Under the pieces are notes generated by a model. That model was not told the DNA's origin. It searched no databases and saw nothing but the letters and a program-made list of their open reading frames with translations. A stretch of 64,000 bases of DNA from Yuukianura sp. NJ FZ-2021. Its lineage: Eukaryota. The translations under genes and the position numbers were made by a program. Position 1 is the first letter of the stretch. Every line of letters starts with the position of its first letter. Below, piece by piece: positions 1-64,000 of this stretch. The stretch covers positions 2,170,001 to 2,234,000 of the forward strand of contig CM102286.1 in the NCBI GenBank assembly GCA_046563655.1, written 5' to 3'.

Positions 1-1104
1 CGTTTTACACCCAGGAATCAGAATCAGCCTGCTCAGATGACGAGGATACTGGAAGAATTGTTGTCATGGATACGGACGAATTACCGGAGAGTGAGATCGG
101 TACATCGGAGAATGAAACGCGGGAAACCGAAACACCTTCGGCTTTTAGCGGTGAACAGGGAGAACTGGTACCAAGAATCAAAAAACGTCGCACTCGTAAG
201 CAGAAAAGAGTCAAAAGCTATTGGGAGTTAATGTGATGACTAAAATTTTCAAATTTTCAACTGAAATTTTCAAAATTTTAGGATTTACGAAACTACATGA
301 CGTGGAACTCAAAACGGAAGATGAGGATATGGCCGGTGGGGACGAAAATGTGTCAACGGCGACATCACTTCTGGTTGATGACGAACGACGTGCTACCGTC
401 AGTAGCGACACTATGGTAGATCATGTCAGTTTTGAAGAACTGTTGGATTCTGAGGACGATACAAGTCAAAAAATTGCAACTGACTCTGATTGGTCCGTTC
501 CGTCGGAGTGCCTTAACTACTACTCAGATGACTGGGAAGATGAAGACTCTGAATCTGACATTGAAGTTGTACCAAGTTCGGAAGAATCAGACATGGAAAA
601 CAAAAGTACTTCTGATCATAACGTGATCATAACTGAACTGGACGTTCCAGTATTAACGGATGACAGTGGAACTGAAACGGACAACTTTGAGGGAGGAGCA
701 GACGACGAATCGAGCAGTACTGACGATCGATGTTACAGCCCGGATCCTCGTCTGGAAAAATTGATGACCGCGGCAAAAAGTAAGCAACTTGGGCTTCATG
801 TGAGATGTTTCGATGTGATTTTACGTTTTCGTTTCCAGTAAGTGTCCAGTCGTCGTCAAATGAAAGCATGGGCCTAGCCCGCAGGAACAGCCGTGGACGG
901 AGTCGAATTCGTAGGAAAATTGTGACATGTCCAGCAACAAGTTTATCGCAGACGGTTCTTCCCATTTCAACCGAGCAAGTGGCAGCGTCTAAATCGCTTG
1001 AAATATGCAAGAATCTCCAGAATCTGAATCCCGACAACGTCAAGCAAGTTCAGTCTTCAATGGGATCTGGAGACGTTGTCCGGACTTGCTTAGATTCCAA
1101 TTAA
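1..1104 (+). CDS. 3' portion of a multi-exon gene encoding an acidic Asp/Glu/Ser-rich low-complexity protein (5' end outside window)
   Basis: The open frame from position 3 (FYTQESESACSDDEDTG...) joins in phase via GTAAGC donors and AG acceptors (introns 197-281 and 780-838) to ORFs 221..841 and 805..1104. No recognisable domain. The 3' end is uncertain; a GC-AG splice to a last exon near 1129-1165 is possible. Confidence 0.55.
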
Positions 1105-2286
1105 TCAACGTTATCATTGTTTTACAGCAACTTCAAAAATAGCAAACCAAGTATGAAAAGGTGACATAGAGCTAAATTGTGGTATTATCTGCTATGAATT
1201 ACAAAGAATGCTTGTAATATGTCATGGAAAACTATTTTGTAAGAAATACGACTCTACTCACCTGCATAAACGTTTTTTACGACCTTCTTTCTTTTGTGCC
1301 TTTCGTTTAACAAAACGTTCCTCCATGATATGATACTCCGATCGAACTTTCTGTTGGTGGGTATAAGGTCGGCCGGCCTTCAAGGCTTCAACGTTCCTCT
1401 CAATAGCAATTATCGTTGTTGAGTTCCCTTCCGCCATTTTATACTGTTGATCCTGATTTTCAGTCGCTCTTTGATCTAGTCAGTTATTGCTTCACTTCTT
1501 AGATTGATTCTGGAAGTTCAGAAAATACATGAATTAACATTGACAAACTTACGGGAAAAAAAACAACGCTGACTTTGAAAATTGGAATACAATTTTTAGA
1601 CAACAATGCGTTTGGACAGTAAAATTAAGTTCATTTCACGATTTTATGTGTTCTATGGCCGCTTTCCTCCTCATGTGCCTTCGTTCTGACGTCTGCTAAG
1701 CCTAAAGTCAAAGTTGAACTGTTAGGACATCTTTACTTCGTAACCCTGTTCGTTCGTTTTTCGTTTGTTCCAGAATTTGACGAAATTGAAATTCAGATTT
1801 CGAAAAGCAAAAAAGGAAAAACAAATGAAATGACAAAACAAACTTTTCAAAAAACACATGTTCGTGTTCGCGCAATTTCTTCCCGCTCCTTGTTTTCATT
1901 GAGTTGCACTTTTCTCAGAGCATCTTTTAAAACATCTTGTAACAATAGCGGTGCCAAATTTTTAAATCACGTGACATCTTTCTAAAAGCATCTGAAATTG
2001 AATTTAGTATCTAAAAACATGGACATGTGTTACGGTTTTGTGATCTACCGTATATGACCAGAAAAAGTCATTAGGTACTTGGACTAATGTTTAATAGTTG
2101 TACCGATTACGATAAGTAGACATCCGTTATGCTATATGTTAGTCACACATTTAAAGACACTACAACTATCAATTATCGGTTTAAACGTTCATCGGCAAAT
2201 CCATAAAGTACATAACACCTTATGCGAATTCGGCAGTTAACAAAATTATTTCTCAACAATTTGGTTTCGGAAGAATTAACCGCAAA

Positions 2287-2935
2287 ATGTTTAAGTTGGA
2301 AAGATTATTTGTTTTGATTGGTCTTTGGACGATTTTAATTTCAAAAGCTAGCGCGTATTGTACGTACAGCGAAATTACCCATGAATGGGAAGGCTATTGC
2401 CCAGAATTGTCGTAAGCAAAACAACAATTTAGGAATTATTTCTTTATGTTTAGCTTATTTTAATTACTTAATTAATTCACTCAATAGTTTAATTTTTATT
2501 AATTTTTACTTAATACTTTAATTTTTATTAATTTAGCAAAGAATGGCTGATTGGGATCGCCGTCGTTGCTGTCATCCTGATCGTTGGCATTCCCATCCTT
2601 TGCTGCTTCTGCTGCGCCTGCTTCTGTTTTAGTTATCGCAAGAAAACTCCTGGAATAGTTCACGGTGCGTAAAACATTTGGTTATCTCTATTTAATTTAA
2701 TTAAATATATTATATATTAAAATTAAGTATTTATACATAAAATTAAATAATTAAATATAATTTACAACTTTTAGCTGTGCCGACAGTGGTGACCCATACC
2801 CATGTCGTTCCTGGGTACAATGGTCAACAACTGCCTTGTTCCAGCACCAACAATGCCTTCCAAAATGCAGATACGCCGCCCGCAGGTGTCAAGCAGGAAT
2901 GTGGAGAAAACAATACAACTTTCGTTACAATGTAA
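2287..2935 (+). CDS. Small single-pass membrane protein (137 aa): signal peptide, short 2-Cys ectodomain, TM helix, juxtamembrane Cys cluster; Shisa/CYYR1-like architecture
   Basis: Exons 2287-2411, 2537-2664 and 2775-2935 join in frame with GT-AG introns: MFKLERLFVLIGLWTILISKASAYC...CPELSKEWLIGIAVVAVILIVGIPILCCFCCACFCFSYRKK...FVTM*. AATAAA at ~3012. Missed by the ORF track because the exons are short. Confidence 0.8.
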
Positions 2936-3780
2936 AAAAAGTGTTTTATAAAATGTGTAAAATAATTTAACTCCACAAAAATTCCTAAAAATTGAAATTT
3001 CAAAAAAAGATAATAAAACCTTGCAGCTTGTATAAATTTTCAAAACTTTAAATTACGATTGCCTACCTACTTTTCCACAAAAACGCTCATGAAAACAGTC
3101 TTTTTTTTTTTATTTTGTATGTTTTAAGTGAATACCCTTGTAACAAACAAAGACAAGGCGGTAAGTGTTAATTGAGGAAGATAGATTGTGTGCAGATATT
3201 TTCTAAACATTTGTATCTGTAACCTTCATTATGATTTTTTTACCTGTGGTCAACCCTTTTAGTAAAATTCATAGATTTCCTAACATTAACAAATTGAATG
3301 AATAATTGTTCAAAAAAAGAAATATTGTATCAATAGAATGATCAAATTGAAAATTGATGATTTATTTTTTCAGATTTTCTAATGACTCAGATATTCGCGT
3401 CTGACGCTAATGTATGGAAATGTTAAATTAAAAAATTTACGTAGTTTTCTTTTTTTATCACATTCAATAAACTATGATTTATATTATGAGACATATGCTG
3501 ATAGGTTCGGTTGAATAATCTTGAATCAATATCACAAAAAGTGGTTGACGTAAGTGGAACTTTTCATTTATCAACACACCCGAAGCTTATGAAAATCAGA
3601 GATTTTTGCCTTTAAGTTCGTAATTTTTGTTTGTTTAAGTTCAATTTTTGCCTCTTAATACGTAAGTTCACACGAAACAAACACTTCAGAGATTCCTTGT
3701 ATTTATTTTAAGTTTTCGTGTTAATTTTCAGTCGTTTTCGTGCAGCATAGATAACACCTCGAATACTCCGCGTGCTCGGT

Positions 3781-4827
3781 ATGTACGGCCGTGAATTTTC
3801 GAAGCATTTTTCCAAAGTTTATACAAAAGTTAGTAATACTGAAAATGTGACGTTCAAGGTCACACTCGTCCGGCAGTAAGTTTCATATACTTAATTGAAA
3901 TTAGGGTTAGAATTTAACTTTATAATGCTTTTTAGCGGACAAACGGATGCGAACAAACATGGCCTCGTAGTGACGTGCACTGATCAACCACTGAATGACA
4001 CTGGAAGAGAACAGGTAACTTTTTATTTAAAATTTTCGAAAAACATAATTTTTCCTTGTTTTTCAATTTTTTTTTTAAAAGGCATCATTACTTGGAAAAC
4101 ATTTGCGGAACTCAAAATTTACGAAAGTGATTACAAGCAATTTGATGCGGACGTATCACACAGCAGAGGAAATTTTGGCAGCCAATGAGAATCCAGCAGA
4201 CTACGTTCGAGATGCTCGACTTAACGAAAAGGTCAAAATTTGTTTTAAATATAAAATTCCTGCTTAAATTTCAAAATTTCAAGGTATACCTAAAAATTGT
4301 TCAAATAAAAACTATCAAATAATTTCCCGTTCATTTTTCTCTATAAACAGAGTTTGGGCGAAGAATTAGAAGGAACGTGTGGCAAAACTTTTGTGCAACA
4401 GGCAAGAGCAGTTTCTCCGAACATTCTCAGGTATACTCCGCCTGGTGGAGAAACTTCCGAAGCTGCTGAAGAAAGAGTCGCTGCAGTTTTCGAGGTCAAA
4501 GTTCATCCAAAATTATCTTTTCACAATGTTTTCTAACGTTTTTTGAAAAAATTTCAGGAACTGTGTCAATGGTGTCTTGAAAATTCAGACGACGAACACC
4601 ACGTTCTGATTGTTACGCATGGCCTAATGATCATGCATCTGATGGACTACTTCTATAAGCATCCAAATTTCACTTTGGTAGACGAAAATCATGAATTGGT
4701 AGCAGAAGAAATTTACCATACGCCAGTTCACAACACTAGTGTATCAAATTTGGAAGTTACGCAACTACCTGACTCTCGTTGGAAAGTTAAGTTGAACACG
4801 TTCAGCGACGTTACACATTTGAAATGA
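3781..4827 (+). CDS. Histidine phosphatase (phosphoglycerate mutase superfamily), TIGAR-like, copy 1 (245 aa)
   Basis: Exons 3781-3875, 3936-4014, 4082-4231, 4351-4494 and 4558-4827. The catalytic RHG motif (TLVRHGQTDAN) is formed across intron 1. TSNLMRT, RLNE, PPGGET and VLIVTHG motifs are present. Confidence 0.88.
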
Positions 4828-5753
4828 AAACTTTTCAGTGAAAACTTTTTTTTTTGCATTTCCGCGAATAAAAGCATAGTAATTTATGCACGTTCTCTGC
4901 ATTTATCTGAAATTGAAAAGAAACGACCATAGCATAGTAGAAAAATGGATCAAAATTATCCGCTTTCAAAACTTCGGAATAATCAAAAGTTAATTGCGGA
5001 AAAAACTTTATTTTGTCTTCACCATCAACTGCGGATTGAACAAAAACGATTTTTCAATTTTAATAATCCCATATTGGGTTTATATATCCTAATAAAAACT
5101 TGCAGCTTACATATATTCCGAAAATTTTAAATTACGATTACCTACTTTACCGCAAAAACGCTTTGGAAAAATGTTCGTTTTTATCATTTTGTGTGTTTTA
5201 AGTAAATACCCTTAAGTGAATATAAAGCGGAAACTGTTAATTGATAAAAATAGATTGCGCTCACTCAGAGTATTTCTAAACATGTATCTGTCCATTGCGA
5301 TTTTTTTTGACAGTGGTTAACGTTTTTTAAAAATTAACGTAAATTTTTGTTTTAGCACTCAAACATTTTATGCTAAATAAAAAAATAGCTAAATAAGTAC
5401 AATGATCAAATTGAAAATTGAATTGATGACTCCATTTATTTAAATAAATTTCTAATGACTCAGATTGAAAACAGTATGCATTTCAGACTGTTTACAAGTT
5501 TCAATAAATTATGATTATTAGACATTGTGTTGACAGGTTCAGCTCAAGATCACAAAAAATTTACTGGTTGGAACTTTCCAATCATCAACACACTCGAAGA
5601 TTATGAAAATCAGAGATTAAAAATTTTCCTTACATAAGTTGACACGAAACAGACACTTCAGAGATTCCTTCTACTGATTTGCAGTTCTCGTGTTAATTTT
5701 CAGTAGTAAACTTTGTCCAGCATAGATAACACCTCGAAAAACCTCCATGAAGT

Positions 5754-6807
5754 ATGTACGGCCGTGAATTTTCGAAACACTTTTCCACAGTTTATACAAA
5801 AGTTAGCAATACTGAAAACGTGAAGTTCAAGGTCACACTCGTCCGGCAGTAAGTTTCATAACCTTAAGAAAATTAACTGGAATTAGAATGTAACTTCATC
5901 ACGCTTTTAGCGGAGAAACGGACGGAAACAAACATGGCGTCGTTCTTACATACACTGATCAACCACTGAATGACACTGGAAGGCAGCAGGTCACTTTTTA
6001 GTATTGCTAAGACTAGCAAAATTTGTGAAAAATCATAATTTTTTCAATTTTTTCAAAAGGCATCCTTACTTGGAAAACATTTGCGGAATTCTAAATTTAC
6101 GAAAGTGATTACAAGCAATTTGATGCGGACGTATCACACAGCAGAGGAAATTTTGGCAGCCAATGAGAATCCAGCAGACTACGTTCGAGATGCTCGGCTT
6201 AACGAAAAGGTGGAACTTTTTTAAATATAAAATTCCTGCTTAAATTTCAAAATTTCAGTTTACTTACTTTTAGAAATTGTTCAATTAAAAACGAAAAACT
6301 AATTTCCAATTCATTTTTTTTATAAACAGAGTTTGGGCGAAGAATTAGAAGGAACTTGTAGCAAAAGTTTCTGGAGAAAGTCAAAAGCAGTTTCTCCGAA
6401 CGTTCTCAGGTACATTCCGCCTGGTGGAGAAACTTCGGAAGCGGCAGAAGAAAGAATCGCCGCAGTTTTCGAGGTCAAAGTTCATCAAAAGTTATCTTCT
6501 CAGATTGTTTTCTAACGTTATTTTTTTTTAATTTCAGGAATTGTGTCAATGGTGTCTGGAAAACTCAGAAGAAGACCACCACGTTCTGATGGTTACTCAT
6601 GGCCTAGTGATTTTGCATCTGATGGAATACTTCTATACCCATCCAAATTTCATTTTGGTAGACGAAAATCATGAATTGGTCGCAGAAGAAATTTACCACA
6701 AACCAATTCATAACACTAGTGTATCAAATTTGGAAGTTACGCAACTACCTGACTCTCGCTGGAAAGTTAAGTTGAGTACATTCAGCGACATTACACATTT
6801 GAACTGA
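5754..6807 (+). CDS. Histidine phosphatase, TIGAR-like, copy 2 (245 aa)
   Basis: Exons 5754-5848, 5911-5989, 6060-6209, 6330-6473 and 6538-6807. Motifs TLVRHGETDGN, PPGGET and VLMVTHG. Same exon structure as copy 1. Confidence 0.88.
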
Positions 6808-7417
6808 AAAGTTTTCAGTGAAATAAAATAATTTCAGCAAATAGAAATATACTAATTTACGCACGTTCTCTGCAGTTATCTGAAATCGAAAAGAAACGAC
6901 CATAGCATAGTAGAAAAATGGAACAAAATTATCCGGTTTCAAAACTTCGGAGGCAAAAGTTGATCGAGGCAAAAACATTGTTTTTACCTTACCATCAACA
7001 TCGAATTGACAAAACCGATTTTTCTATTTAAATAATCCCGTTTCCCATATTGTTCTTTCAAAATTTTGCCTTGTTGCTTTTCACATCACTACTACTGCAC
7101 TGTCACACACTTTTGCTTTGCAAAAAAAAATGTTGTAAAAAGGAGGGATTTTCATATTGGGTTTAACTCAAAGCCATAGTTAGGATAGGAAGAATGCATA
7201 ATGGAAAACACTTATAAAAAGTAGTTAATATAGTTTCTAGTTAATATAGTAGTACCTTACACCGTACTAATGAAAACCTGTTTGCCAACGTTCACGTTCA
7301 ACAGAACGACGAAATCAACTAATCTAGTAACTGCACTAACGTTGATCCCTGTACGCATTGTTGGTTATTAAATAATTTAAGAATTAACAACATTCAATTC
7401 AACAATATATTTTGACA

Positions 7418-8922
7418 ATGAATTTGGAATCGCAGACGGCTGACAGCATCGGCATCAACCCAATTCTACCAATTGAAGTGAGTCAAGCAAATGTAAAGTC
7501 ATTTTGTTAAGGTTTGCTTTCTGTTTTAATGTTATCGTCAATTGGTTAGACTAAGATGAATTAAAGCACTTTGAATATAAACCTCACAAACGTTTGAATT
7601 AATATTAGGTGGTGTTCAAGATACTTGGTTATGTGGATAACCCCAAGGACCTTCTACCATGGCGTACAGTTAGCAGAGCTTGGAACGAAATGACTACTCA
7701 CCATATATTCGAGAAAGGCGTTCCGGTCAAATTTTTTACTGAAAGTACTGTCTGTAGCGAAGTGGAAGAAATCGACAAACCAATACAACAGTTTCTTGAT
7801 ACGATGGAAGGCAGACTGCAAGACACCAAATTTCCATTTTCCAGATTCGAATTCGCCTTGTGCAATGACCAATGTCCGGTCAACAATGAAGAATTTCACA
7901 TTCATCCGACTCTGGCCTCATTCCAGAAGCTGGCAGATGCAGTGGGGTCATTTGTCAAACACTACGTAATACACTTGGAGCCCTACTTTGCTGGAGATAC
8001 AGATCAAGTCTTGGAAGCTATCCTGACCCAGGCACCAAACTTGGAAAAACTTTCCGTTTACGGACACAACGACAAACTTTCCACGGCGGTTGCTTTGAAT
8101 TCGTCATTCCATCTTCCTAAGCTGAAGTACATTGAAGTCATGCCCTACTCAGAAAAAGATGAAATATGTTCAAATGAGGATTATAACGATGAACCTTCCA
8201 GCATCAAGTTTGATCATTTTTCATCATGGTTCTCCAATTCACCGGCGCTTCAAGTTGTCAAATGCGGTTTCGGCGTGCAAGTAACTTCAGATATTCAAGC
8301 AACAGAATACGTCCGAATACTTCAAACTTTTGATGCCGTCGAACTTGAATTATACAGGGAAGAAGCTATTTTAGTTCAAAAGTTAATCGCACGCCCACTG
8401 CCAACTCTGCATACTTTACACCTGGATACTCGAGTCGGTCCGGAGCTGGTTCTGGCTTTACTGAAATGTACCGCCGTAACACTTCACAAATTGTACCTCT
8501 ACTTTGAATATTCTCCTTTTGCCACATCAATTAGTATTACGATCCCAATGCTCCCAAATCTAGAAGTACTGGAACTGGAATTTGGTCACGCTGACTCGAT
8601 AAGTGGACCTTTCCTATCAAGTCCATTACAAGCAGCACAATTTCCAAATCTTAAAAGTCTTACTTTAAGAGAGTACAAGCGTGATGGGGTTGGGGATAAT
8701 GACGTTGAATATTTACGGCTACTATTTGATGGGAGTATTTTTGATACTGTTCAAAAATTGGATTTAATCGACTTAAACAACTGCAAGCGTCCACCATCAG
8801 AACCATGGGATACACTCTTTCCAAATGTATCAGAAGAGGCCTATCAACCTCCTACATCAAAATTTATGGACAAATCAAGACAGATATCCATACGGAAATA
8901 CTCCTTCTATTATGTATGGTAA
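7418..8922 (+). CDS. F-box protein with degenerate LRR/RNI-like C-terminal region (~457 aa)
   Basis: Exon 7418-7477 (MNLESQTADSIGINPILPIE) spliced to 7609-8922 gives the F-box signature LPIEVVFKILGYV...WRTVSRAWN. Repeated LRR-like motifs follow (PNLEKLSV, PKLKYIEV, PNLEVLEL, PNLKSLTL). Confidence 0.8.
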
Positions 8923-9029
8923 ATAAGCTGTTCATCAGTTCGAGTATAGGAGAGATATAGCGGAGGCCTTCTCCTATATCTCTCCTATACTCAAAATCAA
9001 CTCCAAACTGATGAACAGCTTATTTACCA
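8917..9029. repeat. Nested inverted repeat (MITE-like foldback) overlapping the F-box stop codon
   Basis: Perfect 24-bp outer arms TGGTAAATAAGCTGTTCATCAGTT (8917-8940) / AACTGATGAACAGCTTATTTACCA (9006-9029). 19-bp inner arms GAGTATAGGAGAGATATAG / CTATATCTCTCCTATACTC. Confidence 0.8.
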
Positions 9030-9199
9030 CAAATAGTACTCATATTTACGTGAGTTCTTTGGTGACATTTAAGAACTTGCTAAGAGAATTTAAATAAAAT
9101 CTGTAATAAAATAATCAAAAGGCACACAAAACGAAAGTAAATAAAAAAACAAACAAACAAGGTTATTCTTTGTACGTATTATAATAACTAAACATTTAT

Positions 9200-12100
9200 T
9201 TATTTGTTAGATCTGACTAAAATTTCAGCAGTGAAATAGCCAAGCATTCCCAGTATTATAACGCCAAGTAAAATGTACAATTTCAAATCTACACAAACTT
9301 GAGTTGTTTCGACGTAAGCAATGATGTAGCCAATACTTTCCCAGAGGCGGTAATTGCTGAAGGCAGCTTCTTCATTTTTCTGGAACAGGACGCCATAGAG
9401 AGCTAAAAGAGTCAGGAACAAACAAAAATATATTTTCAAAGAACTTGTAAGATAGTGTTAAAACGTTTACAGTTGATTTGAGTTTGCCAAATTCCGTCGC
9501 TGATTCCCCAGACTCCAGCGATTACGAAGAAGATGATTGGAGTAGTTGGAGTGGGATGCCAAAAGATCATGGTCAAAATCATAGAAATATTTAGAGCAGC
9601 GCCAAGTATGAATACTGGAATTCTTCCCAAATAGCGAATCACTGGACCGAAACTGATTGACGACATGGCGTCACAGACGCCATAGCAGATCATAACGTAT
9701 CCGACGTTCCCTACGCCCCAAGAACAGGTAATGTATGCCTGCAAGATTCAGAAATCAATTTACAAAATTTCAATCTTTGGTTTTTATGAGAATTTACGAT
9801 TTATAAAGTTCCGATGACCTTGATTGACCCTGATTAATAAAAGTGTTGCTTAAGAAGGAATCTACGGAAACAATGACGATTTTTTGAAGATTGCCCATGA
9901 AAAATGATGTGGGTTAGAAAAACTGTGGAGTGAGTTTTACATTTTCCAAAAACAGATGACGAAACCAAAACAAATCTGTTTTCCATAAGTTTCGTTGTTT
10001 TGATTAATTCGCTAATTAATTACACGAACGTGATAATCACCGATTACTATAGCCTTGATTGGAATTTTGACAAGATTACTACTGCTGAAGCATCAAATGA
10101 TATGCTGCTGAATTGATGGTAACAAAACTTTAAATATGGTTTTTGGTTGAGTTTTTTCCAGTTTTTATCAAAATTACTTTTTTGATTTTTAGAACAAGCG
10201 GTCGGTATGCCCGGTATCCTGTCTGAGTTGCTGTCTGGAATCGGAGACTTTTTTCGCATAATTTTACAAATGTTGGGATTTGCGTCAGGGACGACAGGAG
10301 CAATTGAGGAAGGGAAGCTACGCGTTTTTATCAAGCATCCCAACGCAGTTGCCGGAGTTCTTCCGGTAGATTTGGATCCATCTTGGTCAATTCACGATGT
10401 CAAACAAAGGATTGGTCCTAAGCTCAAGTTAGAACCGCGAGAAATCAAGATTATATTCGCCGGGAAAGAATTGGGTGACGAAATTATCATTCAGGTGAGA
10501 AGAGACATTGGCAATGCAATTTGCAAGGCAGATGAACGTTGGTAATTGAAGATTTATGTAACTATCGCAGGACTGCAACGTTGGACAACAGAGCTTCCTA
10601 CATGCCGTTCAGATTCAAGTCAAACAACCCCAACTTCCAGAAACTACCAAACGGAAAGAAGTTGAACCATCACCGGATTTAAGCGTGCCATTTTTTAAAA
10701 ACGAAATTCATCAATCATCCGTTGAGCCTCAGTCAGATTTACACTCGTCACATGACGGCGACCTTTCAGTTCCACGCTCAACTACTCCAGTCGATAATTC
10801 TAGTTCGGTTGCTCCAGCCGCTGCTTCCAAGTCTAACTTTTACGTCTATTGCAATGTTTGCCAAGAGTTACGTGAAGGCAAGCTGCGTGTCCGCTGTGCC
10901 AGTTGCCATTCTGGTGCCTTTATCGTATTACGTGACCCAGTTTCTTGGGAAGATGTACTTCAACCGAACAGGGTAAATTCTATCCAGTACGGCAATCATC
11001 ACAGTTCTTGGTTAATAATTAGTGTGAATCCTATTTCTAGGTCCCTGGATCCTGTGAAACTCAAGACTGCAATAGCAATTACTCCGAATTCTACTTCAAG
11101 TGCGCTTCACACGTTACCCTGGGAGAAGATGATTCATGGCCACCACTACCGCAAGTAAAACGAAACCCTGATTTGGTTCCTTGCCTGGCATGTGGAGAAG
11201 CGAATGATCCCATGTTTATTTTCGATTGCACGCATACCACTTGCATCCCATGCTTCCAGCAGTATTCCTTACTGAAGCTCAACGAACGACAATTTGTGCA
11301 AGTGAGACTAAAATACACTTAAAACAAGTATTTCGTACTATAATTTGTATTACTATTACTAATTGTACTCCTATTACTAACGATAAGTACTATTGATGTT
11401 GATTCACTTCCAGGACTCAAATATCGGATACTCTCTAGGATGTCCTGCCCTCTGCCAGCAATCTCTCATTCGAGATCCGCATCATCTCAAGCTCATGGGA
11501 AAATATCAAGTAACTCCTGAGATAAATGAAAATGCTTCCATTTTTGATAAAGAATATATGCATTTTTTGCAGTATGATCGATATCAACGATTTGGAGCAG
11601 AAGAGTTCGTTCTGCAAGCTGGAGGAATTTTGTGCCCTCAACCCGATTGTGGCATGGGTATAATCCCAATCGAAACAAACTGCAACAAAATTGCGTGTGT
11701 TCATGGATGTGGGGTGAGTTGAGTCAAAAGTCAAAGTTAATTCTCAAGATCATTTCTTCAAAGTAAGTTCATGTTAACTTTATCTTGATTTCAGTTTGTG
11801 TTTTGTCGTCGATGTTTGGAGGGATGGCACATGGGAGAATGTTCCAGAGAACCTAGTGCTATAGCTTCTGGAAATCCTGGAACGAGCAGCTACCCTACAA
11901 TTACAACTGAAATGGCTGCAAGAGCTCAATGGGACGATGCAACACGGAGAACAATCAAAATTCTGACGAAACCGTGTCCTAAATGTCGGGTACCGACGCA
12001 ACGTGATGGCGGTAAACAAAACAATTTTTTTTAAACTTGAATAGTACTTTTCAGAAAAATTCTAATTTTTGGTTGACCCTTCGCCTTCAGGTTGTATGCA

Positions 12101-14559
12101 CATGGAGTGTCCAAAGTGCTCTTTCAACTGGTGCTGGGTTTGTCAAGTCCAGTGGAGTCGCGAGTGCATGGGAAACCACTGGTTCGAATAACTATGGCAT
12201 TGATGAACATGCAGTTTTCGATAGTTTCATTTTTAGACCCTAGTCGAAGTATTTTGATTTTGAAAATACTTGTCCGAACTTTGTAAATGAACGATTTTCG
12301 TTATGAATTAAAAATTGAAGAAGACTTTTCAAACCTGTGTAAAGTCTGATCCGAAGAATCCTTGTTCCATGCCCGACCAAATCGTCAGTGGAATCATAAC
12401 AATTTGCAGTGGTTTCACCATCTGACGAAACGTGGCTGACAGTAACCGTTTTCCACTCAACTTTGAAGCTCCAGTGCCTTCCCGGTCACGATCTTTCTCT
12501 CCATATCTGCAATTTTCAAAATTTGTAACACTTTCTAAGTTTTATAACATTTTTTAGTTTTTTGTTAGTTTCTTTTAGTAGATGTCACCTTGTTAGTGGA
12601 TCTACCAATACCGCCACAAGTATTGCTGCAAGTACAGCACATCCCAAGTATATTCCAGCCAACAAGTACACTTTGGATTTGTTTGGTTGCCCAATGGCCC
12701 CTCCATTGCCCTTTACATCCGATGGACAGAAGTTGACACCACAGAAACTGATGTTCTTTTCCTCAAAGGTCGAATTTCCAGAAGACAGAATTGAAGAAGA
12801 AATCAAATTTCTAGAACAAGGTGAGGCATTCTACTCAAATTCTGAAACTTTTAAAGTTTGATACCTACTCAATTTTTGAAGTTTTCTAATCTAAATTTTT
12901 GTACCCCCAGATCTGCGAAGTTTGGAACGAGAAAAAGAAGATGCCGAAGAACCTAACGATGATGACTTCCGCTTTGTCTGAACGCAGCTCTGCGTATTGA
13001 TGACCAACCTAACAAGGCTCAAAAAAGTTTTGTAATTACTGAAAATTTCTTACGTATAGTTCAATTAACATTAACTTCAAAACTTAAAAAATATTTTGAA
13101 AAGTTTTTTTGTTACTCACGTGAGTCAGATATGTACACTTGGATGACCAAAGTGGAGCTGCGCAGAGTCCAAGTACAACTGCTGCTGGAATCAATGTGGC
13201 AAATGTAGGATAGAATTGAGCAGCAATGTACGATATGTAGCCAAACATGGAGAAAACCAATGTCCACTTGGCGGTAAATTTTTGAATTAAGAATGTTGGC
13301 AAAAACATTGACGACAAAACGAGAGCTGCGTACAGTGTTGCCAAAGAGTACGGCCCAAGACCATCCTAAAACAAAGAAAATGCATTATAAAATTAGTCTG
13401 CGCATGTACAAGTTCCTTTTCGCGCCCTTTTACCTGCGAGTTCAATGAACTCTGTAGATTTGCCATACTGTTGAAGGCAGTGAACATCAGTGTAAAACAT
13501 AAGCTAATCACAATAACATTTTTGAGCATGCGTCGATTCTCTCCTTTACTATACACTCTCCGAGGAATTCCTGCGTTATTGTCTGTTTTCTTATCAAAAC
13601 CTTCTGAATCACCGATAGGTGGCGTTTGGTACACAAATTCATTTTCTACCGAGTACGCCAAATTTACTTCGCCAGTACCACAGGAATTACTTTCGGTAAT
13701 ATTCATCGCTAATCGATTAGTAATTGACTAAAAACTAAGTCAATTGATGCTAAAACGGTACTAAATGATAAAAGTTACTATTCAGTTTTGTTCTTACTCG
13801 GTTTAACGTTACTCCGAAACTGAAATTCTACCAAAGGCATATTTGGAAAAAAAAATTCATCATCACCGTCTACTCTCTGATTAATTTGATGCAATTTTTT
13901 GCCCGTCCAAGATCATTGCTTGCTAATTTGCCAACCTACACCTTGATGAATACCGTGAAAAGTCAATGCTCTATCTTTTGTTCTCGGAAAAAACTTTTTG
14001 CTTATTAATTTTTTTTCGTGCTAAACTTATTTTCATGTCAATCAAATTTTTTTCAGAGTATGACAGTGTGAATAGGGCTTTAGCATGGCAGAGCGAGGGC
14101 GGTTATGACGCTATTGTTGTAATTACTGAAAAGAAGTAAAAGTACGGCATTGTTTGCCGTATTGAAGAGTAAAGGTTAATCCAAGTTAGCTTAGTTTCTT
14201 CATTAGTAATTGATTAGATCTAATTAACCTCATGCTTAATGGAACGTTACCTCGTGATTAATGGAACTCTGAAGGTTGGCCATACTCTGGAAGGCTGTGA
14301 ACATTAGTGTGAAGGCAAGGCTAATCACTCCAACATTTCGCAATATCCGTTTCTTTTCTTTAGCAATTTCAATTGGATCACTGATGTTTCCTGTTTTTCT
14401 TAGAGGAAACGTGCTCTTTGGATTAGCAATTGAGTCTTTTCCACTGTAAATTGACATGAATCGACCCAAGTCCGAGTCATCTCCAGCCATAGCAGAAATG
14501 GAAATGTGCAATTTGTTCCAATTGGTTGAAATTCGTCTGTCACTGCTATTTGTATCCAT
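9200..14559 (-). CDS. UNC93: UNC-93-like MFS membrane protein (UNC93A-type) with two alternative first coding exons
   Basis: Common exons 13365-13120, 13008-12905, 12810-12589, 12506-12335, 9738-9471 and 9402-9200 all join in frame. The first exon is either 13706-13434 or 14559-14251. Family motifs: [54 protein letters not shown]. Confidence 0.9.
10207..12191 (+). CDS. park: Parkin RBR E3 ubiquitin ligase (Ubl-RING0-RING1-IBR-RING2)
   Basis: Ubl with IIFAGKEL and GQQS (Ser65 equivalent). RING0 FYVYC..GKLRVRC..W.DVL. RING1 [41 protein letters not shown]2 [29 protein letters not shown], ending CMGNHWFE* (TAA 12189-12191). About 7 coding exons. Confidence 0.95.
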
Positions 14560-15089
14560 CACTTAAGTCTTTGGATTTTCAAGGTCCATGGAGAAAATCA
14601 AATGGAAAAGGAAGAAATTTTTAGTCAAAAAAGCAAAATCGAACTGAAAACTAAAAATAGTAGAAATTGTAGCAGTTTTGGAAAAGTTTAAGCTTAAGTG
14701 TTAGGCTTAGAATTGTCTATTGTTTGAAATGGGTCTTGTCAAATTTAATCAAGTTCACCTGAAAAAAGAAATTTGACACTAAGCAATTGTATTGAGGTCG
14801 TTGAATTGCAGAGTAGCTTTGACAGTTGATTACCCCTGGAAGGTGATTTTCACAACATAATGACAAAACACATTTGAACAATTTCACACTTGAGCAATTC
14901 AAAAGCAAAACCAATTACAAAGTTCAGATTTTGCTATTGTTCCGCTGAAACGCAAAAGTTTGACCTTTGACCTTTTGAAAACTCCCTACAGAAATTCAAA
15001 AGTTTCACTCAATGTTTCTTTTAAAACTTCATTTACAGAATTTATTAGCTCCATTGTTAACATCAGCGATCAGAAATTATTGCCTGAGG

Positions 15090-16832
15090 CTAAACTAGTC
15101 TCTTGGGCTGTCCAGTGCTGTTTAGCAGCGATTCCGATTCGGCAAGCATTTTCGGCCCACCGCCAATTTTTGTGTGAATGATGTACCGTAAGACGTTACC
15201 GGTCCAAGGTTCACGTTTTAAAACGTTACACCAACCCTGGAAATGAGAAAAATTGGAATGAAATCAAACTGTACCGGAATATCGAAAACCAAAACCGGTA
15301 TCGGTAATTCGGTTTGAATTTTAATGGGTCGGCTTACCTTTGGAACGGCTTCGGTTTTGAATGGAAGCCCTTTGTAGTAGTCAGCTGGTGGCTGATTGGC
15401 TGGAAAAGCGTGATTCACGGCAGCCAGTACTTTCGAAACGTTTTCTTCCAACAAATAGAGACAAGCGTTTGGTCCAGCATCGTAGGTGTAGGCAACCTAA
15501 AAATTTCAAAAATTTCAAAACTTCATTTCAATTTCAAAATTTTCAAAAAATGTTAGACGTTACAATGACTTTTCCAGCATCTTTGTTAATTTGATGAACC
15601 AAGTCGGCTATGGCATGAGAGACGTCGTTCATGTAGACACAGGGTGGATACGTATCCAAGCAACAAGCATGAAATTGGTCGCTGTCCTGCATCGTAATTT
15701 TGGCAAAAGTTTCGTAATCCCGATTTTTGATTGCTTCTGTAATACTTTTCATGCGTTCTGGCACGCATTTTGCGACGCGATGTTTCAGAAGTTCGCTCGT
15801 CATCACACTCGTCTGCATCCCGCTGGTGCTGCTCGTCTTTTTCTTGTTGTCGCTCACCTGAAAAACATAGTAAAAGTTTTGAAAAATACTTTTTTAAAAT
15901 TTTGAAAATTTAAAATTTTTGAAATTTTACCACGAGAATAACGACTCTCATTTCTGGCCAATGTCGCTCATCCACGATTTGTTCCGCGACGGAATCCAAA
16001 CCGTCGTCACGGTTTCCAGCCAGCCATTGAACAAAACCGCCCTCGATACTTCTACAAGCACTTCCAGATCCAGTTCTTGCAATGGATGAAATGTCTCCGT
16101 CAATTTCAAACAATTGCGCCAAAGAGTAAACTGAAATTTCAAAAAAGTTGAAAATTCTGAGATTTAAAATTTTTCTTTTACATTTCTAACCAAGACAAGC
16201 ATATCCTGCTGCTGACGATGCCAAACCGGCGGCCGTTGGGAAATTATTTTCCGAGCAAATGTGAACTTTCCATCCAATTTCCTCTGTCGTCAGCTTCTTT
16301 TGTGCTTTTGCCCTGGCCTTGACTATAACATTTCAAAATTCAATTGAGTCTCAGATTAACAGATTATGAAAAAAGCTTTTTTTTTTAGTTTCCTGTTTTT
16401 TGAAACTTACTTTCCGTAAGGCAGTTTTGAAGTCTTACATTTCCCATTGACTCTTCCTTGCCATTGAGCCAAATTCGATCAGAAGTAAACGATGGATCGA
16501 TGGCCACCGTAGTTTTAGAACACATCTAAAAAATATTTTAAAACGTCTCTAAAAAATTCAACAAACAAGTCCACAAATTCAAAAAAAAAGTTCACAATTT
16601 TTGTTTCGTGTTCCAATTACCTGGTCTGTGCTAAGTGTTCCACTTAGCGAGTCGTTCAGTGGCAAAATGAGTTCTTCATTTCGCTTTCCCCCTAAAATTA
16701 AAAGATTTAGAATTATCATACTCCAAAGACATATTTATTTTTCAAAAATACATTTTTTTTCAAAAAATATCTTGACTTACAGTATTTAATTACAGCAATA
16801 TTCACCGGAGCAATACAAGTAACGAACTTCAT
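15090..16832 (-). CDS. MVD: Diphosphomevalonate decarboxylase
   Basis: Motifs [76 protein letters not shown] and YTYDAGPNA across ~8 exons. ATG at 16832, TAG at 15092-15090. Confidence 0.95.
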
Positions 16833-18238
16833 GTTTCACTAATTTTCAATGCGTTAGTTGATTGGTCAGCTAACTTCAAATTTCTCCGATCAGTAGGTGT
16901 ATCCAAAAATTTTGAAAACTAGAACAAAGTAATATGCGGAGTTAAAATTCTTAAAGGCGCATCCACGACCGGCAGCAAATCAAAAACTGGTTTGAAATTT
17001 CCAGCAGTTTACAATGGAAGTTCCCAAAGGAAGTGAGTGTGATGCTCTAAGATCTGAAAGTAAAGTGGTTAAGGAAAACTGTTTTTTCCCACGACTAAAA
17101 TCCCACTGACCTTCAGATCAACATTATTACACATCAATGCTTTTAAGAAAAAAAATGTAGGTGTTTCGCACGTACTACGTCAATTATTAACACAACCTTT
17201 AATGTTCAAATTTTTATGTCCTTGCGATGCTTACGTTCAGAATTTCCCAAAAACAACTTGTAAAAAGCAAAGTTTTTTTTTTAGTTTGCTTTGGACTTAG
17301 AATATTTCCAAAAAGCTTCCGGGTCATCGATGTTAAATTTGCAACTTACGATAGGTGACGCGCATAAGTAACCGAACGTAAAATCAACTGGCCATTTAAA
17401 AAACAAGTTGAAGTCCACAACTCCTGTGATGGCAATGAACACATTCAGCCGTTTCTTCCGTGTCTAAAATAGATAATTAAAAAGTTAATTGAAATTTTTA
17501 AGTAACTATTAAAATATGTTTGCAATTAAAAAAATAGTTGGCGTGAGATATCAATGTGTTTTGACCTGACGATATGCTTGGAACAGGTTAACATTGGCAA
17601 CCGTTACACGCTGATTCTCCAAAAGCCAAAACATCCCACGGAGAATTCAGTAACGATCCAGAACTATTAAATCAAAATTAAAGCATAATGATTAAAAATA
17701 ACATAAAAATCATTAATGATTTGATGTGTTTAAACTTACTCCGTTCATTACGAGTACAGTAATTGCCCATGACATTTTTACTCAGGTTGTATTCGTTCGT
17801 GAATGAAGTTTCATGCTGATTGATTCTAATAATATTTAAAAACACATCCACCACAACTTCAAAATTCAATTTTGATAGGTCTGATGAAACTAATTTAAGA
17901 TTACAAGTGCAACATATCAAGTGAAGGAAAAAAGTTATAAGTATAAGGTTATCGGCAAAACAAATATATATGTACTACTAGTGTCTAAAATCATTAACAG
18001 TTTTGTTCTAATCGGACAACCTTCCTTGCAAATATTGAACTAATTTTAAACCAAGTTCATGACCTCGTCATGCAAGACAGAAAAATCTCTGGGGACCATG
18101 TTTTATACGTTTAATACCACTTCTGTTTCATGCGATGGTATAAAATTGAACTGTCGGAATTTTTGACGATGAGAGATTAGTCTCTAACCGATTACTTCGC
18201 TGGTTGTGCTGAGTGAGTTACTATATCTTCTTAAGCGG

Positions 18239-18686
18239 TTATTTCCCGAACCCTCCGCGACATGGTGGGCTTGGTTCGATTACTTTCGTAGCCATCTTTT
18301 CCCATTCTTCTGGCGTTTTGGCGATGATTGAAAGTGCATGAAGACCTCTGTTATCCATTTCGTCTTTCAGAAGACCTTGTATCTAAATTGAAAAGTAATC
18401 ATGATAATTTGTCTAAGTTCTAGGCAAAACGAACTCCAATGTTAGAAGCACTCACGCGTTGTTCCCGTTTTACTCGTGACACTCCGACAAATTGTGGAGT
18501 AACAACTACAATCTTGAGATGTGTTTCTGACCCAGATGGAACACCATGCTTGTGTGACTCGTTAATTATTTCAAGGTGAGTGGTAGCCAGTTCGGTTTGG
18601 AACAAATCGGTGATTCTTTGAGTCCGTTCTCCCATTATTCTTGATGTCGATCTTAGACTTGTTAGAAATCTTCGTGCAATCAACAT
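18239..18686 (-). CDS. BOLA1: BolA1-type protein with probable mitochondrial presequence
   Basis: Two exons. Motifs LEIINESHKHGVPSGSETHLKIVVV, LHALSIIAKTPEEW and C-terminal SPPCRGG. The N-terminus (MLIARRFLTSLRSTSR) is Arg/Ser-rich and lacks acidic residues. Confidence 0.9.
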
Positions 18687-19499
18687 CCAATTAGTTACCC
18701 GCCGGAACTGAAGACTCGAAGACCGATACTGACTGCCTTTTTATGTTAAGTTTACAAATTACAATTTCAAATGGTGTCAATTTAAGACGATTTAAGCCGA
18801 TTTAAAAACACTTACCACAGGAACTTTTTGGTACTTCAATTTGTGTCGACCGTTCCAGTAGATTTTACAATTCAACCAATTATAAGTACATAAAAGATTC
18901 ACGTTAATTAATTTAGAATCTAACTCAGTCAATTTAGAAATGAAAATGCATGGAACTGGAACAAAATGAATTTGAAAATGAACTTTTCGGGTTTTGATTT
19001 TACTCGAACTTTTTTAAACTGGTTCGCGCCAAAAAGTTGCGTAAAAAAAGTGGTGTGAGACGCGCAGTCATCGTCCTGTCTTTTCTAGAAACAATAACTT
19101 AAGCATAATGTGTAATATTTTTTTCATGCTTTTACATGTTTGTACTATTATATTTTTATTAGATGTATGGTTAATCCCATAGGTAACCCAACGATATATT
19201 TGTCTTATCAATTTTTTTTACTTTAATTTCCGTGTGTTATTGTCCATACCACATTACATTCACCACACCACATGTAATCGTAGTTTATGTAAGAATACGA
19301 CGTTGCAACGTTTTGTACAACTTAGAAACGCAACTTTTAAAAAAAATTCACTCTCATTCTCAAATCTCAAATACTTGGAAATGCACTTGCGTCCTTATTT
19401 GTGTAATTTACTTTTACTCCTTAATGCTACTTCGACATTTGATGCCTACGTGACATTTTCCACGTAGTAAGTAGTTTATGTGTTTAGACGCAAGTTGAG

Positions 19500-21800
19500 T
19501 CACTCAAGCGGAAAGCAATAATATTTTGAACCTGAAAGGACGCAGACGTCCAATTGATTTTGGGCGTTTGTTGAGCCTGGACTTGACATAAACAACGCAC
19601 AGACTGGTCGATATTTTGTAGGAGGGGCAGACGGGTGCCAATGCCATTGTCATTTGCCACTGTTTATAGCATTTTAGAAGCGCATTTGGCATAAAACCAT
19701 GAGGAGAATTCTGTAGAATTCGTAAACTTTTAGAAACATTTTTCAGACTTTAGTAATATTCGCAAGTTGGCGAAAATTAATTACCCCAAGGCAAAACTGT
19801 AAAAGCTGATAAAAAAGGATTTTACGTTCTTTGACACTTTGACATATGACTGTGACTCATTGGTCTACGACTTATGAGTAATGTTCCCATGGTTTAATGT
19901 GTGAACTTCGTAAGCGGGGTTTTTTACAATTTTGGCACGTATCACAATATAGTGGAACAGTGGATACGGGCATAGATAAGCAAATAAACAAAAACAACAG
20001 TTTGTACTTACTATCTGGATAAAACCAATGCCTGCTTTTAGACAACATGACCTTCCCAACATTTTGAACTTTGTATGATCTGTGACCCCGCCTATGAGTA
20101 ATATTCCCAGGTTTTATGGTGCGACCATCGCAAGCCGGTTTACACCAACTTCGCCACAACGTACCCCCCATATAGTGGATACGGACGCAGATAAGGAAAT
20201 TGCAACATAACAAACCGTTATAATCTGGACCCAATGTTTACTTCCACAGAACGTGACCTTGCCAAACCCCCAGATCCTTACCTATTCCACCGAATTCAAT
20301 GTTGGTCCATAGCGCCAATTTTTTCGACGCAACAGCAAAAGAGATCTTGAACGTCTTATATATGAGGGGTTGGAGCCAAATGCTTCCTATACACTATAAC
20401 GTTAAACATATACTGGTTGTAAAGCGGTTTTTACCACTTGCACTATAAGTACTATAAGTTATGTCGGATGCTCAATGGAAAAGGGGAAGTGCGTTGTATC
20501 GTCTCGACTAAAACTCCAACGGATCGTTTCTTTGCTTCTTCAGTTCTTATGAAACCGTCTTCCCGTCGATTAACCGTTGCAAAGAATAATTACCACTGAA
20601 AGTTAACTACTCTACGTTTTCAAAACGGAAAACTTCAACTTTTCTGAAAACTACACTTAACTTTGAGAACTTGAACATCAACTGGTGGTAAGCTTTCAAA
20701 TTTATTCTATAAATATTACAAGCGGGACAAATTTTTGTCCATATTTTGATTCATTACGACTACACAAACCGTACGTGTAGTTGGTGTACGTGACGTACAC
20801 CAAATATTCAAATTTCAAGGACGACGATTTACAAACGCAAGAAATTTTTGCAAGTGTAGAACAATTGTCAGACATAAACAATTGTTTTTAACACTATTAA
20901 TTCACTTTAGTTTACTTAGCTCTGCTTAATTGTAAACCTATTTAACTTAGCTGCGCACAACTCGCAAGCGCAAACAAAGAATGCCATACTCTAGCAATTG
21001 TTAACGAAGTTTTCAAAAAATTTGAAAACTTAGCGCCAATTTTAGAGAAAGGTTTTCAGATTTGACTTAGATTTACCGTATTCAGCAAATAAGAATACAA
21101 ATTTATGGTATACATAAATTAATGTTAGAACTTATAGCCTATAGAGACATTTTAAAAGAAATTGAGTAGATCATTGTGCCGTAACCGGCGCATGAGTAGT
21201 AGTGACATTAGAAAACGCAGGTAGTAATTAACTTTAGTAGAAGCATTCTTAATTGTCGTGATAATTTAGTAGCTAGAACTGGATTTGAACTTATTAATTT
21301 CGTTAACTAGAAGGAACTGGACCGGTTCCAAAATCCCACATTAGGATAAACGAATGTTCTGGAAATACACAAACCAAAACCAAAAGTCTAGAGCGGTTAA
21401 GATTATTTACTGCATGACGCAAACAGTGTTGTCTCAAAACGTTGTTGTGCCCGTGTAGCCCGTGGTAATTGGTTGTTCTAAGATAAGTTCGGACGTCTAA
21501 GGGCAAACCTTGACCTCCCTTTTGCTCCCCAACGTCAACACAATTCTTTTTTTAATAGCTGTCGAAAATAGCTCTTCTCCATCTTAAATTTGCCATGTTC
21601 CGTTTTTGTTCCCGTGTCGAAGTGTTTTACCGCTTAAAATGCATCGCTTGTGACTGAAACCTTAATATAGCAGCTCACAAAAGCGATGCTGTTCGTTGCC
21701 AATTTGCATCATCAGCGATGGCCACGCCTCTAAAAATTCTTGACGCCTAACCATAAAATTGCTGATTTTGGCACAATCTTACCTAAATTCGTCTTGACTA
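19500..21800 (+). pseudogene. Probable decayed relic of an FN3-repeat receptor tyrosine kinase
   Basis: Interrupted frames with an FN3-like GLEPNASYTL (starting 20367) preceded by two ~225-bp diverged repeat modules. Kinase-like fragments follow: RAVK, NVV..IGC, a degenerate HRDLAxRN-like stretch and KIADFG (21755-21772). Many stops and frameshifts. Confidence 0.35.
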
Positions 21801-21944
21801 ATAAACTCATGATGTCCAAATTTTTTTTTGTTTACTTCATAGCATCGTACCGTAACGAGTGCGTCAGCCAAAAATACACTAGGATTTTGATAAAGCCTGG
21901 TTCAAGTTAAAAGACTTTTTAAAGGAATTAGCGTTCAAGTGGTA

Positions 21945-22268
21945 CCGTAAATTTCCAAATAAGTACCCCGTCCAAAATAAAGCCCTTCTAAATAACATCC
22001 TTTAACCTATTGCAGAAAAAACTCTCATTTCGCAACACGCTCTGATTGGTTGGTTTGAAAAAGCAATAGCTAGGAGAGGCGGAGTTAAATGTTGCGTATT
22101 GAGGGGTTTTACTGTAGTACCTCTCACTGGAAATTTACGGTAACCGCTCATTTCGCAACACGCTCTGATTAGTAGTCGGTTTGAAAAGAAGTAAGTAGGA
22201 GAGGCGGAGCTAAATGTTGCACAATGAGAGGTTCTACTGTAGGGCTTCTCACTGGACCTTTACGGTAA
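21945..22268. mobile_element. Nested TA-flanked MITEs (pogo/Tc1-mariner-type ends) with tandem duplication of the right part
   Basis: Outer element TA|CCGTAAATTTCCA (21945) ... TGGAAATTTACGG|TA (22140). Inner element CAGAAAAAACTCTC (22013) ... GAGGGGTTTTACTG|TA (22114). The ~123-bp segment 22024-22146 is repeated at 22147-22268. Confidence 0.7.
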
Positions 22269-22543
22269 ACTGTTTGGAAGTGGTGTAGGCTTAGCGGTCA
22301 TATATCACACGATGATAACACTTGGACTTGACGCGTGGTTGCAACATTTTTGTCACTTGGCCAAGATTAACTTTGTTCTTCGTTTATTTGCAGGAAGTAA
22401 CTTGGAACGAATCTACTTGGGAGCCGAACCTTCCCTGGGAAATTTAAATTTGAAAACGGCGCCAGAATTCTGCAGTCGTTCAGCAACTTGGAAACTAAAA
22501 ATTTAAACAAGGCGCATTCCATTGTCAGTAGATTGAAATCATC

Positions 22544-23172
22544 ATGGCCTTCATGATGCCTCTCGTAAAACAAAACTACAGTCTGTACAATACGCCAGGA
22601 GGAGCCAATGGGACTGGAACTGTGCCAGTTGCAGTGCCGCGCAGAGTTCGAAAAAATTCGGATCAGTCAGATAGACGACCTCCCGGTACTGCCAATAACA
22701 GAGTCGTTTTGCGAAGGAATGCCAAGTCGGAAGGAGCCAGCTTCAGCCCATCTCCGCCTGGACAGCACAATGGTCGAAATGCGCAGACTCAGTCGTCCAA
22801 ACCGGTTGAAATTCGACGTGGCCGGTTCTCGATGCCGCAGTTTCTGTCACCGCAATCATCGTTTCGGAAAGCTCCTGCAAAGCTACGACAGACGTAAATA
22901 CCAAACTTTAAAAAAATTGGAAACGTTTTTTTTCTTGAAAATTTGAAAATTTTGATTTTTTTTTTTTTGATTTTAGAAACAGTGTGCCGAATCCAACAAA
23001 ATCCCCTCCGGCCAAACCAACATTTTCTCCATCTTCGCGCTCAAGTTTGTCTTCAGCTTCTTCATCCGACTCAATCAAGGACACCAACAACGGTTTCCAA
23101 TCGCGACTGCTCATGCGGCTGCGCAAGACGCTTGGCATTGGTCACAAGGAACCTCGTCCAACCAGCTCATAG
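22544..23172 (+). CDS. Small Ser/Pro/Arg-rich uncharacterised protein (2 exons, ~181 aa)
   Basis: Exons 22544-22893 and 22977-23172 join in frame. The N-terminal MAFMMPLVKQNY and C-terminal FQSRLLMRLRKTL resemble the terminal motifs of a conserved uncharacterised arthropod protein (recalled, unverified). Confidence 0.75.
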
Positions 23173-24264
23173 TTCCTGTCCACTTGAATAGGGAAATTTG
23201 CAAACAAGTTTTGTACTAAATTTCCACACCGAGTTTTCATTGTAGATTTCTTTTCAAACTGGAGCGTCCCGTCATGCGCATGCTTGAAACATTGTTAGCT
23301 TGGTAGCTTATGAAGTTGGTTTCTAACAAAAACCAAAAGAAGACTGAATTGTTGTATGAAAATGAAATCCTAAAAGTTACGTTTTTGCAAAAGTTGACCT
23401 AAAAAGTTAAGCAGCCTAACTTTTAGTAGGTGATTTGTTTACTCCTGCTATAAGTAAGGATTATATGTTAACTTTTACTTTATGTTACACTTTTACTTGT
23501 TAATTTTAACTTTTTAATTCCCACCATGTAATTTTACTTCTGTATGTTAATTACTCAATATAACTTGCTCAGTGTTAACTGAATATTGGACGTTGCTTTT
23601 TTGAAAATGTCGTCATGGTCACAACCTTGGCTATCATCGCCTGTACCTGTGCTGCGATTAGTGTCGTGCTTCATGTCATCCTAAAAATGTCTTTTGGATC
23701 AAATCCAAAAGTCATTTGAATTACAATATGGTGCTCATTTGGACGAATCCTTAACATAATTTTAATTAAACTAATTAGAATTTTGTTTAAAATAATGTTA
23801 AGTGCCTCAAGTTTAAATTGTATTCATCGTTACAGCAGGCAATATTACATGAACTACTATGTACACTACTGCATCAGGCAGTCTCGTGTAATACTTAACA
23901 GCTCCACTCCATTTAATAACATTAGTTCTACGTAAAGTGTTTGACTTTTTTTTATTAATTAGCACTGTTAATTAAAATCTTTAATCACTTTTCAGTTACA
24001 TTAGAATTTTCAGTTTATTACTCTTAGTTGTTTTTAATACAGCAAGTTTAACAACAGGAAAACTATGATGAAATTGAAAATTGAATAATACAAAATCGTT
24101 TCTTCTCTCCTCAGTCTTTCAAGTTTTTGATTCAAGTAGTGAGTGAGTTAACAGAATTTGTAAAATTGGGAAGAAATTAAAGTTAAAGTTAAGTTAAAGT
24201 TATGCAGTCAAGCAAGTTTAGGAGAAAAACAAAAACATAGGAGCATGTGCACCCATCTAAAAAT

Positions 24265-24690
24265 TTATCCAAAAAGATTTGCGAAATTCGGAAGTGGGAT
24301 GGCCGGAAATTGTCCGAAATTTCCGGGAGGTGACGAGTGAGAAGATGAAGAAGTGAAAGATGCCGACGTATGCATTCCAGTACTTTTTCCTGTTTGAACA
24401 AACGTAGTTTAGAACAAGAAGTTAAAAAAAAAGAGTTTTTTTTTGTTGAAATTTTTTGAAATTTTACCGTAAATTGTCGAAGAGGCGCCGTTATGGTTGC
24501 AGTACCACACTGGACAGCATCCGTCATCTCGTTCGTAGCTTGGAGTGCACTGTGCACCAGGAAGTGGCGGGGAACATGAGACGTTTGGACAGCGAGCTCC
24601 ATCTGGTCTGGGCTGTTCGTACTGCGGAGATGCTGCTGGATATGCAATGGCGACGCTGAATAGAAGCGCTGAAAGTATGATCAATTGCAT
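24265..24690 (-). CDS. Small secreted 6-Cys protein (115 aa) with a VWC-like CCPxWxC motif
   Basis: Exons 24690-24468 and 24389-24265. Signal peptide MQLIILSALLFSVAIA, then CPNVSC..C..CCPVWYC, then a Ser/Pro/Phe-rich tail ending ANLFG*. Confidence 0.8.
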
Positions 24691-25730
24691 TTTCAAAATT
24701 TGACACCTTTGGTACACTTGAATTCCAAAATTTGACGCTTTGGTACACTCGAATTTCAAAATTTCGAAAGAAATTTGGAATTTGGGAATGTTTCTGATAT
24801 GATTTTTGGAAAGTTTGAACTGGAAAAGCTGGGATGAAGGAAGAGGCTTAAATATTCGAAACAATTGATGACATTAAAATTTTGAATTGTTATTTTATTA
24901 GTCAACCCAATTCAGTGGAAAAGTTGTTAAAAATATTTCCTCAAGTCGTTAAAAGTTTTGTTTTGTGCACATGCGCAGACGTGAGGCCTCGACAAAAACA
25001 AAAGCAACAAGACCACGGTCACGCCAAATTCTTATACGCCATGTCACCTTAAACATAACAAATTTTAAAAAATACGTAGTTGTAAGTTACATAAGGAAAA
25101 CCATAGCAAAAATCATTGAAAATTAACACGTTTTAGTGCATTAGCTTTTTTTAAAAGCATTTTTTTAAATGAAATTCTCTATACAAAATGCAAACATAAA
25201 ATTTGTCTGAGAATGAGTCATGCGCCGTCTGATTCGAGAAAACAATTAGAGTTAACTTTTTTTAGCATTGTAGTACGGATTGCAGCTTTCTAAGATTTAG
25301 ATGAATCACACAAATTTTATTGACCAATAAAATTTTAGACTAACAACAAATCAAATTTTAATTCTCCAAGAAGAGGAAAACTGGAATAAGAAATTAGTCA
25401 TGCAGCAGTTGTTTTTTTCCACAGTGACGCTGGTGTTTTTTGTCTAAATTTTCAAGTTTAGAAAAAAGTGTGAATGACGCAAGAATTCTTACAAATTTTT
25501 GAATTTTAAGAATTTTTTTTATAAGTTTCAAGAAGATTGAGGATTTGATGAAGCTTCCAATTTTCCAAGAATCGACTGAATTTTGAGAGAAAAAAAATTG
25601 TATTTTTTAAACAAAGCCGAAAGTTTTTAAGTTTACGAGAATTTGGTTGAAAGGTAAGCTCAAATTCTGTTTTTTCAAATTCAAACTTTTTTTTAAATGT
25701 TTTTTTTTCTAAACTCGCCTACTTTTTTTT

Positions 25731-27293
25731 TCAATAAAAAACTGGAACTGAGCAAATTCCAATTTTATCGTAGGGTTTGCATCCATAGAAACAGCATTTC
25801 CGGGTCCCTTCACATTCAGTATCCAGGGTACACTGCGCAGCATCCGGTTGAAGTGCAATGCAAGTTTTGTTAGCCAACATAGTTATGTTTTCGCATTTTC
25901 CCGGTTTAACTTTCGGAACAAGCAGAGAGGAAGTGACCAATGACGGACGAGCAGTGGACATTTCATGTTCTTCGGTTTTGTTCTCAAACGTAGATTCATC
26001 ACGCCTATTTCCTGCAATTAAACTCCAATTAACTTAACAATTAATTCCAATTTGTACCTAAACTGTTCCAGGAAGAACAAAAAGTGACCTTGGACAGGCT
26101 GAGTTCCGTTTCGTGTCATGTTGGCATATGACATGCCAGTGTGATTTTGATTTTCAAGTTCCGTAGAAGTGACATTCATTGGATCTTCCGTCGTGGTCAT
26201 CGTGACGCCATGAGTCATGTTTTTTCTGGGAAAATTTCTCGATGAATTCGAAATTTGAACTTCGCCTTTTGTAATCAAACCGCCAGAACTTCCGAAATCT
26301 GTCCCCTTTTTCATTTCTAATGTCCGGAAGTTGTACGATTCCAACTTTGAATCTTCCCGCCGTCTTCGACGTTTCCCGCGTCCTCTGCCGCCACTTTTTG
26401 GCGGGAAAAATTCGTCAAGTAAATCCGGTTCTTGCTCTTCACAGCGTTCTGAATTACATAACAGAGGAAAATGAATTTTTGAATTTTCTTCAAAAATTTC
26501 AAAATCATGATTTAAAAATTTCATTTCTTTCGAAAAGTTTACTTGATTTTGAAGAACAACTTTCCACTGGCGGAGAGATGGTGGTTGATGTTGCGTTGTA
26601 GTCAGGCTGAGGTTCTTCCGATTCCGTAACATTTTTGAGTGTATGAGCCAACTTATTTAGAGCAATGCGCACTTGGATTAAAAAAAACGCAATTTTTAAA
26701 GAAAAATTGAAATTTTTAACTTATTGAACAAAAATGGTTTTCAAAATTTTGAAATTACCGGCAGTACCAATAGCCGCTTCCAGTTCTTTTCTGTCGCCAA
26801 AAAGTGACCTGTTTTGCCCTGCGTTCGGATCCTCCGTTTCGTCTGGAACGTCTTCGCCCGTTCCGCGCGAAGTTTTGGACGCGCCGGAACGGCGGACACG
26901 TATTAAGTCACCAACGTAATCAAGCGTACCGCTCACTGCTCCACCGACGGCACCCGTGATTCCGCCCAATCCGCCATTGATCGTACCGATCAACGTTCTG
27001 TTTGACTTTGCTTCATTTTGAAGTCGGACCAGAGGAACGATGACGGTGACATTGAAGCTGTCATTGACGGTGACATTGGCGTCGTCCTGGTCACCATCAT
27101 GGTGGCAACATATGTCGAAACAGTGGCAACAAACGTCTAAAGTTGAGTTGTCCACTGGACATGGTTCGGAGTCAGCAGCATGACAAATGTCATTGTAGTC
27201 CTCAGTTTTGTCGGCGCAATACTCTACGTCCTCGCCCAAGCTTGATTTGAGTAAAACGACGAAAAGTGTACTTAAAAGTAGGAATTTGTTCAT
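25731..27293 (-). CDS. Secreted 434-aa precursor with N-terminal Cys-rich acidic module, furin-type sites and C-terminal WAP (four-disulfide core) domain
   Basis: Exons 27293-26759, 26671-26543, 26448-26089 and 26011-25731 join in frame. Signal peptide present; RVRR and RGKRRRR sites. KPGKC..C..CTLDTECEGTRKCCFYGC..C is an 8-Cys WAP pattern. Confidence 0.8.
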
Positions 27294-28269
27294 GTCTTGA
27301 TGAACTTTTTCAAAACTTTGAATTTTCTAGCCAGCTGTTGCAACATGAAAGAAATATTAGTTTGTGTATACTTGGGTTTTATACAGCGGAAACAAAAAGT
27401 CAGTACGTTTTCGCTTGATAAATGCTGAAAAGCCATCATTTGTCACAGTTGATTGATTGGCACGAAACAATGTCAATCACGAAAGATTCACACTCTGCAG
27501 CATTTTTTAATTACAATATAGCAAAGCTATTACAATTTAAATTAAAAAAAAGTAAATTACAATTCAAGCGACAATTAGATTCAGAACTTTGAATTTTTGA
27601 TTACAATCTTCCGGGAATTGAATTCAAAACGAATGAAAAACAATTTACTCCATAAAATTATCTAAAAACGTGCGTCTTAAAAATTTTCGCTCTGCAAATG
27701 GTGTGAAACTTAAAAGGAAATTGACGTTAAGTAAGAACCATGTTGATCTAGACCTTGACATGAAATTTCTCATGTTCAACGTTTTCAATAATTGATTAAG
27801 TTCGTATTAAAAAGTATTTAATTACATCGCAGAGAGTTTATTTTTTTTTTGACAGAATTTCGTCTTCGTCTAGATAAGACGAATTTTAGTTTTGTCTTAG
27901 CGTGCCCCAGTTTTGAATTCAAAAAGTGGCGGGAATTTTTTCAATTGTTTAGTTCGATATTTATGTCACGTGTCAGTTCCCGGCTGATGTTTTTTTTTGT
28001 TGCTGTTTTTATTTTTCAGTTGTTTCGCGTGTCAACGTCAACTGTCAAGAACAGAGCCAATCTTGCTTCTCCATTCGAGGTTGACGTTCAATTTCTGTCA
28101 TTGGCAATCTCATTAATCTATTAACTGGTAAAGGATCACTTTGATTTTTATTCGTCAATGGGCACTTGGAATGGGAAAAGCACGAAAAGTGTTAGGATAC
28201 CATTTTGTCCTTGGATTATTGAATAGGTAACACCGGTTTTGCAGAGACGGAGGGCTTCTGTTGTCAAAC

Positions 28270-29213
28270 ATGGAAAGAAAATACTTTTGCATTCACTGTG
28301 GCCATCCTGCGGCAGCCATATTTAAAATTTATGGAAAACAGAACTTGGTGAAGCTGATCGAATGCGTAAGGATACAGTTAGTATCATAACTTCATACATC
28401 GAACGTTGCTCCTAATGTATGGAATTGTTGAGACAAGTGAATCAAAGCATTTGATTCCTTTGTATTTCAGGAGCAGTGCGGTCAATTGGTTGACAAGTTT
28501 GTCGAGTACGACCTCATCATTATCATTATCAACCTAATTCTCCAAGATGAGACAGCCTACCGGCATCTTCTGCTCAATTCAAAGTTAAGGGTACGTGTTG
28601 CTAAAGATCCAACAAGCAATACAATGTGAGAAACACATTTAACTCTGCCTTTGTCCTTTTCAGAACTACTGGAAGCTGGGACTCTTCTTTCTAATTATTC
28701 AGGCGTATTGCTTCTGGTGTTTTCACAAATCAGCAGAACTTCATTCCCAGAAAGAAACCTACTATCAGCTGGAAACAAACTTCTACCAGTCCCTGATCCG
28801 ATCTTTGGTCAATATATTGTCTCTCCATGGTCTTATTCTTCTGGCATCCCTAATGATGTTTTGTTTTCGACCCGTTGAATCCTATTCCACGTTTTCCTTG
28901 TGGAAAGGATTGATTATTGCTGGATACAGTGAACTCTTTGAACTGTGCCGACTCGTTTGGTCATATTCCATTGACAGTCCAAGGATGTATTTCCACCAGG
29001 GGCTTCTCATCATGTCATGTACGCTCTGTTTTAAAGGTAAGTCATTTTCAATTTTAGGTAAGTTAGCTTTCCACCACGTATAATCTTGTTAATTTTTTTT
29101 CAGTTGTTAACGGTGTCAACAAAGTTCAGGCCCTGTTTACCGTCATTCTATGCTGGATTATCCAAAAGTACATTATTTCGGTGTACGACGAAAACTTTCC
29201 AGTTACCACCTAA
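28270..29213 (+). CDS. ARV1: ARV1 family ER membrane protein
   Basis: Arv1 homology domain: CIHCG..LIEC/EQCGQLVDKFVEYDLIIIIINLIL..AYRHLLLN, followed by hydrophobic TM exons. Four exons, TAA at 29211-29213. Confidence 0.9.
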
Positions 29214-29953
29214 ATGAGAACTACGACTGGTTTACACTCCTCAACCTACCTAATAGTGGAAATCACTTGCATTCACTAGAAGTAGAAGTAAGTTACTTTT
29301 TACAGTAAATTATGCTAAATTAAAAACGACAATTCAAAAATTTTGTCTTTGTATTTTGTCAAATCATGCGGGTTGAAAACTCTTTTTAGCTAAAAAAAGA
29401 TTGATTTCCATACTATTCCATATGAAGACGATGAGAGAAAGGCGTTGAAATTTTTGCAAACGCCAACTCCGCTCCGCACCTTTCACCGCGGGAAGAACGA
29501 ACGAGACTTTGAAACTCGGCAAATGAAATCTAAATCATTTGTCATTTGAATTTCAATTTGTTGCTTCATGTGTAATGTTCATTTTTGAAATAAAATTTTG
29601 AATGTTGAGTGTTTTTTTAAAAGACAAAACACTCAACAAAACAAAATATTTATAAGTTTACATTTTCAAAACAACCACATCAGTCGACTCGACATGGCGT
29701 AGAGTAGGCGTCCAGGTCATTGACCTCCCGAGATCCAACTCCAGTATTTTTTCAATAACCGCAGTAATTAATCTACTTGTCGTGTCAGTATTCTTCTTGT
29801 TATTAAATTTTTGATCATCTACTCCCTTTGCACTCTCATCGACTTGAGTGTAAGAGTAAGAAAGAATAACAATCGTTAGTCCGTTTTTCACCTCCTATTT
29901 TAAAAGTTACCACTTGATTCGATTTGTCTAATTCGTTTTCATTGTTTTAGGAA

Positions 29954-32900
29954 ATGGAACCGTTGGATCTGCTTGCCGAACGGAGGGCGAGCCATGACTT
30001 TCGATGGGCCTCCAGAAGTTGGCCAGGCGTTCCTTACTTCGTGCGAGGTGAACTGAAAAGTCCAAAACAAATCGTTCAAGCGGTCATGGAAAATCAGGCA
30101 GTTCAAAAAGTTATTCGAGAGGTGAGGCTTGGTTGCTTTCAATAATTCAATCTAGCTAGAGTCATTTAGTCTAAGAATATTGAAAATTACAGCAAGCGAA
30201 AGAGAAGAAGGCAAAAGAAGAGGATATCTGTAAACAAGCGAAGGAGACTCTGCTGGAACTTGCCCACGATTATCACATGTACGTTTAGTTCTATTTGAAT
30301 GTAGAATTCTTGTAAACTCTTCATTTATTTGAATGCCAGGTACGCCATTCGGTGGTTTGCTGTCATGCTTTCAAAGTTAGCAAAACGTCTCTACAACAGT
30401 ATTCAAGTTGATGTGCAAAGGTTGAATGAAATCAAACGCGCCTACTCCAGTTATCCAGTATTACTGCTCCCTACCCACCGAAGTTACGTCGATTTCCTTT
30501 TGGTCTCTTACTTGTCTTTCTCCTTCGACTTAACATTGCCCATCATTGCTGCTGGAATGGGTAAGATCTTGTAAAACTTCTCAAAAATTATTCTTGTTAT
30601 GCTTGACCTGACGTTGGTTTTTCCAGACTTCAAAGGTATGATTGGCGTGGGTGAATTTCTGCGAAAGTCTGGAGCCTTTTACATCCGTCGTCGATTTGGC
30701 GGAGATCCACTGTATTGGGCTCTAATCAGCGAGTATGTGAAAACAGCTGTTCTGGAAGGCGGACATCCACTGGAAATGTTCGTCGAAGGAACCCGAAGTA
30801 GAACTGGGAAGTCACTCAAACCCAAAATCGGTCTTTTGTCAATAATTTTGGAACTCGTCAGTTCTGGTCAAATCCCTAACATTCTTATTCTGCCTATCAG
30901 CATGAGTTACGACCGTACCCTGGAGGAACGGCTGTACGCCCATGAACTTTTGGGGCAACCTAAGCCCAAGGAATCAACAAACGTAAGGACATGCAAATTT
31001 TTAAGCACCGATTAGCTTTCATTTACTTATGGAGTGATTAATTTTTGTTATACTTTGTATACAGGGCCTCATGAAAGCTCTAAAGTGGCTGGGAAGTCAA
31101 AGTTACGGCTCAGTCTACGTAAACTTCGGGAATTTAATTTCCGTCCGAGAAATGCTCGAAGCCAAGTCAAATCCTGTCACAAGTATTCGTGCCGAACAGT
31201 ATCTCAAAAGTGTTCAAGAAATTGCTCTCAAAGTAGTATTAGATCAACAAGCAAATCTAGTCGTACCGATCATCGGAGGGATTTCGTTAATTGTCATTTC
31301 AGAGGTAATCAGAACTTATCTCATTTAATCTTCTATTACTAATTTACTGTTGTTAGCCAACATTTTCTTGTTTCTGATTCCAGTTAGCAAGAAATGATGC
31401 ATTTGCAATGCCCTTGAAGTCTCTCGTTCAACGTCTCGAATTTCTTCAATTCTTGTTGAACTCAAGACATGCGCGATTCGGGTATCCACTTCTACGTGAA
31501 TCGCTGGAAACCAATGTCCGTTATATCATCAGCGTCCATCCATCTCTGCTCAGTATTACACCGGAAAGTCCCAGCGGTGACCTCGTCGTTGGAAAATTCG
31601 CGTCTGGAGATACAATTCAAATGATGGTGTTCCAACATTATACAAATCAAATCCTCAACAACATTTTTCCATTGTGTATCGTGGCTCTTCTGGATCAAGT
31701 TGACAACGTCGGAAGTCCTCTGGAAAATGCAAACAAAGACTCAAGTATTTCAAATTCTGCATTGGAAGTAGAAGGAAACTACATCTTTATGAGAGAAGTT
31801 TTTCAAGAGGATTTTCTGTACGAAACGAGTACAATTAGGCAGGTAATTGTGACTTTAGTTGTAGTACTTGCGTTATTTTACTGGTGGGAGAAACTTACCG
31901 TAAAACTTCTTATACACACCCGGGCGTCTTTTTATTTTTCGTGCCTCCAGTCCTGGCCTGTATTCCCGGAGAGTACTGGGGATTCGGCTTGTATTGGAGA
32001 CCCGACATGTATTGAGGAGGTATTTTATTAGAAGTTTTACGGTAATGGTTTGGTGGTTTGTTGTAATACAGCTGTGAAACTGTAGGTTTAATACTTTCCC
32101 ATGGTCATTTACATAGTAAATGTTGTTTAAAGCATCTGGATTGTCTGGAAAGCAGCAGAGAGGTTTTACAGCTCCGTCGCTTTGCCTCCTTTGTTTGTTG
32201 TGACATGATACTCTTGAGAAATCCCACACAGACACTTGTGGCTTGTTTCGACTCAAAATTCACACACACACTACACAAACCAAGCCGCTTTTAAGAGCAT
32301 ATGCTGTCAAAGTAACAACTTAACGAAAACTAGATACTAAAAACTTAGCGAAATCTAAAACAACTTTATGTCCACATGTCAACTTACTTTTGTGTTATTA
32401 GCTCTACTGTGTAAATGTTAATGAAGTAAATTGAATACATAATGATAAATTTTTCAACTTGAGTTTCAAAAACTGTTTGGTTTTGCTTTGCAGGAACTGG
32501 AGTGGGCATTGACCTTGTACAGTTCGTTGAAAGATGCTTCGAAATGTGAACGTGTTGGAAATACTTGTCGTGATGGAAGCTTCGAATCAAGTACTGCTGA
32601 ATATGGACACTTCTGTGAGCTACAAATCCTGCGCCGTGCTCTGGAACCTTACTTTATGTCGTACTGGGGAGTTGCAAAAAAGCTGGAAGAAGTAAAAACA
32701 TTCAAAATGTTAAAATATTCCAAATTCGGGCTTTCTGCGATGATTTCTAACATGAGGTTTCAATTTGTTTTGACTTTTTAGATAACTCGGATCAACCCGT
32801 CGACACGTTATGAAATGAAGGAATTTGGAATTTCATGTCAAAATTTTCTCACAGAGGAAATGAAGTCTGGAAAAATTATCAATGCCTATGGAGCTCTTTC

Positions 32901-32970
32901 GCTGGAATCAATTTCTAACGCACTTTCTTCATTTGTTCGATCTTCAGCTTTGGAACGAGTCAAAATGTAA
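29954..32970 (+). CDS. GNPAT: Dihydroxyacetone-phosphate acyltransferase (GPAT/DHAPAT family); 3' end uncertain
   Basis: Acyltransferase motifs PTHRSYVDF, SGAFYIRR, FVEGTRSRTGK and PISMSYDRTLEE, plus PKPKEST and YGSVYVNFG. The last traced exon (from 32782) runs into ATGTAAGT, which is either a stop at 32970 or a splice donor at 32967. Confidence 0.88.
31898..32042. mobile_element. MITE (CCGTAAAACTTCT family) in a GNPAT intron
   Basis: TA|CCGTAAAACTTCT ... AGAAGTTTTACGG|TA. A related copy lies at 39879-40063. Confidence 0.8.
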
Positions 32971-34139
32971 GTGTCTAAAAAGAACTAAAACTAAAAACTA
33001 AAAAAGTAAGGTGTAAGCATGCATGGCATGCATTGAGAGAGGCCACACGGTTTAAATTCATAATTTATGACGTTGGCTTGTTCAAAAGAACTCAAGAGTC
33101 TGACATAAGCATTTTTTGAATTTTGTTGTTTCATTTTTTTTTCTTTTTTGTACTAATATGTCTTCGTTTCGTGTCAAATTTTCTGGAATATCATTCCATA
33201 ATGTAAAGTCTAAAGAGGGTTTTGTTTTTTAACCAAGTGGATGTAAGATTAACAATTTTTTTTTAAAGTTTTTCTTTTGGTATTGCCTTTGATTGATAAA
33301 GTTGCGACAGTTTTAGTAGAAGAAGCTTTCTTCCATCCACTTTGGTTTTTCCATTCTTATCTTCCGCTCCTTGTTCTGAATGTTGCTCTCCAATTCTGTT
33401 TTTTGACTCTTTCTGACTCTGACTTTCTGACGTGTTGTGAATTTGAATCGTTTGTGATTTGGACTTTTTTCTTTTTGTTTCAAAGGGAAAACGGGTCTTT
33501 TGGAATTGTCGTGAGAGATTCCTGTCGGCTAGCTACAATTTCCAACCGCTTTGGTAAGTTCCAGTTTTACTTTTTATTTTTTACAGTCAGTAGAATGGTG
33601 ATAATGGATTAATCTTTTGGTGAGAGGCAGACTGTGTATTTAAAAGCGAATGGGGGGATATATGACGCATAATTAATGTTGTACTGTATACTAAGTAAAG
33701 TGATTCAAATGCATTTTAGTCTTAAGTTTGCTAAAGTACGACTAAATGTTAAGTTGTGGTTACCCCGAAGGGAGGTTATTCTTGAATATTGTCTGTTGCT
33801 TGACTTGAAGCTTTTTTGGACAGGAAATTGAGATAATATACTTGGACTTTGTTAAGCTCAAGCCCAAAAAGTTTAGTTTTCTTAATAGGTTGCATTTGAA
33901 CTGGACTTTTTTTGGTTGCTTAGTTTTAGTTGAAGGAAAAGTTAGTCCAAGAAAGCATAAACTGGAGTGATTTGTCTTTATTAGTGACCAAGGATTGAAG
34001 CTAAGAAGAGTTGCATCTTTCACCACCACTTCCAATTCCAAGTATATTTCTGTGGTTGACTTTCTACTTTTGTGGTTTTTTGTAACTTGTTCAGTGTTAT
34101 TATTAGTGTTACTCTGTTGGTTTTCGTAGAGCGCCAATT

Positions 34140-34530
34140 TATATCTCGCAGAAAAATATCTCGAGTGCAGCAGGTTTGAGATAGTTTTGTCAAAATATTT
34201 TGGCAAGAGATATTTTGGTGTGGAGATATTTGAGCCAGAGATATTTTGAGGGATATACTTTGGGCAGAGATATTTTGAGATACTTTGGCCAGAGATATTT
34301 TGAGGGAGATACTTTGGCAAGAGATAGTTTGATGGAGATATTTTGGCAAGTAGCAAGAGATATTTTAACAAGAAATATTTTTTGGAGAGCATTTTGGGAA
34401 TGGACCGTCTGTTTTTTGGTATTTTGATATTTTGATTAAAAATATTTTTTTTTGATATTTTAGTGTAATAGTTTGTGATATTTCGGTAGTATATTTGTTG
34501 ATATTTTGATATAATATTTTTTGATATTTT
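34140..34530. repeat. Minisatellite-like array of GAGATA(T/C)TTTG units decaying into GATATTTT
   Basis: Many imperfect 11-13 bp units (e.g. GGCAAGAGATATTTTGAGGGAGATACTTT). It explains the spurious ORFs 33760..34677 and 34020..34349. Confidence 0.8.
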
Positions 34531-36036
34531 GTCTAGTATATGTTTTGTTCTAATCAAAATCCAGAGATGTTTGTGTTTTATGTTAGTAACAGATTTTGGA
34601 ACCTTCTGTGCATCATTCAGTTGGTTGCAAATGTAATCTGAAGGGGAGTGTTTTCCCGGATCTTTTCGTTTCATCATAATTAAGCGAAGGGAGGAGTACC
34701 CAGCAGGGAGATGTTAGCTCCTGCCACGGTTTTTCTGGAAGATCCTCTGATTGAGTTTAAGCTTAAAAGGAAGCGAAGGCAACGTTCAAAAAAATCCTGT
34801 TTCAAGTCATGCAGGCACAAGGGAGGGAGGGGACTTAAAACTAACGAGAGAGTGAGTGAGTTGGATTGAAAATTTTGAACAAGGACTTTTCTAAAAGATT
34901 TTTTTTTATTTTGATTTTGATTTTAATAGAGTGGAAGTGGAGAGTGTTTTAGGAAGCTGTTGCTCGCTGGGAAGAAAAAATGAGGAAGCCATTCCCGTAT
35001 TTCATCTTTTTTTTTAAAGTTCGGATCATAAGATCAGCAGTAGCTAAATGGGAAACAGGCAGGCAGCGGGAAATTCCTGTTGATTTTTACAGTTTTCGAA
35101 AAAAAAAAATTATGTAATTCAAAAATTTTCGGTGGCAATTCTTGCAAAATTGAGGCATTTGCAACAGTTGAAATTTGCGAGGAAAATTGTTCTAGATTTT
35201 TTTTTTCATTTTATGTTTCTTTCTGATTTTGATTTTGAACTTCGTTTTCATTTTAAAAGTTCCACAGATTTTGACGATATTTTTTTTTACATTTTAAGTT
35301 TCTTTCAAATTTTGACCAGTTTTCGTTTTCATTTGGAGTTTCTCGCCGATTTTTCAAGTTTCTCAGTAAAATTGTATTTGTGCTGCTCGAATTTTGTGAG
35401 ATTTGGAAAAGTTAGGTCTTGAATTGTTAGATTTTTTGATGGAATGGCTTAAGAAAAGGCAACGTAAAGCAAGGCACGTCGCCTTCACTTCTACTTCTAT
35501 TTGCGTTTGGGGATGAATGGAAGGCTGGATGAAAGTTGGGTGATGCTGGATGCTGGTCTGAGACTACTGGGACTGATGTTGGTTTATGAATCGATAGAGA
35601 GATGAGCGTGGAAAGTTCTCCGGTGTTGAGGCTCTTCTGGATTCGTCTGGCGAAGGAGAGGGAGTGAATGGGAAGAGATCAGATTAGATGAGATTCTGTT
35701 CCAGAAGGGAAAAGATGCGATTCAGGCGTCAGCTAGGGTCCTTGGGACAACTTATACTACTTTTTTCGGAGCTTCGCTTAGGTTAGGCTAGGAAAAAACC
35801 GAATTTTTCGGACAGACTGAGACCCTAAAATGGCTTAAGGGTGATGCTGAATCTGAGAGGTTCACACTTGACTGGATTCCGCAGATGTGATCTCTGGTCA
35901 CTTATAAAAGTGAAAGTGCTTGAAAATTGGAATTTTTCAGCCAATTTGTTCAAAAAACTAAATTTTAATGGGATCTATTTTAGTTTTTTGGGTTTTAGAG
36001 TCCATTTGAGAAAAGTTTGCAGAGGACGATTGGATA

Positions 36037-36421
36037 CAGTAAAACCTCTCTAATAGCAACTCTGATTTTTCCGGCGTGATACCGTAAAAGTTAAGTTTTT
36101 GGAGGGACTTTCAACTTAAACGAATCAATTGCTTACGTTTGGGTGTTCCATACGCCTCTACCGCAATGTAATGACAGAGTTTACGGTATCAGGGCGCGTT
36201 ATTACAAGAATTTACGGTATCAGAGCCAGTTGCTATAAGAGCGTTTACGGTATCAGAGCGAGTTACTATAAGAGAGTTTACGGTATCAGAGCGTGTGGCT
36301 ATAAGACAGTTTACTATCAGCGCGAGTTGCTATTAGAGAGGTTTTTCTGTAAAGAGCGAGTTGCTTTGAGTAAGGTTTTTGCTATACCAAAATGAGTTGC
36401 TATAAGAGATGGTTTACTGTA
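36037..36421. mobile_element. CAGTAAAACCTCTC-type MITE with an internal/terminal ~33-bp tandem array
   Basis: TA|CAGTAAAACCTCTCTAATAGCAACTC (36037) ... GAGTTGCTATTAGAGAGGTTTTTCTG|TA (36349). Tandem units GTTTACGGTATCAGAGCGAGTTGCTATAAGAGA run from ~36175 to 36421. Confidence 0.75.
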
Positions 36422-38533
36422 TACTTTATGTTCAATGAGGCTAGAAATGGTTTGGATCCGGACATTCTGCAAACATTTGTAACTTTATCTTGGTTGACTT
36501 AATTTCAAACCAGGAAAATGTTAAGTCCTGTTGTAATCTGGGACTCTCCTTAGCAGTCTGAAGTGGATTTTGGAAGAAGAAAAAACAGTATTTGCGTAAC
36601 TGATATCTGCAGAAGAGATGAAGTTTAGGTTAGGTTTTAATAAGGAAAGGCTAAGAACTAGACTTTGGCTGAAACTTTAGGTTAGGCTTTGTTCAAAACT
36701 AAAATTGAGCCAAGGGCTGTTGGACTTTGGACTGTGTGAGGCATGTTTAACAGCCTAGGCTGTGACTTGCAAGTCTAAATAAGAGTTGTCTTGGCCAGGT
36801 TCTGGAAGAATGGAATTTGTTAAGGGCTCAAGTGATTCTGCTGCTGGAGACTCGAGCTCATCTTCACTTTTAAAAGGAGATGAGATCTCCTGTGTGAGAT
36901 TCTTGGGAGATGAGGAGACTTTAGTGTGAGATGTTATCCAAGAAGTAGGCTTGGTTCTGTACAGATGCCAGGGTTTGTACATGTACAAAGTGTACAGAGG
37001 AAGAATGAGTTTCATTTTCTGGTGAAAGGTGATGACCTCCCGTTTCTTTGGATTGGACCAACTGCCTCGTGAGGCTGGGACTACCTAAACCTAAGACGAG
37101 GCCAAATTAGCATTTTCTTAACAAAGAAATTGGAAAACCGAAACGTTTCTAGACGTGGAACAACAATCCTTAAGGTTCCTGGAGGGTTGAGCAGGATCCT
37201 TGGTTAAGGCTCGTCCAAGGGCCCCCTTTTTGTGAAGGTTCTGGAGGCCCTTGGTTAGCTTAAGTTATGTTTTTTGTTCACTTTAGTTATAAGATGGTCC
37301 TTAAGGGCTGGAAAGGTAGACATTTGTTGCTCGCTGTGCTCCAAAGTTATTGTTTGGGTTATGACCTTGTCTAACTTATAGACGAGAGACTTGACATGGA
37401 TTTTATCCCTTAAGGTTTAAATTGCTATACATTTTAAAGTTTTTAAAGTCTCAGGCCCCTTGGAAAGGTTAATGGAGGCGGGAAAAGGATGGTTTTTAAA
37501 GATTTTATTTGTTTGGGTACTTAATAAGTTGAAGTACCCACCCAAACTATGGTCAAGCCATGAATCAAATGAATCACGGTCATAGTATTTGAAAAAAAAA
37601 ACTGAAAAAAACGACCATTTCATTTAATTTTTGAAAATGCCGGGGAAATAATGAAAGGGTTAACGTGTTTTTTGGTTTGATTTTTATCAAAATCCGGTTC
37701 ATGGTTAAAGGGCCCTTCCAATTCCAAATTTTGGAATGTGCTGTAGGGTAGGTTCAAAATTTTGTGAAATGGTTCAAAATTTTGAGAAAGGTTCAAAAAT
37801 TTGAACAAAAAATGTTTCTAATGGCTTGGTTTTTGGCTGGCGCCAGAATTTGAGAATAGTTTTTGAATTTATTTTGAAAATTTTGGAAAGTCAACTTGGA
37901 TTTTGACCTGGACGGGAGTATTGTTTTGTAGGTACATGAATTTTTAAACTGTTGTAGACGGTGGATTTAACATAAGAAAGTGTCGGCGTAACTTTCAAGT
38001 TTCTTGCTTTAGTAAAAGTTTATGATTGTGTCGTTCCTGTACCGTGAAACCCCTTGAACGAAAACCTATTGTCCATTCTTCTACGAAAAAGCATTTGCAT
38101 TTTAGAGCCATTTTCTCTTGCACTGTGTTTTTTTGGAAGTGGATTTTAACATTGGGTTGTGAAACTTCTTTGTTTTTTTTTAAACTTGAGCCCAGTCGAT
38201 TGTTGAAAATTAACATTCTTGGAGGATGGATTTCCTTTGAGTGTTAGGTTTTTAGTACTGTTTATTCAGTTGGTTCAGACAGAGTTCAACAAATACTGGC
38301 AGTATTCGGTGATGCTTGGGAAAGAATAAGGGTTAAGAGCCTATTGTTAAGCTTAAAGTAATTGTTAAGTCTAAAAATATTTAAGTTTAGGCTAATTTGA
38401 TAATGCCTGGACGTGTCTTGTGTTAATTACCTTCAGTTGGAAAGAGTTATGCTCAAAAATAATATGTTCCTTACACATCTCGCGGGAAGATTTGAAAAAA
38501 ATTGAAACATGAAGATACGTGGTACAAGAAAAA

Positions 38534-38620
38534 GTTTTGTTGGAACCAGCTTTCTCAGTGGGTCTTCCAGACAATTTATTTAGTTCTGAGATCATTGTGA
38601 AAGCTGATTCTGATGAAAAC
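38534..38620 (+). ncRNA. bantam: bantam microRNA precursor hairpin; mature 3p at 38587-38609
   Basis: TGAGATCATTGTGAAAGCTGATT matches the arthropod mature bantam sequence. The upstream arm GTTTTGTTGGAACCAGCTTTCTCAGTGGGTCTTCCAG pairs with it to form a pre-miRNA stem-loop. Confidence 0.93.
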
Positions 38621-39878
38621 GTGAATCAACCAACCAGCGAAATTCAAAACCTAGCCTTAGCCTAACCGAAGACGAGATTAAACTACGATTAACATAATTA
38701 AAAGTTAATTTTATTTAGTCGCATTTATGTAATTTTAATCAGAGTGCGAAAAGAGTGAAGAAATTTTGGTGCAATTGGAAAGTTGGAGTTTGAATGTTTC
38801 TAAAGGACGTCGAATTTGAAATTTTTAAAACCTGAATTAAAAAATCTCCGAAATGTATTTGTTGAATTGGTTTGAATTTTGTTTTGTTTGAAGATCGTTT
38901 GGTGGGCGGAGACTGGCGGCGGAATGGAAACATGGAAAAACACTCTGACTGGAATGCTGGGAAGACGGAAAAGGCTGGAGCCATTTCTTGTGACCAAGTT
39001 CAGCTTCAGCTCCGATCGAAACTCTAATCAGAGGAAATGGACTCCAGTATGGCTTTGGGATGCTGGATGCTGGCTGCTGGTGGGAAATGATCATTAGATT
39101 CATTTTAGATGAAGGTTTTTAGTAACAGGGCCAGTTTACTTACTACAAAAGCATTTGTACTGCACGAGGAATTCTGAGAGAAAGTTTGCACAGCTTTCTC
39201 CACTGCCCTAAACGAAGGTTGGATTTGCTGCTGTTCCAAGTTTTTAGAATGCTGGAATCCTGGAAATCTAAATAACTGGAAGGCCAAAACCTAAAACCTA
39301 ACTTTGAAAAAGACAAAGGAGAACAAAGGATTTGAGTTTGAAGAATAATTTTACCTGTTCTAGTGGAGTTATAGTCATTTTGTAGCAATATGCGGAATAA
39401 TGTATGAATTAGTTAACAATATTGTGGAAAGTAGTTTCAACTTTTGTGCACTTCTTCCTTTTCAGAGGATTTTGAACTTAGGTTTTAGAAATGTAAGGTT
39501 ATAGCACGTAGGAGAGCAGCTCAAAGCGATATGGCGGCAAAATGCTATTCTCTGCTGTGTTTGTGGATTTATGTTCCAGAAGGCGCTCCCCTATTATTCA
39601 AAAGTGAAACGCCTAATAAAACTAAAACGTAAAGTTTTTAGAAGTTTTTCGGGGTGGCCATATTGTGTTTCCAGCAGAAGCTTCATCTAAATTCTAAATT
39701 CTTAAACTTAGGTTATGGCAGTGGTAATGCTAGGTTTTTCGTAATCTCAATAGTTGTTCATTGCCCAGAAGTTTACCGGTAGTTTACGGAGAGAGCCGTA
39801 ACGATACATATTTAAGTCGTGTGTGGTGTATACAAAAGTGGAGTAATTGGATGTTGGTTGGAGTTAAACTAATGTTTA

Positions 39879-40063
39879 CCGTAAAACTTCTAATACGAAC
39901 CCCGGCTTGTATTTTTCGCGCCAGAAGACTTGCCTGTATTAGAGGCTGGCTTCTACTACGAAAAATTTCTGGTCTACATGATGTAGATTACTTCGGGCTT
40001 ACAGTAATTGCCATCCATTACCGGGCTTGTATTGGGGACTGGATTCTCTTAGAAGTTTTACGG
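39879..40063. mobile_element. MITE (CCGTAAAACTTCT family), second copy
   Basis: TA|CCGTAAAACTTCTAA ... TTAGAAGTTTTACGG|TA. The internal GGCTTGTATT motif is shared with 31898-32042. Confidence 0.8.
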
Positions 40064-43000
40064 TAATTAGGTTATTGTAGTTGTTGCTGGAGAGACGCAT
40101 TTATGAGGGTTGTAGAAATGCTAAAGTGGAAGTGAAAGTAAAATTCAGAGCTGGAATGGCTAGTGCTTGTGCTTTTGTGTTTTTAAGGTGACGCTGCTAG
40201 AATCCTGTTGGTTGTCGGAATCCTTCAGTGTAGCTGTTTCCTTTTACATTTTCATAGGTTCCAATTAAGGCTTCAAAGTTCTGAGCTGGTTAGGCTACGT
40301 TAGGCTAAGGCAGAGCTATGTTAGGTTGGAGCAAGAGACGAGAGCTGAAGTGGTGAAAGTACTTTTGAGGAGAAGCGGGAGAAAAATTAAGTTGGAGACT
40401 TTCACTGGCGTTTGTCGCTTTGCTTAAGAACACTTCCGTGAGACTTTCTCTTATTCGCTTTGGGAAAACTAAGAAGTTTTGGAGGAAAAGACGGAAAGGA
40501 GGAAGGAAGACATCAAAATTATGAAGATTTTGATGAAACGGGACCAAAAAGAAGATGCTGCAGCGAGATTTTGAATTGGATGTTTTTTTTATACTGGTCT
40601 TCCTCTTTATTTTCTTTTTTAAGGTTTGTTCCATTTTGAGCTAGAAAATGGAGAGTTGGCGTGTGGAGAATAAATGGAATTAGGTGTGGTAGTAAAGGAC
40701 GTTCATAAAAAGGCTGGAAATCCATTCTTTCTTTGGTCATAGTGAAAGCAAAGAATAGAAATTGTTAGGGTATGTTTAGCCTAACCTCTTTCAAACGACA
40801 TGGAACGGATGAGTGACACTTAAACTCGGTTTTGGATAAATCGAAATGTTTTATTTGATTTTTTTTAACCTTATGACCTCCTGGATTTAGTTTGGATTCT
40901 TGTTTTCATGAATTTTTGTTGGTACGTTTTTTGATTTAAGCATTTTTGTAGCTTATTTTTCGAATTGATGATTTTAGGTTAAGATTTTTAGGTGTTTTTT
41001 TTTTTGAAAAACCTATTTAGATATTTCGATTGTTTCTAGAATAGTTGAAATAGAGTGTGACTGTCCTCTGTATGCTACGAATAAAAGTCGAAATTTTTGG
41101 AAGTCTTGTGGGTTTTGTAATTTTATTTTTAAGCTTAATTCAAAAGTTGTTTGTGGGAGGAATTGAAATGGAAAATATGAGGAGACATTTAGTGGAAGAA
41201 TGGAGAAAGCTGTTTTATTAATAAGTGAAATCCAATGACAGCTTGGAGGTAGTTTCAAAAGAGAAAGTGAAAGCAAAAGTTAATCAAAGGAATACTAAAT
41301 TCATTTTTGAAAAAAGAATCATCATACACTTTTACATGACTTGGTACTAGGATTAAAAATTTAGGATGAAAAATCAAATCGACTTTTGTTTTTTGAAGTT
41401 TTTGGACGTTACGGCTTCATTACATTCATAATTGGTCAACTTTTGCATAATTTGTTACTTTTAGTGGTTTTTGTACTAAATTTTGTTTTTGCTTCTTTCT
41501 TTCACTGTAAGAAAAAACAGATAAATTATTCCAAAAATTTTTCCACACAAAAACTTTTTGCGTTCAGGTTTTAAAAATTAGTTTCAGACTGACGTGTCAA
41601 AACGAATTAAGAAATTTTTGGAATGTTTAAATCTTTTTCAAAATTTTTCTTTTCAAAACCTCTAAAAGTTCTAAAAGTTTTGAATTTCGTTAAAGATATG
41701 TTAAGTTCTGTTTTAAAATTTTGAAACAAAAGTGTACAGTGCTCTAAAACTGTTCTTTTCCCTTTGGTTTTTGGGATAATGGTTGTCATAATTTCTTAAA
41801 GTTGACATTCTCCTATTTCCTGCCACTCTGCCAGTTTTAATTTTAAATGTTCCCTCCTCCAAGGCATTCCAGTTCCTTTGTTAATAGACTCTTTGTGACA
41901 GGATTCCCACTGTACTTAGGCCCCATTCCCTCCGAAATGTTAGTGCCTCCAGGACTTCTTTTTTCCTTCACTAGTCATGATCATAATCTCAAGGAAATCT
42001 TAAGGAAAGGGTTTGGACTGTGCAGCGCCACTTTCAAATAGCTTTCAAATGGAGTGAACAAGGAAACAACGGGAACTGGAATGCTGGTGAGGAGTCAGCA
42101 TTCAAACATTCAAAAGTAAACGACTAATGGTACTTCAGCACCAGAATCAAATGGAAAGAGGCATGGAGATGTCTACGTTATAACTGTTGTGTAGATTGCA
42201 TTACTGAGGATTTGGAGCATGGATGTGAAGGTGTGAAAATTTTTGGAAACATGCATACTTTCCTTTGGCGTCGACTTTTTTTGAAAAATATTTTGATATA
42301 CAGTTGTATTTGTAGAGTTTCCAAGAAGCTTTTATAACTGTTGAAAACAAAAAGGTTAGGTTACATTTTCCATAGCATATTTTTCGTAATAGTACGATGG
42401 ATTCTGCGAAAACTTAACAAAAGCTAAGGATTACAATGCAATGCGCATGAACAAACGAATTCCAGGATTTTGGAACACAAAACTTTCAGACTAAAAAAAT
42501 TTGATCAATTCTAGGAAAAGTTTGTTCGTCATGTGGGTGTAGGAAGGAAAAAAAAATTATTCTTGGAAAAAATTTGCTTTTCAATTTTTTCGAACTTGTG
42601 TTACGTAGGTTGCGTTTTTTTTTAAATTTTGACAATGCTACAAATTTTTGGTGCAATGGAAGCTAGGTTATGCTGGTCTAGTTAAATTCAGCAGTTGGTT
42701 AAGCTTAGATTTTTTACAAAATTTTGAGTTGAGCTAGCTTTACACGAAAATGGAACCTTTAAATTTTGAAAAATCCCGGGAAAGGTGGAAAATGAAAGAC
42801 ATTTTGGCAGGGTTCGAAAAGTTTACTAAAGTTTTCGGTTCACATTGAATTTTGGTTGTATTTTTGTGCATCCGCCTGTGACTGCCTTAACGTCCGCTTG
42901 TTTGAAAGTTAGTTTGGGCAGAGGATGCTGTTGGTTGAATTTTGTGAGGAAAAGGGAGGGAACTTTGAAACGATCTGACATTGGAGAAGAAGAAGAAACC

Positions 43001-46000
43001 ATTTGAACCCATCAATTTTCCACTACACACACCAAAGGCAACTTACAGGGAATTCGAATATTTCAGAGGCACAAGAGCAGGTTTCACTCCTCGCTTCAAA
43101 AAGAGCTTATTCCAGTGCCCATACTATTATTTCCTCAAATTCTAATCTCTTTTCCTCATACCCAGTTTACTTCTTCAAAGGAACTCAAAAAATAACATAT
43201 TTTTCAAAAAAAAAGTTTCAAAGAATTTTCAAAGAATTTTGAAATCTAAACAAAGTACTAGGTATCGACCTTCAAAAAAAGAAATTCTGGGCTCCCTGAT
43301 GCCAAAATTCACCAAGAAAAAAAAATTCGAAGCTTTTGACATTTTTCGGGAAAATCTTGCATAGAAATTTTCTTACAAAAAATTAAAAAAAAAGTTAGGT
43401 TAGGGAGAATTATTTCAAGAAAGAGTTTCTGTCTGTTAATTTTTTTTTGAGAAAACCTATTATGAGTGTAACAATTTTCGTCAAAACGCAACAGAAACTG
43501 AGTGAGTTTTGAATATGTCGAAATTTTGCGTAAGTAGATTAACGTAGGGTGATTTTTTTTTTCAAAAAGGCTAATGTTACTGTATGTTATTTTACAAAAA
43601 TTTTCTTCGTGTATATTTTTTCTTCATAATTTTTTTTGGAGAAAACTTTGGTTTGTGCTGAAAATTGGGATTGAGTTACTACCACCGCAGTTTTGGTCTT
43701 TTGTTAAGCTAGGTTAAGACTGAAAAAGTAAGTTTTTTTGGAATTCAAAGAATGCTGGATAAGAAAAAAGGGTTTTGTAGTAAAAGTGAGAGCGTTTTTA
43801 TGAATAAGTGAAGAGAGTGAAAGTGAAGCCCTGTGTTCCCATTGTACACTTTCAGGGAAAAGGGAATGGAGAAAGTTAAAGTTTAGTTGATGAGTCGTGC
43901 GTGCTTCAAGTAGGCAAAATGGATGACTGCAGTGGGCGGGAAAATTTCAGAATTTCTTCTACAAACGCAGCTAGCAGTATTTCCGTCTGGCTTTTTAGTT
44001 ATGCAGTTCCCAGACCCACCCTCCCTCCTGCATATTGGATTTGCATCATAACATTATTCTGATTGTGTCGATTTCCCATTGGTATTGACGTACTAAGATG
44101 GAAAAAACACAAACCTAAAGTTAGGTCTATGTCGCTTCCCGCGCTTTTTGAAAAGTCTGAAACCCACAAGCGTACTTGTGAATTCTTTTGAAGATGGCTA
44201 GGTTTGCTCGAAGTAAAAAACGAAGTTGGTTGGACACAAAACCTAAGTTTTTATTTAACTAAAGAAGAAGCTTCTTTCTGGCAGTGGTTAGAGTCGTGTA
44301 GTGTCTAAAGCATGAGAACTGTGAGCAGAATAATAGGAAAAGGGCAAGTTTTCGTGATGCCTGATGCATTTTTCCTTGTGAATTTTCGGTAGGAACCACA
44401 TTGTAAAAAGGAAAAGGTTTCTCGTCTGGCTCTTGCTGAGGCTTTGAGGCTTTTACTAACGTTTCTGCCCATACCTACAGTTGGAATGAAGCATTTCCTC
44501 AGTTTGTAGTCTACAAAGTTTCGATAGCATACTCTCAAGTTAGGGTTTTCGTACAATTTTGTCAACAGTAAAAAGGTCAACTCCATTTTTTAGAATTCAC
44601 GAATTTGGAATTTTGAACTCTTTACATTTTCGAATAAGCCAATAAAATCAATTATGGTTAAAAAGGTTGATTAAAATTTTTCATTTTTCTTGGCGCACAA
44701 AATTTTGGTTTTTGGATTTGTACAATTTTGGTTTAGAGAATTTTGATTATATTGTATTACATTTTTGGAAAATTTTGGCTTTGATGTGTAGACCTTTGGC
44801 TGTTATAATCAAGCGAAGAATTTGAAATTCACACTAGTTAAATAATTTCAGAGTATTTTTTTTGAGAAGTTGATCCGATTGCTGTTGACTTTTTTTCGCC
44901 GGGTAAACTGAGTGGTTTTGGTGCCACAAAAAAAAAGTTTTTCCGAGCGTGGCCCTTTCTCGTCTGTTCTGCTGGTCGATCCATGACATTGGAAGTTCTT
45001 GTGTGTGGATTGAGGCTGACTGTGGACTGTGAGACACATGCTGAGTGGCTCTCAGTCTGGAAAGAAGTCCTCAACCTAGCGTGCGTCGTTTTCTAAAAAG
45101 ACTCTGGACACAAGAGTCAATTCTACAGTGAACATATAGAGAAAAAAAATATCAGTGTAGAATTGAAAAAGTGAACATACCAGCCGAATTTTCATCAAGT
45201 ATTGAACCCAAATCCAGCGTCTAATCATAGTATTCACCAAGTCCTTTCTTAGTTACTCCCTCCAAATTTCAACTTTTCAACAACAACGTCTGTAGCCAAC
45301 GGGCGGAATTCAAAACAATTCAAGAACAAAAAAGTTTTTGTGGAGGAGGGTTAAATAATTGAAGGGCCCTGGCAGGTCAGTCTTATTTTCAAAAAATTTC
45401 AGAACTGGCGTCGAAGCTACTTTTTTCAAAAAAGGAGACTTAAAGTACCCAGCCCTTTTCTTCTTCTCAGGAAATCCAAAGTGTCCAAGGAGACTTTAAT
45501 CTTAAGAAAAATACGAAATCCGCCTCTCACAAGTTTCAATTACAAAACAAAAGGAAGACAACGACTGTCAGTGTCAACTATTTTCATCAAAAGCTTTCTT
45601 TTGGAAGAAGGCCCCTTAAGTACCCCTCTCAATCAAAGTGACATTTTTTGAGTTTTTGAAAAACTGTTCTGCGCAGTCGTCACATCCTTGTGAATGACCC
45701 CATGTCACCCCGTGTTTCCAAGTTTACAACTTTAGTTTCCTCATAGCCAAGTGTTGAATCACACATACAAGGTACTACAACTTTTTGTCGCCTACGTCAA
45801 AACATTTTTTGAGAGTTTTTGATGTTAGTGTCCATCAATTGCATTTTTACATTTTGTAAAAGTTAGTTTTTTATGAAGTGGTTTCGTCCTGCTAAAACGC
45901 CATCAAATTATAAAACAAACAACAAAACCACATGAATAAGCTCTTTGCTTAAAGCAAAAGTTGAAACTGAGATTATGAAAAAGTGAAGTGAAAGGCATAA

Positions 46001-48259
46001 AAAGTGAACAGGTTAGAAATTTTTTGGGTTTTCAGTTTTGCTTCATTGCATTTTTATCATTCACGGCTCTCATTATTGGCGAGTGAATTTCAGTTTTTGA
46101 AAGTGGAAAATACACTGACTAAAGAAATTGCAATTTTTGGGTTTTGGAAATTTGTCAAAATTTTGAGTTTTACTCACGTTCCGGTTTCTTCCGTTGAGTC
46201 ATCCATTCATTTTTGAAAAAAAAAATTGTTTGTAAGTAACCTTGGGGTGAAATCCGCTCCCTTTTATGTTCTTGTGTTTGGTTTTGGTCATTATTGCTCA
46301 TCTTCAGATTTAAATTTTGAAAAAATTTGAAATTTTTTGTTGAGTAAGCATCATGCGAAGTTTTTTTTTTTTTCCAAAATACATAGCTGAAAATTTTACT
46401 TTGGCGAAATATTTACAACTTGTGTATCCCTTTGTAAGTGTAGAGAGAGTAATATCGAATGGAAATTTTAGTCTAAACAGAAATTTATAGTCGTAATTGA
46501 TAGTCTTTTTTTGCAAAGAGAATCTTTGTTCAAATGGCTTATCAATAAGGAGACCGAAAAGAACAATAGAATTGAAGAGTGCGTTTTCTGCGCGTCCCAT
46601 TTTTTTTCATTGCTTTATTTTAGTGTCGTGGTGTATTGGAAATTTTGCACTTTCTTTTATTTTTTCATTTCGTGTGTTTTGCTTTGCGTGGGAAAAGTTT
46701 TTGACCAAAAATTCTGGGATCCTATAGGTTTTGATTTCCATTTTTGGTCTATTTTGGTGTTTCGTTTTACATAATTGTAGTATGTTGTTATTTTGAAATT
46801 TTTTGTTGCCATTTTTATGGAAATTGAAAAATATGTTTTTCAGTTTTCTGTTCCAATTGATTTTTCTTACTAACCTCACGTAACCTCAAATTTTGAAAAA
46901 AAAATATAACCTTGGTCTGCCTGATTTTTGGAGCGAAGACCTTTTTTCTTCTTTTCTTCGGTTCTACCCCAAATCTCACGAAAAACTAAATCAAATTTTC
47001 TGTTCAAAATTGGGTTAACGTTTTTGGTTTTTCGTAAGCTGACTTTTGCCTCTTGAATTTTGTCACATTTAACCTCTTTAGCTTAACAAAGTTTCATCAA
47101 CCGAATTCTTACAAACAAAATTGTTTTTAATTTTTGAAACGACTCCTCTGAAAAGTTTAGATTAGGAAAATTTCCTGCGTAGTTTAGAAAATTTTAAAAT
47201 TTTGAAAACTCTTGAGAAAATTCTGCTTTGTTTTAAGTAGGTTTACGAGGTCAGAGAAGGGAAAAGGACGGCGGCTTTTAGTAGTAGTCCTAACTATTTT
47301 GTTTGAAGACATAAAAGCGTAGTTACACTCTTAAAGGAGGGAAAGGTCATTGAGGTCATTTCGGTGTTGTTTTGTCATTCCTAATTCTGTTTCTCGTTTC
47401 TTCTTATAGGTTAGGAGATTAGGCTACTACGACTTGAAGTTAAAGCAACACAAGTTGAAAGCAGAATACTAAAGTTGGAAACTGAGAGACACAAACTACA
47501 TTTACTGTCAACCTTGGTGACAACGTCGGAGGTCACCTAATACCGAAACCCTAATTAAAGTTTCCGTTTTTCGAAAACTGTTTTTGGAAAAGGCAGAAAC
47601 AACTTCCAAGACAGAATAAAGTTAAAGTGGTTTGTTCCGCACGTTATACTTCAGTTTTTGTGTGCAACCTAACCAAAAGGAACGAAAGTCGAGAGGATCC
47701 ATTGATCGTTCCAAGTCGTCTCCAACTACAACTCCCCACGGTCTGTCCAAAATCGGCAAAACTTCATCTCGTCATCATCATCATCATCTTAGTCGTCGTC
47801 TTCTGCAGAAAAACCTCACTTTTGCTCCTTCTGCACAAAAACTTCGCGAGAGGTTTTAGTTTTCGCTGAAGCGACGCTTGTCGTGCATCCTGTGTGTGAA
47901 AGAACGCCGTCATTCCCTCCGTTCGTTTCGTTCTTGTCAATTATCGAGTTTTCCAAAGTGGAACCAAGCCAGTTTGTTCATGTGCTGCTAAGGCTGAAGC
48001 GGATGCTGAGTTCTTAAAGCTTCATCTCTAAGACTTAGTTCACAGTGTCTTCCATCAGTTTCAGAATCAAGAATCTCACGTGCGGTGAAACTGAGAAAAC
48101 AGAAGACTGACTACGAAGAAGAAGATTTTGAGCCTCATGAAAAGTGAATGAAGGTGGATCTCTTAAAAGATCAGAATTTAATCACATCAATTCTTCCGAG
48201 GAAGAAGAGAAAAACTTCATGTCAAGAAGATCAAGTCCTTACTCACTTAAGTTTAGTTG

Positions 48260-48545
48260 AAACGGAGGAAATACTGAAGAAGGAAATTGTTGCGAAAGTG
48301 AGGAAATACTGAGCAAATCGAGGAAATTCTAAGAAAAGTGAGAAATAGTGAAGAAACAGAGAAAATTGTGGGGAAAGTAAGGAAATTCTGAAGAAATTGA
48401 GGAAAGTGAGGAAATAACGAGGAAAGTTGAAAAATACTGAAAAACGGGAAATATTGGCGAAAGTGAGGAAATTTTGGCGAAAGTGAGGAAATACTGGGGA
48501 AAGTGAATAAATTCTGGGGAAAGTGAGAAAATACTTCGGAAAATG
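48260..48545 (+). repeat. Purine-rich degenerate minisatellite (GAAAGTGAGGAAATACTG-like units) directly upstream of the corto-like ATG
   Basis: Roughly a dozen imperfect ~18-21 bp units ending at the ATG at 48543. Confidence 0.75.
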
Positions 48546-51500
48546 TTGAGATACAACAACAGTAGTGGAATAGGTGCTGTCAAGCCAGTTGACTACTACC
48601 GCCCCCTTACAGTTGACGTAAGTGTAGAGTATGAGTTACCAAAGGAAGTGGCCCCACCGAAAGGCAGTGCCCCACTTCTTATCATCCATCCGTCAGCCTA
48701 CTTCCGTTCCAAACCAAATTCAGCCACTTCGTCTCCCACCAAACCCAGCCACCATCAATCCACCTCCAGAGCCACCAGCAGCACTGCTCAGAGTCAGCAG
48801 CGCCTAGGTGACATTGCCTCTACACTCTACTATTTATCAACCAATGGCCTTCCTCCGCCACCTCCAAATCAAAACTCATCTCCGCAGCAACATATCACTG
48901 GCAGTAGTCGTGGAGCCAACCGTGGCCTCACCGCGGCCGATCCAAATACCTCCAGAATCACACGATCTCGAACGGCCAAGGCCCAAAACTGTGATGACTA
49001 CCGAAGTAGACTCATGTCGTTGACAGCATCAGCATCCTCCACCACAACTGGAACGGCTCAGTCAATGAAATTTTCTGAGAACGTGGGTGGGAGGGGCGGA
49101 GTTATCAAGAAAGTGGGACATTCCCACCAGAACCACCAAAGTCTGAATCAGTTTTCACAAAACCACTTGGACGGAAGTGGTGGCGGTGGATACTTGGCTG
49201 CCGGTTATGGTCCAGTTCCAATGGATTCGTCCTCTTCTGTCCCAACTACAACCTCAGCAGTACTGTTCACTCAAGGTCAGCAACCAGCTCCGCAGCAGCA
49301 CAGTCGCACTACTGCTAGCAACAAACGCCTGCGCATGATGAATCAACAACAACCAACAATGTATCCCCCAAATACTACCAATTCAAGTGGACTCATGCTG
49401 GAACCTTTGAATCTCGCTCTCACGCCCACACCTCAACTTCCCACTGCCTACAACAATCAGCCATTTTCAACTTTTTTAGGCTACGGTGGTCTCCAGTCGG
49501 CCGTTCCGCCTGGACGACCAGCCAACAACAGTCCGTCAATGACCTTGACAGGTCAAACCAATCAAGCTTACCCACAACAACCCCAGCATTTGACCAGTTT
49601 CCAACAAAATCATTTCCTAGCATATGCCCAGCAACAACAACTTCAGCAGCATCAGCGCCATCTTGTGACAGGAATGGCCAAGGAGGGCCCTGTACCTGTG
49701 GACAAGGGCTCTGGGTCTGACAGTGGCGTTTGTTCTGAAAATGATTCAGACGTGTCTCCTCCCATGGCAGCGGCGCCTTTTTCAAATACAACCTCAGCTT
49801 CAAGTCAAATGTCGAGGAGATCGAATCTCACAGCCTCTCAAGAATTCCCTGGCGCAGGTAAGGATTTTCTACCAACCTAACTTATAGCCTAACCTTAAGA
49901 AATAGACTTTAGATGCGTAAGAGCGCGCGTTTGTTCAAAGTCCTTCCACTCTCCTCTCCAATTTCTTTGTTCTGTTCTGATCTTAAGAATGTTCGAAAGG
50001 CGCTTCTTTCGTTCCAGGCGGATCAGAAAAGAAACTCATAAGAAGTTTTCCTGAGCTGAGGGCTTCGTTTTTTCTAAATGGACTTTTTTCGTTTTTTGAA
50101 AAAAGCTTTTCTGGTTCGTGTAATATATAAGAATGGATCCAAGGGGAAATGATGAATGTCTCTTTTCCGAGAGGGCCGAAGGAAAACGTTTTTCCCCTTA
50201 CAAGTTCGTGCAAGTTCCTAGCTCTGGCTGGAACCTCATTCTTAAGTCTCCCGGCAAAGGGCTCTCTTCTTTTCTTTTCTTTTGGCAGCAGAATTCCGTG
50301 CGTCTTCGAAAAAAATTAGAAAACGGTTCAGTTTTGAACATACCGGTTTGCCCACGGTGTCTTTACAAAACAAACTTCCTCATTTTCTGGTTCTCTAATT
50401 GTAAGTCTGAACGGAAACGCTGGAACTCAAATGCCACCGCCTAAAATACGATGGAATGTTGGTTATGGTCTCATTTTTTAAAAATTCAAACAGTTTTTAA
50501 AATTCAAACACAGTTTCAGGTTTTTTTTTTTAAATTTTGAATTTTGTCTCTCCCCGCTATTTTTGAAACCTTGATGCTCAAACTAGATTTATTTCACTCT
50601 AACACAAAAAAGAAGTCTGGATTTTCAAAATTTGTTTGCAAAGCTGCTGTTGATATTAGAAATTACAGTTCAACTAACTGTAATTTTAATTTTTTTCTGT
50701 GTAAAGTTAGTTAACTGTCAGAAAATTTTGTTCAACTAACCAAACTTTTGTTCAATAATTTTTAGCGGCATTCATGAAGCCGACTTGAATTAAGTTAAGT
50801 TAGTTAAGTTAACTTAAATGTAGTTAATTAACTCGTAAAACGTAAAACGAGCAAATTGGCTTGAACTTTTGCGTCTGTGCCGTCATTTTTTTTATTATGT
50901 GTACAATTCCAAAAGTGTATTTGAGTAACCAGCGAAGAACAAATACAAGTTTAGTAAGGCGTTTTTTTTTACTTTTTATTTTCAGTAACTTGTGCAAATT
51001 TCCTTTTCGGAAAGTTAAAGAACGACAATTGAGCTTCACTTTTAGTGTCACTTTTAAAGGCTTCTCGAAGGAAGTAGAAAATTTTAAAAAAGCAAAAAAA
51101 ATGACAAAACTATACTTTGTGTTTCCTGCGTCCTTTTAAACTTTTTTTTAGAGTCTCACCATGATATTTTTATTTAACAATTTTTTTAAACAAGAAAACA
51201 TTATCCATCCTCCTCCCTTTCCTCCTGCTGCAGTCAAACATTTGGCCTCCTTCGACTAAAATTGTTATTTAACAAGCGTCAAAATTTTTTGTAGCTTTTT
51301 TTTTGTAACATGGATATGAAGAAATCCATAAATTCAAGTCCACAGCCCAACTTTGTTTTTTCTATGGGAGAGGGAAATGCATAAGCGTGGAGTAGTTACG
51401 ACAGACGACGACAAAAGGCTTCACATACAATAGATATTAATGCAACTTCCCGTTTGAACTTCTGCAGCGATCAGCAGCCTTCGTTCGCAACGGTTCGTGT

Positions 51501-54500
51501 TTCTGGGGGAGATGAAAGAAAATCTAACTTTTCCCATCAAAACTACACTATTCAATTCCAAATTCTGGTTTCTAGGGCTAGCTGCTAGCTGCAGTAGGTT
51601 TAAGTACTGTTTGAAGTGTTGACGAAGTTCTGCCTAGCCCTACGATTCAATTGATGTTTTTGTAGAATGATAATTTTAAGTTCCCAGAACTTCAGTTTGA
51701 ATAGAACTTACTAACGACGGTAGAAGAGTTAAAGGTGTTATGATGTACAAAAGATTTCGTTGAATTTCAATAGAAATTATTTCATGCTAAAGTTAACTTT
51801 GTGGAACAGGTTAGGTTTAAGTATTTTTGATGGAGGAGGAGTCATGAAAATACTGGCAGTACTTGGGGTTAAAGTCCATTAACTCCGGTCCAATCAGCAT
51901 CCAGAATCTGTAGCATTTTATTGTTAGTGCTGCCGTAATGAAAAAGTTGAGTAATTTTCCTTCTGAAACGCTTCCACACAGTTTTACTACACAAATTTTT
52001 TACTGTCGAGAACATTAACCAGTAACTAACTAACTGAATTTCCATTTTTCTCTTTTGTTGCAAAAGAAATAAAACTCTAGATTTAATTTTTTGGATCTTC
52101 AAATTCCCAATGCGAACTTTGAAAAAAAAATTTTTTTTTTACTAATTTAACTAATACAGGTTTTGTCAAAAAAAGATACAAAAATTCGCAACAAAAATCC
52201 TAGAAAGAAAAAGGAGGAGGAAGGGAGAAAATTTGATGAAATTTTCACTCTTACAAAAAAGTTTTAGTTTTTTTTTTCAAAAAGCCACAACTGTACTTTG
52301 AGAAGGTTTTAATCAAAAAGGAGGATTTAATAAAAAATTTGGGCTAAAAATATTCAAGGTCAAGGTCGTTCATAGTTCAATGCACTTTGTAATCCATTCT
52401 GGACTTTGTTCAAACAATTCCATACTTTGTAAATTGAAAATTAGAAAGTAGAATATTTTGAATAGGCGGCATTAGCTTCATGATTTCAAAAATGAAAAAG
52501 TGAAGAGACGAGAGGGAAGTATGAAATTCGTGTTCGTGGATTACTAAACATGAAGTGACACGAGAGAGAAGCTTCTTCTTTGTTAAGGATCCAAAAGGAA
52601 GAAGTAATTTAGAAAATAATCCTTCATACAGATCCATTTTCAAAATGGTTTTTGTGACTCCAACAGGATGATCGTCGTGTGTGGCAACAACGTGCCCCTC
52701 ATTGTTCTTTCAAAAACGTGTATCATCTGGAGAACTCTGTTTCCAAAATTTTATTTTTTGAATTTTCCCTCGTCCTAAGCCTCGGTTGGTCGTCAGAGTC
52801 ATAGATTTTTCCAGCTTCCCTTTCAGCTCCACTCCAGCACTGTTTCCTGTAACGCTGATTTCCTTTTTCAAAAAAATATGGATAGGGAGAGGATGTGTCT
52901 GGTTGTGATAGTTTCCATTTCCATTTGGTTTGGCTACTATACTGCCAGTATCATACTGCCGAGTTTTGCTACTATACTGGCAGTACTATAATGCTGTCGA
53001 AAGCCCATCTCTCTTTTCTTCCGAATCTTTGACACTTCCCTAGGGTATGCGTCTCCCCCTCCGTACTTAATCCTAAACTGCTGCGGCTAGATACAAAACT
53101 AACTAACGTTTTTAGGTTTTTAGAAAAAATCGAGATTGAGTTGCGCAGGAGTTGAGATTTTGAAAAGCTTTCTGTTGAAACTGGAGAAAAGGATTTTGAA
53201 AATTTTGCCGTTGCAAACTGAAGGAGGAAATTTTGAAAAAGTAAGCCGTTGTTAGAATGAAGAAAGAGATGTTGAAAATGGTTTTGTTTTCAAACAGGAT
53301 CTAAAATTTTTTGAAAAGGAAACTGGTTAAGTTCGGCTTATTTCGAAAGTGGTTGAATTCATTCCCCAAAAACTGGTTTTTCGAACAAAAACTTTTTTTC
53401 AGATTTTTTCAACTGTGAACTAGAGTGGATTTTTGAGTCAAGAGGAAATATATTGCCTTAAGTCTCTCTTTCCTTTCATGTTGCCTCCAGTACTTGCAAA
53501 AGGTGCTGAACTTTGAAAAAATTTCGCCACGATTCGATTTTTTCAAAATTTCAAAAAATTCTAGACAGGATTTTCTAAAAGTGAAGTCGTAAAGTTACTG
53601 TTGCGCTGAACATTTTGTTAGATCCTTGGGAAGATCACTTTCGTTATTTTGAAGAACATTTTTATTAGTTACAGTTTTGATTAGAAGGATGAAGAAAAAG
53701 CAGGAGTTGTTGGAATTTTGAAAAGCAGCGCTTCACTTTCCAGTGTTCTTAGGAGTAAAAAAGAAAATGAGCGTGAGGCATGCGGGAATCGAACCCTCAG
53801 CCCTAACTTTTATCGTTTTCTTTGTTTCCATCGAGGCAGGGCCCTTAGAAGGGCCCACTCTCCCTTGGAATAAAGTTTTTATGATCTTCCTATATAAAAT
53901 ACCCTTGGCATTTGTTAACTTTTTGTCCAAGGCCTGTCAGGACTAGGGAGGGGCTCTTTTCGTTTTTTGGAACAGAGAACTTTCTGAATTGAATTATTGG
54001 ATAAGGGAGTGCAGGAAAAGCAGCACACAGCCATTCCTCCCTGCTGTCTTGATGAACATTTCTCTCCTAAAAGAATCCAATTTTGATCGCATGAAATTTT
54101 TTCGGGACGGGAGACAATTTTTCCGGGAGGGAACCTCTAGGAAAGCGTTTGGCAGAACAAAAAAACTAATGAGGGTAAATGTAAAATTTTGGAAGTTCCC
54201 GATGGGAAATAATTTTTTTTCGGTGGATACAGAAGTAGCGACGGCAGAAAATGGAGAAAGGGGGGACAAGCAGAGAAGCCTGGGAAATGGAAATCGGAAA
54301 CCCACTACCACATGCTCACGTAATTAAATGCCATTTGACAAAAATTTCCAAAAGTTTGTGGCCTTATTGGACCTAACACTGCAACATTATTGGTGAACAC
54401 ATAAGGCTTCAAGTGCGTATGCGCAAGGCTTCTTTCCTTTGTGTCAGTTGAGGAACATTTGGAAAAGTAGTGCCAAGGGATAACGTTAGGGAAAGTGTCG

Positions 54501-57500
54501 CGTTTTCCTCTACTTTTGCCGCTTCTTACTTAAAGTTTCCCACTGCTTTCACCAAGTCGAACAAATCAACAGTTTTTCTCATGCCCATCACTATTTTAAA
54601 AATTTTCAAATTTTAAAGGCTTCAAAGTGTTATGTTTTTCGGAATTGGAAATCTTATAAAGTGGGGAAAACAAAAAAAACGCATTTTGCTGAAATTTGAG
54701 TCAAATGAAGATTTGGCTGGAGAAAGTATGGAAGAGGGTTGATTTCCGCTTTCTTCTTTGTACTCCTGTACTTTTTGAGCGTCTTGAAATAAGGTTTTTG
54801 TGTACAAAGACTTTTGTTAAGGTTAGCTAAGGTTTCTATCCTGTTAGAACTCCATTCCAGTATTTGGGAAGAAGATTTATGAAATGGAAAGGAAGTTAGG
54901 CAGAGGGGAGATTCCCCCTTCATTTCACACTCTTGTTCTCTGCTTCTGCTGGCTAAGAGGGATGAGAACGGTAGGAAACCCGGGCATTTTCGGTTGTAGA
55001 GCTGGTTTTAGCAGAAGGAAGGCTAGGTTAGGAGGAGTTGGTTCCCCTTGGTTATTCGTTCCTTTTATTACTCTCAGAATAGTTATTAGGAAGTTTAGTC
55101 TCGGATGCTGCTGGCTATCTAACTGCTGGCAACAAGCTAAAAAGCAACATGGTTGCTCAATTGGAACTACTGGCGAGATGAGGTTCTTCACGCGCCGTGT
55201 TTTTGAATTCGGAGAACAACTTGGTGATTTTCCCGCAAAAAATTTCCAGTTCTGCCATTTCAGGCGATGCTGCGCAAACCATTTGATCATGTGACGTTAG
55301 AGCAAAGCTCGGCAGGAATTCTCAACTAAGAATTTAAGCATACTATAGTTTTGCATCGAGAAAAAATTTCTTGCAGGACTCATTTTGAGTAATGCCAAGT
55401 ATTGCCCAGAGGCAAAATTTTAGAGCAAATTTTGACTGAGCAGCAAAGTTTATCTGACAACCAGAATTTGGGGATGAAATTTTGACTAGCAACAGAATTG
55501 GGCAAAATTTTGCAAAAAATTTTGACTTAAGGAGCAAAATAGGCCTTTGTTTTTCATAAGTTTTGGTGATTTTTGGCAACAATGGGCAAACCGTGAAATG
55601 TACAGTGTTGCCAATGTAATTTTGCCTTTAATTTAAAACTCTGCGTTAAAAACCAACAAACCGGAACGAAATGATGGTACTTGCACTTCCATTCATTAGT
55701 AGCTTTAAAGTCCTTAGGTCCATGTCATTTGATTTTAGAGTAGCCTGAGCAACTGCAAATGATGGTAGTTAAGGACAGGAATTTAAGTAAGGGAGAGACA
55801 CAACTTACATAGACTATTTGAGAAAGGGGACTTTGAGCAAATAAAACATTTAAGAACTCAAAATCCGTTTTTGAGTTTTGGAAGGACCTAAAACGGGTTT
55901 TAGGACAACACACGAAAAGCATCCATTTGAAAATGAATACTGAGAATTAATCAGGATCTGTCGTCTAGTGAGCACAGGGAGGAAGGAAACGAAGAGGCAG
56001 ATGTGAAAATGCATTGGAAAATGATCCATTCATCCCAATGGACCAGGCAAAAAAAATGTTATGGAGAAAGCACCAAAACTCGTTTTTCTAATTAGTCAAT
56101 TTCACTCAAACAAGGACTAAATGAATTCTATTTAAAAAAAATAGCAAAAAACTTGTTTTGGAAAGTTGTTTTAAAACACAATTCAGGCATTAATTCTTTC
56201 CAATTTTTTTTAAAGTTTCAATTCAAACAATTTGACTCATTTCGGAAGAACTCTCCACAAAATGCATTTTGTTTTGTTTTCTTTTTGCTGGAGAAATTGT
56301 GTCCTAAAAATTTTTTGCCTTTGTTTTTGCTGTATGTTTTTCTATGTCTCACGATTTCGGATTTTTTGTTGAGTTTTGATTTTGAATTTTTCTTAACTCG
56401 GTTTCTGATCGTGTTCGAATGGCGGTTTTGGTTAAAAAAAATTGTTTCAGTAGTGTTTTTTTGTGTGTGTGTGTTTTTAATATCGATAGCGTGCGATTCG
56501 TAATTTTTTCTCCAATATAAAAAGCACCGGATACAAAAACCGTTCATACATGAAGAAATTTCAGTACATACAGAGTTCACCTGGTCATTATAAAGAAAAA
56601 TCACCCGTTTTTACCAATTTTTGGTTCCAAAATTTCGAAAATATTTCTTTTGTTTAAATTATCCTTGTCTAAAAATTTGAAGCAAACAGAGGAGCGAGTA
56701 GATTGAAAAAATTTACAATGTTCAAATTCTCCGTTTTTTCCCGCGTCTTCCCCTGGGAAAACCTCATAGTCGTTCTACCACATTTCTTTTCATTGGTATT
56801 TCACTCTGCTTCTGTTTAATTTTGTTGAAAGCATTTATTTGCATTGGATGGTTAGGTTAACTTAACGAAACAGGGCAATGGCGGTGGCGGCCGCAAACGT
56901 TAAGCTATTCTTAGGTCAGAAACTACCAGCAGTTATCTTATCGACCAAAAAGCAAAGGCAAACCACGCTGAACGCTGGTTTCAGCTCTACGCTGCTCAAA
57001 AGTTCATAATTTTCTGGATTCTGTGTCCACAGAGTCATAACAATGCTAAGTTGATAAGGACACTTTCAACCCTAAGTTATATACAAAGCACAAAGCACAT
57101 TGTCTCAAAATTTAGTTCAACCTAAAGATGACCTCCATGACCTCTGAACACATTTTTCAAAAAGGTTTTTTCAAAATGTCATAAAATTTGGACATGGTTG
57201 AGCAGAATTTTGAAATTTCCGAGGTCTAATGAGCAGCCAAGCTGAAACCGAAGCCGTTTTGCTTTTTGGAAAGGCTGTTACTGTAATTGGACTTTTAAGA
57301 GTCAAGGATGTTTTTTGAAGAGGGAAAATTTTGAAAAGTTGAAAAAAGAAACAGTTTTTGACCTGATTCATGATTCTTGTGACTTTGTAAGGCTTTCTCA
57401 AATTACACACCTTTTTCATAATTGAGCAAAGGAAAATGAAATATTGAACAAAAACGAAATGGTTTAGGCCTTTGGGGATGAGGATTTCAAAAAAGTAATT

Positions 57501-60081
57501 TCAAAATGGAATCCAATCAGGCAGTGAACAGGATGCGGTTGAGAGTCAGAAGCTCCGATTTCAAAAATGGCGGCCAACTTTGAAAACTTGGTAACGAGGA
57601 GATCTCGGTATGTTTGTTCCATGTGATAACTTTGTAGGCTTTTAGATTGTAAACTTTGTACAGACGGAAATTTGTGATTGCAAAAAGTGGTTTCCCACAT
57701 CTTCGATACTGTGTTTTATTGTGCAAGATTATTTTCAAAAAAAGGCTGTAGTGGAAGGGGGTGATGAACAATTTTCAAAAAACGACATTCTGCGCCTGCG
57801 TAAACTTTTTTTTTTTTTTCCATCGGCGCCGTTTAACAACTTTGTTCAAAATTTGGGAAATTTCTCGAAAATTCTTGAAAATTTTTGCAAGTTATAGACA
57901 AATAAAATGCACGTTATCCCAAACGTCACCGAGAGGTCATTGACCTTCACAAACTTTGAAAAAAATCTTATGGTGAAAGCAGATTCGTTTTTTGGAAACA
58001 TTGATTTTTTTAATTTTTTTTTTTTAAATTGAAGTTTCGTTTTTTTTTTTGGGCTCGGCTTTAGTCTATCCATGAATTTGAACCGAATTTGAGTGATAAT
58101 TTTGTCGAGAATGTTTAGGATTGTCCAGGAGGGGTCAGTGACCCCTGTTCCAGGACGTTGTTAAGCACAACTTAGAAGTTGGTTTCCTGTGTGGCCTTGT
58201 GTACTTTCCATACTTTGTTACTGTGAATCCACTTTATTAGGATCTTCCTGTGAAATAACTATGCTGTTGTTATGTTAAGGCTCATGCAACAACCATTCAT
58301 CTGAATCCACCAGATGCTTAACTTCCTTTGGCCTTCCAAGTACCACAATACTTCCAAGTACCAGGATTGTACAATTGTGTACACTCTGTACACAGCCACA
58401 AAGGAAGGATCTCAAACCTCAGAGGGATTTTCAAAATTTCAAAAAATAAAGGGAACTTGCATCTTTCAAGATTTTCAGAAAACCTTGAGATGCAGGTCAA
58501 CGTCTAATTCGAATAACTTAAGAAAAGCATAGCTCTGAAGGTCTTCAATTGTTCAATTCAAAATTCAAACTAAAAATTCAGTTCAGTCAAACAAAAAACT
58601 TCAAAATTCGTGAGAACTTCAAATCAAATTTCACTCCAAAAGATAACCAAATTCAGCTGCCAGAGTTAAGACAAAACTTGTTAAATTCAAAATTTCCAGG
58701 CTTTTTAAAAAAAACCTTGGAAGCTTGAAAGCATGATGAAAAACTCTCGAAAAACCAACGCAAGCGCAAACTTCGTAGCACAGTCTTGTGAAACTTCTTT
58801 TCTCGATCTGAACAAAAGAAAACGATTTTCGATTTTTTTGAAAACTGCCGCCATGCCCGTTGCTCCTTCTCAGTCTTATGGATGGATTTGAATTTTTAGC
58901 AGGAGAAAGCGATTTGTTTTAATTTTTTTGGCACGATATGATGGATCGATGGGTGAAGAAGATTCCAACTACATATTCGGCAGAACCAAAGAACCAAAAA
59001 AAGCATCTCTTCAGCTTCAGTAGAAAGATGTGCAGTGAATTAGTAATGATTTCGACAGTACTTTTGTTGTTCATATCTTAAATTTCTTTCCAAGACATAG
59101 CTAGAGTCTTTAATAACGTTGTGAAGCAGTGCTGAGAGTTAGCATATAACCTTAAGTTGTGAACATAAACCTTCTGATGCAGCGGGAAGATTCAAAATCG
59201 GAATGTATTCCTTTGTGACTCTCCTTTCGTCTTTCCTGTTCGTTGGTTGACTGATTCCGACATTTCGCTTGCAGCTACACTACACAGTTTTTGTGTTGTA
59301 GAGAGCAAAAAGGCTCCAGCAGAGCAACATATTACGATGTACTGTCCTGTTGAATTCAAAATCTGCAAGCATCATGTTCACAAACGAGAAAAAAAAATCA
59401 TGTGTATAATTTTGTTAGGTTGGACACAACTTGAAATCATGTTTAGAAATCACAATTTGAGTAGTTTTGTAAATAATTACATTTTGTAATTAATCGAAGT
59501 ACAGTATGAGCCAAAAGTCAAAAATCAGTCAATGGAGCCGAGAGCAGAGCTTTTTACGTAGTAGGATGTTTTTATAAAAAGTTTTTTGAATTGACGCGGG
59601 CGGGTTTTAGAGTACTAAAAGTAATGGATTAGAGCAGTGAAATTTGAAACCCCGTTGCATCTGTTCTAATGAACCTCTTTTGTTATGTTTTTCAGGCTGT
59701 TACTGCTGTTGCTGCCCAAGTACAAGTACAACATCCTCCTCAACGCGGAAAAATTCAAAGGTCACGGTCAAAGGTCACACCAATCAGATCCAACAGGCAG
59801 CTCCCGCTCCACCATTTCAAGGACTGAGTAACTATGGAAACTTGTTCAATGTGATTCAACAGCAACAGCATCAGTTGCTAGGGGCAGAGAATTGTGGCCC
59901 TATTCAGCCCCACGGCGGTTCTCCAATGGATTCCAGCGCCCCACCACTTTTGCACCACCAACAGCAACAGCAGCGGAAGTGGCTCGGCTCTGTTACCACG
60001 ACACTTCTGACTGAAGGCCTCACTAGTTTCGCTGGTGGACCACAACTGGCCAGCACCTTTGGAAAACGCTACCAAGTTTGA
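48543..60081 (+). CDS. corto: Corto-like (centrosomal and chromosomal factor) Gln/Ser-rich protein; exons 48543-49857 and 59696-60081 (566 aa), or 445 aa if unspliced
   Basis: DYYRPLTVDVSVEYELP..PP..PLLIIHP.AYFR resembles the conserved core of Drosophila Corto (DYHRPLHVDCSVEYELP..PLLMIHPCYFR, recalled). The rest is Q/S/T/P-rich. The donor CAG|GTAAGG and acceptor TTTTTCAG|G join in phase to a similarly Gln-rich ORF. Confidence 0.65.
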
Positions 60082-60603
60082 ATAACGTGGGAGCCATATG
60101 GACACACACAAATAGCGTATAAGCTATGCTAACTGGACGCACATGAGGGGAGAATCGTTCCAAAAGTTTTGAAATCTTATTTCGAAAATAGAAACTACTT
60201 TTTGAATGTGCGTTGTTCAAAATAGAACAGAAGCAGAGGAGGAAGAGGGGGAAACGGACTGTAAATAGACTTGAATAAATCGATGATATTTTTTAGGATT
60301 TTGTGACGTTCGTCGTCACAATTGGTTCCCTGCTGCCACACTACACGCTTCCAGCCTCCTTTCATTCATTTCCTAACTTATTCCAGCGCATACTGTCCCA
60401 TTGTGTTGCAAAAACAGTTTTCAAAATGCATTTTCAAAAAAAAGTTTTTGTTAAAAACAAGAATTTTTGTAAACGCTGAAAAATGAGTCCTCTTCGCAAT
60501 TCTTCTTAAATTATGATTCGAATTCACTGTTTTGTGCTTTGTGTAGTTTATAATTGTTAATTTAATATTAAGTCCATCAAAACTTGGTTAATGTTAATTG
60601 TAA

Positions 60604-60655
60604 TACCGTATTTTCTTGTATATAACTTGCCTGTTATATGTCAGAAAATACGGTA
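60604..60655. mobile_element. Minimal internally deleted MITE / hairpin with TACCGTA ends
   Basis: TACCGTATTTTCT ... AGAAAATACGGTA with an inner ATATAAC/GTTATAT stem. Confidence 0.6.
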
Positions 60656-63600
60656 ATTTAAAAAGTATTTGTAGTTTTTGGGGTAAAAATTGTAAAAGTG
60701 CCAGCCAATTTTTTGAAAATTCTTTGGAGGAGTAATACATATAAAAATAAGACTGAAATTTTGCTTAAGTAAGATTCGTGTTACACGAAAATAGAAAAAC
60801 AACATGGGTTTCCAGGATGTAACTTTAGGCTGTAATTACTTAACATGGGTTCCTCTGTTAACTTTTAGCTTATAATTCACTTTAATTGTTCACAATTTTG
60901 TTGTTCAGTTTACATGTAACAATCACTGCCTGAATTCTACTTTAAACAGGGCAAAAGACTTTTTTTAAAGCATTATGTTTACAAATATACGTAAAATGCT
61001 GACGGATTAATTTGTTTTGGTTCGGAAATTACTTTAGTTACTTCCAACTTCCAAGTTCCTGTAAAAGTTGTTGAACTTTTGATTGTAAAATGCATGTTTT
61101 GAGAACTCATGATTTTCTGTAATAGATTTTGAGAAGAGTTTCTGCAAATACTTGGAACTCAAATTTATGGTAACCGTTCCACCGTTTAATTTTTAGTTTT
61201 AACTTTCAATCATGTTAAAAGTATGGTCAAGTCTCAGTTAAAAATATACGCTTATTCCCTCGTGGTTGCTCATCTGAACTTGGAGCATAGTTGAACAACT
61301 CTTCAGATGAACCACTGTTTAAGTTAAGTGTGTAATTAATTATTTGTATTATAGTAAATATAGTTTTTGTATATAAAAAGAAAGTAATGTCGTGGGAATC
61401 GATCGCCAGTAGGTATCAAAATAGACAAATACCTGACGGAAACATCAGTTTCAAATTGTGATGAACTATGCAAATATAATATTAAAAGTAAAAAAAAACA
61501 ACCAAAATACATGAGTTATGCTATCATTCATTTCCATTTTTGAACTCTTTAGAGAAAGCAAAATCCATAAAAAGTGTTTCCGCGAAAGTTGAAAGTGGAT
61601 AAGGTGAAAGGTGAAAAAATAAAATATCTGCAGTATTCTCAAGGTTAATTTAATTATTTAAACTAATTTAATTATTTATAAATATAAATATAAATATAAA
61701 TAAAATTTAATTATTTATAATTAACTTTTCTTCCAAATAATTTTTATAAGCACTACAACGCTTTGATATGTTGCGCCATCTCAACTTTTTGAACTTGACT
61801 CTTCGTTATTGTATGGAGCAGTGGAGCTAAACACAATTCGTAGCGTGGGATGTCGCTTCCATCACGGCTCGTGCAGAGTACCGTAAATTCCCGCTTATTG
61901 TACACCCACTTTATGTGCGCCCTGAACCGCTAAAATTTTAAATATTTTGTGTCCTTTCATGATGAAATATTTTTTATTCACATTTGCTTAATTTTTGAGA
62001 TTTACTAAATTTTAATCATCAAAACATTATCCAAAATTACTTCGGTTTTTGAAGCTAAATTTGAAGCCAGCAATACAGCATACATTTTAACTGTTCAGCT
62101 CTTACACCATGAGCTGATACCTAATGTTGTGTTGTATGTGGGAGCAATAACTTACACATTTAATTAGTAATTTATCATCAGATGATGTTAGAAATTAAAA
62201 AAGTTTAGTTTTTGGTTGAAGTAAACTTGGGCTTCTCATCTTTTCTAATTGTATCCACCCGTTTTACCCAGCCGATGGGTACATTTGTAGGCACCAATAT
62301 CCAAAACAATACGGCATTTCAGCGGCAGCGAAGTAACCTCTGAATTTAATTGGGAAGGTTTCTTTACTGTTTGAATCAGTGAATGCACTTTCAGTTTCTC
62401 GTGCCGAAGCCGAGTTATCTAACACTCTCTAGGAATAATTAAATCAACCAATAAACACTGCCGGCATGCATTCCAAGGTTAGCTTTTGGTCGCTAGTTAA
62501 ACGTATTGATTTGAATTGCTGTGGGTACGAATGCACCCATTCAATTTTGAACCATTTGTTTTAACCCAGCTACATTATCTGGAGATTTATGGTAAATCCA
62601 AGCAAAACAGGTTATAGGCCTCTCCTTGTTCCCGTTTCTCACAAAAATAAACATCCTTCCTTGATAAAGACTCGATTGATTGAGTACTAGGTACAAACAA
62701 AGTGCGTATAAAGTAGTAAGTTGGCATTGGCAATAAATTTCCTTTGTTTAGTGTGTCCTCATTGTTCTTCTGCTCGGAGTGTCCAATATTAGCAACCATT
62801 GCAATCACCTAGTCGGTAGCTTTGATTCATTCCACCTCTAGTTCATCGTCCTAACATAATCCACAACTTTTAACAGCCAACTTCCATTATGTAACCTGCT
62901 GACTTAACTACGTAACATTTATTATGTATTGACGTACCATATGTACCAAATACCGTAAGTTTAACATATGCTGCTGGGCATATACAGTGCTGCTCTCTCA
63001 TTAAACCAGTCACCTAAAAGTAAGTCAAATGATAAATGTACCGTACAGTATTACCGTCACCGTATCAGACCATATTAAAGTAAAGTTCAAGTTTTTGTCC
63101 TTTCAGCAGAAGTCAAAGTGCACGACACGAGTTGGGGATTAGAACATCTTGGACCAGGGGTTGATAGATAACCGCGAATCATTCTGTTATTGGCTAACTG
63201 CAGAACGTCAGCATCTAACCTTAGGGATCATCAATCACGCAAGTCACGTATTTCATGTGAGTTTGTTTACCAATTGTCGCCCTCGCTCTGGTTTGGCGAG
63301 TATCAGACAAAAACAAAAGGCCAAAGGAGGTCAAATGAAAACTGCAGTAGGTTTAGCTTATATGGTATTCCTGTTTGTAACATTTTCTTGTTATTCCTGA
63401 CATGATAATAATAGTGTAAGTCGTCATGCTAGTACTTCATACCAAGTTAACGTCATACTTCATACCAAGTCGTGATATACTATATAAAGGCATAGACGAA
63501 ACGCGGAAGAGGTCATTCGAAATATTGACGCACGTACTCATTCTCGTAAACCTTGATTCTGTAGTTACTACAATGAACAAAAGCCCTCAGGTAGTGATGA

Positions 63601-63746
63601 AGTTTATCAACAAGTACACCGAGGGTATTGAACTCTTGAGGAGGAAAGTTACCAGTTACCTTGGGTATCGGGAAACGGCCATTAAATTTATAGTACCTAA
63701 CGAGTTCATACATGCCCAACGCAAGTAAAGGTTGTGCTATAAAACG

Positions 63747-64000
63747 CAGTCTTCGGGGGTTTTGGATCCGCTCCCGATCATTTTGGCATAACCCCCGTTC
63801 CGCTCCCGTTCTTCTCATGAGATCAGAAGATTCTGACCAGATTACCGATCTCGGTATTTAACATTAGGAGCGGGGATCGGGTGCATGAAATGATCGGAAA
63901 TCAGCCTGTACCGGTGTCGCCGCTCCCGATCCTTGCCAGCTGTGAGTGGGAACGGGAATGAACATACAGATCATTTAAATTAGGAACGGGATCGGGGATT
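63747..64000. repeat. GC-richer repeat with CGCTCCCGATC / GGGATCGGG subrepeats in both orientations; probable non-autonomous DNA element cut by the window end
   Basis: Repeated CCGCTCCCG(A/T)TC and GGAACGGG/GGGATCGGG motifs that contrast with the AT-rich flank. Confidence 0.5.

What the first reader, a model, noticed from the sequence alone, without database searches (positions are those of the whole stretch)
9739..12334. Complete parkin gene nested antisense inside one intron of an UNC-93-like gene
Seen: every other intron among the UNC93 common exons is under 120 bp. The intron between exons 12506-12335 and 9738-9471 is 2.6 kb and holds the whole parkin CDS (10207-12191) on the opposite strand. 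Only ~470 bp separate the parkin ATG from one host exon, and 143 bp separate its stop from the other. Inference: the parkin promoter and 3'UTR may overlap host exons, allowing transcriptional interference or sense-antisense pairing. Established: human PRKN (6q26) and UNC93A (6q27) are also linked. Ancient synteny is possible but could be coincidence.
Basis: partly seen in the sequence, partly recalled or inferred. Interest (0 to 1): 0.7.

Follow-up and report, generated by a model that had tools for sequence, protein, structure and literature searches.

The report
Parkin gene nested in UNC93-like intron
A complete parkin gene sits backwards inside one intron of a membrane-transporter gene in a springtail-like animal, and related animals show the same layout, so it is an old but ordinary example of one gene nested inside another.

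Summary
A 7-exon, 501-codon parkin gene (10207-12191, +) has all GT-AG introns of 63-112 nt. It lies wholly inside a 2,596-nt intron (12334-9739) of a minus-strand UNC93A-like transporter gene, whose other common introns are 68-111 nt. The spacers are 468 nt and 143 nt, as reported.

Four homologues, including 480- and 481-aa UNC93A-like proteins, run collinearly across the 12335>9738 junction with no residue missing. The two halves are therefore one gene by homology. No RNA run could be listed, so splicing remains untested.

New here: 2 of 80 metagenome loci carrying UNC93-like genes show the same layout. L007 shows host exon 5 followed by antisense parkin. L006 shows the parkin start diverging from host exon 6.

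A parkin tree puts the window, L007 and the springtails Allacma and Orchesella in one clade with SH-aLRT 100. The nest therefore predates a deep split among springtail-like hexapods.

Nested genes are common (about 10% of Drosophila genes; passage in PMC13343718). No regulatory coupling is shown, and the proposed link to human 6q26-q27 is untested. This is an ordinary kind of feature and a new, conserved example of it.

The parts
10207..12191 (+). Complete parkin coding region: 7 exons (10207-10494, 10571-10972, 11041-11301, 11414-11509, 11573-11713, 11795-12011, 12091-12191), 501 aa plus stop
   Evidence: All splice sites are GT-AG and the joined frame is open. Pfam finds ubiquitin, RING0, RING1, IBR and RING2 on successive exons. 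It keeps 75 of 78 invariant columns and 27 of 27 invariant Cys/His of a 6-parkin alignment.
9739..12334 (-). Host intron of 2,596 nt that contains parkin
   Evidence: Donor CAG|GTTTGA at 12335/12334 and acceptor AG at 9740-9739. Homologues are collinear across it.
12335..12506 (-). Host (UNC93A-like) exon 5, 143 nt from the parkin stop
   Evidence: tblastn of P0002-P0005 ends exactly at 12335. L007 copy 2 has the same CAG|GTTTG donor.
9471..9738 (-). Host exon 6, 468 nt from the parkin ATG
   Evidence: tblastn of P0002-P0005 resumes at 9741/9735 with the next residue. Weak MFS_1 hit.
9200..9402 (-). Host last exon with stop codon 9202-9200. AATAAA signals overlap the stop (9204-9195).
12589..13365 (-). 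Host common exons 2-4 (13365-13120, 13008-12905, 12810-12589)
   Evidence: Pfam UNC-93 PF05978 on exon 2. Collinear homologue matches. Splice sites read.
13434..13706 (-). Host first exon B (proximal): ATG 13706-13704, donor GT at 13433
   Evidence: Read. P0004 and P0005 match it.
14251..14559 (-). Host first exon A (distal alternative, or a relic of a tandem copy): ATG 14559-14557, donor GT at 14250, same phase as exon B
   Evidence: Read. P0004 and P0005 match it as an alternative to exon B.
12307..12312 (+). ATTAAA, the only canonical-type poly(A) signal after the parkin stop, 23 nt before host exon 5
   Evidence: Motif scan. Its use is inferred, not shown.
9739..10206 (+). 468-nt spacer (31% G+C) that must hold the parkin promoter and 5'UTR unless an upstream non-coding exon exists
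   Evidence: There is an in-frame stop at 10183 upstream of the ATG. No similarity to the equivalent spacer of L006.

Best explanation
This is a genuine nested gene pair. An intact parkin gene (RBR E3 ubiquitin ligase) lies antisense inside one intron of an intact UNC93A-like MFS transporter gene, in the genome of a springtail-like hexapod.

The two are most likely independent transcription units (inferred, not shown):
- RNA polymerase transcribing the host runs through parkin on the opposite strand, and the 2.6-kb intron is spliced out from 12335 to 9738.
- Parkin starts from its own promoter in the 468-nt spacer next to host exon 6.
- Parkin ends near the ATTAAA 23 nt before host exon 5.

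The arrangement is old. It predates the split between the window's lineage and an Orchesella-like lineage.

Its persistence needs no functional coupling. Once a gene lies inside an intron, most rearrangements that would free it also break the host, so selection on both genes keeps the nest. The intron itself is an ancient, widely shared UNC93A intron. Parkin therefore either moved into an existing intron or was enclosed after a local duplication of the host. Transcriptional interference or a short sense-antisense overlap at the parkin 3' end is possible but unshown.
For: Sequence and domains:
- Both gene models are complete, with canonical splice sites.
- Pfam domain order on parkin is Ubl-RING0-RING1-IBR-RING2, and UNC-93 is found on the host.
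- 27 of 27 invariant Cys/His of a parkin alignment are kept.

Host continuity:
- 4 of 4 homologues that span the junction are collinear with no missing residue. They include the 480-aa Cyprideis and 481-aa Lingula UNC93A-like proteins.
- P0002, a 326-aa product of a 1,220-nt contig, has exons 3-7 contiguous and groups with the window's host gene (SH-aLRT 83).

Conservation of the layout:
- In L007, host copy 2 exons 1-5 end with the same CAG|GTTTG donor. 201 nt further on comes the stop of an antisense parkin, whose exons 2-5 have the same boundaries as in the window.
- In L006, the parkin ATG lies 322 nt from host exon 6, in divergent orientation.
- A panel of 123 parkins finds parkin on only these 2 of 80 loci.

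Trees:
- Parkin tree: the window, Allacma, Orchesella, L007 and P0006 form a clade with SH-aLRT 100.
- Host N-terminal tree: the window groups with L007 copy 2 and L001 (SH-aLRT 89), with the un-nested L007 copy 1 outside.

Age of the intron:
- It is present at the same position, without parkin, in 22 intervals on other loci.

Frequency of the kind:
- Nested genes are about 10% of Drosophila genes (passage in PMC13343718 citing Assis 2008).
Against: - There is no RNA evidence for the 12335>9738 junction or for the parkin transcript ends in this organism.
- L006 and L007 each show only one side of the nest, because both contigs end inside parkin.
- L007 copy 2 sits on a long branch (0.98). It could in principle be a truncated copy lying tail-to-tail with parkin.
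- L001 falls in the same weakly resolved host group but has exons 3-6 contiguous, so it has no intron and no nest there.
- Tree supports for host orthology are moderate (83-93) and come from short alignments of 89 and 247 columns.
- The taxon label 'springtail-like' rests on the parkin tree alone.
Confidence: 0.85

Rival explanations
1. The nest is kept because the two genes regulate each other. Host transcription through parkin, or pairing of the parkin 3' end with host exon 5 and its donor site, would tune parkin or transporter expression.
For: - The layout is conserved across a deep split.
- Spacers are very tight in all three cases: 143 and 201 nt at the parkin 3' end, 468 and 322 nt at its 5' end.
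- The only poly(A)-type signal sits 23 nt from the host exon in the window.
Against: - There is no sequence conservation in either spacer between the window and L006 or L007.
- In L007 the AATAAA motifs read lie well before the host exon, so a 3' overlap is not a conserved feature.
- Conservation is expected for any nested pair under selection on both genes.
- There are no expression data.
Confidence: 0.12
2. The UNC93-like gene is split. An N-terminal half (exons 1-5) and a C-terminal half (exons 6-7) would be separate genes flanking parkin, rather than one gene spliced across it.
For: - No RNA evidence for the junction could be obtained.
- Read-through past 12335 meets a stop after one codon, so a half-protein could terminate there.
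Against: - Exon 6 starts in phase 0 exactly where exon 5 ends in every homologue.
- The open frame upstream of exon 6 holds no ATG (ORF 9436-9747).
- The intron position is shared by 22 intervals in other loci, and the exons are contiguous in 18 transcript-like or intron-poor loci.
- Canonical donor and acceptor are present, and the donor is conserved in L007.
Confidence: 0.04
3. The pairing is a remnant of an ancient bilaterian PRKN-UNC93A neighbourhood that also survives as the human 6q26-6q27 linkage.
For: - UNC93A maps to 6q27 (title of Liu et al. 2002, seen in the reference list of PMC5671512).
- PRKN lies in 6q26-q27 (title and abstract listing of PMC9192176).
- The pairing is old in springtail-like hexapods.
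Against: - Parkin is absent from the other 78 UNC93-like loci, many from other animal groups, although most are short.
- No other human 6q26-q27 orthologue and no PACRG was recognised in the window.
- The human genes are megabases apart (recalled).
- In Drosophila melanogaster the two genes are on different chromosomes (recalled, not checked).
- Two genes sharing a chromosome arm by chance is not rare.
Confidence: 0.08
4. Assembly artefact: parkin was wrongly placed between two halves of the host gene.
For: None beyond the lack of read-level data.
Against: The same two junction neighbourhoods occur on independent contigs from two other organisms. The window has no N.
Confidence: 0.01

Closest known systems
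Nested (intronic) protein-coding genes of animals, as surveyed by Assis et al. 2008 (about 10% of Drosophila genes, 5% of mammalian genes; passage in PMC13343718). The classic case, recalled, is the cuticle-protein gene on the opposite strand inside an intron of Drosophila Gart.
   Same: The whole coding region of one multi-exon gene lies in one intron of another gene, on the opposite strand. Each gene has its own start and end signals, and the host intron is enlarged only by its guest.
   Different: The particular pair (parkin inside an UNC93A-like transporter) was not found in print in four full-text searches. Here it is also shown to be shared by diverged relatives.
Human PRKN-PACRG head-to-head pair with a shared bidirectional promoter (abstracts of PMC8074078 and bioRxiv 10.1101/783373)
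   Same: Parkin's 5' end lies a few hundred bases from sequence of an antisense neighbour.
   Different: No PACRG was recognised in the window. The neighbour here is an internal exon of a host gene, not another gene's promoter, and parkin is enclosed rather than adjacent.
Arthropod parkin orthologues, e.g. Orchesella cincta P0076 and Allacma fusca P0007
   Same: They share the Ubl-RING0-RING1-IBR-RING2 order. Identity is 52-53% over nearly the full length, and they form a clade with SH-aLRT 100.
   Different: The genomic context of those named orthologues could not be read with these tools.
UNC93A-like MFS proteins (Lingula anatina 'protein unc-93 homolog A' P0005; Cyprideis torosa P0004)
   Same: The host is collinear with them over the whole length at 38-63% identity per exon. 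The host encodes 495 or 507 aa against their 480-481 aa.
   Different: The host has two alternative first exons and carries the guest gene in its fifth common intron.

Membership tests
Parkin (RBR E3 ubiquitin ligase) | N-terminal ubiquitin-like domain | tested here: met
   PF00240 on exon 1, 30.7 bits against a cut-off of 25.4
Parkin (RBR E3 ubiquitin ligase) | Parkin-specific RING0 followed by RING1 | tested here: met
   PF17976 zf-RING_12 at 63.3 bits on exon 2, continuing on exon 3. PF17978 zf-RING_14 at 49.6 and 32.5 bits on exons 3 and 4.
Parkin (RBR E3 ubiquitin ligase) | IBR and RING2 with their zinc ligands and the catalytic cysteine | tested here: met
   IBR on exon 5 scores 21.2 bits, below the 24.3 cut-off, because the domain is cut by an intron. 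IBR_2 scores 28.9 and 38.8 bits on exons 6 and 7. 27 of 27 invariant Cys/His columns of alignment A2 are kept. Which of these is the catalytic Cys is recalled, not tested.
Parkin (RBR E3 ubiquitin ligase) | Groups with named parkin orthologues | tested here: met
   In a 21-row tree it forms a clade with the springtail parkins at SH-aLRT 100.
UNC-93 / UNC93A-like MFS proteins | Pfam UNC-93 signature and full-length collinearity with UNC93A homologues | tested here: met
   PF05978 at 46.8 bits against a cut-off of 22.9 on exon 2. P0004 and P0005 align to every exon in order.
Nested gene pair (guest within a host intron) | The whole guest coding region lies between two consecutive host exons | tested here: met
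   Parkin CDS 10207-12191 lies inside intron 12334-9739.
Nested gene pair (guest within a host intron) | The flanking host exons are joined in one mRNA | tested here: inconclusive
   Supported by homology and by transcript-like contigs of relatives. No RNA run was listed for this organism.
Nested gene pair (guest within a host intron) | The guest transcript, UTRs included, lies within the intron | not testable with these tools
   Only a motif is available: ATTAAA at 12307-12312.
Ancient bilaterian PRKN-UNC93A microsynteny | Linkage of the two orthologues in several phyla | not testable with these tools
   No eukaryote genomes are held. Among 80 metagenome loci, only 2 related ones show the pair.

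The most novel reading that the evidence does not exclude
The parkin/UNC93A-like pairing is not a frozen accident. It would be a selected sense-antisense unit, or the surviving core of an ancestral bilaterian neighbourhood of which the human PRKN (6q26) and UNC93A (6q27) linkage is the stretched remnant. Expression of a mitochondrial quality-control ligase and an orphan transporter would then have been coupled in cis since before springtails diversified.
Probability: 0.08. Interest if true: 0.55.

Novelty: new member of a known kind. Interest (0 to 1): 0.3.

Why it matters
It gives a clean, well-delimited nested pair involving a disease-relevant gene. Both partners are intact, and the layout is shared by diverged relatives. 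That makes it a usable natural case for asking whether transcription through a nested antisense gene affects either partner.

For annotation, it shows that the two UNC93-like halves should be joined into one gene model and that parkin should not be merged with them.

Beyond that it is an expected kind of genome architecture in compact arthropod genomes.

Tried and rejected
- RNA evidence: the look-up of sequencing runs (kind rna, window 9150-14650) listed no RNA holder. 'None was listed' is not 'none exists'. Read laying could therefore not be used.
- The window's own genome is not held, so paralogue counts and the location of PACRG could not be checked.
- Earlier scan notes: nothing near this place, nothing by sequence, and only unrelated notes by words.
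- Rfam on 8500-15500: no match.
- Extended microsynteny: no window ORF of at least 50 aa outside 9200-14600 matches any of the 80 loci.
- Non-coding conservation of the two spacers against L006 and L007: only chance 7-9-mers.
- Literature: four full-text searches found no paper describing parkin nested in an UNC93-like gene or PRKN-UNC93A synteny.
- The supplements of PMC3514665 (Irimia et al. 2012, lists of conserved microsyntenic pairs) were closed. They may bear on the synteny claim.
- A mafft --keeplength add-in misaligned the N-terminus of the partial L007 parkin. For L007, only the 77 invariant columns other than the initiator Met count, and all 77 are kept.
- Rejected: assembly artefact and split host gene (see rival explanations).
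Full report
**What is there**

On the + strand, seven open exons join into a 1,506-nt frame with a single terminal stop. The exons are 10207-10494, 10571-10972, 11041-11301, 11414-11509, 11573-11713, 11795-12011 and 12091-12191. All six introns are GT-AG and 63-112 nt long.

Scanned exon by exon, Pfam gives the following hits:
- ubiquitin on exon 1;
- zf-RING_12 (RING0) on exons 2-3;
- zf-RING_14 (RING1) on exons 3-4;
- IBR on exon 5;
- IBR_2 (RING2) on exons 6-7.

When added to an alignment of six parkins (A2), the product keeps 75 of 78 invariant columns. The three differences are V>T, V>I and E>Q. It keeps all 27 invariant Cys/His. This is an intact parkin gene.

**The host**

On the - strand lie two alternative first exons (14559-14251 and 13706-13434). 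Each has an ATG and a phase-0 GT donor. Six common exons follow: 13365-13120, 13008-12905, 12810-12589, 12506-12335, 9738-9471 and 9402-9200. The common introns measure 68, 111, 94, 82, 2,596 and 68 nt.

Exon 13365-13120 matches Pfam UNC-93 (PF05978) at 46.8 bits against a cut-off of 22.9.

A search with exon 6 returned a 480-aa protein of the ostracod Cyprideis torosa, the 481-aa 'protein unc-93 homolog A' of Lingula, and two unnamed JGI proteins. By tblastn, all four that reach both sides of the large intron are collinear across it with no residue missing. For example, P0004 residue 312 ends at 12335 and resumes at 9741.

**Is the junction real?**

Direct RNA evidence could not be had, because no RNA run was listed. 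This is reported as a blank only. The indirect evidence is as follows:
- Donor and acceptor are canonical and phase-matched.
- P0002 is a 326-aa product of a 1,220-nt contig, which leaves no room for introns. Its exons 3-7 are contiguous, and it groups with the window's host gene in an exon-6 tree (SH-aLRT 83).
- Forty of the 80 related metagenome loci show the exon 5 to exon 6 interval. In 18 loci the exons are contiguous. In 22 intervals they are separated by an intron of 53-1,351 nt at exactly this position, without parkin.

The intron is therefore an old feature of UNC93A-like genes, and here it carries a guest.

**The same nest elsewhere**

A scan of metagenome contigs with an exon-6 alignment gave 80 loci. 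The window's parkin exons and a panel of 123 parkins match only two of them.

L007 holds 14,882 nt of a 16,386-nt contig.
- It carries two tandem UNC93-like genes.
- Copy 1 is complete, with an 80-nt intron at this position.
- Copy 2 has open exons 1-5 that end in the same CAG|GTTTG donor at 13148.
- 201 nt further on is the stop (13352-13350) of an antisense parkin.
- That parkin's exons 2-5 have the same boundaries as in the window, and its exons 6 and 7 are fused.
- The contig ends inside parkin.

L006 (2,998 nt) begins inside parkin exon 2.
- Parkin exon 1 has its ATG at 450-448.
- Host exon 6, split there by an extra intron, starts 322 nt away on the other strand at 773.
- Host exon 7 follows.

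Each contig shows one side of the nest. Together with the window, they show both sides in three organisms.

**Who are they?**

Identities by blastp:
- window parkin against Orchesella cincta 52%, against Allacma fusca 53%, against insects 45-47%;
- L007 parkin against those two springtails 61% and 59%;
- window against L007 56% over 412 residues.

In a 21-row tree, the window, Allacma, Orchesella, L007 and P0006 form a clade with SH-aLRT 100. L007 groups with Orchesella and P0006 at 94. The window's organism is thus springtail-like, and the nest predates a deep split in that clade. The crown age of springtails is only recalled by me, not tested.

For the host, a 247-column tree groups the window with L007 copy 2 and L001 (SH-aLRT 89), with L007 copy 1 outside. 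The 89-column exon-6 tree groups the window with P0001 (93) and with L006 and P0002 (83), with L001 and L007 copy 1 outside. These results fit orthology of the nest-bearing genes, but the support is moderate. L001 has no intron at this position, and its place is unresolved.

**How it most likely works**

Shown:
- two intact genes;
- one enclosed in the other's intron;
- the layout conserved in relatives.

Inferred:
- The genes are separate transcription units.
- The parkin promoter and 5'UTR fit in the 468-nt, 31% G+C spacer.
- Parkin's only AATAAA/ATTAAA signal (12307-12312) lies 23 nt before host exon 5. The mRNA should therefore end at or a few bases into that exon.
- In L007, AATAAA motifs lie further from the host exon (read), so such an overlap is not a conserved trait.
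- Neither spacer shows sequence similarity to its counterpart in L006 or L007.

I therefore take the conservation to reflect entrapment: removing the guest would usually break the host. I do not take it to reflect selected antisense regulation, to which I give about 0.12.

How parkin came to lie there is open. It may have moved into an existing intron. This is the usual route according to the passage in PMC13343718 citing Assis 2008. Alternatively, it may have been enclosed after a local duplication of the host. The tandem copies in L007 and the doubled first exon in the window show that duplication does happen at this locus. The second route is my speculation.

**The synteny idea**

UNC93A at 6q27 is supported by the title of Liu et al. 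2002 in a reference list. PRKN at 6q26-q27 is supported by a search listing. Nothing here tests linkage outside the springtail-like clade:
- no eukaryote genome is held;
- the other 78 loci lack parkin, but most are short;
- the window's recognisable neighbours are MVD, BolA, a WAP-domain gene, ARV1 and a GPAT-like acyltransferase, with no PACRG (142 of 169 ORFs of at least 75 aa scanned; the other 27 lie in 9200-14600).

Four full-text searches found no paper on this pair. The supplement lists of Irimia et al. 2012 were closed. I give the deep-synteny reading about 0.08.

**Verdict**

It is a new, conserved example of a common kind of gene arrangement. Regulatory consequences and deep synteny remain untested.

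Noticed in passing
window 14559-14251 and 13706-13434 (- strand): The host gene has two paralogous first exons. Each has its own ATG, the same conserved TM1 motif and a phase-0 GT donor, and they lie about 850 nt apart. They are either mutually exclusive alternative first exons with separate promoters, or the distal one is the last relic of a tandem copy like L007 copy 1.
   Followed up: partly
L007 8698-10537 and 11835-13148: There are two tandem UNC93A-like genes in a springtail-like relative. Only the downstream copy is followed by antisense parkin. The upstream copy has an 80-nt intron at the nest position.
   Followed up: partly
L007 13667-13353; L006 773-1124; L001 1643-2386: There is intron turnover among relatives. 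Parkin intron 6 is absent in L007. Host exon 6 is split by an extra intron in L006 and probably in L007 copy 1. L001 lacks host introns 3-5 altogether.
   Followed up: partly
window 7609-8919 (+) and 48507-49877 (+): Two long uninterrupted ORFs (437 and 457 aa) have no Pfam match at E<=1e-4. The first lies just beyond the host gene's 3' end.
   Followed up: no
window 15221-16185 (-), 18423-18740 (-), 25734-26033 (-), 28643-29080 (+), 30575-32028 (+): The neighbouring genes recognised by Pfam are diphosphomevalonate decarboxylase, BolA-like, a WAP domain, ARV1-like and a GPAT-like acyltransferase. None was recognised as an orthologue of a human 6q26-q27 gene.
   Followed up: partly
window 10207-10310: Parkin has an N-terminal extension of about 35 residues before the Ubl domain. 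It is also present in L006. From recall, insect parkins have a similar extension.
   Followed up: no
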